Shown: piece by piece, positions 1 to 64,000 of the stretch | Layout: every line of letters begins with the position of its first letter | Position numbering within the stretch: the first letter of the stretch is position 1 | Assembly: GCA_019358935.1 (NCBI GenBank) | Contig: JAHHIK010000002.1 | Coordinates: 96,001-160,000, forward strand | DNA length: 64,000 bases | Direction of reading: 5' to 3' | From: Tolypothrix carrinoi HA7290-LM1 | GTDB lineage: Bacteria; Cyanobacteriota; Cyanobacteriia; Cyanobacteriales; Nostocaceae | Program-made: the position numbers and the translations under genes | Notes under the pieces: model-generated | Told to the model about the DNA's origin: nothing | The model's input: the letters and a program-made list of their open reading frames with translations, nothing else | Database searches by the model: none

Positions 1-771
1 TTGTAGTATGCCTAGCTTTGAGAGAGTGTAATAATATATTGATTCTGTAAATCCACGATGTTCATAATCTGGATAGAATTCTACAGAAAAATTGCATTTG
101 TGAGAAGTTACATGCTGTTTTATTTTTGAGAGTACCAATACATCTTCTTCAGCATAAGGATTGCTGTTTACTCGCTTATAAGCCCAGTTATACAAATACT
201 TGGGTGATGTTGGTTCGTGGAGCAATATGATTTTTCCTTGAGGTTTTAGCACCCTTATCATTTCATTAAGAGTTTTACTAAAATCATTTTTTTCGCCAAA
301 GTGATGAAATGCTTCAAAGGCGAAAATCCTATCAAATTGCTCTGCTTCAAATGGAAGTTCACAGCAGTGAAAAACCCACTTTTCATCAAGGTGGGTATTC
401 AAAATTTTTTCAAATTTTTCTGTATATTGCAAATTTGAAAGTATCAAGTCGCTGCCAACTACATAGGTATTTGGATACTCTCTTTTAATTAAGGCGCTTG
501 CCCAACAGAAGCCACCTCCCATTTCTAATATAGTTTCATTCCCAGACAGTTGCAGCCGCGACATAAGTTTGCTAAAGGTATTAATAGAAGGCGATCTGAA
601 GGCGATCGCATCGAATATGTCATTTCCTTTATGATTCTGAACAGCTCTAAATTCCTCAAAATTCTTATGGGCTACAATTTCTTTTTGGTCACTTTCTGTA
701 AGAATAGCATCGTTTAAATAATATAAAATTCCTTCATGTTCGCGAAAATTGTTATTACGCACAGTAAGCAT
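1..771 (-). CDS. Class I SAM-dependent methyltransferase, 3' end runs off the window
   Basis: Not in the ORF track; translated by hand. ATG at 769-771 with GGAG 8 nt upstream. Reads MLTVRNNNFREHEG...TILEIGGGFCWAS...ELPFEAEQFDRIFAFEAFHHF...EMIRVLKPQGKI (motif I, post-II and LKPxG). Open to position 1. Confidence 0.8.
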   Translation of the reverse strand, partial: MLTVRNNNFREHEGILYYLNDAILTESDQKEIVAHKNFEEFRAVQNHKGNDIFDAIAFRSPSINTFSKLMSRLQLSGNETILEMGGGFCWASALIKREYPNTYVVGSDLILSNLQYTEKFEKILNTHLDEKWVFHCCELPFEAEQFDRIFAFEAFHHFGEKNDFSKTLNEMIRVLKPQGKIILLHEPTSPKYLYNWAYKRVNSNPYAEEDVLVLSKIKQHVTSHKCNFSVEFYPDYEHRGFTESIYYYTLSKLGILQ

Positions 772-1136
772 ATCAGCGTCTCCATTAGTTAAAATATATA
801 TATATTCTACCGTATATTTTTTTACCTTCCTATTAACATTTATGAAAAAAACTGCATTAACCTAATTAATAATTATTAATTCATAATTCATAATTAAAAA
901 GGGTTTAATTCCCCTGCCTCCTATAAGCTTTCCTGTTACATCGGGGCTTTAAATTCACATGGGTAACATAATTATGAATTATAAATTATTAATTATAAAT
1001 TTTTCAATAGCGCATTCATTCGCGGTAAATAAAATATGGAAACGCGCACCAAAAATAGACGTGGCGAATTTATTTGAAATACTTTTCTCACGTCTAATTT
1101 GTTTATTAACGCCTGCAAATATGCCTTGTTTTTTGT

Positions 1137-2279
1137 TTAAGTTAAAGGCAAAGCATTAACTTCAGAAACATTTGACACCGCATGAAGGGCATTTATAAAG
1201 TTTTGGGCGTAACGTTGGGTAGAAAAATCGAGGGCACGTTGTCGCGCTGCGACTGCGGCATTACGGGCAAATTCTTGGTCGTCAAGATAACGGAGAATTG
1301 CGATCGCTAATGCATCCGCATCACCATAAGGCGTTAACAGCCCATTTAAGCCGTCGGTAATTATCTCAGTCGGTCCGCCAGCATTGCCAGCAATCACGGG
1401 TTTGCCTAACGCCATTGCCTCGATAACCACCAAACCAAACGGTTCGTTATCAGAAGCATGAACAAATACGTCCATTGCTTGCATCCATTCTGGGACATTG
1501 CGCTGTAGCCCGACTGCCAGAACGCGATCGCTTAAGTCCAATGCTGTGATTTTCTCTTTTAAAAAGTCCTCATAATCCGGTTCCAAATCGTGCTTACCCC
1601 CAACTACCACGCAATGGGCATCGGGATACTTCTGCAAGACTTTCGGCATTGCCTCGACAACAACGTGCATTCCCTTCCAGCGTTGCAATCGCCCGACAAT
1701 TCCAATTAAAGGTCCATCCAACGGCAAACCCAGCTTTGAGCGCATCGTGGCTGGAGTTGGCAGAACAGCCGGATCGAAACGGTCTAGCGCCACCCCTGGA
1801 TGCACTAAATATACTGGGGTTTTCGGTAATATTTGTGACTGCGCCGATTGAATAGCTTTAGTAATTGTGACTACACCACGCGCTGGCATCAAATTGACCA
1901 GGCGCTTTAAAAAGCTTTTATTATCTGGAATTTCCTGCTGATACCACAGTGCAGGTATGCCAGCCAGCAGCGCTGCCAGCCCTCCCGTGAGGTGAGATAG
2001 CCACATCCAGCTGACGATAACATCTACACGTTCGCGCTTGATTATAGAAGCTATCTTGGCTGCGGTAGCGACTAAACGGTGCAATTCGCGCACGCGACTA
2101 CCAAGCACAACTATAGCGGAAATACCAAGCGATCGCACTTGCTCTACCAACGGACCGTCTTCACTGAAAATTACCAACCATTCGACATCCGCATGTCGTC
2201 CTTGTTGCAGCAAGTCCCAGAAAGTCATTTCACTTCCGCCGCGTTGTTCAGCCAGTGGCATTAGGATAGCAACTTTCAT
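1137..2279 (-). CDS. Glycosyltransferase family 4 (GT-B)
   Basis: GRLQRWKG and EPFGLVVIEAMALGKPVI motifs; 4-nt overlap with upstream gene. Confidence 0.9.
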   Translation of the reverse strand: MKVAILMPLAEQRGGSEMTFWDLLQQGRHADVEWLVIFSEDGPLVEQVRSLGISAIVVLGSRVRELHRLVATAAKIASIIKRERVDVIVSWMWLSHLTGGLAALLAGIPALWYQQEIPDNKSFLKRLVNLMPARGVVTITKAIQSAQSQILPKTPVYLVHPGVALDRFDPAVLPTPATMRSKLGLPLDGPLIGIVGRLQRWKGMHVVVEAMPKVLQKYPDAHCVVVGGKHDLEPDYEDFLKEKITALDLSDRVLAVGLQRNVPEWMQAMDVFVHASDNEPFGLVVIEAMALGKPVIAGNAGGPTEIITDGLNGLLTPYGDADALAIAILRYLDDQEFARNAAVAARQRALDFSTQRYAQNFINALHAVSNVSEVNALPLT

Positions 2280-3754
2280 GTAATTGACCTCTGATTAAGT
2301 ACAGTCATGCCTTGAGATTGATTCGGCGTAGTAATTCCTTGATGCTGATAGTACTTATGCGCTCCCATAGCCATAGCCAAAAATCCCCAAAGAATCATCC
2401 CTGCTATACTTAGCATTCCGCTACCAATAATTAACTGGGCAAAGGCACTGATACCAATGGCGCGGGCAGCACTCACAAAACTGTCGAAACGGGACTCTGT
2501 ATATTTTAAAACTTGATAAATTATCAAGATTAGCCCACCCAGATAAGGGATGGCTCCAAACCAGCCTAGGGTGAAAAACATATCTAAAATGCCACTGTCA
2601 ATGACAAATACTTCTATTTGACCAGTTTTTTCGTTGACTTTCCAAGTATTTCCAAACCCATTACCCAGAGTGTTAGAAAGGGCTACACTCAGGTTTCTGT
2701 CATAGCTGCTCGATCTATCCTTAAAGCTGCCATCTTCTTGAAGATTGGTAAAACTTTCAACACGTTTTGATACAACAGAGGAAATTGGCTCAATAGTCAG
2801 CAATGGCGCAACACACACTATCATCACCAAAATTATGGTAATTAAGCGCATTTGAATCCGCGCTTTTACCGAACCCATAATCATAATCATTCCGAATAAC
2901 CAGCCCCCCCAATTGGTACGTGTTTGTGCAAGTAGAAACGACAAGTAGCCAGCTGCTGAGGCAGGAAAAATTAAAGGTCCCGATCTGGTGAACAATAACA
3001 GCAAACCAGCCTGCATTGTCGCACCAAACGGACCAATGGAGTGCATTGTACTCCAGACGCGCATCCCGAAAGGTTCAGGGTTTCCAGAACTGCTAGTCTG
3101 TAGTGATTTGACGAGCCAGTACCTGTCCCACTCAGGAGCTACCACGAATTGATATATACCGTAAACTCCTAAAATTAATACGCACCAGAGGAATGTGCGC
3201 TGAATGTTTTGGCGATAACTAGGATAATCTCGCCAGTTAATAAATAAGTGAAAACCGAAGAGGAGGGGAGTTAGCCAGTCCAGAAGGCTGCGTGCCACCG
3301 GAACCGGTTGGTTGTGAACCAGTCCAATGAGAAAGCCATAGAACACCCCTGCAAAAGCCAAAATAAAAGGTAAGCCACCTTGACGATAGGCACTAGGAAG
3401 GTAACGGAATAAGGTGGCTATGGAAACGAACACCACTAAATAAGGTGCTACGAGCATCTGACGAGTAAAGTCCCAGCCAACTTGAAGGTCAACTAAGCGG
3501 GTAAATAACGCCGAGAGAAACCACATCCACCACGTAAAGCCTAGATAGAGAATCGGATGCCGCAAATAGAGGAATATGGCTGTTACAAAAGCTGCTATCG
3601 GATAGATTAAGCGCAGACTGGCAGTAGGACCAACGTAGCACGCTAAACAAATCAGTAAAAAGCCAAAAATTACTATCCAACCTTGTAGCGATCGCTCTTC
3701 TGGAGAATAATTTTGTTTCAAAAAAGGATTAAAAAGTATCTGCTTGGAAGTCAC
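2276..3754 (-). CDS. O-antigen ligase/polymerase (Wzy/WaaL)-like multi-pass membrane protein of the HEP cluster
   Basis: Many TM segments; LLAQTRTNWGG and DSGILDMFFTLGWFG motifs; position matches the distal gene of Anabaena-type HEP islands. Confidence 0.7.
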   Translation of the reverse strand: MTSKQILFNPFLKQNYSPEERSLQGWIVIFGFLLICLACYVGPTASLRLIYPIAAFVTAIFLYLRHPILYLGFTWWMWFLSALFTRLVDLQVGWDFTRQMLVAPYLVVFVSIATLFRYLPSAYRQGGLPFILAFAGVFYGFLIGLVHNQPVPVARSLLDWLTPLLFGFHLFINWRDYPSYRQNIQRTFLWCVLILGVYGIYQFVVAPEWDRYWLVKSLQTSSSGNPEPFGMRVWSTMHSIGPFGATMQAGLLLLFTRSGPLIFPASAAGYLSFLLAQTRTNWGGWLFGMIMIMGSVKARIQMRLITIILVMIVCVAPLLTIEPISSVVSKRVESFTNLQEDGSFKDRSSSYDRNLSVALSNTLGNGFGNTWKVNEKTGQIEVFVIDSGILDMFFTLGWFGAIPYLGGLILIIYQVLKYTESRFDSFVSAARAIGISAFAQLIIGSGMLSIAGMILWGFLAMAMGAHKYYQHQGITTPNQSQGMTVLNQRSIT

Positions 3755-4731
3755 TGTACATCTCCAGGGTGCAGGTAGTTTGTTGAGAAGTTTTTCAAAT
3801 TATAGTGCTGTTGCCATGTCTGCCAACCCTGAATTCGTCCCCGTAGAGATGCCAGCCACTTCTTAGATGCCAATTTTCCTTCACTGGGTAGCAATCGCAA
3901 CCACTGTACAAAACCGAGCGCTTCTCGCGTACCGATTAATGTTGCCCAAACTACAAATACAATACGTTGCACTGATGAAAAGTATTCTAGTAAAGCTAAA
4001 GTTTCATTATGTACGGCATTGCTCCAAGCGATGTCATTAAAATTATCTCGCTGGTCTTCATCAAAACGCTGTGCGGGATAGTGATCCACTGCGACCAACG
4101 GATCGAAAATAATTTTCCACCCCGCTCGTCTCAACGGCAGGGTGAATGCCAATTCAAAATGTACTTGGGCACCAGTACCTAGCATCCGCTCATCATAGCG
4201 CACTTTTTTCAGGGCGCAAAAGCGAAAACTCATATTTACTCCCTTGAGTACGTCTACCTCGCGGGCTGATCCGACACCCAAGTGATGATTGCCAATCACC
4301 CGTCCAAACCACTGCACCCGACCGACACAGAAGCGATCGCCTACTTCTTTTATTTGAGTACCTATGTACTGCCAGTCGCGTCCACCCACAGCACCGATGC
4401 TGCTATCTGACAAAAAGTAAGCTTCGATACGTTGCAGCCAATCAGCGTGTGGTGCAGCATCGTCATCGGTAGTGGCAACGATATCTGCCTGCGCGACATC
4501 CAAACCTGCATTCATCGCTGCTACTACTCCCGGAACTTTCACGGTTACGGTGCGTAGTGGCAGCGAATCAAGGTTAAAGGTTTGCAAAAATGTCCAAGTT
4601 TCCGCATCAATATCACGCACCGTCACCAATACTTCATCTGCTTGCCGAGTTTGCTTTTTCAGCGCTTCCAGGCAACGCATCAGGTCTAGAGGTCGGCGAT
4701 AGGTGGGTATGAGAACGGTGATACTGGTCAT
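3751..4731 (-). CDS. Glycosyltransferase family 2
   Basis: N-terminal VLIPTYRR and TDDD (DxD) motif. Confidence 0.9.
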   Translation of the reverse strand: MTSITVLIPTYRRPLDLMRCLEALKKQTRQADEVLVTVRDIDAETWTFLQTFNLDSLPLRTVTVKVPGVVAAMNAGLDVAQADIVATTDDDAAPHADWLQRIEAYFLSDSSIGAVGGRDWQYIGTQIKEVGDRFCVGRVQWFGRVIGNHHLGVGSAREVDVLKGVNMSFRFCALKKVRYDERMLGTGAQVHFELAFTLPLRRAGWKIIFDPLVAVDHYPAQRFDEDQRDNFNDIAWSNAVHNETLALLEYFSSVQRIVFVVWATLIGTREALGFVQWLRLLPSEGKLASKKWLASLRGRIQGWQTWQQHYNLKNFSTNYLHPGDVQ

Positions 4732-5851
4732 TTACTAACTCCTCAAATAAATCGACATAGCTTTGAGCTTTACTAGTCCAAGTATTTTGTTCTGCTATGG
4801 TGCGGGCAGCTTGACCCATTTTTTGCCGGAGATGGCGATCGCTTTTTAAAATACTCAGTGCTTCTGCCAATGCGTTGGTATCATCGGAGTCTGCCAAAAC
4901 AAATCCACAATCTGGTGTCACTATTTCTGCACCCCCTGCTGTGGTTGCGGTAATTACAGGTAGTCCTGATGCCATTGCTTCCATCATAACTAGGGTGCAA
5001 GCTTCGTAACGTGACGGAAATACGAATAAATCCGCTGTTTGCATAATTTGAGCAATGTCGCGCCGAAATCCCAAAAAGTGTACTCGCTCGCTTAAGGATA
5101 GCGATGCTGCTAGTTGAGGATAAGGACTACCAGCGGTATCACCGACAACTGCTAAGTGTACCTCCGGAACTTGTACTAAGGCATGTAATACTGTATCCAA
5201 GTTCTTGCGATTGGTACGGATATCGCCGGCGAAAAGCGCTAGAGTTACATCGGATGGTAGACCGAATTTTTGCCGATCTGTAGTACCTGGAACAAACTCT
5301 TCCACATCCACACCATTCAAAATCACGCGAATGCGATCGCTTGAGATTCCTACGTCCTCTACCAATTCATTTTTGATTTTCTCAGATACTGCCACCGACA
5401 CTTTCGCTTGACGAAATGCCTTTTTTTCCCAATAGCTGTTTAAATTTGTGTACAGCCAATGGTAAGCACCATAAATATTACGGTTTACTCGTGATGTATG
5501 TACAGGCGATCGCAACCAAGAAGTGTGTACAAACTGCGATGTATTTACGTCTCCTTTCTCCGAAGTAATCGCCCCGTACACTTGTACTAAATCAAATTCA
5601 TGGCGATGTTTACGCAACCAAGCAGCGCTGTGCCGAGAAAACATCATTTCCCGCACAAGTTGCGTTGGAAAATTTTCAACTTGAAAATAAACCCAATTAA
5701 CCTGGCTATTTTCCTGTAGTTCCGGAGCTACTTTTCTTGCTACTAAAGTGACGTGGTGTCCGCGACGAATCGCTTCCCAGACAATCTCATAGTTTGCCCG
5801 ACCTTGACCATCACCTTTAATCACATATGGCGTAACAATACAAAGTTTCAC
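4634..5851 (-). CDS. Glycosyltransferase family 4; C-terminus reads about 98 nt into the next gene
   Basis: FPSRYEACTLVMMEAMASGLPVI; GTG start; the expected stop near 4728 is out of frame. Confidence 0.85.
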   Translation of the reverse strand: MKLCIVTPYVIKGDGQGRANYEIVWEAIRRGHHVTLVARKVAPELQENSQVNWVYFQVENFPTQLVREMMFSRHSAAWLRKHRHEFDLVQVYGAITSEKGDVNTSQFVHTSWLRSPVHTSRVNRNIYGAYHWLYTNLNSYWEKKAFRQAKVSVAVSEKIKNELVEDVGISSDRIRVILNGVDVEEFVPGTTDRQKFGLPSDVTLALFAGDIRTNRKNLDTVLHALVQVPEVHLAVVGDTAGSPYPQLAASLSLSERVHFLGFRRDIAQIMQTADLFVFPSRYEACTLVMMEAMASGLPVITATTAGGAEIVTPDCGFVLADSDDTNALAEALSILKSDRHLRQKMGQAARTIAEQNTWTSKAQSYVDLFEELVNDQYHRSHTHLSPTSRPDALPGSAEKANSASR

Positions 5852-5934
5852 AAACCACCTTCCTTTAAAATTAATTGATGACCGTGCAGTTCTTTTTTCA
5901 CCCAGTTAGAAATTTCTAACTCTAATCAACTTAA

Positions 5935-6924
5935 TTATTTCGCTCCTCCTAATAATTGATTGGCTAAACGTTGCGGAGTAAAGCTAAGAGTAAGTGCTGC
6001 TATAGTTCGCAAATTAAACTTTTGTTCGTTAATTGCACACCAAAGATAAGAACGTGCTTCTGCTACCTGTTTAGTTCGCATCAAACCAATAGCCAAAGTT
6101 GTATTAGCTTCTAACCATTTTTGCCTAAAGTATGGCTTAAACTCATTTAACCTCGCATCTTCCATAAACCGCTTATAACAAAATATTTCATTTTGTGCTT
6201 TCCGGATTTTTGCTTGAGCATTTCGACTACCACTTTGCATAGTATCAGTTTGCTCATGAGCACGATAACGAGTTAGTCGTTCTGGATAATAATAAGTTCC
6301 ATGACCAGAAATACAGCAGATGTATGTTAAATATATATCCCACATACCGCCAACTTCAGGAGGAATACTATCCCAATCAACAAAATCATTGCGAATCACA
6401 CAAGCTGCGGCAGTGGGTATACTTTTATCTACTAACCCGATTTTGACTAAATTTTGATGAACTCCTTGTGCAAGCTGGTCACGTTTATAACTGCGTGTAT
6501 TTCCTTGGGTACCAACATAATCAATTACGCCATTTGCATCTATAATATATTGATCGCAAAAAGCTAAAATTAAATCTGGATGTTCTTCTAATGGCGGAAT
6601 AAGCTTTTCTAAAAAGTCTTCGTTCCACATATCATCGTCGTGGAGACTAGCAACGTATTTTCCTCGTGCCATTTTAAATGCGTGCATTTGATTAGCAAAC
6701 ATGCCTTTATTTTCTGGCTGTCTCCAATATCGAATGCGTGTGTCACGAAAAGATTGAACTATTTCTTGAGTATTATCCGTACTACAATTATCAGAAATAA
6801 TAATTTCAATATTTTTATAAGTTTGTTTAATAGCACTAGCAACTGATTGCTTCAGATAATTTGGTCGATTATAGGTGGGAATAATAACGCTAACTAAAGG
6901 TTGTTGGCATTCGTCTTTTAACAT
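5935..6924 (-). CDS. Glycosyltransferase family 2 (HEP cluster)
   Basis: VSVIIPTYNR, SDNCS and LHDDD motifs. Confidence 0.9.
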   Translation of the reverse strand: MLKDECQQPLVSVIIPTYNRPNYLKQSVASAIKQTYKNIEIIISDNCSTDNTQEIVQSFRDTRIRYWRQPENKGMFANQMHAFKMARGKYVASLHDDDMWNEDFLEKLIPPLEEHPDLILAFCDQYIIDANGVIDYVGTQGNTRSYKRDQLAQGVHQNLVKIGLVDKSIPTAAACVIRNDFVDWDSIPPEVGGMWDIYLTYICCISGHGTYYYPERLTRYRAHEQTDTMQSGSRNAQAKIRKAQNEIFCYKRFMEDARLNEFKPYFRQKWLEANTTLAIGLMRTKQVAEARSYLWCAINEQKFNLRTIAALTLSFTPQRLANQLLGGAK

Positions 6925-7160
6925 ATTTCCTCCCGATTTTTTTTGCGAAAAACAGTATTTAATTTATTATTCTGCACCCAAGTGACCTATTTTGCATTTA
7001 TCTGCTAGATTTTTTTTGAATTTATATGTATCTTGATGAGCTTTTAACGCTTTCACCGTTGATGATTTATTTAAACTTTAACATTCAATCATCACAGCAA
7101 TTGTTCATAATTAAAATGCGATTACTAGAGATTAATTACACTTAATTCTGAACAGATAAC

Positions 7161-8147
7161 TCATTCAAATTTCTGCGTACCTAGCGCTCGATTTGTAAAT
7201 GATGGCATAAAAGTTAATAACATTGCCCCTATGCTTCTTAGACTCCGTTTTTTATTCTTTATCACATGCCAAAAATGAGAACGTGCAGCTATTGGTTGTT
7301 TAGCTTGCAGCAAACTCATCCCCAAACTGTATCTTGCTTCTAACAATCTGCGGTGAAAATATGGATGCAATTCATGTAACCTTGCATCTTTGATAAATTG
7401 CTCGTAGCAAAATATCTGATTATTTGCTTTGCGAATTCTCACTTGTGCATCGTCAGTCCTTGTATCCGATTGCTCATGTGTGCGAAATCGCGCTAGTTTC
7501 TCTGGATAATAGTAAGCTCCAAGACCAGAACGGCAACAGAGATAATTTAGATACAAATCGTAGCAACCCCCAGCCTCAACTGGAAATGCATCCCAGTCCA
7601 CAACATCTTTACGAATAACCGCAGCAACAACGCTTGCTACAGACATATCTACTATTCCCTGCTCGTAAAAAGGTTGGTAAACACCTTCTTTTAAATTGTC
7701 CCTTTTAAATACCTGCGAACAATATTCTGTGTGAGCATAATCTATTTCGCTATCAGCATTCATCATGTAGTGATCGCAAAAAGCTAAAGCCAAATTAGAA
7801 TCAGCTTCTAGAGGAGGAACAAGCTTTTCTAAAAAGTTCTTTTCCCAGATATCATCGTCGTGGAGACTGGCAACATATTTTCCTCGTGCCATTTTAAAGC
7901 CGTTGATAATATTAGCAACCATTCCTAAGTTTTGAGAATTTCGCCAAAAGCGAATTCGTGAATCATCAAAAGCATCAACTATTGGTTGGGGATTTACGCT
8001 GCTACAGTTATCACAAACAATGATTTCAATATTTTGATAAGTTTGTTGAACTGCACTAGCGATCGCTTGCTTAAGATATTCTGGACGATTATATGTTGGG
8101 ATAATAACACTGACTAAAGGCTGATAATTTTCGGTATTATGTAACAT
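7161..8147 (-). CDS. Glycosyltransferase family 2, paralog of the adjacent gene
   Basis: VSVIIPTYNR and FKMARGKYVASLHDDD, identical to 5935-6924. Confidence 0.9.
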   Translation of the reverse strand: MLHNTENYQPLVSVIIPTYNRPEYLKQAIASAVQQTYQNIEIIVCDNCSSVNPQPIVDAFDDSRIRFWRNSQNLGMVANIINGFKMARGKYVASLHDDDIWEKNFLEKLVPPLEADSNLALAFCDHYMMNADSEIDYAHTEYCSQVFKRDNLKEGVYQPFYEQGIVDMSVASVVAAVIRKDVVDWDAFPVEAGGCYDLYLNYLCCRSGLGAYYYPEKLARFRTHEQSDTRTDDAQVRIRKANNQIFCYEQFIKDARLHELHPYFHRRLLEARYSLGMSLLQAKQPIAARSHFWHVIKNKKRSLRSIGAMLLTFMPSFTNRALGTQKFE

Positions 8148-8246
8148 GTTTTACCTACTCTTGTTTAATTAGTCAAAGCAATACACTTAATAATGAAGTA
8201 TTTTAGTACATACCAAAGCACTATATTCTAATTAAATTAAGTCAAA

Positions 8247-9407
8247 TCAGAACTCCAATATAGTATTTTCATAAATTTTTTGCAGATGCTTTACATGAAC
8301 ATCCATTGTAAATTCTTTCATAAACAAAGCATGACCTTGTTCGCCTAGACAAACGCACTTTTGATAATTTGTAGATAAATCAGTAATTGCATCGGAAAGC
8401 TTTTTAATATCATTTGCTGTCACAAGAATACCTGTTTTTCCATCTTGTAAATGTTCTGGTATACCTCCTACTGCACCTGCAATTACAGGTCGATAACGAG
8501 CATAAGCTTCAAGAGTTACAAGACCAGCAGGCTCGGGCCAGACACTGGGAAAAATTACCGTAAAACATTCTTGATACAGTCTATTTAATTTGTCACTATC
8601 ACACCAGCCATGCCATACGATACGGTTAGTTAATCCGAGTTTTTCAGCTAACCTTTCCAAGCGGGGTCTATCCCATCCTTCACCTGCAATATCAAGCTGA
8701 ATTCGCGGATTTGTATGTACTAAAGTTTTCAGCAACCATTCTAACCCTTTATCAGGAACAATGCGTCCGACAAACAACATTCTCTGATTTTTATGTGTTT
8801 TTAGAGTCAGCGGTGAAGTGGCAGTTTGCGGAATGGGTATACCACAGCGCAGAGTTACAGTTTGCTCGGATGGCACACCATTTTTAATTAACTCTCGCCT
8901 TACATAATCACTATTAGCAATGAAAGTAACTTTTATTTTTTTTAAAATATTTTGTAGACGCTGAGTTTCTTTAAATTCATCAATAACTCTTGACGGTTTG
9001 CGGCTACCACATTTGTCTATTAGCTTGCCCCAGGTACATCCTAAATAAGAGAATTTTCGTTGACAAATAGTGTTTTGTTCTGCTAAATATTTTGTGCCAC
9101 TAGGACAGTAGAAAGAGTGATTGTGAACTGTAAAGATAACGGGACATTCACCTGTAATATCTAATAGAAAATCTGGACTATGTAGGTGGAGCAATTTGAA
9201 CTGGCTTTGGTCAATATTTTTTAAGTTTTTAATTACGCGATCGCTCACACCAGGTATCTGATAATTCATCAGAGAAGTTAAATAAGTTTCTGCTCCTCCT
9301 TTGCCACCTACATGAAAACTAGAGCATTGATAAATTAGATTTTTATCAAAATTTTCCTGGCTCAATTTTTTTTTGTTTGGCTCCGCACTATTAGTTAATA
9401 CCATCAC
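8247..9407 (-). CDS. Glycosyltransferase family 4
   Basis: FVGRIVPDKG and PSVWPEPAGLVTLEA motifs. Confidence 0.9.
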   Translation of the reverse strand: MMVLTNSAEPNKKKLSQENFDKNLIYQCSSFHVGGKGGAETYLTSLMNYQIPGVSDRVIKNLKNIDQSQFKLLHLHSPDFLLDITGECPVIFTVHNHSFYCPSGTKYLAEQNTICQRKFSYLGCTWGKLIDKCGSRKPSRVIDEFKETQRLQNILKKIKVTFIANSDYVRRELIKNGVPSEQTVTLRCGIPIPQTATSPLTLKTHKNQRMLFVGRIVPDKGLEWLLKTLVHTNPRIQLDIAGEGWDRPRLERLAEKLGLTNRIVWHGWCDSDKLNRLYQECFTVIFPSVWPEPAGLVTLEAYARYRPVIAGAVGGIPEHLQDGKTGILVTANDIKKLSDAITDLSTNYQKCVCLGEQGHALFMKEFTMDVHVKHLQKIYENTILEF

Positions 9408-9461
9408 TTTTAAGCACTTATATTTCCTTATTTTTCACTAAAACTTATTTTTTTGAACTAG

Positions 9462-10622
9462 CTATAAATAATTGTCAAAGATTTGACATAAATTCTGTTT
9501 GTAAAGTTCCTGGGTATATGTAACGGCAGTATTTCTCGCTGCTTTACTCATTTCTATGCGAATCGATTCGTTAGCAGCTAAAAAATCTAGTTTTTCGGTA
9601 ATAGCTTTTTCGTCTCTGGGTGGTACAATAAATCCATTAACGCCATCTTCAATCAAGTCAGCAGCACCGCAATGAGAAGTGACAATTACAGGAAGTCCGC
9701 ACGCCATTGCTTCGAGTGCTACCAATCCAAAACCATCTTCAACAGAAGGCAAAATGAATACTGAACACCGACTAAAGACTTGTTGGGGATCTTGGCTATT
9801 AAAATTCCAAAACTCTTGTTTAATATGAGAATTTTGACTTAGTGTTTTCTCTACTAAAAGTCGCATTTTACGAGTCGATGTACCTCCAACTAATAACAAT
9901 TCAGAATTAGGTATTTTAGCTTGCAAAAAGGCAGGAATTAAATACTGAACACCTTTACGCGGTTCAATAGTACCTACATAAAGTGCGCGAAAAGTGGAGT
10001 CCGTTTTAGGAGAGGGATAAAACCTTTCAGTATTAATAAATGGAGGAAGAACAGTAATCTTATCTGCCGGAAACCCTGCATCAATAAATGTTTGTTTGGC
10101 AACCTTTGAAAGAACGACGATTAAATCAGCTTGTTTGCACTCCTGTGAAAATCGTTGCAGCATCTTTGGATTCATGGTTGCTACAGTAGATTCTCCAAGA
10201 AACTGTAGTTCTTGCTGAATTTGCTCTTGCATGAAGGGGAGATAATTATTGAGGCAATATAGCCAAGCCTTGGCACCTTTTGCTTTAGCTGTTTTAAAAG
10301 CTAGATGAGTTTGACCTGCTACCCCCATAATTAAATCGCAGGGAAGGAGTTGTAATTTTTTGCTTACTTGTTTGTCAAAATATAAATCGCTCAACAGTAC
10401 AGCCCAATCATTGCGACGACGCAGCAGCGGTGTAGCAAGTAATCGTCTGCTCGATGCAGAATAACCGACGGGATAAACTGAGAAATCGGTTTGAGGTGTT
10501 TTAACATCTGCACAAATTACAGTTAAATCTGCTAGTTCGTTAAAACCTGCTGCTGCATTTGCTAAACAAACTCCCTGTCCTCCTGTACCTAAGCCTGTGT
10601 TGCAAGTGAGAATAACTTTCAT
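9462..10622 (-). CDS. Glycosyltransferase family 4
   Basis: YVGTIEPRKG and PSVEDGFGLVALEAMACGLPVI motifs. Confidence 0.9.
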   Translation of the reverse strand: MKVILTCNTGLGTGGQGVCLANAAAGFNELADLTVICADVKTPQTDFSVYPVGYSASSRRLLATPLLRRRNDWAVLLSDLYFDKQVSKKLQLLPCDLIMGVAGQTHLAFKTAKAKGAKAWLYCLNNYLPFMQEQIQQELQFLGESTVATMNPKMLQRFSQECKQADLIVVLSKVAKQTFIDAGFPADKITVLPPFINTERFYPSPKTDSTFRALYVGTIEPRKGVQYLIPAFLQAKIPNSELLLVGGTSTRKMRLLVEKTLSQNSHIKQEFWNFNSQDPQQVFSRCSVFILPSVEDGFGLVALEAMACGLPVIVTSHCGAADLIEDGVNGFIVPPRDEKAITEKLDFLAANESIRIEMSKAARNTAVTYTQELYKQNLCQIFDNYL

Positions 10623-10644
10623 GATTAACTTTTTACATTGTCAG

Positions 10645-12066
10645 TTAGTTAGTAACGGTTGAATTTGAGCAAACTTTGTCTAAAATTTGGAAGTAATTTT
10701 CAACTAAGTTTATGTAGCTAAGTTCTTGTTGGAGAGCAGTTCGATCAAATGTCAGGGGACTACCTGAAAATTTTGCTGCGGCTACTTGGGCAATTACTTG
10801 AGCCATTGCTTCTGTATCTGTTGGTTCAACTAGCCAAACTCCTGGTTTATCCTTTAAATAATCCCAGTTTTCACCTTTAGGTACTGCTGCTAAAATTGGG
10901 CGATCGCTCATCAGATATTCGTAAGTTTTACATGAAATCCGTCCTCCAGAAGATCCATCTGCTCGATTGGGCAAAGTTATCAGTAAAAGGTCTGCTTGTC
11001 TGGCATTTTGAATTGCTTGGGAGTGGGGTAAAGCACCGAAGACAGAAACGACATCTGTCAGATTTTGATTTTGCAACACCTTTTGTACTACAGATTCCGG
11101 GAAGCTGTTTCCGTAGATTTTTACATGAATCTTGTTCTCCCAGTTAGGATTTTGGGACATCGCTTGCTGCGCTGCTTTGCCAATAAAAATCGGACTCGAA
11201 CTGCGGTAATCGATTTTTATCCTTTCATAGCTGCCTAACTTCATCCAAGCTCTGTAAAGTTTTTTAGGTAGTGTGTGTTCTTCAGGGCGATGATAAAAGT
11301 CATACCAGCCATTCATGCCGCCAGTATAAACAATTTTGAACGATTCGCTAACTACCGAATCAACGGGGGTGGAAAAATCCAACGGATCGGCACCGCAACG
11401 AATCAAGTGAAACTTTGATTGTTGGGATTTCGGTTGTCGTTTTTTGACAAGTTCCAGATTAAATTGGGAAACGTAAACTATTGCATCAGCTTGACGCACA
11501 TAAAAATTTTCTAGCCATCGTTCTAGCTGATGATGCAGCCAACTAGCAGAAACTGGATGCATATCAGTGCAACTAAGCGAGTCATCCAAGCTCAACACTA
11601 AAGGCAAACCTGTAAGCCACTTCAGGGCAATTCCTACTAAACCGGCTGAGTAAGGCATCATAAATACAAAAATAGCGCTACAGTTCTGCCGCTTAATTAA
11701 CTGATACCCTTTTATTAATGCCGGAATAAACCAAAAAATTTTGCTATCTGGCCAGATCAAGAACATTAATAATTTATCTAGTTTCAGCTTGCCGATAAAT
11801 TCAATTAAACGTTTTGGATACCAGCTTTTAACAAATTCGACGCTAGCGGCTTCATTCAAATAACCATTTTCTGTTCCAGTTAATATATTAATTTGCCAAT
11901 GTTTTTGGAATTGTCCTAACAATTTTTTTGCTCTGATGGCAATCGGTTCCCTCAAGGGTGGTAGGTCATGGGCTATACAGAAAAGTGTTTGAGGATGTGG
12001 CGATTTTGAAGCGACATTGGATGTAGTAAAATAAGTATTGTTTTTAGAAGAAATTGATTTTGTCAT
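10645..12066 (-). CDS. Glycosyltransferase (GT4-like, GT-B)
   Basis: IVYTGG and ISCKTYEYLMSDRPILA motifs. Confidence 0.8.
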   Translation of the reverse strand: MTKSISSKNNTYFTTSNVASKSPHPQTLFCIAHDLPPLREPIAIRAKKLLGQFQKHWQINILTGTENGYLNEAASVEFVKSWYPKRLIEFIGKLKLDKLLMFLIWPDSKIFWFIPALIKGYQLIKRQNCSAIFVFMMPYSAGLVGIALKWLTGLPLVLSLDDSLSCTDMHPVSASWLHHQLERWLENFYVRQADAIVYVSQFNLELVKKRQPKSQQSKFHLIRCGADPLDFSTPVDSVVSESFKIVYTGGMNGWYDFYHRPEEHTLPKKLYRAWMKLGSYERIKIDYRSSSPIFIGKAAQQAMSQNPNWENKIHVKIYGNSFPESVVQKVLQNQNLTDVVSVFGALPHSQAIQNARQADLLLITLPNRADGSSGGRISCKTYEYLMSDRPILAAVPKGENWDYLKDKPGVWLVEPTDTEAMAQVIAQVAAAKFSGSPLTFDRTALQQELSYINLVENYFQILDKVCSNSTVTN

Positions 12067-12168
12067 AACTATTATTACTAATTTTTGAGAAATATAATAA
12101 CACCCTGTTTTGGGGAATGCGATCTAAGTATTATTTAAATTTATTCGCTTGGGGACGAGGACTTTGGG

Positions 12169-12204
12169 AAATGCAGAACCTTGTTTAATAAAGGTTCTGC
12201 ATTT
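12169..12204. terminator. 14-bp stem-loop between hepA and the first glycosyltransferase (terminator or RNA-stabilising hairpin)
   Basis: AAATGCAGAACCTT...AAGGTTCTGCATTT perfect inverted repeat. Confidence 0.5.
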
Positions 12205-12256
12205 TAGAGAACGTCAATTTCTCGATTTGGCAGGCTGCCCATTCGCTCAATGGTAG

Positions 12257-14107
12257 CTACTCTACTTGACCCATTTCATATTGTGTTTTGTGATATTCCC
12301 AAAGCTTGCCGTGTCGCTGTAGTAATTCTTGATATTTGCCTTGCTCTACTATACGTCCTCCTTCGAGTACTACGACTTTATCTGCTTGAGCGATGGTGGA
12401 GAGACGGTGAGCGATCGCAATTACTGTTCGACCTAGAGAAAGTTTTTCTAAAGACTCCTGAATCAAGCGCTCGGTCATAGAATCTAAGGCACTGGTTGCT
12501 TCGTCCAAAATCAGAATTTCTGGATCGCGCAATAAAGCACGAGCGATCGCAATCCGCTGCCGTTGTCCTCCAGATAATCGAACTCCGCGATCGCCAAGTT
12601 GTGTTTCAAAACCTTCTCGCATCTCTTCAATAAATTCCAGTGCATTCGCTAGTCGAGCTGCTTCTTTGATTTCAGCTTGAGTTGCCCCTTGTGTACCGTA
12701 AGCAATATTATTCCAGACAGAAGTGTTGAAAATAAATGTATCCTGACTTACCACAGCCATTTTGCTCCGCAGTGAGTTGATTTCAAATTGCCGCAAATCA
12801 ACTCCATCAATCAGCACATGACCTTCTGTAGGATCGTAAAATCGGGGAATTAAATCAATCAGCGTACTTTTACCAGCACCGGTCGCTCCTACCAACGCTG
12901 TCGTTTTTCCCTGTTCAATGGTAAGGGTAACATTGTTCAGCACTAGATGACTGGGATCGTAGCCAAAATCCACAGATACTACGTCAATGGAATGCTTTAA
13001 GCCAGCAAATTGAATTGTACCGTTTTGCAAATAATGTTTATTGTCAGTTCTCAAAAGCTCTTTAATATTATCTGCTGAACCTTGCAGTGTACTAAGACCC
13101 GCTCTGACTCCATTAAAATCCTGGACGATTGGCACGATCCGAAACAATACAAAGAAGAATGTCAGTAATGAAGCAACTTGTAGTGTTCCATTAACAACAA
13201 AAATACTAAACGCAAAAATAATCATACCGATGAGAATCGTGCTGGCTATACCTTCTGCCAGAGGTCTCACCATTGCAAAAGTTAATACAACTTTCGTTGA
13301 GGCACTTACTACATTATCACTAGCTTTCTGGAAGCGCCGGCGCTCAAATTCTTGAGTAGCAAATGCATTCACGGTGCGAATACCGTTAATAAATTCCATT
13401 GCTGTTGAAGTAAATTGACCGTTAGCAGCCGAAACTGCAAAACTTGTTTCTCGCGCTCTGGCATTCAGGGTTGACAATCCCACTCCCACCAGGGTAAATA
13501 GTAACAATGAAATAATAGAAAGCTGCCAGGACAGCACAAACATTGAGATAAAGTAGACAGTAGCTGTTATTGCTCTGGTTAGCAGAAAAGCTGCACCACT
13601 AAACCACTGCTTTATCCTCTCAATTTCTGTTGTAATGGTATTAAGAAGTTCGCCAGTACGAGTTTTAGAAAAGTAACTGAGTGGCAAGGATTGCAGCTGT
13701 TCAAAAATTCGCCTCCGCAAGCGATCGCCCAGATGTAATTGTACTAACTCAGTGTATACCTGTGCCAAATAATTGAATCCTGCCCGAATCCAGGTACTCA
13801 ATAAAATTAAAATAGATATTTGGTATAGACGACGAATTGGCGATGCATTAGAAGCCAGAACCCAGATATCAAACCAGGCAACTCCTGTCTGAATTGGCTT
13901 GGCATTTGGAGTCGTTAACCCTTGCAAAAACTGCAACAGAAAACCGATAGTAAAACCCTCAAATGTTGCACCCAAAAATGAAAAAACTAAAGCCAGAATG
14001 GTGATTTTACGAAAGTGTTTAAACTCTCGCAATATTAAATAGTTTTTCTCCCAAAACTTGGTAGTCTTAAACAAATTGCGAAATGATTGCGAAAGTTTTA
14101 AAATCAT
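12257..14107 (-). CDS. hepA: Heterocyst differentiation ABC transporter HepA
   Basis: ABC membrane domain plus Walker A GATGAGKS, LSGGQRQR and ILDEATS. N-terminal FWEKNYLILREFKHFRKI and ITTEIERIKQ match recalled Anabaena HepA. Lies directly downstream of hepC. Confidence 0.92.
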   Translation of the reverse strand: MILKLSQSFRNLFKTTKFWEKNYLILREFKHFRKITILALVFSFLGATFEGFTIGFLLQFLQGLTTPNAKPIQTGVAWFDIWVLASNASPIRRLYQISILILLSTWIRAGFNYLAQVYTELVQLHLGDRLRRRIFEQLQSLPLSYFSKTRTGELLNTITTEIERIKQWFSGAAFLLTRAITATVYFISMFVLSWQLSIISLLLFTLVGVGLSTLNARARETSFAVSAANGQFTSTAMEFINGIRTVNAFATQEFERRRFQKASDNVVSASTKVVLTFAMVRPLAEGIASTILIGMIIFAFSIFVVNGTLQVASLLTFFFVLFRIVPIVQDFNGVRAGLSTLQGSADNIKELLRTDNKHYLQNGTIQFAGLKHSIDVVSVDFGYDPSHLVLNNVTLTIEQGKTTALVGATGAGKSTLIDLIPRFYDPTEGHVLIDGVDLRQFEINSLRSKMAVVSQDTFIFNTSVWNNIAYGTQGATQAEIKEAARLANALEFIEEMREGFETQLGDRGVRLSGGQRQRIAIARALLRDPEILILDEATSALDSMTERLIQESLEKLSLGRTVIAIAHRLSTIAQADKVVVLEGGRIVEQGKYQELLQRHGKLWEYHKTQYEMGQVE

Positions 14108-14406
14108 AAGTATTTTTTATACAAGATTTTATCAAGGTAGACAAAGCGATCTCAGTACTATACAAAAAACTTGCTTAGGAAATAGCGCGGCAAATGAAGT
14201 CATCAATTACCGCACATTGGTACAGAATGCTTTGGAGATGTCAGGACAAGAATAAAGTTGCAGGGTGTGAATTTGTGGAAGCAACCAGTATAACTGCCAT
14301 CAATTAATTTTTGAGACATTTGCTTTACGATCCGACCCGCATGGATTGAAAACTTTATACATTGAGTAACTAGTATCCTACGTAAACGTCTTACATCATA
14401 AGTAAA

Positions 14407-15255
14407 TCACGATGTTTGACTATCCAAATGCAATTTGTTTGAAGTCTCTACCTCCCAAGAACCTGTAATTCCTGGCAGTTTATTGAGTTCTCGTTGTTTT
14501 TCCGAACTTAACCGCACAGCTTCTTCCAAAGTCCAGCAACGCGGTCCGACTAAACTCATTTCGCCCTGGAGAACATTAAATAACTGTGGTAGATTATCTA
14601 TATTGTATTTACGCATCCAATGCCCTAGGCGTGTGACGTTTTGCTCATCTTCTGTGAGAGAGAAATTGGTGGCGCAAGCGTAGACGCAAAGCGGACTTGA
14701 GTCAGAGATCGCTTTATCTTCTAGGGTTTTTTTGTTTAGCGCAGTTGTGCGAAACTTGATCGCCCGAAACAGTTTACCGCGTTTTCCTACGCGCCACTCA
14801 CGCTCAAAAAATGCTCCTGGGGAGTAAACACGCATCAGCAAAACTAATATCAGCATTACCGGACTGACTGCAAGCAAAAATACTAAGGCAACAATCCAGT
14901 CAAATAGCCGTTGCAACGATCTCCACGGACTACCTTGTTTGGACAGCTGTTCGGCAGAGGGTATGCGTAAAAATATTGGCTTCGACGCTTGTTCACACGC
15001 ACTTGCCCAAACTTTTAGCCAGTACTCACCCAGCTTTGGATCTATGCGAACCAAACTTACTGGCGAATGTTCTAAGCACTTTACCAAGGATTGCTCTTTA
15101 TCCAGTGAAGGCAGATATGGCTGCAAAACTTGTCCAGGAGCTTTCACCAACAATTGACCCCTTCGCCACTGGAGTGTGCAGTATGAACTACGATCCTGGT
15201 CTTGCTTGGTCACAGTATAGTAATTCTCTAAAGGCGGAATTATCGAAATTGTCAT
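14407..15255 (-). CDS. hepC: Heterocyst glycosyltransferase HepC (priming sugar transferase-like)
   Basis: YCTLQWRRGQLLVK N-domain; KFRT and IDNLPQLFNVLQGEMSLVGPR sugar transferase motifs; upstream of hepA. Confidence 0.9.
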   Translation of the reverse strand: MTISIIPPLENYYTVTKQDQDRSSYCTLQWRRGQLLVKAPGQVLQPYLPSLDKEQSLVKCLEHSPVSLVRIDPKLGEYWLKVWASACEQASKPIFLRIPSAEQLSKQGSPWRSLQRLFDWIVALVFLLAVSPVMLILVLLMRVYSPGAFFEREWRVGKRGKLFRAIKFRTTALNKKTLEDKAISDSSPLCVYACATNFSLTEDEQNVTRLGHWMRKYNIDNLPQLFNVLQGEMSLVGPRCWTLEEAVRLSSEKQRELNKLPGITGSWEVETSNKLHLDSQTS

Positions 15256-16532
15256 ATGTTTTTCAGCTTATACAGTGGTAGATTGCCGACCTGACATCAT
15301 AGGACTATCAATGCCAAATACTCTTGCCAAATCTTGCTTTATACTCCAAAAAGGTGATGTTAATTAGGTGGAAAACATGAAACTATAACTTGCTTTATAG
15401 GCAAATGCACATCTTTCAAAACTTTTTCTAAAAAATGTACAAAAAAGTAACAATGCTAGTTCTTAGATAAATCTAAAAAAATAACTCCACTTTTTTGTTC
15501 TAGCTTTTTGGAGGAGGATTCAATATCTAGAATATAAGATACTGTAAAAATGACCATTGTTTAGATAGATTCTTTATTTACTCTTTAAATAGCCCGTCTG
15601 TTTCTCAGAGAATTATTAAGTTCATATGAATCCACTATCGTAGATCTACCCAATAAGCCTTTTATTAATATCGGTAAGTAATTCTAACATGATTGTATGA
15701 ATGACTATCAAACATAAGCTTAATTAACAAAGCACCAATAGAATCTATAACGCTCAATCAACCAGAAAATACACAAAAACTTTATATATTCATCTGATTT
15801 GATTTTCGCTCTTTTACAAAGCCGATACCAGGAGCATTAGAAAAAAGAAGAATTCTCAAGAGAAGACGCGCTTAATTACGTTTACTCCTGTTTTACTCTT
15901 CCCTGATGTGGTCTACTTGAGAGTAGGATTGCAAGCAAACAATACCGAGTAAGTAGCAATAAACGAAGGAGGTTCCCAGCCCCCTACCGATGAAAATGTT
16001 TTTATCGCTGAAATATTCTTTGTAAAATTATTAACATTTAGCCGAAATCTGAAAAAAAGCTAATATTGCCCATATTAAAGGTATCATTGCTTTCGCTCCC
16101 TAAACTACTATCTTTTGGTAGAATTTTTTCTGGCACTTGCGCGATCGCTTGAAGAAATCTGCGTACAAAAGTTATATTTTATACTTAATTTTTCAATTTA
16201 ACCTACCCTAAGGCAAAATTTCCTCTCTTGAGCCGCTCTCAAAAGAAAACTAAGTATAGTGGGTATTTTATTATCTACCTTGCTAAAAACACCTATAACT
16301 AGTAAATTAGGTTATTTAAGTTACTGCATTTTATCAAAATAATAGTATAAAAATAGCATGTTATACTGACTTATTTGTATCCCCAGAAAATTGTAGACGT
16401 GCAACGAAAGCAATTATTAAAAATGCCACCAATCAAAAGTTGCACAATCGCCACTGACAATTCAGAATAATATTGATTGCCAATGTCAAGGCAGTATTAG
16501 CAGCTCATTAATTACGTAGAAATCAGTCAAAA

Positions 16533-16913
16533 ATGAAACAAGTAAACTTTTTAATAATTTTTATCTTTTGTTTAGCTTTGGCTTTATTTACTATAGAGAA
16601 CACCAAACTAGCAACAATTTATATTGTTCCTGGAGTACAGGTACAAGCACCGATAGCAGTTGAGTTGCTACTAGCGACTGGCTTAGGCGCAGTTTTTGCG
16701 TGGCTATTTAGTATGTGGACACAATTGCAGCGACAACTATTGTCTAGTCCACAACGCAAACAAAATGTCCGAATTCAAGAACTAGAGTCCAAAATTGAAC
16801 AGTACCAAGCCGAAGTTCAATCCTTACAACTTGCGCTACCTCCTTCCTCTGATTCCTCAACAAAAGAAACAGAGACGAATGTGCCGAACACACACTCTAG
16901 CAACGTCCAATAA
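16533..16913 (+). CDS. LapA/DUF1049-family membrane protein
   Basis: Two TM helices (LALFTIEN...) plus a coiled-coil tail; upstream of scpA. Confidence 0.7.
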   Translation: MKQVNFLIIFIFCLALALFTIENTKLATIYIVPGVQVQAPIAVELLLATGLGAVFAWLFSMWTQLQRQLLSSPQRKQNVRIQELESKIEQYQAEVQSLQLALPPSSDSSTKETETNVPNTHSSNVQ

Positions 16914-16965
16914 GTCTACAGGGACTATTTATCCACTAAAACACCGACTTACTTAGGACTTGTTG

Positions 16966-17769
16966 ATGGATCTACGCGAGCTATTGGAAACAATTGCACA
17001 CCTGATTCACCAAGCCGAACAGGGGGAAATTGACCCTTGGGATGTGCAGGTAATTGAGGTAATTGACCGTTACTTAGAATTAATGGCACCGGAAACAACA
17101 CGTATTGGCTATGAAGCTGATTTATCGCAATCCGGGCAGGCTTTTTTGTCAGCATCGATGCTGGTGTTGTTCAAGGCAAACACCTTGATGCAAATGCAAG
17201 CAGCAGCAGATGAACCAGACGTTGTACTAGATGATGTACAAGGAGACAACGATCCGGGGTTAGTATATTCTCTTCATCGGTTGCCATTAGAACGGGCATT
17301 GCGCCGTCGTCCGGCAGCGATGCCACCGCCAAAACGCCGCGTGACTCTGCAAGAGTTGATCGAGCAATTGCAGATCATGGAGAATCAACTCAAACTTGTA
17401 CAGAAAGTCAGCAAACCTATCCGTCCCCGGCGTCAGCCCAGCATCCAAAGTATGCGGGCAGCACTAGAGTTAGCTCACCAGGAAAATCTGACGGAAGTGG
17501 CACAAGAACTGGAGGAAGTATTGCATCTGTCAGCCACAAAATTGTGCTTGTCAGAAAATTGGTTGAATTTGGAACAGTTAGTAGAATTGTGGACTCAGAC
17601 AAAGAAACCATATCACAACAGTTCGGCACATAAATCAAAACACAGTCATCTAGTCAGCGTTTTCTGGGCATTACTATTGCTGTCGGCTCAATCTAAGGTA
17701 GAGCTATGTCAAGAGGAATTCTACCAGGAAATTAAAATTCGCTTACTCTCAAATTCTCCCAATACCTGA
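16966..17769 (+). CDS. scpA: Segregation/condensation protein A (kleisin)
   Basis: GEIDPWDVQVIEVIDRYL and FWALLLLSAQSKVELCQEEFY motifs. Confidence 0.85.
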   Translation: MDLRELLETIAHLIHQAEQGEIDPWDVQVIEVIDRYLELMAPETTRIGYEADLSQSGQAFLSASMLVLFKANTLMQMQAAADEPDVVLDDVQGDNDPGLVYSLHRLPLERALRRRPAAMPPPKRRVTLQELIEQLQIMENQLKLVQKVSKPIRPRRQPSIQSMRAALELAHQENLTEVAQELEEVLHLSATKLCLSENWLNLEQLVELWTQTKKPYHNSSAHKSKHSHLVSVFWALLLLSAQSKVELCQEEFYQEIKIRLLSNSPNT

Positions 17770-18123
17770 TCGAATGTACCTGACTTTAAAGAGGAGGAAA
17801 GGGGGAAGGGGGAAGGGGGAAGGGGGAAGGGGAATAAGAGATTTTCATAATTACAGGTGTACGCAGTTCTTTCAGGACTAGTTGGTGCAAGTGTAAGGGG
17901 AGGAACACAGATGATTTACAGATTTTGATAAATGCAAACCCCAAAATCCGAGTAAATTGAAAAGATAACCGATCGCTTGTCATCTTGCGAGAGCCTATGC
18001 TTACACGTAAAGCGAACATTCGTGTATAAAGTGCTTTTAAGGATGACTTAGAGCAAAAATAAACTGATGATTAAGTATCATTCGATCAAAGTAAACTGGC
18101 TTGTGGTTGAGGAATAAACTTTT

Positions 18124-19293
18124 ATGAAGGCGATGATTCTCGCGGCGGGTAAAGGTACTCGCGTGCGTCCGATTACCTACACAACTCCCAAACCGATGAT
18201 TCCCATCCTGCAAAAGCCAGTGATGGAATTTTTACTAGAACTGTTACGTCAGCATGGCTTTGACCAAATTATGGTTAACGTTAGCCATTTGGCTGAAGAA
18301 ATTGAAAACTATTTCCGTGATGGTCAGCGGTTTGGCGTGCAGATTGCATATTCCTTTGAAGGGCGAATTGATGACGAAGGTAAACTGGTAGGGGAAGCTA
18401 TTGGTTCGGCTGGCGGAATGCGGCGTATCCAAGACTTCTCGCCGTTTTTTGACGATACCTTTGTAGTGTTGTGCGGCGACGCTTTGATTGACCTAGATTT
18501 ATCAGCTGCGGTTAAGTGGCATAAATCCAAAGGGTCGATCGCTACCATTATTACCAAATCTGTCCCACTTGAAGAAGTTTCTAGCTATGGTGTGGTCGTC
18601 ACCGATGAAGATGGTCGCGTCAAAGCATTCCAAGAAAAACCGTCAGTCGAAGAAGCTAAGAGTACCAATATCAATACTGGTATTTACATCTTTGAGCCAG
18701 AGGTATTTAATTATATCCCCTCCGGCATAGAGTACGACATCGGTGGCGAATTGTTTCCCAAACTGGTGGAAATAGCTGCCCCCTTTTACGCCATTCCGAT
18801 GGATTTTGAATGGGTAGATATTGGTAAAGTACCAGACTATTGGCGAGCGATTCGCGGTGTGCTGCTACGCGAAATTAAAAACGTGCAAATTCCCGGTCAC
18901 GAAGTTGCTCCAGGAATCTACACTGGCTTAAATGTTGCCGTAAATTGGGACAAAGTGGATATCACAGGTCCTGTTTACATCGGTGGCATGACCAGGATAG
19001 AAGACGGCGCAAAAATTGTTGGACCGACGATGATTGGTCCGAATTGCTGGGTATGTAGTGGTGCGACTGTAGACAACAGCGTGATTTTTGAATACTCGCG
19101 CCTGGGTCCTGGGGTAAGCTTGGTTGATAAGCTGGTGTATGGGCGTTACTGCGTTGATAAAACTGGTGCGTCGATAGATGTCAAAGCTGCTGCTTTAGAC
19201 TGGTTAATTACCGATGCTCGTCAAGCACTACCATCTCATACCCCAGTTGAACGGCAAGCGATCGCTGAGTTGTTGGGGACAAACGGCAGTTAG
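18124..19293 (+). CDS. cugP: Cyanobacterial UTP-glucose-1-phosphate uridylyltransferase (often annotated mannose-1-P guanylyltransferase)
   Basis: MKAMILAAGKGTRVRPIT...PKPMIPILQKPVMEF plus C-terminal left-handed beta-helix; close to recalled Synechocystis CugP. Confidence 0.8.
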   Translation: MKAMILAAGKGTRVRPITYTTPKPMIPILQKPVMEFLLELLRQHGFDQIMVNVSHLAEEIENYFRDGQRFGVQIAYSFEGRIDDEGKLVGEAIGSAGGMRRIQDFSPFFDDTFVVLCGDALIDLDLSAAVKWHKSKGSIATIITKSVPLEEVSSYGVVVTDEDGRVKAFQEKPSVEEAKSTNINTGIYIFEPEVFNYIPSGIEYDIGGELFPKLVEIAAPFYAIPMDFEWVDIGKVPDYWRAIRGVLLREIKNVQIPGHEVAPGIYTGLNVAVNWDKVDITGPVYIGGMTRIEDGAKIVGPTMIGPNCWVCSGATVDNSVIFEYSRLGPGVSLVDKLVYGRYCVDKTGASIDVKAAALDWLITDARQALPSHTPVERQAIAELLGTNGS

Positions 19294-19452
19294 GGCATTG
19301 GGCATGGGGAATGGGGAATGGGGAATGGGGAATGGGTAATGGGGAATGGGTAATGGGTAATGGGAAGAAAGAACAATTACCTATTCCCCAATTACCAATT
19401 ACCAATTCCCAATTACCAATTACCTATTACCAATTACCAATTACCCATTCCC
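19294..19452. repeat. Inverted STRR heptamer tracts (GGG[G/T]AAT / ATTACCA) between convergent cugP and speA
   Basis: Tandem 6-7-mers in opposite orientation, able to form a long hairpin. Confidence 0.9.
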
Positions 19453-21465
19453 ATTAAGATATGTGTACCGCCGCAAACTTTGTTCGTAAGTTTGTAGCAG
19501 TCGCTGAGATTCCGCTAGGGTGATGCGATTTTCTTCTAAAGCTTGTTCGCAACGCTGGCGGATTTTTTCTACCAGATCCTCGGAGTCGTACTGCACGTAG
19601 CTGACTACTTCGCTCATGGTGTCACCTTTGACGACGTGTTCAATCTGATAACCTTTCGGGGTTAGTTGGATATGAACGGCGTTGGTGTCGCCAAATAAGT
19701 TATGCAAATTGCCCATGATTTCCTGGTAAGCTCCATTCAGGAACATCCCTAAATAGTAAGGTTCTCCTGGTTTGAAGGTGTGCAGTTCTAAAACTGACTT
19801 GACATCGCGCAGGTCAATAAAACGGTCTATTTTGCCGTCACTGTCGCAGGTTAGATCCGCCAAAATCCCTCGCCGCGTCGGTTCTTCTCCCAAGCGGTGT
19901 ATCGGCATGATCGGGAATAGTTGGTCGATCGCCCAACAATCTGGTGCTGATTGAAACACTGAAAGATTGATGTAGTAGATGGAAGCCATGATTTTCTCTA
20001 GGTCTTCCAACTCGTCGGGTACGTATTCCTGCTGTCTTGTGATGTCAAGAATTTTATGACAACAAGCCCAGTAGAGCCGCTCTGCCTTGGCTCGTTCTCT
20101 CAAGCGCAAAATTCCCAAGTTGAAGCGGCTGATGGCTTCTTCTTTGAATTGAGCGGCGTCGTGGTAGAACTCTTGAAAATTCTCTTTGTTGATGCCTTGG
20201 TAAGTTTCCCAAAGGTAATTAATAACCGGGGATTCTCCCTCTTGTGGGGGTTCTGGTGGGTCGAGGGGAATCTCGCTGGTACTGAGAACGTCAAAAATCA
20301 GTACCGATTGATGGGAAGCGATCGCTCGTCCACTTTCGCTAATCAGTGTTGGTACGGTTATTTCCCGTTCGGCACAGGTATCTTTTAACTCTGCCACGAT
20401 GTCATTGGCATAGTTTTGCATGTTGTAATTTTTCGAGGCATAGAAGTTGGTTTGCGAGCCGTCGTAATCTACACCCAAGCCACCGCCGACATCAAGATAT
20501 TTCATATCAGCTCCCAGCATCGCCAATTCTACGTAGATGCGGCTGGCTTCTTGAATGGCATCTTTAATTACATTAATGGCGGAGATTTGCGAACCGATGT
20601 GGAAGTGCAACAACTGCAAAGAATCGAGCAAATCAGCTTCGCGTAACTTGTCAACTGCATCGATAATTTCCGGCATTGTCAAACCAAATTTAGCGCGATC
20701 GCCGCTAGATGTTCCCCAGCGTCCCATGCCTTGGGTACTGAGTTTAGCGCGAACCCCCAAAATTGGTTTAATCCCCAACTGGCGATTGGCATCAATTACC
20801 AAATCGACCTCTTCAATCTGTTCTAAGACGATTATCGGTGTCTGCCCTAGTCTTTGGGCTAACATCGCGGTTTCGATGTATTCCCGGTCTTTGTAGCCAT
20901 TGCAAGTTAACAATGCTCCCGGTGTATCCAGCATAGCTAAAGCAATCATTAACTCTGGCTTGGAACCGGCTTCTAAGCCAAATTGATGCGGTTTGCCAAA
21001 TTTTACCAAATCTTCAATTAAGTGCCGCTGCTGGTTGCACTTGACGGGAAACACGCCACGATAAATGCCAGGGTAGTTGTAACGGGCGATCGCTTTAGCG
21101 AAACATGCATTTAATCGCTCAATCCGGTCTGACAGAATATCGGAAAATCGAATTAACAAAGGTAATCCTAAATTACGCTGCTTTAGGGCATTGACTAATT
21201 CAAATAAATCTAGAGAACCTCCGCGATCGCCTTTGGGAGAAACCGTGATATGACCAGCCGCGCTAATCGAAAAATAAGGCTGTCCCCAACCTTCGATGCG
21301 GTAAAGGGCTTCGCTATCCTCAATTTTCCAGTTTCCGCGAGGCGCCTCGCTTGTGGTACTTGGTGGTAGCAGCTTTTTTTGTTTTTGATTCTTCACTTCA
21401 GCTTTATGTCCATTAGCCGGAGGTTGCACCACCTCTTCCGATGCACCAACAGAATAAACACGCAT
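19441..21465 (-). CDS. speA: Biosynthetic arginine decarboxylase
   Basis: FPVKCNQ (PLP lysine), GLEAGSKPEL, HFHIGSQI, DVGGGLG and DLTCDSDG motifs; ATG at 21463-21465 preferred as start. Confidence 0.95.
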   Translation of the reverse strand: MRVYSVGASEEVVQPPANGHKAEVKNQKQKKLLPPSTTSEAPRGNWKIEDSEALYRIEGWGQPYFSISAAGHITVSPKGDRGGSLDLFELVNALKQRNLGLPLLIRFSDILSDRIERLNACFAKAIARYNYPGIYRGVFPVKCNQQRHLIEDLVKFGKPHQFGLEAGSKPELMIALAMLDTPGALLTCNGYKDREYIETAMLAQRLGQTPIIVLEQIEEVDLVIDANRQLGIKPILGVRAKLSTQGMGRWGTSSGDRAKFGLTMPEIIDAVDKLREADLLDSLQLLHFHIGSQISAINVIKDAIQEASRIYVELAMLGADMKYLDVGGGLGVDYDGSQTNFYASKNYNMQNYANDIVAELKDTCAEREITVPTLISESGRAIASHQSVLIFDVLSTSEIPLDPPEPPQEGESPVINYLWETYQGINKENFQEFYHDAAQFKEEAISRFNLGILRLRERAKAERLYWACCHKILDITRQQEYVPDELEDLEKIMASIYYINLSVFQSAPDCWAIDQLFPIMPIHRLGEEPTRRGILADLTCDSDGKIDRFIDLRDVKSVLELHTFKPGEPYYLGMFLNGAYQEIMGNLHNLFGDTNAVHIQLTPKGYQIEHVVKGDTMSEVVSYVQYDSEDLVEKIRQRCEQALEENRITLAESQRLLQTYEQSLRRYTYLNGNG

Positions 21466-21564
21466 TTCTTCCTGACCTCTGTGTGTCACCCACAAGTAAT
21501 CAATTTAACGCATTAAGAAAGCAACGCATATGCACCCAGAGATGATTTCTAAGATAAACTCTGA

Positions 21565-21730
21565 TTGGTCATTGGTCATTGGGCATGGGGCATGGGGGAG
21601 GCAGTGCGTTGGACGGGTCTCCCGGCAGACGCGCACCTGCCGTCATGGGGCATTGGTCAAGATTAAAAAACCTTGAACTATGGACTTTAGACCATGAACT
21701 ATGGACTATGGACTTTAGACTATGGACTAC
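21565..21730. repeat. STRR tracts (CATTGGT, TGGACTA) plus a small dispersed repeat
   Basis: Tandem heptamers and a GCAGTGCG...GCACCTGC hairpin in the speA-ndk intergenic region. Confidence 0.8.
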
Positions 21731-21761
21731 TAACAAATTCGTTAAGTTTGAGGAGATGACA

Positions 21762-22211
21762 ATGGAACGCACATTTTTAGCAATTAAGCCTGATGGGGTA
21801 CAGCGCGGACTGGTGGGTGAGATTATCCGTCGCTTTGAAACGAAAGGCTTTACTCTGGTTGGCTTGAAGTTTCTCAAACCCAGTCGGGAATTGGCTGAAG
21901 CGCACTACGACGTTCACCGGGAAAGACCCTTTTTTGCTGGGTTGGTGGAGTTTATCACCTCTGGACCGGTGGTAGCGATGGTTTGGGAAGGTGATGGCGT
22001 AATCGCCTCTGCGAGAAAGATAATTGGCGCTACAAACCCACTGAATGCGGAACCAGGGACAATTCGGGGCGATTTAGGCGTAAATATTGGTCGCAACATC
22101 ATACACGGTTCCGATGCTCCGGAAACCGCCCAAAAGGAAGTTTCGCTGTGGTTTAAGGAAGATGAATTAGTCGGTTGGCAACCCGATATTATGCGTTGGT
22201 TGCACGAGTAA
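21762..22211 (+). CDS. ndk: Nucleoside diphosphate kinase
   Basis: [24 protein letters not shown] and NIIHGSD (catalytic His); AGGAG RBS upstream. Confidence 0.97.
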
Positions 22212-22214
22212 TTT

Positions 22215-22430
22215 AGGGAATGGGGAATGGGTAATTGGGAATGGGTAATTGGGAATAGGTAATTGAGAATGGGTAATTGGGAAAATTCCTACTCCCTACT
22301 CCCCAACGCCAGTCGCCTCAAGCCGGGAGACCCGTCCACGGCGCTGGCTCCTCCCCACTCCCTACTACGCCACTTGCTTCAAGCCGGGGAACCCGTCCAA
22401 CGCAGTGGCTCCCCTACTCCCTACTCCCTT
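22215..22430. repeat. STRR tracts with two tandem small dispersed repeat elements
   Basis: GGGAAT/GGTAATT arrays and two ACGCCA...CAAGCCGGG...CCCGTCCA...TGGCTCC units. Confidence 0.8.
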
Positions 22431-23145
22431 CCACTACTTCGCTCTTTTCGGGTTCTTTTGATAATTGTGGGGTAGTGCGCTTAGAAAAGCCCCAGGCAAA
22501 AACGAGGGCGATCGCACCAATCATCGCCCATTCTGGCGGAACAAAGCTATCGTTGACGACTTTCAGGAGCAAGCGCAAGCCTACCAAAGCTACAGTGATA
22601 TAGCCTGCGTCTTCTAAATAGACATACTCATCCAACCACTTGATAAACAAACCCGCCATATATCGCAGGGTGATAATCCCAATAGTTGCCCCTGTGAGTA
22701 CCAACCACTTTTCTTGAGAAACTGCGATCGCTGTTGTCACACTATCCAAAGAAAATGCTAAATCCGTGAAAGCAATCACCGGGATCGCTTGCAATAGTGA
22801 GTTAAAGCGGGGACCGTGATGCTGGTTATCTTCGCCTTCTTCTGAGGTAAAATGTTGGAATACCAGCCATAGCAGGTAAGCAGCACCCAATACGTTAAAT
22901 TGCCAAAATTGTTGCACCCAAGTTGCGGTGAGAATTAGGGTGATGCGTAGCACGTAGGCAACGACTAAGCCGACATTTAGTGCTTTACGTTCGAGTTCTT
23001 TGTCTTCGAGTCCTTGGGCGATCGCAGCGAGGGCGATCGCATTGTCAGCAGATAGTACAGCCTCTAGTAAAATCAGAACGAGTAAGACTAGAGGTGCTTC
23101 GACGCTGAAGTGAAAGTGAAGATAATCAAAAATTTGGTCTAACAT
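22414..23145 (-). CDS. TerC-family membrane protein
   Basis: LEAVLSADNA and DLAFSLDSV motifs. Confidence 0.9.
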   Translation of the reverse strand: MLDQIFDYLHFHFSVEAPLVLLVLILLEAVLSADNAIALAAIAQGLEDKELERKALNVGLVVAYVLRITLILTATWVQQFWQFNVLGAAYLLWLVFQHFTSEEGEDNQHHGPRFNSLLQAIPVIAFTDLAFSLDSVTTAIAVSQEKWLVLTGATIGIITLRYMAGLFIKWLDEYVYLEDAGYITVALVGLRLLLKVVNDSFVPPEWAMIGAIALVFAWGFSKRTTPQLSKEPEKSEVVEGSRE

Positions 23146-23480
23146 TCAGATTTTTTTTAAACCGCACCTTGAAAAAGTCAGTATAAGGGCAAGTGTAAAT
23201 TGAAAATAGGGATTAATTTCCCTCTTTAATACAGCTTAACAGGCAAGCGGGTGATTTCTGTTTATGCGCTATGCGCGATTTGACGGCACAAGCATACTGC
23301 CTTCGCGTAGCGTCTCCCCTTGGGAGAAGAAATAAATGCCCAGCCGTCAAACAAGCGATCCTCGACACCCACGAATAATTTCAACACACGGAACCGGGAT
23401 TTATTTTTATGGATCACTCCAAGAAAAAATTTTTGCAAAGCTGAAGGTAACGCGATCGCCTGAATCTCTTGACAAAACAA

Positions 23481-23822
23481 TTAATTAATGCATAATACAA
23501 TTGCTAAAGCTTTGTTGATATTCTGCATTTGCTCATCTGACAAAATTCCCAGTTGGCGAACTAATCTCTGCTGCGAGATTGAACGTACTTGAAATGTATC
23601 AGCAGCAGAAGTTTTACTTAAACTATTTTCAGCGTTGGGTTCTAATCGAACCATCCACGGAACTCCTGCAAAAGCGTCATTCCATGCAGTAATTGGTACA
23701 ACAAGTTTTAGCCGTCAAGTACCAATTTCATCATTATTAACAATAATTGCGGGTCGGGTTTTGCTAATTTCGTCTCCGACAGTGGGGTCAGAATTAAAAA
23801 GCCAAATTTGACCTCTACGCAT
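23481..23822 (-). pseudogene. MazF/PemK-family toxin with an internal stop
   Basis: Hand translation MRRGQIWLFNSDPTVGDEISKTRPAIIVNNDEIGT*RLKLVVPITAW...FQVRSISQQRL...; TGA at 23715-23717 (codon 36 of 113). Confidence 0.88.
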
Positions 23823-24078
23823 AATCTTCATATTCATAGAAGTCTTGCGTATCGCGGTCAGCGAAAATTACTACCTCACTTCCTTCCTCGTAAAAAGAAC
23901 GCATAACTTCAGCAGCTTCACTTAAACTCAGTTGTTTTTGAAGAGTAACTTTTGATTTGGCAACGATTTCTTGACGAATTAACTTTGATGCTATTTCAAT
24001 TATTTCCAAACGTTCTTCAGTGGTCATCTTTTTCAGCGCTTCTAAGACTTCTGCTTTGGTCATAGCTGTTAGAGTCAC
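23815..24078 (-). CDS. Probable antitoxin partner of the MazF-like gene
   Basis: Small protein with an acidic C-terminus, overlapping the toxin start by 8 nt. Confidence 0.65.
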   Translation of the reverse strand: MTLTAMTKAEVLEALKKMTTEERLEIIEIASKLIRQEIVAKSKVTLQKQLSLSEAAEVMRSFYEEGSEVVIFADRDTQDFYEYEDYA

Positions 24079-24236
24079 ATATATTCTTAAAATAGCCTTA
24101 AACTGATGCTAACACGCCTTTTATGGTATCAATAATATTAAGCGATCGCGCGTCAGACAGGATCGCACAAAATCTCACACCCTAATTTACACGCGATCGC
24201 CTACTTAATTACTATGCGATCGCTTTGCTGCCTGCG

Positions 24237-24382
24237 ATTATGTCTTTGATTCAGCCTTCTGGCTGGAGCCAACTGGGTATAAAACCCCACCGTCTACACG
24301 GTGTCTTCAATCGGTTGGGGTTTGAATCCCCATCCGATTGCTCCTTCAGCATAGCTGCCTCCTGCCCTCTGCCTTTCTTCAA
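24237..24382 (+). mobile_element. Dispersed ~200-bp element, copy A (5'-truncated)
   Basis: Near-identical to 37091-37290 and 57691-57890; flanked by TGCGAT on both sides. Confidence 0.85.
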
Positions 24383-24533
24383 TGCGATAATTGAAACGCA
24401 ACCACTCAACTAGCTGCGGATGATTGCTAGCTACTTTTTTGGAAACATTTGTTAGTAAATGATTAACAGCATTTACCTGTTTTTCTACCGACATTTCATT
24501 TAAACAGCGTAACAACCAATCGACTTGCTGCAC
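24383..24533 (-). pseudogene. Probable internal fragment of a ZorC-like (EH-signature) gene
   Basis: VQQVDWLLRCLNEMSVEKQVNAVNHLLTNVSKKVASNHPQLVEWLRFNY starts immediately after the zorB stop, is cut by the repeat element, then runs into HIP1 sites. Family assignment is from memory and gene position. Confidence 0.45.
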
Positions 24534-25205
24534 TCACGGTTTTTTCTCTAAGAAAGTGGAATTGGGATGAGATTTTTTTGCTAATTCATCGCTACGAAAT
24601 TGAAAGCGGAAAACTACCTTGCGATCGCCTGGGTTATCGCGAGTCTTATCAGCTTCTATTTCTCCACGACCAGCGGCTAATACTTTTTGGCTTAAAGGCG
24701 CTTTTGTGGTAAAATTAATGTCAGAAAAAATGAACTTGGCAACTGATGAAGACCGCAACAAGCTAAGTTGTAAGTTAGTTTGGTAGTCTCCTTCAGAACT
24801 GGTGTGACCTTCGATAATTACGCGGCTAATTTCTTTCTCGAATTCGGGTTTTGAGAAAATCACTCCACTGTAAACGGGAATAAAGCTACGAAGAAAAGCT
24901 TTACCTTCGGGTTTCAGTTCGGTACTTCCCTGAGCAAAAAGAATTGATTCTTGGATACTTACATCCCCGGTTTCTGGGTTGACTTTGACGTTAATGTTGT
25001 TACTTTTCATTTCTCCAACAACATTGCCAATTACCACTCTTTTTGGTGCATCTTTCTCTGCTAGCTGAAGTAGTGCAGTAATAAAAAGTAGCATAAAAAA
25101 CATCAGTAAACCTGACATCAAATCGCCAATAGATAAATAGATACTAGAATCATCATCCTCAGCAATTTCTGATTCAAAAAAATCGCCTTTTGTGAAATCA
25201 TTCAT
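24534..25205 (-). CDS. zorB: Zorya ZorB-like MotB/OmpA-domain protein
   Basis: TM helix with conserved Asp (SIGDLMSGLLMFF); OmpA_C motifs ILFAQGS, IEGHTSSEG and NLQLSLLRS; overlaps zorA. Confidence 0.8.
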   Translation of the reverse strand: MNDFTKGDFFESEIAEDDDSSIYLSIGDLMSGLLMFFMLLFITALLQLAEKDAPKRVVIGNVVGEMKSNNINVKVNPETGDVSIQESILFAQGSTELKPEGKAFLRSFIPVYSGVIFSKPEFEKEISRVIIEGHTSSEGDYQTNLQLSLLRSSSVAKFIFSDINFTTKAPLSQKVLAAGRGEIEADKTRDNPGDRKVVFRFQFRSDELAKKSHPNSTFLEKKP

Positions 25206-27126
25206 GATGGTTATTCCCGTTACCTATGTCATTGTTGTTTTTTACAGCTATTAGGACATTAGCTGTATGTAGTAAACCTCCGCAAACCCCAGCCATAGCA
25301 GTATCGGCTTGTTTGAAGAAGCTTTCTTGTAAGTCAACAGTTCGCTTCATAGAACTTTCAAGGTGACTATGCCAAGCTTGAAGACTATGGTCAAACTTTG
25401 CATTCAAATTCCTGTATGAATTGTCCACAATCTGCACTTGCTGTCCAATACCAGTAGCAAGTTTTTCGAGTTGTATCAGTCGTTGTGCATCGTTTAACCC
25501 AGCCGCACTAACTAAGTTATTTATTTGTTGGACAGTTCCTTGAATTTTATTCATACTTTGGTCTACTTCTTGAGTCAACTCACTGCGTCTTTTAGCTTCA
25601 TCTTGAAAAACGGTATCCAAATTAGTCACTACCGCAGCTAAACCATCGCGTTGTTTGCCTAGTGTCCCTTCCAGTAAGTTATTTTGTTGTGTAAAGAATG
25701 CCTGTAGATTCGCTTGATATTGTTCTCGGAATTGTGTTAAATCCTCTTGCACCGTTTGACGAGTTGCTGTGAGTGTGTGGTCGATATTTCCTAATGTGGC
25801 AATAAGATTCTCTTGACTACGATTCATCAGTTGACAAGCTTGATTACCGACTGTTTCCAGAGTGTTAGTCTGCTGCTCGAAGGCTGTATTTGCTTGTGCG
25901 AGAATGTGGATAATTCCAGTCCGAGTAGCTTGAAGCATTTGCTTTTCTACTTCTGCTCGTTTTTGCAACGCTGTTTCAAGTTCCTCTCTAATTCCTCGGA
26001 ATGTATCAGCCGCATTTTCTGCACTTGCTTCAAAAGCACTTTGTTGAACTGTCATTCCTTGAATACTTTGCTCGATAGCTCGATTAATATCGTGAGCGGT
26101 TTGTTCTAAAACACCTTTTGTATCTGTTTGAAATTGATTCAAAGTTTGTTTGAGATTGTTAGCGAAGTCTTGGAGGCTAACTAAAGTCTCTTTTTGAAAG
26201 TTTTGAATTGTGACGATGGAACTTGCCAAATCTTTGTGGAGAATTAACACAGCTTCGGAAGCTTGCTGAGTTAATTCTGCACTTTTATCTAAGCGATCGC
26301 CTATCGGTTCAAATACCTCAATTCGCAAATTTTTAATAAGTTCTTCTAAAACTCTTTGTCCCTGGTTTTCTTGGAGTTCTCTGAGCTTTTGCTGCTCTTG
26401 TAATATTCCTCGCAGTGCTGGTAAAATAACTGACTGCATCTGCTGTCCTACAGCTTCTCCAATAGCTTCAGCACTCAAGTTTATCCCTGTGAACTTGTCT
26501 GCTACAAGGTTAAGAACTTGTGCTACTTCATAGTTAGCGTTGTCTGCTGTTTGTATGGCGATCGCTTTCAACTTTTGTCTTAAATCATCACGTCGTTTCT
26601 GACGTAGCGAATCACATATAAACAAAATTATCGTGAACAAGCTACCAGAACCAAGTCCCATCAAGGAAGTAGAAAAAGCTGTTTTCATTCCCACCAATAA
26701 TTCCTTACTGGAATTCATTAGCTGCTGGGAACTTGTTGTATCTAAATTGATTCCTTGTAACCCCTGTTGAATACCATAAAAGGTTCCCAAAACACCAATT
26801 GCAGTACACAAGGTAGTCACGAAACGCAGGGAACTACGAGGTATTGGACGCGCTAAAACAACTGGATACTTTATAAGTATGAATTTGCCATTTTGAATTT
26901 GTAGATGTTCGTCTTTCCACTGATGAAGCTTTAAATTATCCTGTTTTTGACTTTTTTTCGGATTTTTCAAACTCTGAATTGCAGCTGCTGTTTCTCCGCA
27001 TTCTGAATACCAATACTGCCATAATGTATAAAGCTCAACAATAATTGCCACAAATAATACAATGGCAGTTGCCCAATGAAAAGGCTCGCTATCCCAAACT
27101 ATGCCCCAAATTTGTGCTAAATTCAC
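25198..27126 (-). CDS. zorA: Zorya ZorA-like MotA/ExbB protein with a long coiled-coil tail
   Basis: GVLGTFYGI and GMKTAFSTSLMG MotA/TolQ/ExbB motifs, followed by about 450 aa of Q/E/L-rich helical sequence. Confidence 0.8.
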   Translation of the reverse strand: MNLAQIWGIVWDSEPFHWATAIVLFVAIIVELYTLWQYWYSECGETAAAIQSLKNPKKSQKQDNLKLHQWKDEHLQIQNGKFILIKYPVVLARPIPRSSLRFVTTLCTAIGVLGTFYGIQQGLQGINLDTTSSQQLMNSSKELLVGMKTAFSTSLMGLGSGSLFTIILFICDSLRQKRRDDLRQKLKAIAIQTADNANYEVAQVLNLVADKFTGINLSAEAIGEAVGQQMQSVILPALRGILQEQQKLRELQENQGQRVLEELIKNLRIEVFEPIGDRLDKSAELTQQASEAVLILHKDLASSIVTIQNFQKETLVSLQDFANNLKQTLNQFQTDTKGVLEQTAHDINRAIEQSIQGMTVQQSAFEASAENAADTFRGIREELETALQKRAEVEKQMLQATRTGIIHILAQANTAFEQQTNTLETVGNQACQLMNRSQENLIATLGNIDHTLTATRQTVQEDLTQFREQYQANLQAFFTQQNNLLEGTLGKQRDGLAAVVTNLDTVFQDEAKRRSELTQEVDQSMNKIQGTVQQINNLVSAAGLNDAQRLIQLEKLATGIGQQVQIVDNSYRNLNAKFDHSLQAWHSHLESSMKRTVDLQESFFKQADTAMAGVCGGLLHTANVLIAVKNNNDIGNGNNHHE

Positions 27127-27152
27127 GCAACACCCCTTGTGATTACTGTTAA

Positions 27153-27497
27153 TTATTTTTTGCTAAATTGCTTCAATTCTTTATCGGTGAGAACCTGATA
27201 AGCCACCCGCACAGGAATATGTTCTGCATACAAACGGTTGCCTATAGGTTCTCGCAAATATAAGCTGTAAAGCGCTTCACCTTCTGCCTGTTTATCTTCA
27301 ACTAAATAAACTTGTGCTGGTGCATAGCTTCTTAACAACCGCACCTGCAAACACGTTTTCAAATCCCGCGAGGAAGTAGATAAAGGCGAATTTTCTCCAA
27401 AGAGTTCGCAAGCTACTTTCCAAGCGTGATTAATCGCTACAATCTCCTTAACCAACTGTTCGACAGAGGGATTTAACAGTTCTTTAGTTTCAGCCAT
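27153..27497 (-). CDS. Hypothetical protein leading the zorAB operon
   Basis: 114-aa ORF ending 26 nt before the zorA start, same strand. Confidence 0.7.
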   Translation of the reverse strand: MAETKELLNPSVEQLVKEIVAINHAWKVACELFGENSPLSTSSRDLKTCLQVRLLRSYAPAQVYLVEDKQAEGEALYSLYLREPIGNRLYAEHIPVRVAYQVLTDKELKQFSKK

Positions 27498-27749
27498 TAA
27501 TGCTTTTGCCTTATTTGCTATGTTGCTTTCAACAAACTTATTTTTCCCACAAATAAGGCTGATCTAACTTTTGCGATCAAATAGCAATTTTTGACGCGGT
27601 GAGTGCGATCGCTTCTCAAGAAATACTCAAGTGTAAATAAATACTCCTAAACGTAGTAAGCGGCTCTATCCCTTAAAATCGAAGCAATGAGCGGTAAACC
27701 GCTCACTAAGAACTAATACCAATTCTATGTGAGGTTGCGCTTTATTCAC

Positions 27750-28076
27750 GTAGGGGCAATTCATGAATTGCCCCTACGGAGAAGAAATATAACTTATCTG
27801 TAGGGGAGCCAGTTGCATGGGCGGGTTTCCCGACTTGAGCAAACTGGCGTTGTGTTATGCAGTATAGCAACACACCTTGAATTCTTGACGGTGCGTTGCG
27901 CTGAAAGACAACACAACGGCAATAAAGCGCGGCGTTGCCTGCTCAGAGGATTCTGTCCGTCGAACCGCCTTGGGAGGAACATCCACACCGCTTTAAGCCG
28001 GACCCTACATTTAAATTTCTAACGTTTAGAAGAGCGTAAAATTTACTGTAGAGACGTTTCATGAAACGTCTCTACA
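27750..28076. repeat. Cluster of REP-like palindromes and small dispersed repeats
   Basis: GTAGGGGCAATTCATGAATTGCCCCTAC (27750-27777) and TGTAGAGACGTTTCATGAAACGTCTCTACA (28047-28076). Confidence 0.8.
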
Positions 28077-28080
28077 TTAT

Positions 28081-28506
28081 TTATGCTAACTTTGACAACA
28101 GACTATTTGCTAAATTCAATAATTCCATATTATCTATTTCACAAGCATCATAATTATTTTCGCTACCAGCTAAGATATTTATGACAGCATATAATCTGTC
28201 ATTTTCTTCGCTAAGGCTAAGACATTCTTCTAAATTGACTGCAATATCAAACAAAGAACGTTCTCCTAATATCTGCCTCACCCTCACAGCTACATCATCA
28301 TTACTTACCAAAAATTCTTTAATCGTGTCTAAAGTTGATTCTTCTCCCCACCTTTCCAACCAATCTCCATGCACATCTTCAACATAAAGATGGACAAAAT
28401 CAATTCCATAATTTAGCCAATCCTGCTGCATGTTTCGTGCCGTAGCTAAAGCTTCAGAAAATCTATCTACTTGTTGGTTGCTGTTAGTTTCTCGTTGGTT
28501 AGGCAT
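28081..28506 (-). CDS. Hypothetical acidic protein
   Basis: 141-aa ORF with ATG start, co-oriented with the island. Confidence 0.6.
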   Translation of the reverse strand: MPNQRETNSNQQVDRFSEALATARNMQQDWLNYGIDFVHLYVEDVHGDWLERWGEESTLDTIKEFLVSNDDVAVRVRQILGERSLFDIAVNLEECLSLSEENDRLYAVINILAGSENNYDACEIDNMELLNLANSLLSKLA

Positions 28507-28570
28507 AAATTATGCTATAAGTTGATTATTATGTAGGTTTAAAAAAATTAATATTAAAACTTTGACATTA

Positions 28571-29323
28571 TTAAAAATATTTTAAATACTTTCCGCCAGA
28601 AAGATAAGCGCTGTTAAATAGCGCCACGTTAACTAATTGGTTGATAAAATTAGCTTCTGCCGGATTGTAACTAAAAAATAGTCCTCTTTCTATTTCCCAC
28701 AAGACAAGTGTATTTTTCCAATATTGATACTTGTGCTGATTCAATTCTTCTGAGACGCTGGTAACTTGAATACAAAGTGGTTTCTGTTGACTGTTGCTGA
28801 TAATTAAATCTGTTGCCATAGAAAGGTCGGCAATATAACGCTGCCAAAAACTTCCCTCTCGACGGACAATATCTTTAGCTATTAATTTAATAATATCATT
28901 ATCGGCTCGATTAAACTCCCCCGCCATTAATTTTTGTCGCCAAATACCAAACTTGGGGTCTGTTTCATTTAGCCATTTCGGAAAAAGATACTGATACCAA
29001 TATCTCTCAGTAGGTGTCATTTGCGCGAACTTTGCTTGTTGTTCTTCTTCAGTAGGTAAAGATTGAATCACTAACCAAACAGTAGAATCGGCAATCACTT
29101 CCAAGAGAAAAGCAAGGACAAATGGTTTCGCAGTCAGCGAACCAACTTTTATATCTTTTACCCAACGATTAATTTCATCTAATCTTCTCGCTAAATTGGG
29201 GTCTAGCGAGGAGGCTTGCTCAATGAGAAACTTTAGCTTCTCCTTAATCTCTTTTGCTTGCAAACGATGCCCTAATTTCAGTAACAAAAGCTCTATTATA
29301 AATTTATACCGATTTGTTGCCAA
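28571..29323 (-). CDS. Hypothetical protein, possible nuclease-like fold
   Basis: 250-aa ORF with TTG start; DLSMATDLII...LCIQVT segment. Confidence 0.6.
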   Translation of the reverse strand: MATNRYKFIIELLLLKLGHRLQAKEIKEKLKFLIEQASSLDPNLARRLDEINRWVKDIKVGSLTAKPFVLAFLLEVIADSTVWLVIQSLPTEEEQQAKFAQMTPTERYWYQYLFPKWLNETDPKFGIWRQKLMAGEFNRADNDIIKLIAKDIVRREGSFWQRYIADLSMATDLIISNSQQKPLCIQVTSVSEELNQHKYQYWKNTLVLWEIERGLFFSYNPAEANFINQLVNVALFNSAYLSGGKYLKYF

Positions 29324-29424
29324 AAAGATTTCCGTTTAAAAAAAATATATTTTAATGTTCTTTATTGTGAGTTGCGCTTTATTTACCCTGCGCCGAGCGC
29401 ACGCTACGCGTTCAGGCACCGAAG

Positions 29425-29635
29425 CCCTTGTCATTACCAACATATTTCAAAACCCTCGCTTTTGCCGCTATCTCGCCTTAGAATTTATTCTAAGGCTAAT
29501 AGCACAAGTCCATTAAAATGGACTGAAATCTTTATTTAGTCCTCTTTTAGAGGACTTTAGCTGTTAGACAACGGTTTATAACCGTTGGCGGGATAAGGGT
29601 TTTACGAGATAAATAAATGTTGCTAATGACAAGGG
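29425..29635. mobile_element. MITE with 19-bp terminal inverted repeats and a target-site duplication
   Basis: CCCTTGTCATTACCAACAT...ATGTTGCTAATGACAAGGG (one mismatch); flanking direct repeat CACCGAAG at 29417-29424 and 29636-29643. Confidence 0.85.
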
Positions 29636-29770
29636 CACCGAAGCCGCTGGCTCTACGAACAGAGCTTACCTGCGTGGGCTAATTAGACGCATCTTCATAT
29701 AGAAAAGGTATTAATACAGTATTTCATTAATCTGATCGCTTTGTTAAATTTGGCAATACCCTGCAATGCC

Positions 29771-29948
29771 AATGCATTCCGATGCAATCTTAATGCATCC
29801 CGATACAATGTTAATGCATCCCGATGCAATCTTAATGCATCCCGATACAATGTTAATGCATCCCGATGCAATCTTAATGCATCCCGATGCAATGTTAATG
29901 CATCCCGATGCAATCTTAATGCATCCCGATGCAATCTTAATGCATCCC
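29771..29948. repeat. 21-bp tandem repeat, 8 full units plus a partial unit
   Basis: Consensus AATGCATCCCGAT[G/A]CAAT[C/G]TT, no spacers. Confidence 0.95.
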
Positions 29949-30261
29949 CTTGCATTTAAAAACGCTGCGCTTTTACGCAAAACTTTACTTAGTTATGGCG
30001 GATGTAAACTGACTGACCTGGCAATTTGGGCGCATTTTCTGGTAAAATGACGTAAGGATGAGCCTCAGAACCTCGACAATCAGCCTTAATATCATTAGTT
30101 ATCCTAGAAACCTTGTAAAACTCTCTGCGCCTGGAGCAGCTCTGGGTGAGCTTTAATAATAATACTTCAATCGGGCTTGGATATGAACTTTCAACTATGA
30201 GCCTTATAAACTCATCAAATGCGCGGTTTACCAACTTTGAATTTGGCATTTCGCGTAGCGG

Positions 30262-32364
30262 CTACCCCCATAAAAATCTTATAAGCCTTCGCAGCCAAGA
30301 GTTGCTAGCACTTATCTTAGCCCGCAAATTTGCCAAATTTTTACGGACAGTAACCGTATTTGGATGATTAACCCCCAAAACCCGCTCACACAGTTCTAAA
30401 GCTTGGATAAACAGCGGTTCGGCTTCACTGTAGCGTCCTTGGGAATCGTAGAGATTAGCCAAGTTGTTCAAGCTGGTGGCAACATCGGGATGTTCTTCTC
30501 CCAGCAGGCGTTTTCGCAGTTCTAAAGCTTGGATATGCAGCGGTTCGGCATCACTGTAGCGTCCTTGGGAATAGTAGAGTCCTGCCAAGTTGTTCAAGCT
30601 GGTGGCAACATCGGGATGTTCTTCTCCCAGCAGGCGTTTTCGCAGTGCTAAAGCTTGGATATGCAGCGGTTCGGCTTCACTGTAGCGTCCTTGGGAATAG
30701 TAGAGTCCTGCCAAGTTGTTCAAGCTCATGGCAACATGGGGATGTTCTTCTCCCAGCAGGGGTTTAGAAAGTGCTAAAGCTTGGATAAACAGCGGTTCGG
30801 CTTCACTGTAGCGTCCTTGGGAATTGTAGAGATTAGCCAAGTTGTTCAAGCGAATGGCTACATCGGGATGTTCTTCTCCCAGCAGGCGTTTAGAAAGTGC
30901 TAAAGCTTGGATATACAGCGGTTCGGCTTCAGTGTAGCGTCCTTGGGAATTGTACAGATAAGCCAAGTTGTTCAAGCTGGTGGCTACATGGGGATGTTCT
31001 TCTCCCAGACTGGCTCTGACTACTTCTACACACTGCTTGAACCAAGGTTCGGCGATCGCATACAAACCCTGTCCATGATAGAATCTGCCCAAACCGACGA
31101 AAACCGAAATTAAATCTTCATCACTCACCGCATCAGTGAGATTTTGTGCCACTTCTGTTAAATGGGGTATGGCATCTTGCACTGACTTGATCTTCTCAAG
31201 GGTGGGTGTGTCGGGTATTTGCTGGGCAACTTTTATAAATACAGCCGCAAAATTTCTTCGGAAGTCATCTGTGTTTTCTAATGCTGCTAACTTTGCCTTG
31301 AGAAATTCCCGAATTAAAGGATGTATTTTGTAGCAAGCTTGTTTCTCTTGCAGGCTTTCAATTAAATAACGCTTGTAAAGTTGCTTTTTGGCTTCGTTAA
31401 TGTCTGATGTACAATTAAGCAAATCAGTTGCAGATTCTACGAATTTCCAAGAAATAACATCTGGGGCAAATAAACTCAAATACGCTCCCACACGCTGGGT
31501 TATCGGCTTGAGTTGTTGCCAGCTTAATTCAAATGCGGCTTTCACCCCTTGCGTTGAAGGGTTTATTGCTTCATCTTCCAGTCGCTGGGCTTTCAGCCTT
31601 TGTAACATCTCTGCTAGAGATAAATCTGGATCTTCGTCTAAATACTGCCGTACTAATTGCAACCCCAAGGGCAGATATCCCAACCATTGGCACAATTTTT
31701 CTGCATCAACTCGTTTTTTACCTTTTAATGGCAGCAATTGCAAAGCTTTATCTGGTGGTAGTACATTCAGAGGTAATTCCTGCACATTGTCGAGGTTTCG
31801 CAAGCGGGTTGTCAGCAATACGCGGAAGCGGTTAGTTGTTGGTAGTAGCGTTTGACAACTTTCCCAATTTTCATCAGTCACATCATCTAATACTACCAAC
31901 ACCAGCTTTTCTGCTGGTTGCCAGTTTTGCCAACACCAGGCTACCTGTTCCTGAAGAGTCAGCAGTCTTTCTCCCTGTTTTTGCGGTACTTCCTGCATGT
32001 ATAACTGGACAATCTCTAATATATCCGCTGCCAAATTCGATTTCTTCGCATTTAACCAGCAAATACCCCCAGGATAATCTTTTTCATGTCCTAGAGCATA
32101 TTGCGTCGCGAGTTCGGTTTTGCCGATTCCACCCATACCCGCTATTGCCGAAATTGCGACAGTACCAGGTTGCTGCAATTTTTCATGCAGCGTGGTGAGT
32201 TCCTGTTCTCGTCCAACAAAGTTAGCGATGCCTCGATTAGGAATATATTTTATGGGATTTGGTGGAGAAGTTCGTTGGGGTTGCCCAAAATTGATATTTG
32301 GGTTATGGATGTTGACACTTCCGCCCTTAATATTTACACCTTGCCAATTTTCGTTGTTAGTCAT
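30262..32364 (-). CDS. NLR-like STAND protein: short N-terminal motif + NB-ARC + TPR sensor
   Basis: FVGREQEL, Walker A GMGGIGKT, Walker B VLDDV, GYLPLGL, IHPLIR; five 42-aa TPR units (HPxVAxSLNNLAxLYxSQGRY). Confidence 0.92.
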   Translation of the reverse strand: MTNNENWQGVNIKGGSVNIHNPNINFGQPQRTSPPNPIKYIPNRGIANFVGREQELTTLHEKLQQPGTVAISAIAGMGGIGKTELATQYALGHEKDYPGGICWLNAKKSNLAADILEIVQLYMQEVPQKQGERLLTLQEQVAWCWQNWQPAEKLVLVVLDDVTDENWESCQTLLPTTNRFRVLLTTRLRNLDNVQELPLNVLPPDKALQLLPLKGKKRVDAEKLCQWLGYLPLGLQLVRQYLDEDPDLSLAEMLQRLKAQRLEDEAINPSTQGVKAAFELSWQQLKPITQRVGAYLSLFAPDVISWKFVESATDLLNCTSDINEAKKQLYKRYLIESLQEKQACYKIHPLIREFLKAKLAALENTDDFRRNFAAVFIKVAQQIPDTPTLEKIKSVQDAIPHLTEVAQNLTDAVSDEDLISVFVGLGRFYHGQGLYAIAEPWFKQCVEVVRASLGEEHPHVATSLNNLAYLYNSQGRYTEAEPLYIQALALSKRLLGEEHPDVAIRLNNLANLYNSQGRYSEAEPLFIQALALSKPLLGEEHPHVAMSLNNLAGLYYSQGRYSEAEPLHIQALALRKRLLGEEHPDVATSLNNLAGLYYSQGRYSDAEPLHIQALELRKRLLGEEHPDVATSLNNLANLYDSQGRYSEAEPLFIQALELCERVLGVNHPNTVTVRKNLANLRAKISASNSWLRRLIRFLWG

Positions 32365-32479
32365 GAGTGTGTTGCTGAGTCAAAATATGAATTAGCCTCA
32401 CGCAAAGGCGCAAAGGCGCAAAGAGTAAGAGTTTCAGATATATTTCATATCCGCGCTTCAGCAATGCCAGGATAGGTAT

Positions 32480-32914
32480 TTATTTGCTGCGAAAGTCTAA
32501 ATTAGGTTTATTAATGGTGTTATTTCCGCCCTTAATATTTATCCCTTGCCAATTTTCGTTAATGATTCCTGGGCGTTGTGCCTGCACCATCTGTGTTAAA
32601 TCTTGAATAGCCTTCTCCAGTTGAGGATTTGTCTTTGCGGCTTGGTTTACATCATTTCCCAAAGCTTCCACTGCCGCTTTTATCTCTGGATCTGCTTGCG
32701 CTGCTTTCTCTATCTCTAAAACAGCGACACCAATATCTTCTCGCCCTGCTGCTGGTAAAGCTGCTAAAGTCGCTACAGTATCAGGCGATTTAGCTTGTAG
32801 CTTTTGTTTGGCATAATCAAGCCCTGCATCAAAAGCCTTTTCTATACCCCAATCAGCAAATTTGCCGCCTAAATATAGTCCTAACGCGATCGCTCCAGCG
32901 GTTAACGGTTCCAT
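32480..32914 (-). CDS. Small Bell-like helical protein whose C-terminal motif matches the NLR N-terminus
   Basis: Hydrophobic N-terminal helix MEPLTAGAIALGLYLGGKF, helical core, and C-terminal NENWQGINIKGGNNTINKPNLDF. Confidence 0.75.
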   Translation of the reverse strand: MEPLTAGAIALGLYLGGKFADWGIEKAFDAGLDYAKQKLQAKSPDTVATLAALPAAGREDIGVAVLEIEKAAQADPEIKAAVEALGNDVNQAAKTNPQLEKAIQDLTQMVQAQRPGIINENWQGINIKGGNNTINKPNLDFRSK

Positions 32915-32945
32915 AAGCTACTTTCGTAAAGCGCAATTACACAGG

Positions 32946-32976
32946 ATACTACCAGCTTGACTGCGGTACTTCCGGA
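32946..32976 (-). promoter_or_regulatory. DIF1-like promoter candidate
   Basis: Minus strand reads TCCGGA-N18-GTAGTAT, ending 31 nt upstream of the ATG at 32914. Confidence 0.45.
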
Positions 32977-33000
32977 AATGTTTATATTAAGTTTATATTA

Positions 33001-33094
33001 CAGAACTTACGCAAAAACTCTCTGCAACTCTTATTCCTTTGTGTCCTTCGTGCCTTCGCGGTTCGTTATTCCGTGAAAGAGTGCGTAAGTCTTA
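33001..33094. mobile_element. 94-bp MITE with a 9-bp target-site duplication
   Basis: CAGAACTTACGCA...TGCGTAAGTCTTA imperfect inverted ends; TTTATATTA at 32992-33000 and 33095-33103. Confidence 0.7.
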
Positions 33095-33194
33095 TTTATA
33101 TTACAGCGATTTTCACCTAAATGAACCACATTATTTTTATCTCACGCAAAGGCGCAAAGGCGCAAAGGAAGAAAGAAAGGAAGAAAAGTGTGGT

Positions 33195-33887
33195 CTAAAT
33201 ACATGAAAATTGCTGTAAACCAGAGCGATCGCCTATTCCTGACAACTGAAAATCTGGTAGTTGGCAAATGGCTTTGAGAACTTGCAATAATTCAATTGCA
33301 TCTGGAGATTCATTCAAGTTCAGTAATGGCATTAACTGATAAGTTGGCGGTGTACTTTGTCTAAGATAAACATATTGATAACGCAGTCCATTCGTTATCA
33401 ATCCCCATACAGATTCTTGCTGTTCTAAACTTTTATAAGCGTAGGTAAGCAGTTGTGGTAAACCCTGAAGCACGTCAGCTAAACTATTTTTCGTCTCAAT
33501 TACTAACACCCAAAAAGGCGGCATAGTAATTGCCTGAGCGTTGTTGATTGCTAAAATATCCATGCGTCCTTTAATATTTGTATCCTCGTCTTCGATGGAA
33601 ATAGCAATTACATCCTCCATCGTCAAGCGAATCAGCACATCATAAAATCCAGCCAATCGCATTAATGGGGCAAGTGTCAAAAATTTCACTAATCCTTCCG
33701 AAACTTTTCCCGCTGCTAGGTAACGTTGAAAGTCATTGCTAATCCGCAATAAATCTTGCTGTTCAAACTCACTCAGAGGTTGTAAAGTTAAGTAGTCTGT
33801 AAATGAGCCAATTGGCTGTTCTTCCAGCTTCAGCAAGCGATGAACGTCGTTTAAGAATAGGTTACTAGCTTCTACGGTGAGTGTCAT
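33195..33887 (-). CDS. HSDR_N-like restriction-endonuclease-fold protein
   Basis: GRMDIL...VIETKN...QGLPQLLTYA...GLITNG (PD-(D/E)xK, QxxxY, TNG). Confidence 0.8.
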   Translation of the reverse strand: MTLTVEASNLFLNDVHRLLKLEEQPIGSFTDYLTLQPLSEFEQQDLLRISNDFQRYLAAGKVSEGLVKFLTLAPLMRLAGFYDVLIRLTMEDVIAISIEDEDTNIKGRMDILAINNAQAITMPPFWVLVIETKNSLADVLQGLPQLLTYAYKSLEQQESVWGLITNGLRYQYVYLRQSTPPTYQLMPLLNLNESPDAIELLQVLKAICQLPDFQLSGIGDRSGLQQFSCI

Positions 33888-33976
33888 AGGTGGCGATAAG
33901 TTGATTTGTACTAATTCTCATCTTGCCGCAATTTCCACCCGATACAGGCTATGAAAGCGAATGCGTCGTACTAAGT

Positions 33977-34097
33977 CAGGACTTACGCACGAATAATTGA
34001 ATAACGTAGACGCGCAAGCGGCTTGCCGAAGGCTACCGCAGAGTACACAGAGATAACAGAGGAATAAGAGTTTGAGAGAGTTTTTGTGTAAGTCCTA
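33977..34097. mobile_element. MITE of the same end family as 33001-33094
   Basis: CAGGACTTACGCA...TGTGTAAGTCCTA. Confidence 0.6.
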
Positions 34098-34202
34098 TAA
34101 GTAACCTTGCAATTTCCGCTTATCTTTAGGAAAATCAAAACACTTTTAGTAAATCTGCGTACAGAATAGTTTGCAGTAACAATATTAATTAGCGATCGCA
34201 TT

Positions 34203-36176
34203 ATGTCTCAACCCACGATAGAATCAATCCTCCAAGAAAAGCGTTTATTCCACCCACCAACTGAGTTTTCCCAAAATGCCCAAATCAAAAGTTTAGAAGA
34301 CTATCAGCGTCTCTACGACAAAGCTAAGGCAGATCCGCAAGCATTTTGGGCAGAATTGGCTGAAAATGAGTTGCACTGGTTTGAAAAATGGGATACGGTG
34401 CTAGATTGGCAACCACCTTTTGCGAAATGGTTCGTTGGCGGTAAGATTAATATTTCTTACAACTGTCTTGACAGACACCTCACCACTTGGCGCAAAAATA
34501 AAGCTGCACTGATTTGGGAAGGAGAACCAGGAGACTCGCGCACTCTCACCTACGCGCAATTGCATCGAGAAGTTTGCCAGTTTGCAAATGTTCTCAAGCA
34601 GTTGGGAGTACAAAAAGGCGATCGCGTTGGTATTTACATGCCAATGATACCCGAAGCAGCGATCGCAATGCTAGCTTGTGCGAGAATTGGCGCACCCCAC
34701 AGCGTCGTTTTTGGCGGTTTCAGTGCGGAAGCTTTACGCGATCGCCTCATCGATGCCCAAGCAAAGTTGGTTATCACTGCTGATGGTGGTTTCAGAAAAG
34801 ATGCGATCGTTCCTCTCAAAGAACAAGTAGACAAAGCTTTAGCTGATGGTGCTGTCCCCAGCGTGCAAAACGTCCTCGTTGTCAAGCGTACCGGACAAGA
34901 AATTTATATGCAGTTAGGGGGACGCGACCACTGGTGGCACGACTTGCAAAAAGATGCCTCAGCCGATTGTCCCGCCGAACCGATGGACAGCGAAGATATG
35001 CTGTTTATCCTTTACACCTCTGGCAGCACTGGCAAACCGAAAGGCGTTGTCCATACAACTGGTGGTTATAACTTATACAGCCACATCACCACGAAATGGA
35101 TTTTCGACTTGCAAGATACTGATGTATATTGGTGTACGGCTGACGTAGGTTGGATTACTGGACACAGTTACATTCTCTACGGTCCCCTTTCCAACGGTGC
35201 AACCAGCGTCATGTATGAAGGAGCGCCGCGTGCTTCAAATCCGGGCTGTACTTGGGACATTATCGAAAAGCACGGTGTAAATATTTTTTATACTGCACCT
35301 ACGGCAATTCGTGCTTTTATCAAAATGGGCGAACATTTGCCGAAAGCGCGAAATCTTTCTTCGCTGCGTTTGTTGGGAACTGTTGGCGAACCGATTAACC
35401 CGGAAGCTTGGATGTGGTATCATAAGATAATAGGCGGGGAACGCTGTCCAATTGTTGATACCTGGTGGCAAACGGAAACAGGCGGTATCATGATTACGCC
35501 GTTGCCAGGAGCAATTCCCACCAAACCCGGTTCCGCAACTTGTCCTTTCCCTGGAATTCTTGCGGATGTTGTAGATTTAGAAGGCAATTCTGTACCGAAT
35601 AACGAAGGCGGTTATTTGGCGGTGCGTCATCCTTGGCCCGGTATGATGCGGACTGTATACGGCGACCCAGAACGCTTCCGCCGCACTTATTGGGAACACA
35701 TCCCCCCCAAAGATGGAAATTATATCTACTTTGCTGGCGATGGTGCGCGGCAGGATGAAGATGGGTATTTCTGGGTAATGGGACGAGTAGATGATGTGCT
35801 GAATGTGTCAGGGCATCGTTTGGGGACGATGGAGGTAGAATCGGCGCTGGTGTCTCATCCGGCGGTGGCTGAGGCTGCGGTGGTGGGTAAACCGGATGAA
35901 TTGAAGGGTGAGGAAGTTGTTGCTTTTGTGACTTTGGAAGGCAGTTTTCAGGCGAGTGAAGAATTGAGTAAGGAGTTGAAGAAGCACGTTGTTCAAGAAA
36001 TTGGCGCGATCGCTCGTCCGGGAGAAATTCGCTTTACTGATGCTTTGCCGAAGACGCGATCGGGTAAGATTATGCGGCGATTGCTGCGAAATCTGGCTGC
36101 GGGTCAGGAGGTATCGGGGGATACTTCGACTTTAGAAGATCGCAGCGTGTTGGATAAGCTGCGGGGAGAAGCTTAA
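34203..36176 (+). CDS. acs: Acetyl-CoA synthetase
   Basis: [21 protein letters not shown] and [11 protein letters not shown] motifs. Confidence 0.97.
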
Positions 36177-36181
36177 GAAAA

Positions 36182-36243
36182 TCTCACGCCAAGGCGCAGA
36201 GACGCAAAGAGTTAAAAGGGCGTCTTTGCGTCTTGGCGTGAGA
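36182..36243 (+). terminator. Long stem-loop after acs
   Basis: TCTCACGCCAAGGCGCAGAGACGC...GCGTCTTTGCGTCTTGGCGTGAGA. Confidence 0.6.
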
Positions 36244-36313
36244 ATGCAAATTCATATTTTTAAGGGCGATCGCTTTCAAGTAAGTTAAGTTATGAAGCAT
36301 TGACAGTTAAAGA

Positions 36314-36658
36314 GTGGAAGCACAACCTAGAGAAATCCGAAACTACCGAACAGTAGACGAGAGAATTCCTTTTGAAGAGTGGCTTGATTCTCTACGGGAT
36401 AGAAGAGCCAGAGCTAAAATTAGAAATAGGCTTACACGAGTCGAATCAGGTAACTTGGGAGATTATCGCTCAGTAGGGGAAGGAGTTTTTGAACTGAGAA
36501 TTGATTATGCTTCCGGTTATCGTGTTTATTTTGGGCAAATAGGGTCAACGATAATAGTTATACTCTGTGGCGGAGATAAAAGTACACAAGAACAGGACAT
36601 TCTTACAGCTAAGGAATATTGGAGAGATTATGAAAGACGTGAAAACCCCAACCAGTAG
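36314..36658 (+). CDS. RelE/ParE-family toxin (addiction module killer type)
   Basis: PFEEWLDSL, GNLGDYRSVGEGVFELRIDYASGYRVYF and LCGGDKSTQ motifs. Confidence 0.88.
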   Translation: MEAQPREIRNYRTVDERIPFEEWLDSLRDRRARAKIRNRLTRVESGNLGDYRSVGEGVFELRIDYASGYRVYFGQIGSTIIVILCGGDKSTQEQDILTAKEYWRDYERRENPNQ

Positions 36659-36950
36659 CAGTTACAAAGAATACCTGATTTCGTCTCTCAAAGATCCTCA
36701 AGAAGCTGCTGGTTATCTTGAGACTTTTTTAGAATTAGAAGAACAAGAGAGTGAACCTGAACTATTGCGATCGGCGTTAAAAGATGTGGTTGATGCGCGT
36801 TTGCTGTCAGATAATCTCTCACAAGAAGCTAAACAGCATTATGAACAGCTTGATAAGATGCTGTCAGAAACTGGTGGAACTGAAATTTACACTTTGATAG
36901 AGTTTTTGGATGCTCTTGGATATCGCATTGCGTTAGTACCGAAAGATTGA
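36630..36950 (+). CDS. Probable antitoxin / DNA-binding partner
   Basis: YLISSLKDPQEAAGYL...FLDALGYRI; overlaps the toxin 3' end; ATG at 36630. Confidence 0.75.
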   Translation: MKDVKTPTSSSYKEYLISSLKDPQEAAGYLETFLELEEQESEPELLRSALKDVVDARLLSDNLSQEAKQHYEQLDKMLSETGGTEIYTLIEFLDALGYRIALVPKD

Positions 36951-37090
36951 TGGGGTGGTGAAAGTGCGACAGCGAGTAACTCACATTCCCCGAATTCTCA
37001 CATAGTCATAGAGCAATATAATTGCATTGTATTTTCTTTAACTTAAATCTCTAAAATTATAAATATTTTTCCGGAGAAATATAGTTTTGA

Positions 37091-37290
37091 TTATCCGCCT
37101 TCGGCGGAAGGCAGAAGGCAGAGGGCAGAGGGCAGAAGGTATAAATTATGTCTTTGATTCCGCCTTCTGGCTGGAGCCAACTGGGTATAAAACCCCACCG
37201 TCTACACGGTGGATTCAATCGGTTGGGGTTTGAATCCCCATCCGATTGCTCCTTCAGCATAGCTGCCTCCTGCCCTCTGCCTTTCTTCAA
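37091..37290 (+). mobile_element. Dispersed 200-bp element, copy B
   Basis: TTATCCGCCTTCGGCGGAAGGCAG...CCTTTCTTCAA; matches the copies at 24.2 and 57.7 kb. Confidence 0.9.
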
Positions 37291-37596
37291 AAATAGCAAC
37301 TATGACACTAATTTAGTGTAGCGATCGCATAAAATCCGATTCGTTGGAACACTTTTATTATTTATGAGGTCGGTAATCAAGTAATAATTTTCTTTGATTA
37401 CCGCGTTCTCAATTACCTGTATATCAAGTGATTCACCTAACAACTGAATATTTTCACAAAGCTATTTACGGATGAATTGAAAAGTGGTATGGATACACAC
37501 GGAGTTCTTCCTTCAAAGTTATCAGAATTACCGTTCTTGTTTCCATCAAAAAATAGGTGCGAACCTGTTGAAGTAATTAACTTATCATTCAAGCAC

Positions 37597-38781
37597 ATGA
37601 AATTACGTATAATTACTTTAGGTTGGCGGCGTTCGATTCAATGTTTGTTGCCAGTCTTGTTTTTAGTATCATTTCTTACGGTATCTCAGATAAGTAGCCT
37701 TCAGGCGATTGCCCAACAACCCCGGCAGGAAATTCGGGGAGTTTGGCTGACTAGTAATGATTTTGACATCCTCAAAAATCGTTTGAAAGTGCAGGATGCA
37801 ATGAGTCAATTAAGGCGGCTCAACTTTAATACAATTTATCCTGTAGTATGGAATTCTGGCTATACATCGTATCCCAGTGCCGTAGCCAAAAAAATTGGTA
37901 TTCCGTTTTTTGATCGAGGCTCCCAAGGACAAGATATTCTTGCAGATGTAATTACTCAAGCTCATCGCCAAGGGTTACTGGCGATTCCCTGGTTTGAGTT
38001 TGGTTTCATGGCTCCCCCAACTTCAGAACTAGCATTAAATCGTCCTAATTGGCTCACGCAAAAGCGGGATGGTAGCGAAACTTCGATTAGTGTCGCCGGT
38101 GAGGTTGTCTGGCTCAATCCCTTTCTTCCAGAAGTGCAACAATTTATCACCAACCTCGTATTAGAAATTGTCACTCAGTATGATGTCGATGGAATTCAAT
38201 TTGATGACCACATGAGTTTGCCCAACGAATTTGGCTACGATAAATATACAGTAGCGTTGTATACTCAAGAAACTAAAAATAATCCGCCAACGAATTTTGA
38301 AGATGAAGCATGGGTGCGCTGGCGGGCAGATAAAATCACAGTATTCATGATACAACTCAACGAAGCTGTGAAAGCAAGAAAACCGAATGCGATTTTCTCG
38401 GTTTCGCCCAATTATTACGACTTTGCATATAAGTTACATCTGCAAGATTGGCTTGGCTGGGTAAGGCTGAATATTGTAGACGAACTAATTATGCAAGTTT
38501 ATCGTCAAGATTTGTCAAGTTTTATCGCAAAAATTACCCGTCCAGAAATTCAGGAAACACAACAGATAATTCCCACCGGAATTGGTATTATGGCAGGGTT
38601 GAGAAATCGCCCAGTTCCAATAAAACAAATTCAATCGCAAGTGCGAGCAGCTCAACAACGTCGTTTGGGCGTAACTTTCTTTTACTACGAAAGCCTTTGG
38701 GATTCAGCTCCAGAATCGGTTAGCGATCGCCAATCTGCATTTCAAGCTTTGTTTCCCTCTCCCGCACCCCGCACCAAGTAA
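37597..38781 (+). CDS. Secreted glycoside hydrolase-like 10 (GHL10/DUF187) protein
   Basis: Signal-like segment; EIRGVWL, IPWFEFG and YDVDGIQFDDH motifs; start position uncertain. Confidence 0.85.
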   Translation: MKLRIITLGWRRSIQCLLPVLFLVSFLTVSQISSLQAIAQQPRQEIRGVWLTSNDFDILKNRLKVQDAMSQLRRLNFNTIYPVVWNSGYTSYPSAVAKKIGIPFFDRGSQGQDILADVITQAHRQGLLAIPWFEFGFMAPPTSELALNRPNWLTQKRDGSETSISVAGEVVWLNPFLPEVQQFITNLVLEIVTQYDVDGIQFDDHMSLPNEFGYDKYTVALYTQETKNNPPTNFEDEAWVRWRADKITVFMIQLNEAVKARKPNAIFSVSPNYYDFAYKLHLQDWLGWVRLNIVDELIMQVYRQDLSSFIAKITRPEIQETQQIIPTGIGIMAGLRNRPVPIKQIQSQVRAAQQRRLGVTFFYYESLWDSAPESVSDRQSAFQALFPSPAPRTK

Positions 38782-39047
38782 TTGATAAATGGGCATTGGG
38801 CAATGGGCATTGGGCAATCGACGCGCAAATGTTGGATTAGTAGGGGTGGGGTTTCCCCAATCGTACACAGAGCGTTGGAGCGTTGTACTTCGTCTCTCCT
38901 AGAAATTCCACAATTCTGCCGTTTGTGATACTTGACAAAAGTTACATCTTACACTAAAAAAACCATAGATAAATTCCGCACCACTACCAAGAATTTTTCA
39001 ATGATTTAACTCTTACGTTCTTTCTATTTAAACGGTAAGCTACTTTC

Positions 39048-39100
39048 ATAGATATAGATTATTGTTGATGCCTCAAATGATAATCATAGATATAAGTATA
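39048..39100 (+). promoter_or_regulatory. Two candidate LysR-type boxes upstream of ndhF3
   Basis: ATAGATATAGATTAT (39048-39062) and ATAGATATAAGTTAT (39086-39100), both ATA-N9-TAT / T-N11-A. Confidence 0.5.
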
Positions 39101-39133
39101 TTTAATTAGTCTTATCGTGTCAGGATAGAAAGG

Positions 39134-41008
39134 ATGGCTCAACTTCTTACTCAAACTGCTTGGTTAATACCGTGCTATGCGTTAGTTGGCATGGTTTTGT
39201 CGGCGCTCTGGTTTCCGTCGATTACCCGTCGTACAGGACCCAGACCGGCAGGATATTTCAACTTAATTGTGACTTTAGTGGCATTTGTCCACAGTGTTTT
39301 GGCATTTTCTTATCTGTGGAATCAACCTGCTCAATATGAGTTTATCTCTTGGCTGCAAGTTGCAGGTTTAAATTTAACAATTCCTCTAGAAATCTCATCT
39401 ATCAGCTTGGGAGCCTGCATTTTGGTTACAGGGCTGAACTTGCTCGCACAACTTTATGCGATCGGTTATCTGGAGATGGATTGGGGTTGGGCACGCTTTT
39501 ATGTTCTCCTGGCAATGTTTGAAGCGGGGATGTGTAGCTTAGTTTTGTGCAATTCCCTGTTCTTCAGCTATATTGTCCTGGAAATCTTGACTTTAGGAAC
39601 TTACCTGCTGATTGGTTTCTGGTTCAATCAGTCTTTGGTGGTTACGGGAGCGCGGGATGCATTCCTCACCAAGCGCGTGGGTGACTTATTTCTCTTGATG
39701 GGTGTGTTAGCGCTTTATCCGCTAGCTGGTACTTGGGACTTTCGGGAGTTAGCACAGTGGGCAGAAACGGCTGAAGTTAATCCAACGGTGGCAGCGCTGG
39801 TAAGTTTGGCGCTGATTGCAGGACCGATGGGTAAATGCGCTCAGTTTCCGTTGCATCTGTGGTTGGATGAGGCGATGGAAGGTCCGATTCCCAGTACAAT
39901 ATTGCGGAATTCGGTGGTGGTAGCGACTGGAGCCTGGGTGCTGGTGAAACTAGAGCCTGTACTGGAACTTTCTCCGTGGGCAATGACAATGACGATCGCT
40001 ATCGGCGCAATTACTGCAATTGGTGGAGTCTTGATTGCGATCGCTCAAATTGATATTAAACGTACTCTCTCATATCTCGTCAGCGCTTACATGGGTCTTG
40101 TCTTCATAGCTGTTGGTAGTCAGCAAATCGAAGCGGGTCTGTTGATTGTACTAGCTCATGCTGTAGCAATGGCAACTTTGGTAGCTAGTTGCGGTTCAAT
40201 TATTCTCAACTGCATAACTCAGGATCTAACTCAATTAGGCGGGCTTTGGAAGCGTCGTCCAGTTACCGGACTTTCCTTTATTGCGGGTATCTTGGGGCTA
40301 ATTGCAATGCCTCCCCTTGGTGGATTCTGGGCGATGTTGAAACTAGCAGATGGGTTGTGGAATACTCAACCTTTATTAGTAGGGCTGGTACTGCTAATTA
40401 ACACTTTGACCGCGTTTAGCTTGGTTCGCGTATTCGGTCTGATTTTTGCCAATAAGCCGACGCAAATGACCGAGCGATCGCCTGAACCTTTGTGGGCTGT
40501 AACCCTACCCATGACAGCGTTGGCAGGCTTTACACTTCATATCCCGATGATTCTCCAAAGTTTGTCTCTTCTTCCCGAATGGGCGACATTGAATCAAGAT
40601 GTCGCATTGCTGCTTACTTGGTCTAGCATCTTTGGTTTAAGTCTTGGTGGCATTATATACTTGGGCAACGTCATAGCCAAACCGATTCGCTTGCCCTGGA
40701 AAGGTTTGCAGGATTTGTTTGCCTACGATTTTTATACACCAAATCTGTATCGCTCCAGTGTAGTTGGTGGTGTAGACATATTTTCGCGCATCGTTGATTG
40801 GGGCGATCGCTATCTCGTCGATGGATTGGTGAATCTTGTCGGACTTGCTTCGATATTCGGTGGTGAAGTCCTCAAATATGGCAACTCAGGCAAAACTCAA
40901 ACTTATGCCTTGACTATCGCCATCTGTATCAGTGCGATCGCCCTTTTTGTCATCCTCTCATTTGTGCCTGACTTAAAGCAAATTCTTCAGACTTTAATAT
41001 CACAATAG
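39134..41008 (+). CDS. ndhF3: NDH-1 subunit F3 (CO2-uptake complex)
   Basis: GKCAQFPLHLWLDEAMEGP motif; leads the ndhD3-cupA-cupS operon. Confidence 0.9.
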   Translation: MAQLLTQTAWLIPCYALVGMVLSALWFPSITRRTGPRPAGYFNLIVTLVAFVHSVLAFSYLWNQPAQYEFISWLQVAGLNLTIPLEISSISLGACILVTGLNLLAQLYAIGYLEMDWGWARFYVLLAMFEAGMCSLVLCNSLFFSYIVLEILTLGTYLLIGFWFNQSLVVTGARDAFLTKRVGDLFLLMGVLALYPLAGTWDFRELAQWAETAEVNPTVAALVSLALIAGPMGKCAQFPLHLWLDEAMEGPIPSTILRNSVVVATGAWVLVKLEPVLELSPWAMTMTIAIGAITAIGGVLIAIAQIDIKRTLSYLVSAYMGLVFIAVGSQQIEAGLLIVLAHAVAMATLVASCGSIILNCITQDLTQLGGLWKRRPVTGLSFIAGILGLIAMPPLGGFWAMLKLADGLWNTQPLLVGLVLLINTLTAFSLVRVFGLIFANKPTQMTERSPEPLWAVTLPMTALAGFTLHIPMILQSLSLLPEWATLNQDVALLLTWSSIFGLSLGGIIYLGNVIAKPIRLPWKGLQDLFAYDFYTPNLYRSSVVGGVDIFSRIVDWGDRYLVDGLVNLVGLASIFGGEVLKYGNSGKTQTYALTIAICISAIALFVILSFVPDLKQILQTLISQ

Positions 41009-41019
41009 ATTTCTCCCAA

Positions 41020-41141
41020 AATCTTCCCCCCCTCTCCCCCCCTCTCCCCCCCTTGTCCCCCTTGTCCCCCCTCTCCCCCTCTCCCCCTTGTCCCCCTTGT
41101 CCCCCTTGTCCCCCTTGTCCCCCTCTCCCCCTCCTCCTCCC
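41020..41141. repeat. C-rich tandem repeat (TCCCCCTTG / TCCCCCCTC units)
   Basis: Directly visible between ndhF3 and ndhD3. Confidence 0.9.
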
Positions 41142-41142
41142 T

Positions 41143-42651
41143 ATGCTAAGTACATTAATTTGGATACCAATGCTCGGTGCAGCCATTATCGGATGTCTGC
41201 CAAAAAACGTTTCCTCCCGGCAAATTCGCTTGAGCGCATTGTTAATTACAGGAGCAATGCTGTTGTGGACATTCTGGATAATGGCTCAGTTTGATATTAA
41301 TCAGCCAGGATTCCAACTTACAGAATACCTACCTTGGATTGAAACATTAGGATTAAATTACCAACTCGGAGTAGATGGTATCTCCTTGGTAATGGTTGCC
41401 TTGAATAGCTTAATTACTTGGATTGCTATTTACAGCAGCCACGAAGATACTCAGCGTCCGCGATTATTTTACTCGATGATTCTGCTGATTGCTGGTGGCG
41501 TTGCGGGTGCATTTGTTGCCCAAAACTTATTGCTGTTCTTTTTGTTCTACGAACTGGAGTTAGTCCCCTTCTATTTATTAATATCGATTTGGGGTGGTGA
41601 CAAGCGCAGTTATGCAGCAACAAAGTTTTTGCTCTACACCGCTCTTTCCGGAATCTTGATTTTAGCAGCATTCTTGGGTTTAGTTTGGTTAAGTCATGCA
41701 ACCAGCTTTGCTTACGAATCCTTGATGGGACAAATGTTACCCTTGGGATTGCAAATTATCCTGCTAAGTTTGCTGCTGGTAGGATTTGGCATCAAAATTC
41801 CCCTCGTACCATTGCATACTTGGCTACCCGATACTTATGTTGCAGCTTCCGCACCTGTAGCCATGTTGTTAGGGGGTGTGTTGGCGAAACTTGGTACTTA
41901 CGGTATTTTCCGGTTTGGCTTAGGACTTTTCCCCGAAGCTTGGGCAACATTGGCACCTTGGTTAGCAATTTGGGCAACTGTCAGTGTACTTTATGGAGCA
42001 GCAGCGGCGATCGCTCAAAAAGACATCAAGCGGATGGTAGCATATAGTTCAATCGGTCACATGGGCTACGTTTTGTTAGGAGGTGCAGCGCACACATCAT
42101 TAAGTTTAGTTGGTGCTGTTTCCCAAATGGTCGCCCACGGCTTAATTCTGGCAATTTTGTTTAACTTGGTGGGTGTAATTGAAGAGAAAATCGGCACCCG
42201 TGATTTAAATGTCCTGAATGGACTGCTAAACCCGATTCGCGGATTACCAAGCATCAGTGCCTTATTAATTCTTAGCGGCATGGCGAGTGCGGGTATTCCG
42301 GGTATGGCTGGATTTATCGCCGAATTTCTCGTATTTCAAGGCAGTTATGCAGAGTTTCCCATCCCAACTTTGTTATGTGTAGTGGGAACCGGTTTAACAG
42401 CAGTTTACTTCGTGATATTGCTCAATCGTACTTGTTTCGGCAAATTGGATAATGCGATCGCCAATTTCCCCAAAGTGAAAGCTAATGAAAGAATACCCGC
42501 CCTCATTTTAGCAACCTTAATTTTCATCCTGGGAGTACAACCCGCTTGGCTTGTCCGCTGGAGCGAACAGACAGTCACAACAATGGTATCAGCGATTCCC
42601 ACCGTAACTAACATCGCCCAAGACTTTCAGCGGCAACACTTCAAAGGCTAA
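41143..42651 (+). CDS. ndhD3: NDH-1 subunit D3
   Basis: MLSTLIWIP, KIPLVPLHTWLPD and AYSSIGHMG motifs; operon context. Confidence 0.9.
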   Translation: MLSTLIWIPMLGAAIIGCLPKNVSSRQIRLSALLITGAMLLWTFWIMAQFDINQPGFQLTEYLPWIETLGLNYQLGVDGISLVMVALNSLITWIAIYSSHEDTQRPRLFYSMILLIAGGVAGAFVAQNLLLFFLFYELELVPFYLLISIWGGDKRSYAATKFLLYTALSGILILAAFLGLVWLSHATSFAYESLMGQMLPLGLQIILLSLLLVGFGIKIPLVPLHTWLPDTYVAASAPVAMLLGGVLAKLGTYGIFRFGLGLFPEAWATLAPWLAIWATVSVLYGAAAAIAQKDIKRMVAYSSIGHMGYVLLGGAAHTSLSLVGAVSQMVAHGLILAILFNLVGVIEEKIGTRDLNVLNGLLNPIRGLPSISALLILSGMASAGIPGMAGFIAEFLVFQGSYAEFPIPTLLCVVGTGLTAVYFVILLNRTCFGKLDNAIANFPKVKANERIPALILATLIFILGVQPAWLVRWSEQTVTTMVSAIPTVTNIAQDFQRQHFKG

Positions 42652-42760
42652 AAAATTACTTTTTACGTATTTCGTAGTAAGCACGAAGAGTGCTTTCCAA
42701 AGTGCTAAACCCCTTACTACAACCCATAATAATCAATTTGGCAGACCCCTAACCCCTCCC

Positions 42761-44047
42761 ATGATCCAAACTCTAACCAAACTTCCCCCCTCTCAACATC
42801 AATTTTCCGAAGTAATTCACCGCTTAGAAGCAGGTGGTGCGATGCTTCCGGATACACCAGAAAACTTGATGCAAATCATCGGTATCTATAAAGCGTATGC
42901 GGTGCCGATGGACTTTTACTGGCGCGACTTACTTTATATTGCCGAACGAGTTTTTCTCGATCCTGTGCCCTTCTTCAAATACTTTCTGCCCAAAGAATAT
43001 TTAGAACTACACAATCATTACGCAGGTGATGATGCTGATATTCGCATCTGGCGGGGAGAAGCAACAGCGCATCCTGAGTTGTTGGAGTTTATGGAGAAGG
43101 GTGAGGTAAATAAAAAGCTGCCCAAACTATTACATCATCTTTGGCACGATCGCATCAATATGGAATTTGCCGAAGCTTGTATGCAAGCGATGCTTTGGCA
43201 TCGGGGTATGGGTGGACAATTTGACCCATATTTAGATACCGACGAGTATAAAGCAAATGCCGATCGCGCAATTAAAGCTTACTTCAAAAAAAATCCGGTC
43301 ATGTTGGGATTGTATAAAATGTTTCCGGATATGTTCATCGAGCAAGTGCGGCAACTATCTTACTACTCAAACCTCGGCTTATTTTGGGAAGTGATGGCGC
43401 CGGTATTCTTTGAGATGTCAGACCTTTACGATGAAGGTAAAATCACAAGTGTGCCGGAAGCGATGAATTTTTTGGTGAATGGAATTTTTGCGATCGCCGG
43501 ACGTCCAATTTATCATCATCTATATATTGACGGTGAATGCTACGAAATTATCCCGAAATCCAAAGGCTTTACCTGGTTGTATGAAGCCGCTTTGCCTTAC
43601 GTAGAAGCGGTATTTTATCGGACTGCACCTTTTAGAGGTACTAAATCTTATAACGCTCAAGCAAAGCAAGTACCTGAAGACCAAAAAGATTTCCACTTCG
43701 GCATTCTTTATGCAGACGTCTTTCCAGTCGGGACAGCGGGTATCCCACCTACACTGTTGATGCAAGATATGCTACATTTCTTGCCTGACTACTTGGTGGA
43801 CTACTATCAACAACACTGTCGCGGTGAAGATGACACGCTGATTCAGTTAGGAATTAGTTTTCAGCGATCGATGTATTGCGTCACATCAGCCGTAATTCAA
43901 GCATTACGCCAAGCATTACTTTATCCGTTAGATGACCCCAACCCAGAACATCTGATGGCAAATCGCCGATTTTTTGAGTCTCAATTAGACCGTTTCCAGC
44001 GTCCAGAAGCGAGATTGCGCGATGTTCAACGTCAAGATTATCGGTAA
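42761..44047 (+). CDS. cupA: CO2 hydration protein CupA (ChpY)
   Basis: HRLEAGGAMLPDTPENL, YRTAPFRGTKSYNAQA; 428 aa; followed by cupS. Confidence 0.92.
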   Translation: MIQTLTKLPPSQHQFSEVIHRLEAGGAMLPDTPENLMQIIGIYKAYAVPMDFYWRDLLYIAERVFLDPVPFFKYFLPKEYLELHNHYAGDDADIRIWRGEATAHPELLEFMEKGEVNKKLPKLLHHLWHDRINMEFAEACMQAMLWHRGMGGQFDPYLDTDEYKANADRAIKAYFKKNPVMLGLYKMFPDMFIEQVRQLSYYSNLGLFWEVMAPVFFEMSDLYDEGKITSVPEAMNFLVNGIFAIAGRPIYHHLYIDGECYEIIPKSKGFTWLYEAALPYVEAVFYRTAPFRGTKSYNAQAKQVPEDQKDFHFGILYADVFPVGTAGIPPTLLMQDMLHFLPDYLVDYYQQHCRGEDDTLIQLGISFQRSMYCVTSAVIQALRQALLYPLDDPNPEHLMANRRFFESQLDRFQRPEARLRDVQRQDYR

Positions 44048-44174
44048 ATGTTCAATCAATAAACACAACAGTCTAAGGGTATTGGCGAAATTTTTAGCCT
44101 GCGTAGGCAGGCTTTGCCCGTATAGCCCCACCCTTCCAGGGTGAGGGTGCCAAGTAAAACAGAGGTAAAATCAA

Positions 44175-44576
44175 ATGCCTGATATAGTTGATATTGCTGT
44201 AAGTGCCGATGGATTTACTACTCTTGTAGCTGCCGTGAAAGCTGCCGGATTAGTTGAAGTTTTGAAAAGTCCTGGTCCATTCACCGTTTTTGCACCCACC
44301 GATGATGCTTTTGCCAAACTTCCTCCCGGAACCGTTCACACCCTCGTCCAAAATCCGCCACAACTTGCGCGTATTCTCAAATACCACGTCGTACCCGGAA
44401 AGTTGATGCAAGCGGATTTGGCAAATGTTCATTCTCTAACTTCAGTCGAAGGTTCCGAAATCCGAATTAATATCTCTAATAACTTTGAAGTGAAGAATGC
44501 AACAGTGATTGCTGCGGATATCGAAGCAGACAACGGAGTGATTCATGTACTTGATAACGTCATCTTAATGGGATGA
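44175..44576 (+). CDS. cupS: Fasciclin-domain protein CupS
   Basis: [11 protein letters not shown] and [11 protein letters not shown] motifs; directly after cupA. Confidence 0.88.
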
Positions 44577-44584
44577 GTTAATTA

Positions 44585-45160
44585 TCAATTCATTTCTGGC
44601 AAAACTACATCTTCATATATTGTGGCGATCGCACACCGAAAATCAACACTAGCTAGATGCACCTCTTCCCCTTTCTCATAAGGATAAAGCACCCAGCGTC
44701 CTTCTTCGTTGCGACGAAAGCATTCAACACTCATCGTATCTTGAGAAATCAGCACGTATTCTTGTAATGACTTCAAATGTCGGTAGTCCGTGAACTTCTT
44801 GCCTCTATCAAAACCTTCCGTACTACCAGACAGCACCTCTACAATCAAACAAGGAGAAGATTTAAAATATTCAAATTCTTTATCTTGTGTATCGCAAGTC
44901 ACCATTATATCAGGATAGTAATAGCGATTTATCGCTTGAATTTGCGCTTTCATATCTAGCATGTAAACGCGGCAACCACTACCCCGCAGGTGGTTTAGCA
45001 GCAGCATTGATAAATTCATGGTAATGGTAACATGGGCATCACTTGCTCCTGCCATTGCATAAACTTCCCCATCAATATACTCGTGCTTAATTTGACTTAC
45101 TTTCTCGCCTTCTAAATATTCTTCCGGGGATATGTAGTATTCGCGTTTGTTTGTAACCAT
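44585..45160 (-). CDS. Uma2-family endonuclease
   Basis: KHEYIDGEVYAMAG, YPDIMV, LIVEVLS and LQEYVLISQ motifs. Confidence 0.92.
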   Translation of the reverse strand: MVTNKREYYISPEEYLEGEKVSQIKHEYIDGEVYAMAGASDAHVTITMNLSMLLLNHLRGSGCRVYMLDMKAQIQAINRYYYPDIMVTCDTQDKEFEYFKSSPCLIVEVLSGSTEGFDRGKKFTDYRHLKSLQEYVLISQDTMSVECFRRNEEGRWVLYPYEKGEEVHLASVDFRCAIATIYEDVVLPEMN

Positions 45161-45205
45161 CTTCTTGCTGTAACTGGATAGCTATCTTCAAACATTCTAA
45201 CGCTG

Positions 45206-46792
45206 TTAATGTCCAACAGCGCCGCCAGTCGCCTTCACCTTTTTCAAGAAAATAATCGCAATTCCACTTAATAATAAAGCAATGCCAATAAAGTAGAAAC
45301 AATCGTTAAAAGCCATCACATACGCTTCTCTACGAACGATATTATCAATAGATTTTATCGCTTGGTCTTGCGCGGTACTTAAATCTGAACCACGACTCAC
45401 AAAATACTGCGTTAATTGGTTAATTCGCGCTTGAGTTTCCGGAGAAAATAAAGATACTGATTCTCCCAATCTATTCGAGTGAAATTGCTCTCTATTAGTT
45501 AATAAAGTTGCTAAAGATGCAATTCCAATCGAACCACCCATATTACGCATCATATTAAATAAACCACTTGCCGAACCCGCATCTTTGGGATTTAATCCAC
45601 CAGTAGCAATCGAGGTAAGCGGAACCATAATTAGCGGTTGTCCCATTGCCCGAACAAGTTGTGACCAAATTAATTGATCGTGTCCGGTTTGATAAGTCAT
45701 CCGCGAATTCATAAACGCACTAATAGAGAACAAAACCACACCGACAGCAACCATTAAGCGCACATCAACACGCTTCATAACTCTGGGGAGAAAGGGAATA
45801 ATCAGTAATTGCGGCATTCCCGCCCAAATTAACACTTCACCAATTTGCAGGGCGTTATATCTTTGAATTTGTGTTAGATACAGCGGCAAAATATAAATTG
45901 AACCATACAATCCTATACCCAGCGAAACATTAACAACACTAGCTAAACCAAAGTTACGATAACGTATAAGTCGCAGATTAATAAATGGTTGCTTGCGAGT
46001 TAATTCTATATAGAAAAATAGCGTGATAAAAATCGCTGCAATTATACTTAAGCGGACAATCAAAGGAGAACCAAACCAATCTTTGCGGCTACCTTCTTCT
46101 AAAACTATTTGTAGGGAACCTAACCCAATCGCCATCGAAAGAATTCCCCACCAATCACCTTGTTTTAGCAATTGTATTTGGGGTGGTTGTTGAGTAATGC
46201 CATACCAAACTCCAGCAAGCATCAATGCCCCTGGAACTACATTTATATAAAAGTTGTATTCCCAACCAAAGTTATCTGTTAACCAACCTCCTAATGTCGG
46301 ACCAACCGACGGTGCAAAAACTGCGGTAATGGCAAATGCAGCTAGTCCAACTGCTTGCTTTGCTGGGGGCAAAGTTGTCAATACAACTGTTAAAGCAGTA
46401 GGAATTAAAACCCCACCGCTCAAGCCTTGTAAAGCGCGGAAAAGAATCATAGAATTGAGATCCCACGCCCAAGCACAGCATATAGAAAAGAAGATAAATA
46501 AAGCTGTATTAACTAACAAATAGCGTTTGAGGGAAAATACCCGCGATAGCCATCCAGTTAAAGGAATTACTACAATTTCCGCCACCAAATAAGCAGTAGA
46601 AATCCAAGAACCTTCTTCTAAAGTTGCTCCCAAAGATGCTTGAATATCTTGTAGCGAAGCGTTGGTAATTTGAATATCCAGCACCGCCATGAATGCACCA
46701 AGCATACTCGCCATTACACCAATCCAGGTTCTCAGCGGTACATTATTAGAGGAAGTCTGATTGCCTTTGCCAACTGCATTTGTATTAGCCAC
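45206..46792 (-). CDS. DHA2/EmrB-family MFS efflux permease
   Basis: FMAVLDIQITNASL and APSVGPTLGGWLTD motifs; 14-TM pattern. Confidence 0.9.
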   Translation of the reverse strand: MANTNAVGKGNQTSSNNVPLRTWIGVMASMLGAFMAVLDIQITNASLQDIQASLGATLEEGSWISTAYLVAEIVVIPLTGWLSRVFSLKRYLLVNTALFIFFSICCAWAWDLNSMILFRALQGLSGGVLIPTALTVVLTTLPPAKQAVGLAAFAITAVFAPSVGPTLGGWLTDNFGWEYNFYINVVPGALMLAGVWYGITQQPPQIQLLKQGDWWGILSMAIGLGSLQIVLEEGSRKDWFGSPLIVRLSIIAAIFITLFFYIELTRKQPFINLRLIRYRNFGLASVVNVSLGIGLYGSIYILPLYLTQIQRYNALQIGEVLIWAGMPQLLIIPFLPRVMKRVDVRLMVAVGVVLFSISAFMNSRMTYQTGHDQLIWSQLVRAMGQPLIMVPLTSIATGGLNPKDAGSASGLFNMMRNMGGSIGIASLATLLTNREQFHSNRLGESVSLFSPETQARINQLTQYFVSRGSDLSTAQDQAIKSIDNIVRREAYVMAFNDCFYFIGIALLLSGIAIIFLKKVKATGGAVGH

Positions 46793-46983
46793 AGCGGTAC
46801 TCCAATTGAGAAAGTGGGGCGTTGAAATAGAAAGATATTTATATTTTCAAACTTGAGGCGATATTAGAAATGTACCTTAAGGAAGATGCTGTATCTCATA
46901 TTGATTATAAATATTATTTCACAGACATAAACGCAGATGCCTTTTATCTGCGTTCATCTGCGTGCATCTGCGGTTATTATTTC

Positions 46984-48261
46984 TTAACTTTTGCCACTGG
47001 TTAATATCCCCTTTTGTTCATAAATTGGGCGAATCGATCGCCTTAAAGTAGGTAACTTTCTCACAAAAAATATAGACCCCAAAATACAAGCTATTCCATC
47101 AATAATTAATGTATTGGTAGCGCCAATATGATTTGCTAAAAAACCTGCCAATAAGTTACCAAAGGGTATTGTACCCAAAAAAGACATTGTATATAAACTC
47201 ATGACTCGTCCGCGTTTGTCATCATCTACAATCGTTTGTAAAACTGTGTTTCCCGCAGCAATTTGTAGAATCGTTCCTAAACCGACAAACAACAATGAAA
47301 ATAAAGAAAGTGGTAAAAATCGTGAGAGAGAAAAACCAATCAGTCCACATCCTAAAATTGTCGGACCAAAAGCAATTAATCTACCAAGTCCTACTACTGT
47401 TTGCCGTGTAGCCAAATAAATTCCCCCAGATAATGCGCCGACTCCTGACGCAGCCATCAAAAAGCCTAGTGTATCTGCACCACCTTGCAAGATTTTTTCG
47501 GCAAAAATTGGCACAATAATTGTATATTGCATTCCCAGAAAACTGACTAAGGCTGATAAGATTAATATTGCCCGAATTGGCGCAAAGCCAAAAGCATAAT
47601 CGAATCCCTCTTTTACTTGTTTTAATGGATTGGCATTACTAACTTGATATTTATTTGATTTAATATTCATCGCCAGCAAAGCGGCAATTACCGCGATGTA
47701 GCTAAGACCATCAATTAAAAAACAGTAAGCTGCGCCAACTTGAGCAATTAGTAAACCACCAATCGCCGGACCAATTAATCGCGCACCATTGAACATTGTT
47801 GAGTTGATGGCGATCGCATTCGCTAAATCGTCTCTTCTCTCAATTAATTCTGGCACAAATGCTTGTCGCGCCGGCGCATCTACAGCATTAATAAATCCTT
47901 GCAACAAACTTAAAGCGATGATGTGCCAAATCTGAATTACGTCAGTTAATGCTAACACCGCGAGCGTTAATGATTGAATCATCGCCAAGATTTGTGTACC
48001 AATTAAAATCCGATGGCGAGAAAAACGATCCACAAAAACGCCACCAAAGGGAGCAAGAAAAAAGCTAGGAATTTGACTGGTAAATCCCACAATTCCTAGC
48101 ATGACAGGTGAATTTGTTAAGTCATAAACTAACCAAATCGTGGCTAATTGCGTCATCCACGAGCCAATTAAAGATATACCTTGTCCGATAAAAAATAAAC
48201 GGTAGTTTCTTGACCTAAATGCCGATATTCTCGGCTTTTTTTCAGTTGCTTGTGTGTTCAT
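46984..48261 (-). CDS. MFS transporter
   Basis: NYRLFFIGQGISLIGSWM, DAPARQAF and FNGARLIGPAIGG motifs. Confidence 0.9.
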   Translation of the reverse strand: MNTQATEKKPRISAFRSRNYRLFFIGQGISLIGSWMTQLATIWLVYDLTNSPVMLGIVGFTSQIPSFFLAPFGGVFVDRFSRHRILIGTQILAMIQSLTLAVLALTDVIQIWHIIALSLLQGFINAVDAPARQAFVPELIERRDDLANAIAINSTMFNGARLIGPAIGGLLIAQVGAAYCFLIDGLSYIAVIAALLAMNIKSNKYQVSNANPLKQVKEGFDYAFGFAPIRAILILSALVSFLGMQYTIIVPIFAEKILQGGADTLGFLMAASGVGALSGGIYLATRQTVVGLGRLIAFGPTILGCGLIGFSLSRFLPLSLFSLLFVGLGTILQIAAGNTVLQTIVDDDKRGRVMSLYTMSFLGTIPFGNLLAGFLANHIGATNTLIIDGIACILGSIFFVRKLPTLRRSIRPIYEQKGILTSGKS

Positions 48262-48365
48262 TAAAGGTTTAGTTTATACCAATACGCTTTCCATAAATAT
48301 CACCTAACTTGACTTGAAACGCCTCTCCACAGGTGGAAAGATGTTTTCATTCGGCAATATTGGTA

Positions 48366-49862
48366 TTATTTGACTTCTACCGCAACTTCCGCAGACATCC
48401 CAGGTGTAATCCGTGCTTCGTAACCTTTGATGCTTTCTTTGTCAAAAACAACTTTTACAGGAATGCGCTGCACAATTTTGGTAAAGTTACCTGTAGCGTT
48501 ATCCGGTGGCAATAAGGCAAACTGAGCGCCGGAAGCTGGCGAAATACTGTCAACACGTCCCTCAAAGGTGTGGTGAGGAAATGCATCCAGCTTGATTTCT
48601 ACTGGTTCTCCTGGCTTCATTTTTTCTAACTGGGTTTCTTTGAAGTTGGCAACTACCCAGTAATCGTTATTGACGATCGCCATCATCGGTGTTCCTACTT
48701 GCACGCGATTACCAACTTCGACGTTTTTCCTACCCACACGTCCACCTGCCGGCGCGGTGATGTTGGTGTAGGATAATTGCAATTGCGCGTCTTTTAATGT
48801 CGCTTCCGCTTGAGAAATTGACGCTTTTGCCGCTTCGTACTGTCCGCGATTTACTGCTGTTTGCTGTCCGCCGGCGGTAGCTTGTTGCAGTCCTCCCTTA
48901 GATGCTGCTAGTTTCGCTTGAGCGCTGGTTACGCCTTCTTGCGCTTGTGCTAATTTTGACTGCGCTCTCGCTACACCAACTCTCGCAGAAGCTAACCGCG
49001 CTTGTGCTTGTTGTACTCCCTGAACGGCAGCATTTTTTTGCGCTACATTCACATTATAAGTTGATGTGGCTGTTTCAAGTTGTTGGCGAGAAATTGCACC
49101 TTGTTGAAATAAAGTCTTGTAACGGTTGTAATCAGCTTGCGCTCTTTGTAAGTTAGCATCAGCTTGGGCTACTTGCGCTTGCGCTGCGGGAATTCCCGCT
49201 TCGGCTAATTTCACGTCAGCTTGCGCGGCTGGTATTCCGGCTTGTGCTTCTTGTACTGCTGCTTTTGCTGTGGAAATCGCAGCTAATGCACCGCTAACAT
49301 CGCCTTGTGCTTGATTTGTCTTCGCAGAGGTAGTTTGTGAGGCTAAAGCAATATTCGCTTGGGCTGCTTGTGCTTGACGCTGTGCGGCTGAAAGTGCTGC
49401 TTGTGCTTGCTGTACTTTATTTTGATAGTCGCGTTCATCGAGTTTTATCAGCAACTGTCCCTGTTGTACTAGTTGGTTATCGTTTACCAACACTTGGCTA
49501 ACAGTTCCGGGAATCTTGCTGCTAACTTGGTTAATGTGTCCAGCTACTGTAGCGTTGTCTGTTTCTTGGTGAGTAGAAGCGTATTCCCAGTAGCGATAAC
49601 CAAATCCACCTGCTGCGATCGCACCTACTCCCAATGCTGCCAAAATTATCCCAATCGGTTTTTTCCGCTTCGGTGCAGCCTTCTTTTGCTCAAGAGAAGG
49701 CGTCTCTGGCTGGGTATTTTCTTTTTCTACTGGCACATCTACTGGTGCAGACTTCTCTATGGTACGAGCTTTTAATGTTTCTAAGTCCACAATTAGCTCT
49801 TTGTCCAAAACCGCTGAAGAGTGTCCGTTACGTTCATTTAAAGTTGTATTGCTGCGTTCCAT
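48366..49862 (-). CDS. HlyD/EmrA-family efflux adaptor
   Basis: TM anchor, ETDNATV, long helical hairpin, FALLPPDNATGNFTKIVQRIPV. Confidence 0.92.
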   Translation of the reverse strand: MERSNTTLNERNGHSSAVLDKELIVDLETLKARTIEKSAPVDVPVEKENTQPETPSLEQKKAAPKRKKPIGIILAALGVGAIAAGGFGYRYWEYASTHQETDNATVAGHINQVSSKIPGTVSQVLVNDNQLVQQGQLLIKLDERDYQNKVQQAQAALSAAQRQAQAAQANIALASQTTSAKTNQAQGDVSGALAAISTAKAAVQEAQAGIPAAQADVKLAEAGIPAAQAQVAQADANLQRAQADYNRYKTLFQQGAISRQQLETATSTYNVNVAQKNAAVQGVQQAQARLASARVGVARAQSKLAQAQEGVTSAQAKLAASKGGLQQATAGGQQTAVNRGQYEAAKASISQAEATLKDAQLQLSYTNITAPAGGRVGRKNVEVGNRVQVGTPMMAIVNNDYWVVANFKETQLEKMKPGEPVEIKLDAFPHHTFEGRVDSISPASGAQFALLPPDNATGNFTKIVQRIPVKVVFDKESIKGYEARITPGMSAEVAVEVK

Positions 49863-49907
49863 AATTCTTAAGTCCCCCGATAGATGATTTAATTAACAAA
49901 AATTTAT

Positions 49908-49969
49908 TTAGCAGGCGTAATATTTAAATGCAAATATTTATATATTTTTTCCTTAGCATACGTAATATT
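49908..49969. promoter_or_regulatory. Two putative MarR operators upstream of the emrA-like gene
   Basis: TTAGCAGGCGTAATATT (49908-49924) and TTAGCATACGTAATATT (49953-49969). Confidence 0.7.
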
Positions 49970-50023
49970 TTGGCAAATAAATATGAACAGTGCTTCAGTC
50001 AATCGGGTGATTATGGCATATTC

Positions 50024-50491
50024 TTAAGACAGATTAGCGATCGCTCGATTGAGAAGTTGGGAAAACTGCTCGCGTTCAGAGTGGGAAATGCCACACATCG
50101 CTTCTTCACGCAAGTCGGCTGCAATTGGAGGTAAGACCGTTTCCAGTTGCGATCCTGCATCTGTGAGCCAAATGCGCCAAATGCGGCGATCGGACAAATC
50201 GCGTTCTCGACGAATTAAGCCGCGTTCTTCCATGCGATCGAGTACTCCCGTTAACGTACCTCCCACTTGTTGGAGTTTTTCGCCAATGGAGGAAGTAGGT
50301 AAACCGTCTTCAAGCCACAAACAGCATAAAACCAACCAGTGAAATGGCGTTAGTCCAAAGGGTTCTAACCGCTCAGTAAACTTGCGGGTGAGAAGTTGTG
50401 ATAACAATTTAACTCTGTAGCCAACATTATACGGTGCGAGAACTTCTTGCCAAGAGTCCACAGCTTGTAAATTCTTTGATGTAGAAATCAT
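50024..50491 (-). CDS. MarR-family transcriptional regulator
   Basis: GLTPFHW, LTGVLDRMEERGLIRR and DRRIWRIWLTDAG motifs. Confidence 0.93.
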   Translation of the reverse strand: MISTSKNLQAVDSWQEVLAPYNVGYRVKLLSQLLTRKFTERLEPFGLTPFHWLVLCCLWLEDGLPTSSIGEKLQQVGGTLTGVLDRMEERGLIRRERDLSDRRIWRIWLTDAGSQLETVLPPIAADLREEAMCGISHSEREQFSQLLNRAIANLS

Positions 50492-50503
50492 TTTGGGATT
50501 TCC

Positions 50504-50520
50504 TTAGCGTGCGTAATATT
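50504..50520. promoter_or_regulatory. Putative MarR autoregulatory operator
   Basis: TTAGCGTGCGTAATATT, 12 nt upstream of the marR ATG. Confidence 0.7.
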
Positions 50521-50574
50521 ATTCTAACCAGATAAACCTGTTTTTAGCAACAGCTGCTCTAAGGAGACTTTCTT

Positions 50575-50750
50575 GACAAGGAAGACAAGGAGGACAAGGA
50601 GGACAAGGAGGACAAGGAGGAGATGGTGAATTTTCTCCCTTGTCTCCCTTGTCTCCCCCCTCTCCCCATCTCCCACTCCCCCCATCTCCCACTCCCCCCA
50701 TCTCCCCATCCCCCCCTCCCCCACTCCCCACTCCCTACTCCCCACTCCCC
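50575..50750. repeat. GACAAGGAG and CCCCA[C/T]-type tandem repeats
   Basis: Directly visible. Confidence 0.9.
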
Positions 50751-52402
50751 AATTGAATCAACTGGTAATCTTGCACAGTACCAAGAACTCGATGAGGAGT
50801 GGATATCGGCTGTTTAGCAGATATCCAAGCGTAGCTAGAAGGTGGAAGTTCAGAGACTTGTTGTACCTGCTTACCGTGGTGGGGAGTGTAGAAATTGAGG
50901 AGTACACCAGTTTTACCGCCTACTTGGACAAAGTTGATAGGATTAGTTTGGAGGATTTCGGCGATCGCTTTTTGTGCCAAGAAAGCTCTAACATCAGGAT
51001 TATAATCGCCAATAAAGCCGTTAAAACCAGCCACCGCCAAAGCCAACCAAGCCGGAATCAACCACCCCGCTATCCAGTAACGTGCTGTGAGAAACTTTTG
51101 ACCAAAGCGATAACGACCGATCCACACTAAAGGTAAAATTAACCAACCCAACCCCAAAGCCAAAACGACAGTTGCATACTTACGAATTTCCGCACCACCC
51201 ACAGCCAAACCAACTACACCTGCTAGCACGAGTAAAAGACCCAATCCACCAAAAGCGTAGCTAAGATTTCCGACAAGTTTCAGATGGGAAGATGAGGAAA
51301 TTAATTTGTCTCCCCCCACTCCCCCACTCCTTGTCTCCCCCACTCCTCTTATCCGTTTGCTAAAAATTCCGCCAAGCCAGTCTAACCCGACAGATGCAAG
51401 TAAAGCGATAAAGGGATAAAGAGCAAGACTATAATGAGGTAGACGAGTAGAGAAAATACTAAGTTCAGCAAATAAGACTAGGGGAAAGCCAACTAATATC
51501 AGTTGGTAGCGAGGAAGAGGACGACGCACTAATAAAACTAAACCTAAAAGGGCAAAGAAAAACCAAGGAAAAGCTTTTGCGGGAACATTCCAGAAATAAA
51601 ATAGTATTCCATGATCGCCTCTATCATTCGACCCCAAACGAAAAACAAAGCGGAATAATTGCTCAAAACTATTATTACCAAAGCGCTGCGAACTTAACCA
51701 AATCCAACTCAAGGTAGGAATTAAACCGACTGCAAACCCTAAATAAAACATTGGGTTGCTAAGATGACGATGGCGGCGATGTTGTCCAATCAGGTAAGGT
51801 AATAAAGCTACAATTGGCAAAAAAATCATAAAGCTTCTGACTAGAAAGCCTAAACCGAAACTCAAACCGGCAAGAAAGCGATAAAAAGAGCGATATTTGG
51901 GATGTAATTCCGCTTTGAGAAAAGACCAAATAGCTAAAAGTACCAGACAAATCATTGGTACATCAGGCGTACCTAATCGACAATATTGTAACCAGAGAAA
52001 TTCTACACTCAAAATTGCCGCAGCAAGCCAACCAAGTTTTTTACTAAATATAATTTTACCGATTTCATATAAAAGGAGTATGCTAAAAATTCCGGCGATC
52101 GCGCCATTGAGTCGCACGCTAGCTTCACTTATACCAAACAGCTTGTAGGAACTGGCAATCATCCAATAAGGACCTGGTGTTTTATGATGCGGTTCTGACC
52201 AAGGATTTATCCAATCACCAGACTCAAACATCACACGCGATCGCCAAGCATAAAGTCCTTCATCATGAGCCATCAAGCTATTATTTCCAGAATTAAATAG
52301 CAACAATGGCAGTATCCATACCAACAAACTGATGTAAGGAAATCCTCCCCAAAGATGAATTCGTTGCCAAAGCAAATAAAAATTCTTTATTTGATATTTC
52401 AT
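50735..52402 (-). CDS. ArnT/PMT-like (GT-C) membrane glycosyltransferase
   Basis: HDEGLYA, HKTPGPYW and FGISEASVRL motifs; multiple TM helices. Confidence 0.85.
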   Translation of the reverse strand: MKYQIKNFYLLWQRIHLWGGFPYISLLVWILPLLLFNSGNNSLMAHDEGLYAWRSRVMFESGDWINPWSEPHHKTPGPYWMIASSYKLFGISEASVRLNGAIAGIFSILLLYEIGKIIFSKKLGWLAAAILSVEFLWLQYCRLGTPDVPMICLVLLAIWSFLKAELHPKYRSFYRFLAGLSFGLGFLVRSFMIFLPIVALLPYLIGQHRRHRHLSNPMFYLGFAVGLIPTLSWIWLSSQRFGNNSFEQLFRFVFRLGSNDRGDHGILFYFWNVPAKAFPWFFFALLGLVLLVRRPLPRYQLILVGFPLVLFAELSIFSTRLPHYSLALYPFIALLASVGLDWLGGIFSKRIRGVGETRSGGVGGDKLISSSSHLKLVGNLSYAFGGLGLLLVLAGVVGLAVGGAEIRKYATVVLALGLGWLILPLVWIGRYRFGQKFLTARYWIAGWLIPAWLALAVAGFNGFIGDYNPDVRAFLAQKAIAEILQTNPINFVQVGGKTGVLLNFYTPHHGKQVQQVSELPPSSYAWISAKQPISTPHRVLGTVQDYQLIQLGSGE

Positions 52403-52557
52403 TGAATTACAAATAATTTAACTTTGCTAAATTGAAAAAGCTGTTAATTATTTCTCTCTATTTATAGAATATGTAAGGTTGTATACAACTATTCTGCATC
52501 AAATACTACCTGAAATTTACACTATTTTGGGAATAAGTTCTCGTTCAACAGGGATTT

Positions 52558-53202
52558 ATGCCACTAAAACCAAATCAACGCATCAAGCTAGATGATACAG
52601 ACGACAAGCTGTTTTACGACTATCCCCGCTTCGTCACTCATGTGGACGAAGGCTTTATTCAACAGCTAACCGATTTATATCGTCAGCGACTAAAACCGGA
52701 TATGCGTATCTTTGATATGATGAGCAGTTGGGTATCTCATCTGCCAGAAGAGATGCAATTTGCCCATGTTGAAGGACACGGACTCAACGCTGAAGAACTT
52801 GCACGCAACCCGCGCTTAGATCATTACTTTGTGCAAGACCTCAATGCCAATCCTCAGTTACCCTTGAAGGATGAAGATTTTGATGCAGTACTCAATTGCG
52901 TTTCCGTACAGTATTTGCAATATCCAGAGGCTGTATTTTCTGAAATTCACCGCATCCTCAAACCTGGTGGTATCGCTATCTTCAGCTTTTCTAACCGGAT
53001 GTTTTATCAAAAAGCGATCCAAGCATGGCGGGAGGGTTCAGAAGCAAGTCGAGTTGAATTAGTTAAAAGCTATTTCTCCTCGGTTCATGGATTTACTACT
53101 CCAGAAGTAATTACCCGTCAATCAACGGTTCCAAATATTTTGCAATGGTTGGGTGCGGGCGGGGGAGATCCGTTTTATGCTGTTATAGCTTCCCGGAGTT
53201 AG
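52558..53202 (+). CDS. Class I SAM-dependent methyltransferase
   Basis: FYDYPRFVTHVD, DMMSSWVSHLP and RILKPGG motifs. Confidence 0.9.
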   Translation: MPLKPNQRIKLDDTDDKLFYDYPRFVTHVDEGFIQQLTDLYRQRLKPDMRIFDMMSSWVSHLPEEMQFAHVEGHGLNAEELARNPRLDHYFVQDLNANPQLPLKDEDFDAVLNCVSVQYLQYPEAVFSEIHRILKPGGIAIFSFSNRMFYQKAIQAWREGSEASRVELVKSYFSSVHGFTTPEVITRQSTVPNILQWLGAGGGDPFYAVIASRS

Positions 53203-53317
53203 GGAATGGGTAATGGGGAATGGGTAATGGGGCATGGAAAATGGGGAGTGGGAAAGAACACCTTACCAATTACCAATTACCAATTCCCAATTACCAATTA
53301 CCAATTCCCAATTCCCC
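53202..53317. repeat. Inverted STRR tracts
   Basis: GGGAAT/GGTAAT units followed by TTACCAA/TTCCCAA units. Confidence 0.85.
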
Positions 53318-53424
53318 GAAAAATGTGATTCGAGATACTAAACCTTATCAAAAAGTAAATTTTCTGGGTGAATCTCACACAAGCGCTGATAATTGCCTCA
53401 AAGAAGCATAAGGAGAAACCAAAT

Positions 53425-53934
53425 ATGATTGGACGCCGTGGACATAGGATTTTAGTGGCTTTGTTGCTTTCAGTGTTACTACTGACAACAGCTTGCGCTC
53501 CAAAGACACCAGGTCAATTTGACCAAGTGCAAAAAGAAAGTACCCAAAAGAAAAGCGGTCAAGCAGTTGCTAAGAATGCAACTCAAGGTAGCGAATTTAA
53601 CAAACTTTTCCCTGCGGAACAAGATGGGTATCAACGTGTATTTACCCAAGAGAAAAAAGGCTTTGCAGAAGCGAACTTGAAAAAAGGTGGCAAAGTAATG
53701 GCGCAACTGGCTGTTTCTGACACTACCAGCACCCCAAGTGCAGCCGCAAAATACTCTAGTAGTACCAAAAAAATTGGCGGCTATCCGGCAGTGACACTTG
53801 GCAATACTCAAACTTCGGTTTTGGTAGGTAAGTACCAAGTGAAAGTGATTTCCAAAGATCCGTCATTTACAGCAAGCGATCGCGAAGATTGGATAGAGAA
53901 ATTTAATCTAAGCGGTCTAGCGCAATTGAAATAA
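53425..53934 (+). CDS. Hypothetical lipoprotein
   Basis: AAGGAG RBS; signal peptide with lipobox LTTAC. Confidence 0.75.
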   Translation: MIGRRGHRILVALLLSVLLLTTACAPKTPGQFDQVQKESTQKKSGQAVAKNATQGSEFNKLFPAEQDGYQRVFTQEKKGFAEANLKKGGKVMAQLAVSDTTSTPSAAAKYSSSTKKIGGYPAVTLGNTQTSVLVGKYQVKVISKDPSFTASDREDWIEKFNLSGLAQLK

Positions 53935-53988
53935 ACTTCACTACTGCGATTTAAATAAAACACGCTATCTAAGGAGATTTTCGGAACC

Positions 53989-54876
53989 GTGAGCAAACCA
54001 ATTTTTGAGTTAGTTGACGAATTGCCAACCGGTGGCTTGACTGTTTCTCTGTTGAATTCCCTTGATTTTGTTGCTCCTGGTCAATGGCATAATGTGGTAG
54101 GTTTTGTCAACACCATTAAGACTGTTACCGGCGAAACTGACGAAGACCTAATTCAGCAAATTGGCGAGAGAGCAATTTATCTTTACAATGATCGCTCTCA
54201 AGGATACCAAAGAGCTATGTGGCTGTACCAAACAGTTGATGGTACAGATAAAGCGCTTGGTGCAGCAGCTTTAGCGAATAAAGTAGGTGAGTCGATTCCG
54301 TTATTGGGTTTCTTGAATAAAGTTACTCCCAAACCAGACAAAGCTCAAACCATTGACTTAGCACTAAAATTAGTTACTGAGTTAGTAGCTTTTTGTCAAA
54401 TCAACGGTATCCCCGGAGATAGTATCGGCGATTTTGTCGCTTCTTTGGGTGAATATAGCGGTGAGTCCCTGATTCGCATGGTAGCGTTAGTTTGCGTTGA
54501 TGGTTTGATACCCTTGGGTCCCGACTTCATCAACAAAGCGTTATCTAGCATTAATCAAACCAGTCCACAAGACTTAGAGCAAAACTCGACTTTTAAGAAC
54601 ATCCAAGATTCGATTCCCGGTAATAATTCTAGTAGCAAACTCAACTTTATCGGCGAAAGCTTCGATTCAGTCAAAGGCTGGATGGGTAATCTCGTCGCGT
54701 CGAATAATTTAACGCCACAGAAAGTTGTGAATAATTTGCAAAACTTTACGCAGATTGCTGACGATAAGTTAGATTATTTAGCGGCGTTTCTGGATGTGAG
54801 TACAAATTACTACGAACACACAGGTACGCAAACTTTGGCGCGTCGCTTGATTGAACGAGCATTAGCTGAAATTTAG
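53989..54876 (+). CDS. Hypothetical protein
   Basis: 295-aa ORF, GTG start, AAGGAG RBS. Confidence 0.75.
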   Translation: MSKPIFELVDELPTGGLTVSLLNSLDFVAPGQWHNVVGFVNTIKTVTGETDEDLIQQIGERAIYLYNDRSQGYQRAMWLYQTVDGTDKALGAAALANKVGESIPLLGFLNKVTPKPDKAQTIDLALKLVTELVAFCQINGIPGDSIGDFVASLGEYSGESLIRMVALVCVDGLIPLGPDFINKALSSINQTSPQDLEQNSTFKNIQDSIPGNNSSSKLNFIGESFDSVKGWMGNLVASNNLTPQKVVNNLQNFTQIADDKLDYLAAFLDVSTNYYEHTGTQTLARRLIERALAEI

Positions 54877-54899
54877 ATTCATGACTAATGGTTAATACA

Positions 54900-54932
54900 A
54901 GATCCCCGACTTTTTGGAAAAGTCGGGGATCT
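54900..54932. terminator. Hairpin between convergent genes
   Basis: AGATCCCCGACTTTT...AAAAGTCGGGGATCT. Confidence 0.65.
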
Positions 54933-54996
54933 GAGTGTTTTTAGTCATCAGCTATTAACTTTCATTGCGATGCCTGCTTAGGGCAAAGCGATCGCT

Positions 54997-55752
54997 TTAT
55001 TTTGGCAAACGCAAATCTGCGACAATTGCACTCAGATAAGATTCAATCAATTCAAAATTTTCGACTTTCTCAAACTTACCTGTTTTTGCTGCCGGGTCAA
55101 AAGCAGTATGAATGACGTAAAGTGAAGCACCGTCAAAAGCAACATAACCGAGATTTTGCTCGTAGACCTTACCACCTTGTTGAATTCCTGTAAAAGCGTA
55201 GCGCATCCCGTGAAGCATCCCAAAGGGAACTTGTTGCGGTGGTTGAGGTGAAAAAGAAATGCGATCGCCATATGCACTTCTTAGGTCTTTTGATAATACA
55301 GCGTAATGGTCTGCAACCCAAGCATTAAGTGCTGTCAATACCTGCGTTTGGTAGTTGGGACTTTGTAAATCCACTTTTGCCCCAGGTGGAATACCAGCAG
55401 CTACCAGCATTTTTTGGAAATTCGGTTGATTTGCCAATGGGTAAACTTGCATCTCAACTGTACCCAAAACTTTTCCTTGGGAAGAGACACACAACAACGG
55501 TGCATTTCCTTCACAAGGTGCTACCTTCCAACCTGGTGGAGTAGCAGTTTTCCCCAGAACACTCTTCCAGATATTTCCTTCAGTAGGTTTGGATGCTGAG
55601 TTAGTTTGAGTCAGTGTTGCAACCGGCTGGGGTTGTCGAACTGGATTTGTCTGCAATTTGTTAGTGGAAGAATTGGGGTGAACAAATTTGAATACTATCG
55701 GTGTTAATATCAGCAAAATCAAACCAATCAGAAGATGATAAACTCGCAGCAT
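54997..55752 (-). CDS. Hypothetical membrane-anchored or secreted protein
   Basis: N-terminal hydrophobic helix; Cys pair in VAPCEGNAPLLCV. Confidence 0.7.
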   Translation of the reverse strand: MLRVYHLLIGLILLILTPIVFKFVHPNSSTNKLQTNPVRQPQPVATLTQTNSASKPTEGNIWKSVLGKTATPPGWKVAPCEGNAPLLCVSSQGKVLGTVEMQVYPLANQPNFQKMLVAAGIPPGAKVDLQSPNYQTQVLTALNAWVADHYAVLSKDLRSAYGDRISFSPQPPQQVPFGMLHGMRYAFTGIQQGGKVYEQNLGYVAFDGASLYVIHTAFDPAAKTGKFEKVENFELIESYLSAIVADLRLPK

Positions 55753-55959
55753 TTTTCCAGAAAATCCATAGTGGCAAACTGACGTTATCCGTAAAACTTT
55801 GCGATTATAGCAAAAGATACATTGATATTAGGTTAATTTATGCAAAATCCGCGATCGCCCTTCAACATTTGCTTTTCAAAACGATCGCGCTCATTCAGAT
55901 AGACATGAATAGCGGCGTAAACTGTTTTGGTTTGCGAGAACTAAACTTCTGATGCTCCT

Positions 55960-56433
55960 ATGAGTGAAACTGTTTATATCGAAACTAGTATCTTGGGCTA
56001 CCTCACAGCCAGATCCACCAAAAACTTAGTTCTCGCCGCTAACATTGAAGTGACGAAGGATTGGTGGCAATTACGCCGCAATGACTTTACGCTCTACATC
56101 TCACAGACGGTTTTGGATGAGGTAGCGCAGGGAGATGCAGAAATTGCTGCTCAACGGCTTGAGGTAGTACGCGGCTTACCATTACTTGAATTGAATCAAG
56201 CCGTCAAAAAGTTGGCAAAACAATTTTTGATAAAAACTAATCTTCCACCCAAAGCTTCTGATGACGCGGTTCATATCGCAGCGGCGACCGTTCACGGGAT
56301 GAATTACCTGCTAACGTGGAATTGTAAGCACATTGCAAACGCTCAGATTCAGAAAAAGCTCTCGCAGATTAGTCTTGAGTTTGGATACCAGTTACCAACG
56401 ATCTGTACGCCTTATGAGTTAATGGGGTATTAA
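55960..56433 (+). CDS. VapC-like PIN-domain protein
   Basis: VYIETSILGYL, DAVHIAAA and LLTWNCKHIAN motifs. Confidence 0.88.
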   Translation: MSETVYIETSILGYLTARSTKNLVLAANIEVTKDWWQLRRNDFTLYISQTVLDEVAQGDAEIAAQRLEVVRGLPLLELNQAVKKLAKQFLIKTNLPPKASDDAVHIAAATVHGMNYLLTWNCKHIANAQIQKKLSQISLEFGYQLPTICTPYELMGY

Positions 56434-56436
56434 ATC

Positions 56437-56658
56437 ATGTGGTCAGACGAAATTCTCGAAGAACTCCATCGAATTCGCGAAGAACACGCGAAATTATTTA
56501 ATTACGACTTAGATGCCATGTTTGCGGATTGGCAGCAAAAGCAAGCTGCAAGTGGTCGAGAGATTGTGACATTATCGCTGCATCAGCAGGACAACAAATC
56601 GTTGGAGCCGAAAGGACAAGAACTATCTGTTGAGAACCAGAGGCTACGCGATACCTAA
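56437..56658 (+). CDS. Small partner of the PIN protein (putative antitoxin)
   Basis: MWSDEILEELHRIREEHAKLFNYDL; starts 3 nt after the PIN gene stop. Confidence 0.65.
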   Translation: MWSDEILEELHRIREEHAKLFNYDLDAMFADWQQKQAASGREIVTLSLHQQDNKSLEPKGQELSVENQRLRDT

Positions 56659-57055
56659 AAATAGTAAAAAGCTGAGTCGCTTTGCGACACCAAGGCGAAC
56701 GCGCTTCGCCCTACACCACAATCCCTAAAATATGCGATCGCTTCAAAGCGGGCGCTCCGCGCCATCGCACAACTGGCAGCGTGAATAAAACGCACGCGCT
56801 CATAGCGCGATCGCTTTATACTTTTGGACGTTTACCTCGTTCTAAAGCTTTTGACGATCAAGGCTTTTGTAGGATTTCAATAATTTTAGCGATCGCGCTA
56901 TGAACGTTTTTTCGTCCTTTAGCTTTGCTATGAGTCGAATAACATTACTTTTGTCAGCAACTTTCAGCTTGAGTCAAAATCTGATTAGAGCTAGTTGAAA
57001 TGCTTCTGGGTGGAAGTGATGAGATTAGCAAGCCCTCTTCGAGTCGTAACAGGAA

Positions 57056-57649
57056 ATGAGCAAAATGAATCCGCTGACCTTAAAGATTATTTTCACAATT
57101 GGGATTGTGTTGTGGTTAATAATTCGGATTCCCTATCAGCGAGAACAGCAGAGAAACACGATTGTTGATGACCGAAAAACCACTTGGGAAAAGGTAATTC
57201 GCTTCCTGGTATTAGTTGGGATACTGTTTGTGCCCTTGATTTATGTTTTATCCCCTCACTTAAACTTTGCGAACTATCGTCTACCAATCTGGGCAAATGG
57301 ATTAGGGGTCGTTACCTTTGCGATCGCGCTTTGGCTATTCTGGCGTACTCATCATGACCTTGGCAAAAATTGGTCGCCAACGCTGCAAATTCGAGAAGGG
57401 CACACATTAATGACTAATGGCGTTTATCACAGCATTCGTCACCCGATGTATACCTCAGTCCTGTTATTGTGCATCGCACAAGCGTTATTACTTACGAACT
57501 GGATTGCTGGACTGGCTGGACTCATCTGTTTCAGCATTGCCTATGCGACACGAATCGACAAAGAAGAACAGATGTTGCTCGATCAATTCGGTGATGAGTA
57601 TGAAGCTTACAGGCAACGTACAAAACGATTAGTGCCGTATCTGTTCTAA
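57056..57649 (+). CDS. Isoprenylcysteine carboxyl methyltransferase-family (ICMT/Ste14) membrane protein
   Basis: LGKNWS, GVYHSIRHPMY and EEQMLLDQFGDEYEAY motifs. Confidence 0.9.
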   Translation: MSKMNPLTLKIIFTIGIVLWLIIRIPYQREQQRNTIVDDRKTTWEKVIRFLVLVGILFVPLIYVLSPHLNFANYRLPIWANGLGVVTFAIALWLFWRTHHDLGKNWSPTLQIREGHTLMTNGVYHSIRHPMYTSVLLLCIAQALLLTNWIAGLAGLICFSIAYATRIDKEEQMLLDQFGDEYEAYRQRTKRLVPYLF

Positions 57650-57690
57650 AGCGAGTGTTGTCTGTTGAGATACAGTTACAGGTTGGCGGC

Positions 57691-57890
57691 TTGAAGAAAG
57701 GCAGAGGGCAGGAGGCAGCTATGCTGAAGGAGCAATCGGATGGGGATTCAAACCCCAACCGATTGAATCCACCGTGTAGACGGTGGGGTTTTATACCCAG
57801 TTGGCTCCAGCCAGAAGGCTGAATCAAAGACATAATTTATACCTTATGCCCTCTGCCCTCTGCCTTCTGCCTTCCGCCGAAGGCGGATAA
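57691..57890 (-). mobile_element. Dispersed 200-bp element, copy C (inverted)
   Basis: Reverse complement of 37091-37290 with few substitutions. Confidence 0.9.
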
Positions 57891-57968
57891 CAATTCGGTT
57901 GGAGCGGACTGCCAAACGCCCCTGGTGTAGATGGAAAGCTTACTGCCGCTCCAAGCGCACCGTTATCT
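57885..57968 (+). other. attC-like hairpin
   Basis: GATAAC-spacer-TTGGAGCGG...CCGCTCCAA-spacer-GTTATC. Confidence 0.45.
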
Positions 57969-58083
57969 AAAGGCTACGCGATACCTAAGAAGAGCGCGAA
58001 CGCTGTACGCGGTACGGGAAGCTTTCCTGCGGTTCCCTACGGGTATGCGCTTCGCCCTACACACAATCCCTAAAATATGCGAT

Positions 58084-58800
58084 TTAGTGTAAACCTGCTT
58101 AACAGTGTTTCTAAGCCTTACAGTCTTCAGATCGAGTAAGCTGTACGTATATTTATCATCCTCTTTGCTTTGTAAGGTTGCAATGATTTTCTCAGTCTTG
58201 CGCTTGCCTCTACGTTGACCGTACAGACGTGCGGCAAAACTAGTAATGATTGCTACTAAATCTTCCATCAGTTCATCACGTCCGTTTTCCGATTCGTTGA
58301 CTATCTCTAAAGTCACATCACAACGGTTTAGTAAAACGTCAATGTAATGTGTACCGAAACGTCCCAAACGGTCTTTATGCTCAACTATTAAAAATTGGTA
58401 ATCATCCTGTTTTAAGAGGCGCTCTAGCTTCTTGCGGTTATCGTTCAACCCGCTCCCTACCTCTTTTACAATGTGTTGAACTTGATAACCCTTTGCTGTA
58501 GCGTATTGGGTTAACCGTTCGGCTTGTCTATCTAAATTGTCTTTGTTTTCTCCACTGGAAACTATGAGCGTAAATAGCCGCTTTATTTGCTGCGCCAAGA
58601 GCGGTTCTTGGGTCGTAATCTACAATTACTGTTCCAGAGTCGAGCTGTCTTGTCGGGTAAGGAATTTTACCAGCCTTAAAATGTCTCCATGCAGTCTGGT
58701 AAGAAATTCCCAATTCCTTCGCGTAGTCTGCTAGCTTCATGTCAGGTTCATCAATGAATCTGAAGATACATGACTATATTAGACTATATTTCAGGTAAAG
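58084..58800 (-). mobile_element. IS607-family remnant: frameshifted tnpA (about 58150-58740), no tnpB; boundaries approximate
   Basis: MerR-like HTH MKLADYAKELGISYQTAWR...AAIYA, then a frame change near 58563-58566 to VSSGENKDNLDRQ...EVGSGLNDNRKKL...EHKDRLGRFG...FAARLYG; GACTATATT direct repeats upstream. Confidence 0.85.
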
Positions 58801-58937
58801 ATTTTCCATACTTTACTTGAGCGAATCATAAAATATTAAAATCGGAACTGAGAATAAACTCAGCCCCGATAAAAAAGCGGGCTAACCGCTAGTAAACCTG
58901 GTTAACCCGTGCAGCTTTGGGAACGCGCAGAGAAATA

Positions 58938-59288
58938 TTATTGCAATACCAACTTAACGTTGGCATTTTGCAGACCGCGCTGTTTCACTTCAGCCAAGGT
59001 TTTGTTAACGGCATACTTTTGGTTGATCGAGTTGATCAACTCGGTCTGATTGTGCTTCTTAGCAACGCCCCACAGGTCAGCAATTAGGTCAAAGGAACCG
59101 TCGCTGTTGCGAGACCAACCTAAATCATATTCGCCTTCCAACACGGCAACGATGTCAGAACGAACACGTTGACCGTTGTAACCACGAACATCAGCTTCTG
59201 TCTTTGTGCTGATACCCAGGTCCCGTAAGGAAGCTTTGAGGATTTCAGCGTCGGTGATTTTGGTACGGAGAGTGCTAAAATGAGACAT
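58938..59288 (-). CDS. DUF1257/Ycf35-family protein
   Basis: MSHFSTLRTKI...FDLIADLW; follows ycf46. Confidence 0.85.
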   Translation of the reverse strand: MSHFSTLRTKITDAEILKASLRDLGISTKTEADVRGYNGQRVRSDIVAVLEGEYDLGWSRNSDGSFDLIADLWGVAKKHNQTELINSINQKYAVNKTLAEVKQRGLQNANVKLVLQ

Positions 59289-59427
59289 TTGGGTTTCCTC
59301 CAGAGAGAAGATTGGGAAAAACGACAACGGTTTGTTTTAGGCACAGCCGCGCATATCAGGACGCGGCTTTTTTCTTAACTGCTAGCTTTGAGCTAGCCTT
59401 TGCCCCCGTGTTAGCAGGGGAAAGCTT

Positions 59428-60939
59428 TTAGAACTCCATTCGCTGATATTCAGCTACGGAGGATGCTGCGGGTCTTGCACGCTGTCTAGCCCAGTCCCTC
59501 AGGGCTGTGACTTGTTCTTGCATCGTTCGAGACAGCGGCAGTGTTGCCTTGAGTGCAGCAATAATATCTAACTGGGTGAACTCGCGTTCTTGGGCAAAAG
59601 CTTCGTACATTGCCGCAACGATCGCTTGTTCAATTTCTGCTCCCGAAAAGCCGTCGGACATCTTGGCTAATTGTTCCAAGTCAAATCGAGTAATGTCTTC
59701 CCGGCGTTTCGTTAGGTGAATCTTGTATATATCTTGCCGTTCTTCAGGTGTAGGCAGATCGACAAAGAAAATTTCATCAAAGCGTCCTTTCCTCAAAAAT
59801 TCCCCAGGCAAGCGTTCAACTCTGTTTGCAGTTGCCATTACAAATACTGGAGATTTTTTCTCTTGCATCCAAGTCAGGAAAGAACCGAAGATCCGGCTGG
59901 AAGTACCGCCATCAGAATCACCAGAACCACCACTACCAGCGAAGGATTTATCTAACTCATCGATAAATAGAATTGCTGGAGAAATCGATTCTGCTGTCTT
60001 TAAGGCGTTACGTAGGTTCGCTTCACTTCGACCCACCATTGAGCCGTCGTAAACTCGCCCCATATCCAAGCGCAACAAAGGTAAACCCCACAGCCGAGAA
60101 GTTGTTTTGGCTATCAACGACTTACCACAACCGGGAACTCCCAAAATTAACATTCCTTTCGGTTGGGGCAAACCATACTCTCTTGCTCTTTCTGTGAAAG
60201 CATTAGAGCGTTGCTTCAGCCATTTCTTTAACTCTTCTAAGCCGCCTACAGCGTCAATGGTTGCATCTTCCTCGATGTATTCTAATATACCATTGCGCCG
60301 AATTAGTTGCTTTTTCTCAGATAAAACTATATCTACTTCATCTTCGGTCAAACGCCCGATAGTTACCTGTGCCTTACGGTAGACTTTTTCGGCTTCATCT
60401 TTAGTTAAACCTAAAGCTGCTCTCAGAAGCTTTTCTCGCGCTTCTGTTGACAACCGCCGTCCACGATTTTGGTCTATATGGTGAGTCAATACTTTATTTA
60501 ACTCAGCCATATCTGGCAACTGAAAGTCTATAACAACAACTTCTTTTTCCAGTTCTATAGGAACATTCTGCATTGGCGACATCAAGATGATGTTTTTCTG
60601 CATTCCTTTGAATTGGGCGATCGCATCTCTTAACGATCTTGTTGTCGCAGGCGCATCAATAAACGGATGTAAATCTTTAAGAATAAATATACCTGGTTCT
60701 CTTTGCCGGATTATCCACTCAATCGCCGCTTCTGGAGAAACGGTGTTATGCTGAGTTACATTCCGGGGTTGCCCATACTCCACGATGCCGTGAGTTACTG
60801 TCCACACATAAACTCGCCGAGTTGGCTTTAACATTTGGGCGATTGTGGAAATTGATTGCTCTGCCCGCTCTTCCTCGGAGGTCACAAGGTAGATTAAAGG
60901 GTATTGAGCTTGAATGAGGATATTTAGCTCTTCTTTCAT
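59428..60939 (-). CDS. ycf46: Ycf46-family AAA+ ATPase
   Basis: GVPGCGKS, FIDELDK and LRKGRFDEIFFVDLP motifs; YPLIYLVTSEEERAE N-domain. Confidence 0.9.
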   Translation of the reverse strand: MKEELNILIQAQYPLIYLVTSEEERAEQSISTIAQMLKPTRRVYVWTVTHGIVEYGQPRNVTQHNTVSPEAAIEWIIRQREPGIFILKDLHPFIDAPATTRSLRDAIAQFKGMQKNIILMSPMQNVPIELEKEVVVIDFQLPDMAELNKVLTHHIDQNRGRRLSTEAREKLLRAALGLTKDEAEKVYRKAQVTIGRLTEDEVDIVLSEKKQLIRRNGILEYIEEDATIDAVGGLEELKKWLKQRSNAFTERAREYGLPQPKGMLILGVPGCGKSLIAKTTSRLWGLPLLRLDMGRVYDGSMVGRSEANLRNALKTAESISPAILFIDELDKSFAGSGGSGDSDGGTSSRIFGSFLTWMQEKKSPVFVMATANRVERLPGEFLRKGRFDEIFFVDLPTPEERQDIYKIHLTKRREDITRFDLEQLAKMSDGFSGAEIEQAIVAAMYEAFAQEREFTQLDIIAALKATLPLSRTMQEQVTALRDWARQRARPAASSVAEYQRMEF

Positions 60940-61032
60940 ACTATCGACCTACGTGAGACCTTATAAAGACAGTAATGACATCGTTGATAATGGCAACCGA
61001 CGAATTATGAATATTACATTCATAATTCCGGT

Positions 61033-61377
61033 CTAGCAAGGAACTAATTCTTCCTCACCTTTGGGATAAGTTTCATCCTCATCCATTTCGTTGACGGGTA
61101 AATGCTCTTGAGTTACCCCTGCTTGATTGCCTAAGGCTACCAATTCTCCGTCGCGTAAGACTAAGGAACTCTCACAAGATGGGCAGGAATAAACTCTATG
61201 AGTTCGTCCATAAGAAGACGCTTCTACTTCATCAACTAATTCTGAATTTGCCAGGTAGAAAACGAGGGCACGTTCTGCAAGATCTGACATTGGTTCAGAA
61301 TCTACTGCTGAACGAATCTTCAGTTTCCTGTGTAGTTCTGGCGACAAATATAAAGTAACCTTTTGCTTCGTTTGCAT
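61033..61377 (-). CDS. Small RHH-like protein heading the ycf46 operon
   Basis: KVTLYLSPELHRKLKI and a CPSC motif. Confidence 0.75.
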   Translation of the reverse strand: MQTKQKVTLYLSPELHRKLKIRSAVDSEPMSDLAERALVFYLANSELVDEVEASSYGRTHRVYSCPSCESSLVLRDGELVALGNQAGVTQEHLPVNEMDEDETYPKGEEELVPC

Positions 61378-61688
61378 ATAACTCTTGTTGGTCTTACCCG
61401 GGTATGTATTTCACGATATCGGCTTGGTTCTAGCTTGTCAAGACGGCAAAACGTTTTGACGCCTATTTCGTTACATTTATTTACTTTTCGCGAAAATCTG
61501 ATTTGATGCAAATGTAGATCGGTGAGAAAATATTAGCTGTTTTGTTACACAGAGTAGGTAGAAAGCACAGATATTGCTACTGTTCTGTAAAATCTGAAGC
61601 TATCAAGCAAAAGTCTTTAATGAGTAGATTTTCCGGCTGAGGATCTGACTATTTACGTTCATCAGCGAACCAGGTAAAAGGTGTAATA

Positions 61689-62209
61689 ATGTCTACCGCT
61701 ACTAAAACCTATACAGAACGAAAAACTTATGCGAACGCGAACGGCGTTGGCAAAGCCATCGCCTTATCGTTAATCTTATGCGGTTGTAATGCGCCCAGTT
61801 TCACCAACTCCGGTGTCACATGGAAAACTTATACTAATTCCCGTTATGGCTTTGAATTTTTATATCCCAGCACCTGGACTTCTTTACCACCGCCAGAAAA
61901 TAATGATGGCATAGCGTTTGTTTCACCGCAAAATACGAAAGTAGAAATTCGCGGTTGGGCAGGGAATCGGCTACCAGACGCAATAATTACAGATAAAAAC
62001 GCTAAAAAAACGATAAATCCCAACTTTAAGACGAATCAAGGAGTATCTGGGGTGCTGGAGGTAGAAATTGGTAGTCAAGAAAGTTCGATGACACTAACAC
62101 TAACAAAGGCTCAAGTCAAATATTATTGGCAAGGGCGATCGCCAGCGTCCGAATTTAGCAATTATTATCGCGTGTTTTACTATATCGCCCAGGAGTACCG
62201 CATTTCTGG

Positions 62210-62222
<13 letters not shown>
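61689..62222 (+). CDS. Hypothetical lipoprotein (PsbP-like)
   Basis: LILCGC lipobox-like segment; WKTYTNSRYGFEFLYP. Confidence 0.6.
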
Positions 62223-63584
<1,362 letters not shown>

Positions 63585-63588
63585 AGCA

Positions 63589-63879
63589 ATGCGATCGCTT
63601 ATTCTCTGGCTGTTAGTCATACTACCAGGTATGGCAGCTAGCACTATGAGCGTCTACTACCTAATTCCGGAATGGGTAGTACTAGATGCTAGCTACAAGC
63701 ATTATCAGCAAATAGCTAAGTCTTCATCTTCAACGGTGAATGACTTACTAATTGCTGAAGCAGCAGAAAACAGACATAGAATAAATTGCTTTGCTGAGGG
63801 TGTCGGAGTTTTGTTAGGTGGGGTTATTGTCGCTATTGGCATTCATGGCATTTGCACCTTGCCTAACAAGACATCTTAA
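63589..63879 (+). CDS. Small hypothetical membrane protein
   Basis: Two hydrophobic segments; HRINCFAEGVG. Confidence 0.65.
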   Translation: MRSLILWLLVILPGMAASTMSVYYLIPEWVVLDASYKHYQQIAKSSSSTVNDLLIAEAAENRHRINCFAEGVGVLLGGVIVAIGIHGICTLPNKTS

Positions 63880-63898
63880 TTTGAATGGGAAACTTGAT

Positions 63899-64000
63899 AT
63901 GCAGCTTGCTACAGAAGCTTACTTAACTCAAGTAAGTCGATTGCCTAAAACTGGTCGCCATATTATAGCACAATATGACGACCATTCAATAGTTGTTTAT
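63899..64000 (+). CDS. DUF4291-like protein, truncated by the window end
   Basis: MQLATEAYLTQVSRLPKTGRHIIAQYDDHSIVVY. Confidence 0.6.
   Translation, partial: MQLATEAYLTQVSRLPKTGRHIIAQYDDHSIVVY

Follow-up and report, generated by a model that had tools for sequence, protein, structure and literature searches.

A BASS7-type Bell/NLR gene pair in Tolypothrix carrinoi and related single-frame loci with a conserved in-frame TGA

The window analysed here, a stretch of 64,000 nucleotides from Tolypothrix carrinoi HA7290-LM1 (contig JAHHIK010000002.1), contains two co-oriented genes with 115 nt between them, coding for a small Bell-domain protein and a larger NB-ARC/TPR protein of the NLR type (Table 1). 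In the latter, Pfam recovered six stretches each of TPR_12 and TPR_10 after the NB-ARC and no domain ahead of it, in agreement with the initial annotation, which had described the protein as lacking an enzymatic effector domain before the NB-ARC. The P-loop residues G76, M77, G78, G79, G81, K82 and T83 are invariant in an alignment of the NLR N-terminus comprising the window protein and 22 others. A consensus scan found no terminator-like site on the minus strand of the spacer, and the transcription unit may end at the hairpin that it detected beyond the NLR gene; no Rfam family scored above its gathering score between positions 29300 and 34200 of the window. The spacer is longer than that of most published Bell/NLR pairs, 57% of which lie at most 10 bp apart (Dyrka et al. 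2020, 10.1101/2020.01.06.895854), and it holds a dispersed repeat; hence, co-transcription of the two genes is an assumption.

Table 1. Features of the Bell/NLR locus, in positions of the window
Feature	Position	Strand	Basis or detail
Bell-domain effector gene, 144 aa, stop TAA	32480..32914	-	ORF list, homologues; ends ...GIINENWQGINIKGGNNTINKPNLDFRSK
Bell helical domain, residues 1-113	32576..32914	-	AF2 model; N-terminus MEPLTAGAIALGLYLGG; helix 1 hydrophobic, E2 present
Bell-side BASS7 motif, residues 119-141, NENWQGINIKGGNNTINKPNLDF	32492..32560	-	alignment, profile
Spacer between Bell and NLR genes, 115 nt	32365..32479	.	
Dispersed 23-mer CGCAAAGGCGCAAAGGCGCAAAG, one copy in the spacer	32401-32423		
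NLR gene, 700 aa: BASS7 motif, linker, NB-ARC, TPR	30262..32364	-	ORF list, Pfam; begins MTNNENWQGVNIKGGSVNIHNPNINF
NLR-side BASS7 motif, residues 4-26, NENWQGVNIKGGSVNIHNPNINF	32287..32355	-	alignment; profile E 1.2e-5
NB-ARC NTPase domain, residues 53-222	31699..32208	-	Pfam PF00931, E 6.7e-16
P-loop GMGGIGKT, residues 76-83	32116-32139	-	sequence; Walker B-like LVVLDDV also present in NB-ARC
TPR sensor region, about residues 401-682	30319..31164	-	TPR_12 E 8.1e-95, TPR_10 E 8.1e-91
126-nt tandem array within TPR region, 4.9 copies, 91% matches	30388-31008		Tandem Repeats Finder
Terminator-like hairpin and T-run, ~280 nt downstream of NLR stop	29965..29980	-	consensus scan only

The C-terminus of the 144-aa protein and the N-terminus of the 700-aa protein have a 23-residue motif in common, in which 15 of the 23 residues and 55 of the 69 coding bases are identical. 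When both full-length proteins are aligned locally, the best alignment pairs Bell residues 119-141 with NLR residues 4-26 at a BLOSUM62 score of 94, which none of 2000 shuffles of the small protein reached (mean 34.0, maximum 64), nor did any of 5000 shuffles of the last 29 Bell residues against the first 40 NLR residues attain the score (mean 24.9, maximum 58). At the DNA level, the same codon is used at 12 of the 15 identical residues, the two blocks show just 2 mismatches in their first 37 bases, and the 15-mer TTGCCAATTTTCGTT is present in two copies in the window (32341 and 32546), one in each motif-coding block. In the second half of the motif, the two copies have diverged in amino-acid sequence while retaining the N/I/F pattern. 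Both the shared terminal motif and the shared DNA block reported in the initial annotation are thus borne out. A motif profile was built exclusively from 59 distinct Bell-side motifs of homologues and run against the complete set of 174,295 six-frame segments from the genome to which the window belongs, where it gave two matches at E <0.01: 1) the Bell C-terminus (E 3.1e-10, partly by construction) and 2) the NLR N-terminus (E 1.2e-5); the third-best segment stood at E 0.32.

On sequence comparison this motif is BASS7, which Dyrka et al. 2020 name among their cyanobacteria-specific families, and the window pair is a further member of that published family and does not represent a new system; the initial suggestion of an unnamed and possibly new motif therefore falls. 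In the published BASS set (PMC8086366, supplement 1, whose README maps the label C12 to BASS7) the C12 strings carry ENW[QKH]GINIKGG... and include near-identical counterparts of the window motif. The Bell tail of L018 is identical to the final 29 residues of C12_s015, and that of L050 to the final 27 of C12_s003; both loci have homologues of the window Bell protein. This assignment was made by reading the strings against each other and with our own Bell-side profile in place of the authors' HMMs, and the window pair is not necessarily part of the 2020 set. A literal search of paper texts for the motif returned chance matches only, and we found nothing further on BASS7 beyond the papers cited here. 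The recurrence of a ~25-residue Bell C-terminal motif at the N-terminus of a collinear NB-ARC protein within 5 kb agrees with how pairs were delimited by Dyrka et al. 2020, namely by an NB-ARC or NACHT partner within 5 kb and usually collinear. Published cyanobacterial BASS7 pairs share with the window the Bell domain, the motif ENW[QK]GINIKGG...N.F.F, the NB-ARC/TPR partner, gene order, orientation and phylum, but most of them overlap or abut, unlike the window pair with its repeat-bearing 115-nt spacer and TAA stop.

The pairing recurs among relatives, as a check against a one-off duplication showed. In 55 related loci, gathered with a BASS7-only alignment as query, plus the window, the motif is on both genes in 24 of 56, and 23 of those pairs are distinct. 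Across the distinct pairs, motif identity is 0.67 for cognate and 0.61 for non-cognate partners (0.49 versus 0.37 in the variable half), and none of 5000 re-pairings reached either cognate value, a result that overstates the support because the loci are related. The paired motif is spread over many genera in divergent DNA. Given these counts and the shuffles above, chance and one-off duplication were both rejected as origins of the similarity.

None of the 115 homologues of the small protein has a Pfam domain. With the motif removed, residues 1-114 match RCJ33357.1 (E 2e-7, 37% identity), the Nostoc ('Nosto') exemplar of the Bell domain named by Dyrka et al. 2020. In that study, Bell is a helical domain of ~100 aa with a hydrophobic N-terminal helix and with position 2 or 3 acidic, and a 'MEPIS'-type N-terminus has been described for it; the window protein starts M-E-P-L-T followed by a hydrophobic stretch, with helices across residues 3-113. 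The structure prediction proposed in the initial annotation yielded an AF2 model (mean pLDDT 68) that is all-helical (helices at 3-15, 18-22, 29-42, 44-51, 58-74, 76-95 and 97-113) apart from the motif tail, which is disordered in the monomer (pLDDT <50). Foldseek against the PDB gave nothing at E<=1e-3 for this model, a wide VIA-align search peaked at a non-specific Z of 4.5, and a profile search of PDB sequences found nothing below E 0.049. Hence, these searches neither tie the Bell fold to HeLo, MLKL or Babybell nor set it apart from them, and, in light of the middling pLDDT and of the lack of a significant structural match, pore formation by Bell is putative. Residues E120-G130 and F141 are invariant across 22 aligned BASS7 Bell proteins. 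The BASS7 tail occurs on 75 of the 115 homologues and the remaining ones carry other tails on the same domain, which demonstrates modularity.

The initial annotation had likened the motif to RHIM and the layout to HET-S. For RHIM the likeness holds for composition, the motif being N/Q/G/I-rich, but not for family: no RHIM Pfam model matches the Bell protein or the NLR at E<=1. The RHIM core is (I/V)Q(I/V)G, and it is in neither of the two motifs. Membership in RHIM was accordingly rejected. The RHIM-related bacterial family is BASS3 (Dyrka et al. 2020) and not the BASS7 of the window, although RHIM (RIPK1/RIPK3), BASS3 and the window pair all have a short N/Q/G/I/V-rich motif for hetero-amyloid signalling in cell death, in the window pair a putative function. 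The layout claim, an effector with a C-terminal motif beside an NLR with the same motif at its N-terminus, is upheld, and it follows the logic of BASS and of HET-S/NWD2 of Podospora anserina (HRAM), where an NLR with an N-terminal amyloid motif likewise signals by templating to an adjoining executioner that targets membranes and bears the matching motif at its C-terminus (described in Dyrka et al. 2020). The two differ in that 1) the window Bell has one motif copy and HET-S two pseudo-repeats, of unrelated sequence; 2) the NLR is NB-ARC/TPR in the window and NACHT/WD in NWD2; 3) the hosts are a bacterium and a fungus, and 4) the window Bell, unlike HET-S, is without a HeLo domain match. With no HeLo or Hell Pfam match and a single motif copy on the Bell tail, membership in HET-S/HeLo was also rejected. 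A further comparison is with Bab/Agp (BASS11) of E. coli, an abortive-infection antiphage system demonstrated experimentally (Ibarlosa et al. 2024, 10.1101/2024.11.07.622273). It too combines a small helical Bell-related executioner bearing a C-terminal amyloid motif with an adjacent sensor bearing an N-terminal copy. However, Agp has a TPR-GreA/B-C-PIN layout and is not an NLR, the motif family differs, and the 'Babybell' domain has ~80 aa against ~113 aa for the window Bell domain.

By analogy with these systems we consider it likely that the two genes of the window form a module for regulated cell death of the Bell/NLR amyloid-signalling type, with a motif of the BASS7 family. What the sequence offers for this reading, beside the Bell protein with its BASS7 tail, is an NB-ARC/TPR NLR in the same orientation, whose P-loop is intact and whose sole N-terminal feature is a second BASS7 copy. 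Amyloid templating coupled to a membrane helix is the best-supported inference for the mechanism: the TPR array would sense a cue, probably phage- or stress-derived; the NB-ARC would oligomerise and gather several N-terminal BASS7 copies into a cross-beta fold; this fold would be templated on the BASS7 tails of Bell proteins, and the refolding of the tails would free Bell helix 1 to insert into the membrane, so that the cell is killed or arrested. The outcome would be abortive infection or another form of altruistic death. Prion behaviour, fibrils and conversion of the Bell side by the NLR side have been reported for BASS1 and BASS3 (Dyrka et al. 2020), and the BASS11 motifs were likewise shown to form amyloid (Ibarlosa et al. 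2024).

The same parts and amyloid relay might instead serve developmental or kin-related death in a filamentous multicellular cyanobacterium, a role that we regard as rather unlikely beside antiphage defence. It is suggested by the near confinement of Bell, NLR and paired BASS motifs to multicellular bacteria (Dyrka et al. 2020), and by the defence models of PADLOC v2, consulted for catalogued antiphage STAND systems (Avs, bNACHT): for the NLR they gave a match to a generic TPR model at E 6.6e-20 plus two weak ones, and for the Bell protein none, though v2 need not hold Bell or BASS models. The far-side flanking genes, including one for acetyl-CoA synthetase, are housekeeping genes, which means that the locus is not part of a large defence island and favours the developmental role to that extent. 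Against it, ZorA1- and ZorB1-like genes (E 4.7e-235 and 2.3e-72) and a PD-(D/E)xK-like gene lie within 6 kb of the pair, and Bab/Agp is antiphage, no other bacterial pair with amyloid motifs being known to have had its role tested.

A view that we hold improbable takes the motif as an ordinary docking tag that tethers Bell to the NLR through a soluble strand-strand or heterodimer contact, with no self-propagating amyloid. A short motif with a central GG would suit a simple beta-hairpin too, and the amyloid data that we found concern BASS1, BASS3 and BASS11 and not BASS7. Yet the N/Q/G/I/V-rich composition and ~25-residue length match those of prion-forming motifs, the monomer model shows the motif as disordered, and several unrelated tails occur on the same Bell domain, as expected of exchangeable self-templating modules. 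Least probable by far is that the similarity reflects a recent functionless duplication or gene conversion: the closeness of the first 37 bases and the codon agreement would fit such an event, but it is contradicted by the co-conservation of the pair in divergent DNA of many genera, by the diverged second half with its retained N/I/F pattern, and by the prior publication of the motif family.

In many Nostocaceae loci the same parts are found in one reading frame, in the order Bell, single BASS motif, TGA, conserved linker, NB-ARC and TPR, and one such locus lies in the window's own genome (G000:C154:297-926). A single frame broken by a strictly conserved UGA is also common with at least four further motif families that occur on this Bell domain.

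These single-frame Bell-BASS-UGA-NLR loci with a strictly conserved in-frame TGA appear to be unpublished. The 2020 screen searched for motifs on both genes, so single-motif loci in one frame would not count as pairs, and we found nothing relevant in the literature on readthrough with Bell, BASS, NB-ARC, STAND or cyanobacteria. An examination of the junction showed that: 1) the stop is TGA in all 23 Nostoc BASS7 loci and in all 19 resolved divergent loci, and also in each of the 112 junction-spanning rows among the 150 matches listed from 127 Nostoc genomes and each of the 72 among the 150 listed from 201 genomes of the family. 2) A C directly follows the TGA in all 23 Nostoc BASS7 loci and in 17 of 19 divergent loci. 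3) The frame is maintained across four linker lengths (72, 75, 78 and 84 nt). 4) No ATG, GTG or TTG lies in frame before the invariant FVGR in 10 of 24 loci; a conserved TTG, which weighs rather against readthrough, is present in 21 of the 23 Nostoc loci, and when the window's own genome was strictly scanned for starts with FVGR and a P-loop, three came up, each with ATG. 5) Two long relatives have Trp at the exact position of the TGA, although one of them may have arisen through faulty gene calling and the other comes from a gene that is partial. A codon test of the linker gave pN/pS of 0.48-0.65, 0.58-1.40 and 0.90 in three runs, with no protein-level constraint visible. Over 23 loci no significant RNA structure follows the TGA (mean z -0.31), and no Rfam match or SECIS was found at the junction. 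Selenocysteine at the UGA was rejected, as four genomes gave no SelB above the cut-off and the 67 tRNAs of the window's own genome include no tRNA(UCA). Two stop-free rows among those from Nostoc genomes (G004:C59 and G112:C80) turned out to be NLRs whose N-termini are unrelated.

We lean, with some reserve, towards regarding the two-gene pair of the window as the 'split' form of this single-frame design, in which the UGA stop would give an abundant executioner and occasional readthrough a sensor with the same motif; the amino acid inserted on readthrough would probably be Trp.

As it stands, the locus is a further clean example of a BASS7 pair, from a Tolypothrix/Hassallia-like genome and beside Zorya-like genes, a finding of modest value in itself, and the pair could serve for fibril and seeding work of the kind done for BASS1, BASS3 and BASS11. 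If the UGA of the single-frame relatives is indeed read through, it would count as one of the rare instances in bacteria of programmed stop-codon readthrough and as a new means by which an immune sensor is coupled with its executioner, with one gene setting both partners and their ratio.

Two minus-strand genes of the window lie 115 nt apart, the first for a small protein and the second for an NB-ARC/TPR protein of the NLR type, and the top local alignment of their full-length products pairs residues 119-141 of the former with residues 4-26 of the latter (15 of 23 identical, score 94). Shuffling the small protein 2000 times, or its tail alone 5000 times, never gave a score as high. The motif-coding DNA of the two genes is identical at 55 of 69 bases, and the 15-mer singled out in the initial annotation occurs at only two sites in the window, 32341 and 32546. 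A profile of the motif built from the Bell side only and run against the window's own genome matched just the tail of the small protein and the head of the NLR. Pfam searches place the NB-ARC domain at residues 53-222 of the NLR, followed by six TPR_12/TPR_10 stretches, with no domain ahead of NB-ARC; the second motif copy is the sole N-terminal feature of this protein, whose P-loop (GMGGIGKT) is intact and which has a Walker B-like LVVLDDV, as in STAND NTPases. The high internal conservation of its TPR repeats would allow fast reshuffling of the sensor. The small protein gave no above-threshold Pfam match, and NCBIfam and PADLOC searches of the pair added nothing specific. The layout first proposed from the sequence, a terminal motif shared by a small protein and the adjacent NLR, stands.

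Of 373 candidates, 115 are homologous to the small protein at E<=1e-3, nearly all from heterocyst-forming cyanobacteria and none with a Pfam annotation. While 75 of these end in (N)ENW[QK]GINIKGG..T....(T/P)(F/L).F, the remainder carry the same N-terminal domain with unrelated G/N/Q/I-rich tails. The BASS training sequences in supplement file 1 of the grammar paper by Dyrka and colleagues (PMC8086366) include strings labelled C12 that bear the motif of the window pair, a label equated with BASS7 in the archive's README ('C12 == BASS7'). Two of these strings match exactly: C12_s015 over its last 29 residues to the Bell tail of locus L018, and C12_s003 over its last 27 to that of L050, both loci being homologues of the window Bell protein. 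The motif therefore belongs to a named, published family, and neither the suggestion that it may be new nor the link to RHIM is supported. The preprint text of Dyrka et al. 2020 (bioRxiv 10.1101/2020.01.06.895854) defines ten BASS families by matching the C-termini of Bell proteins to the N-termini of NLRs encoded next to them, and describes BASS7 to BASS10 as specific to cyanobacteria. The Bell domain called 'Nosto' in its Fig. 1C legend is RCJ33357.1, a Nostoc punctiforme NIES-2108 protein encoded by locus L033; with the motif removed, residues 1-114 of the window protein match it at E 2e-7 and 37% identity. An AlphaFold2 model (46 sequences, mean pLDDT 68) is helical over residues 3-113 and falls below pLDDT 50 over residues 115-138, and structure searches with the model or the protein gave no usable match. 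The window protein begins with MEPLT and a hydrophobic stretch, in keeping with how Dyrka et al. 2020 describe Bell and with the N-terminus of 'MEPIS' type to which the Bab/Agp preprint (bioRxiv 10.1101/2024.11.07.622273) ties cell killing. The sequence shows a helical domain of the executioner type, its first helix hydrophobic, and a disordered C-terminal tag. We regard it as nearly certain that this is a BASS7 Bell/NLR pair; the motif family is already described and the window pair is a further example.

A BASS7 Bell alignment, scanned against a single genome of each species, gave 55 loci, or 56 including the window. At 24 of the 56 a P-loop NLR with an ATG of its own follows the Bell gene immediately, across gaps of -4 to 359 nt, and the motif is present at its N-terminus as well as at the Bell C-terminus; at 22 a one-frame layout is seen instead. 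The NLR frame is broken at two loci (L022, L024), no P-loop occurs within 900 nt at five, two of which reach a contig end, and the Bell frame is not intact at three. Among 23 distinct pairs the motif identity over 23 residues is 0.67 for cognate and 0.61 for non-cognate partners, and 0.49 versus 0.37 in its variable half; neither cognate value was reached in 5000 re-pairings, a test that overstates independence since the loci are related. Decay is seen in L022, L024 and L050 (Crocosphaera watsonii WH 8501), where the N-terminal motif sits in an ORF of 30-52 aa severed from the NB-ARC frame, or a downstream P-loop was not found. The Bell-BASS7 module is also fused to other parts in four proteins, P0139, P0141, P0142 and P0143: in P0142, Bell-BASS7 is preceded by an N-terminal region matching PF12770, P0143 is a PF07819-match protein ending in a partial Bell and a BASS7-like tail, and P0139 runs from Bell through a BASS7-like motif, a tryptophan and NB-ARC to a PF12770 region.

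By analogy with characterized systems, a ligand would activate the NLR, which would oligomerise and nucleate an amyloid; this would template the Bell tail, and the released Bell helix 1 would insert into the membrane. We consider this full course likely. In the preprint of Dyrka et al. 2020, BASS1 and BASS3 show prion behaviour and form fibrils, with the NLR side converting the Bell side, and fungal HET-S/NWD2 is described as a further analogue; the Bab/Agp preprint reports abortive infection for BASS11. The amyloid-signalling reading of the initial annotation is judged correct, its mechanism beyond the sequence resting on these four analogues. Less probably, the shared motif may be a non-amyloid docking tag. 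A functionless duplication is contradicted by the recurrence of the paired motif and by the excess of cognate identity. The pair may serve in antiphage defence, or in cell death of a developmental or kin-related kind.

Apart from ZorA1- and ZorB1-like genes and a PD-(D/E)xK-like gene, the neighbours of the pair are housekeeping genes. Between ZorB and a TerC-family gene (22414-23145) all ORFs are shorter than 110 aa, so ZorC and ZorD are apparently missing. The order acs, PD-(D/E)xK-like gene, Bell, NLR, 250-aa ORF recurs in Tolypothrix sp. VBCCA 56010 (L005). The 23-mer on both sides of the Bell gene occurs 15 times on 14 contigs of the genome and is possibly a small repeat of dispersed or mobile type, which would explain the unusually long 115-nt spacer. 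The stretch 33025-33180 around its upstream copy has a weak long-hairpin score (Rfam miRNA-precursor model, E 0.085, far under gathering). The open frames on both strands of the 21-nt tandem repeat are probably not genes.

Features of the window and one-frame loci
Feature	Location	Strand	Remarks
ZorB1-like gene	24534-25205	-	E 2.3e-72
ZorA1-like gene	25198-27126	-	E 4.7e-235
Three unannotated ORFs (114, 141, 250 aa)	27153-29323		between ZorA and NLR
21-nt tandem repeat	29771-29948		8.5 copies, 92% matches; between NLR gene and next gene
NLR gene, 700 aa	30262..32364	-	ORF; N-terminal start MTNNENWQGVNIKGGSVNIHNPNINF
TPR-coding 126-nt tandem array	30388-31008		4.9 copies, 91% matches
23-mer CGCAAAGGCGCAAAGGCGCAAAG	32401-32423, 33145-33167		on both sides of Bell gene
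Bell gene, 144 aa	32480..32914	-	ORF; C-terminal end ...GIINENWQGINIKGGNNTINKPNLDFRSK
230-aa gene	33195-33887	-	PADLOC PD-(D/E)xK model match, E 5.6e-7; directly upstream of Bell
One-frame loci, Nostoc BASS7	L029, L031-L049, L051-L053		around locus position 4376
Further one-frame loci	L060, L061, L065, L066, L071-L090		
One-frame locus in the window's genome	G000:C154:297-926 (L003)	-	short contig, possibly truncated

In the 22 one-frame loci the Bell ORF stops just past a single BASS7 motif and NB-ARC/TPR continues in the same frame behind the stop, with no second motif and no ATG ahead of the P-loop; L047 has an identical junction with a broken Bell frame. The stop is TGA followed by CTA in all 23, while the 24 two-gene pairs use TAA (12), TAG (2) and TGA (10), the last all with a gene overlap of -4, which implies an ATGA stop/start overlap. 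With a read-through query against 127 Nostoc genomes, 112 of the 150 matches listed span the junction and all 112 have TGA, at identities down to 53%; four contain additional stops. Among the Nostoc matches listed only two cross the junction without a stop, and both are NLRs whose N-termini are unrelated. Across 201 sampled genomes of the window's family, drawn from 68 genera, the junction TGA is present in 72 of the 150 matches listed, at identities down to 43%, with TAA or TAG in none of these 72; five additional genomes from the genus of the window are represented among them. A divergent set of twenty loci, 19 of them resolved, has TGA in 19/19 and C as the next base in 17, with at least five distinct C-terminal motifs ahead of the stop and a conserved peptide, L(Q/E)S(P/S)ERER.KLNPP, behind it.

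In bacteria, a UGA with C as the next base terminates weakly. From these sequence comparisons we lean towards a scheme in which termination would yield the Bell-BASS executioner and rare UGA readthrough a Bell-BASS-NLR sensor, a design of which the window pair would be the split version. The conserved linker between the TGA and NB-ARC/TPR has four lengths in Nostoc, all multiples of three, and at 10 of 24 loci no in-frame ATG, GTG or TTG lies from the TGA to the invariant FVGR; a TTG conserved in 21 of 23 Nostoc loci could serve as start codon. Two long relatives have tryptophan at the exact TGA position, P0139 (1108 aa) and P0140 (897 aa, marked partial in its NCBI record), although in P0139 it could be an artefact of the code table used in gene calling. 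Synonymous sites differ far less in the 14 codons past the TGA than around the P-loop (pS 0.21 vs 0.67), suggesting a signal at the nucleotide level or a recombination junction. The linker pN/pS is 0.5-1.4, a range that does not demonstrate its translation. The TGA junction gave no RNA structure and no Rfam match. Selenocysteine at the UGA is unlikely, given no above-cut-off SelB in four genomes and no tRNA(UCA) in the window's genome. Elsewhere in that genome ARAGORN predicts a CUA-anticodon tRNA labelled Pyl (G000:C91:28540-28613) and a cluster of 23 tRNA genes (G000:C183:6577-9684), among them one called with a four-base anticodon (aaag) and a second tRNA-Trp(CCA); any bearing of the latter on UGA decoding is pure speculation. 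The two near-identical motif DNA blocks of the window lie in the same codon register, so that a deletion between them would fuse the genes in frame. The preprint text of Dyrka et al. 2020 makes no mention of readthrough, of a stop codon or of anything in-frame, and literature searches on readthrough in such loci found nothing. It is the in-frame UGA layout of the relatives, a candidate for programmed UGA readthrough, that deserves follow-up.
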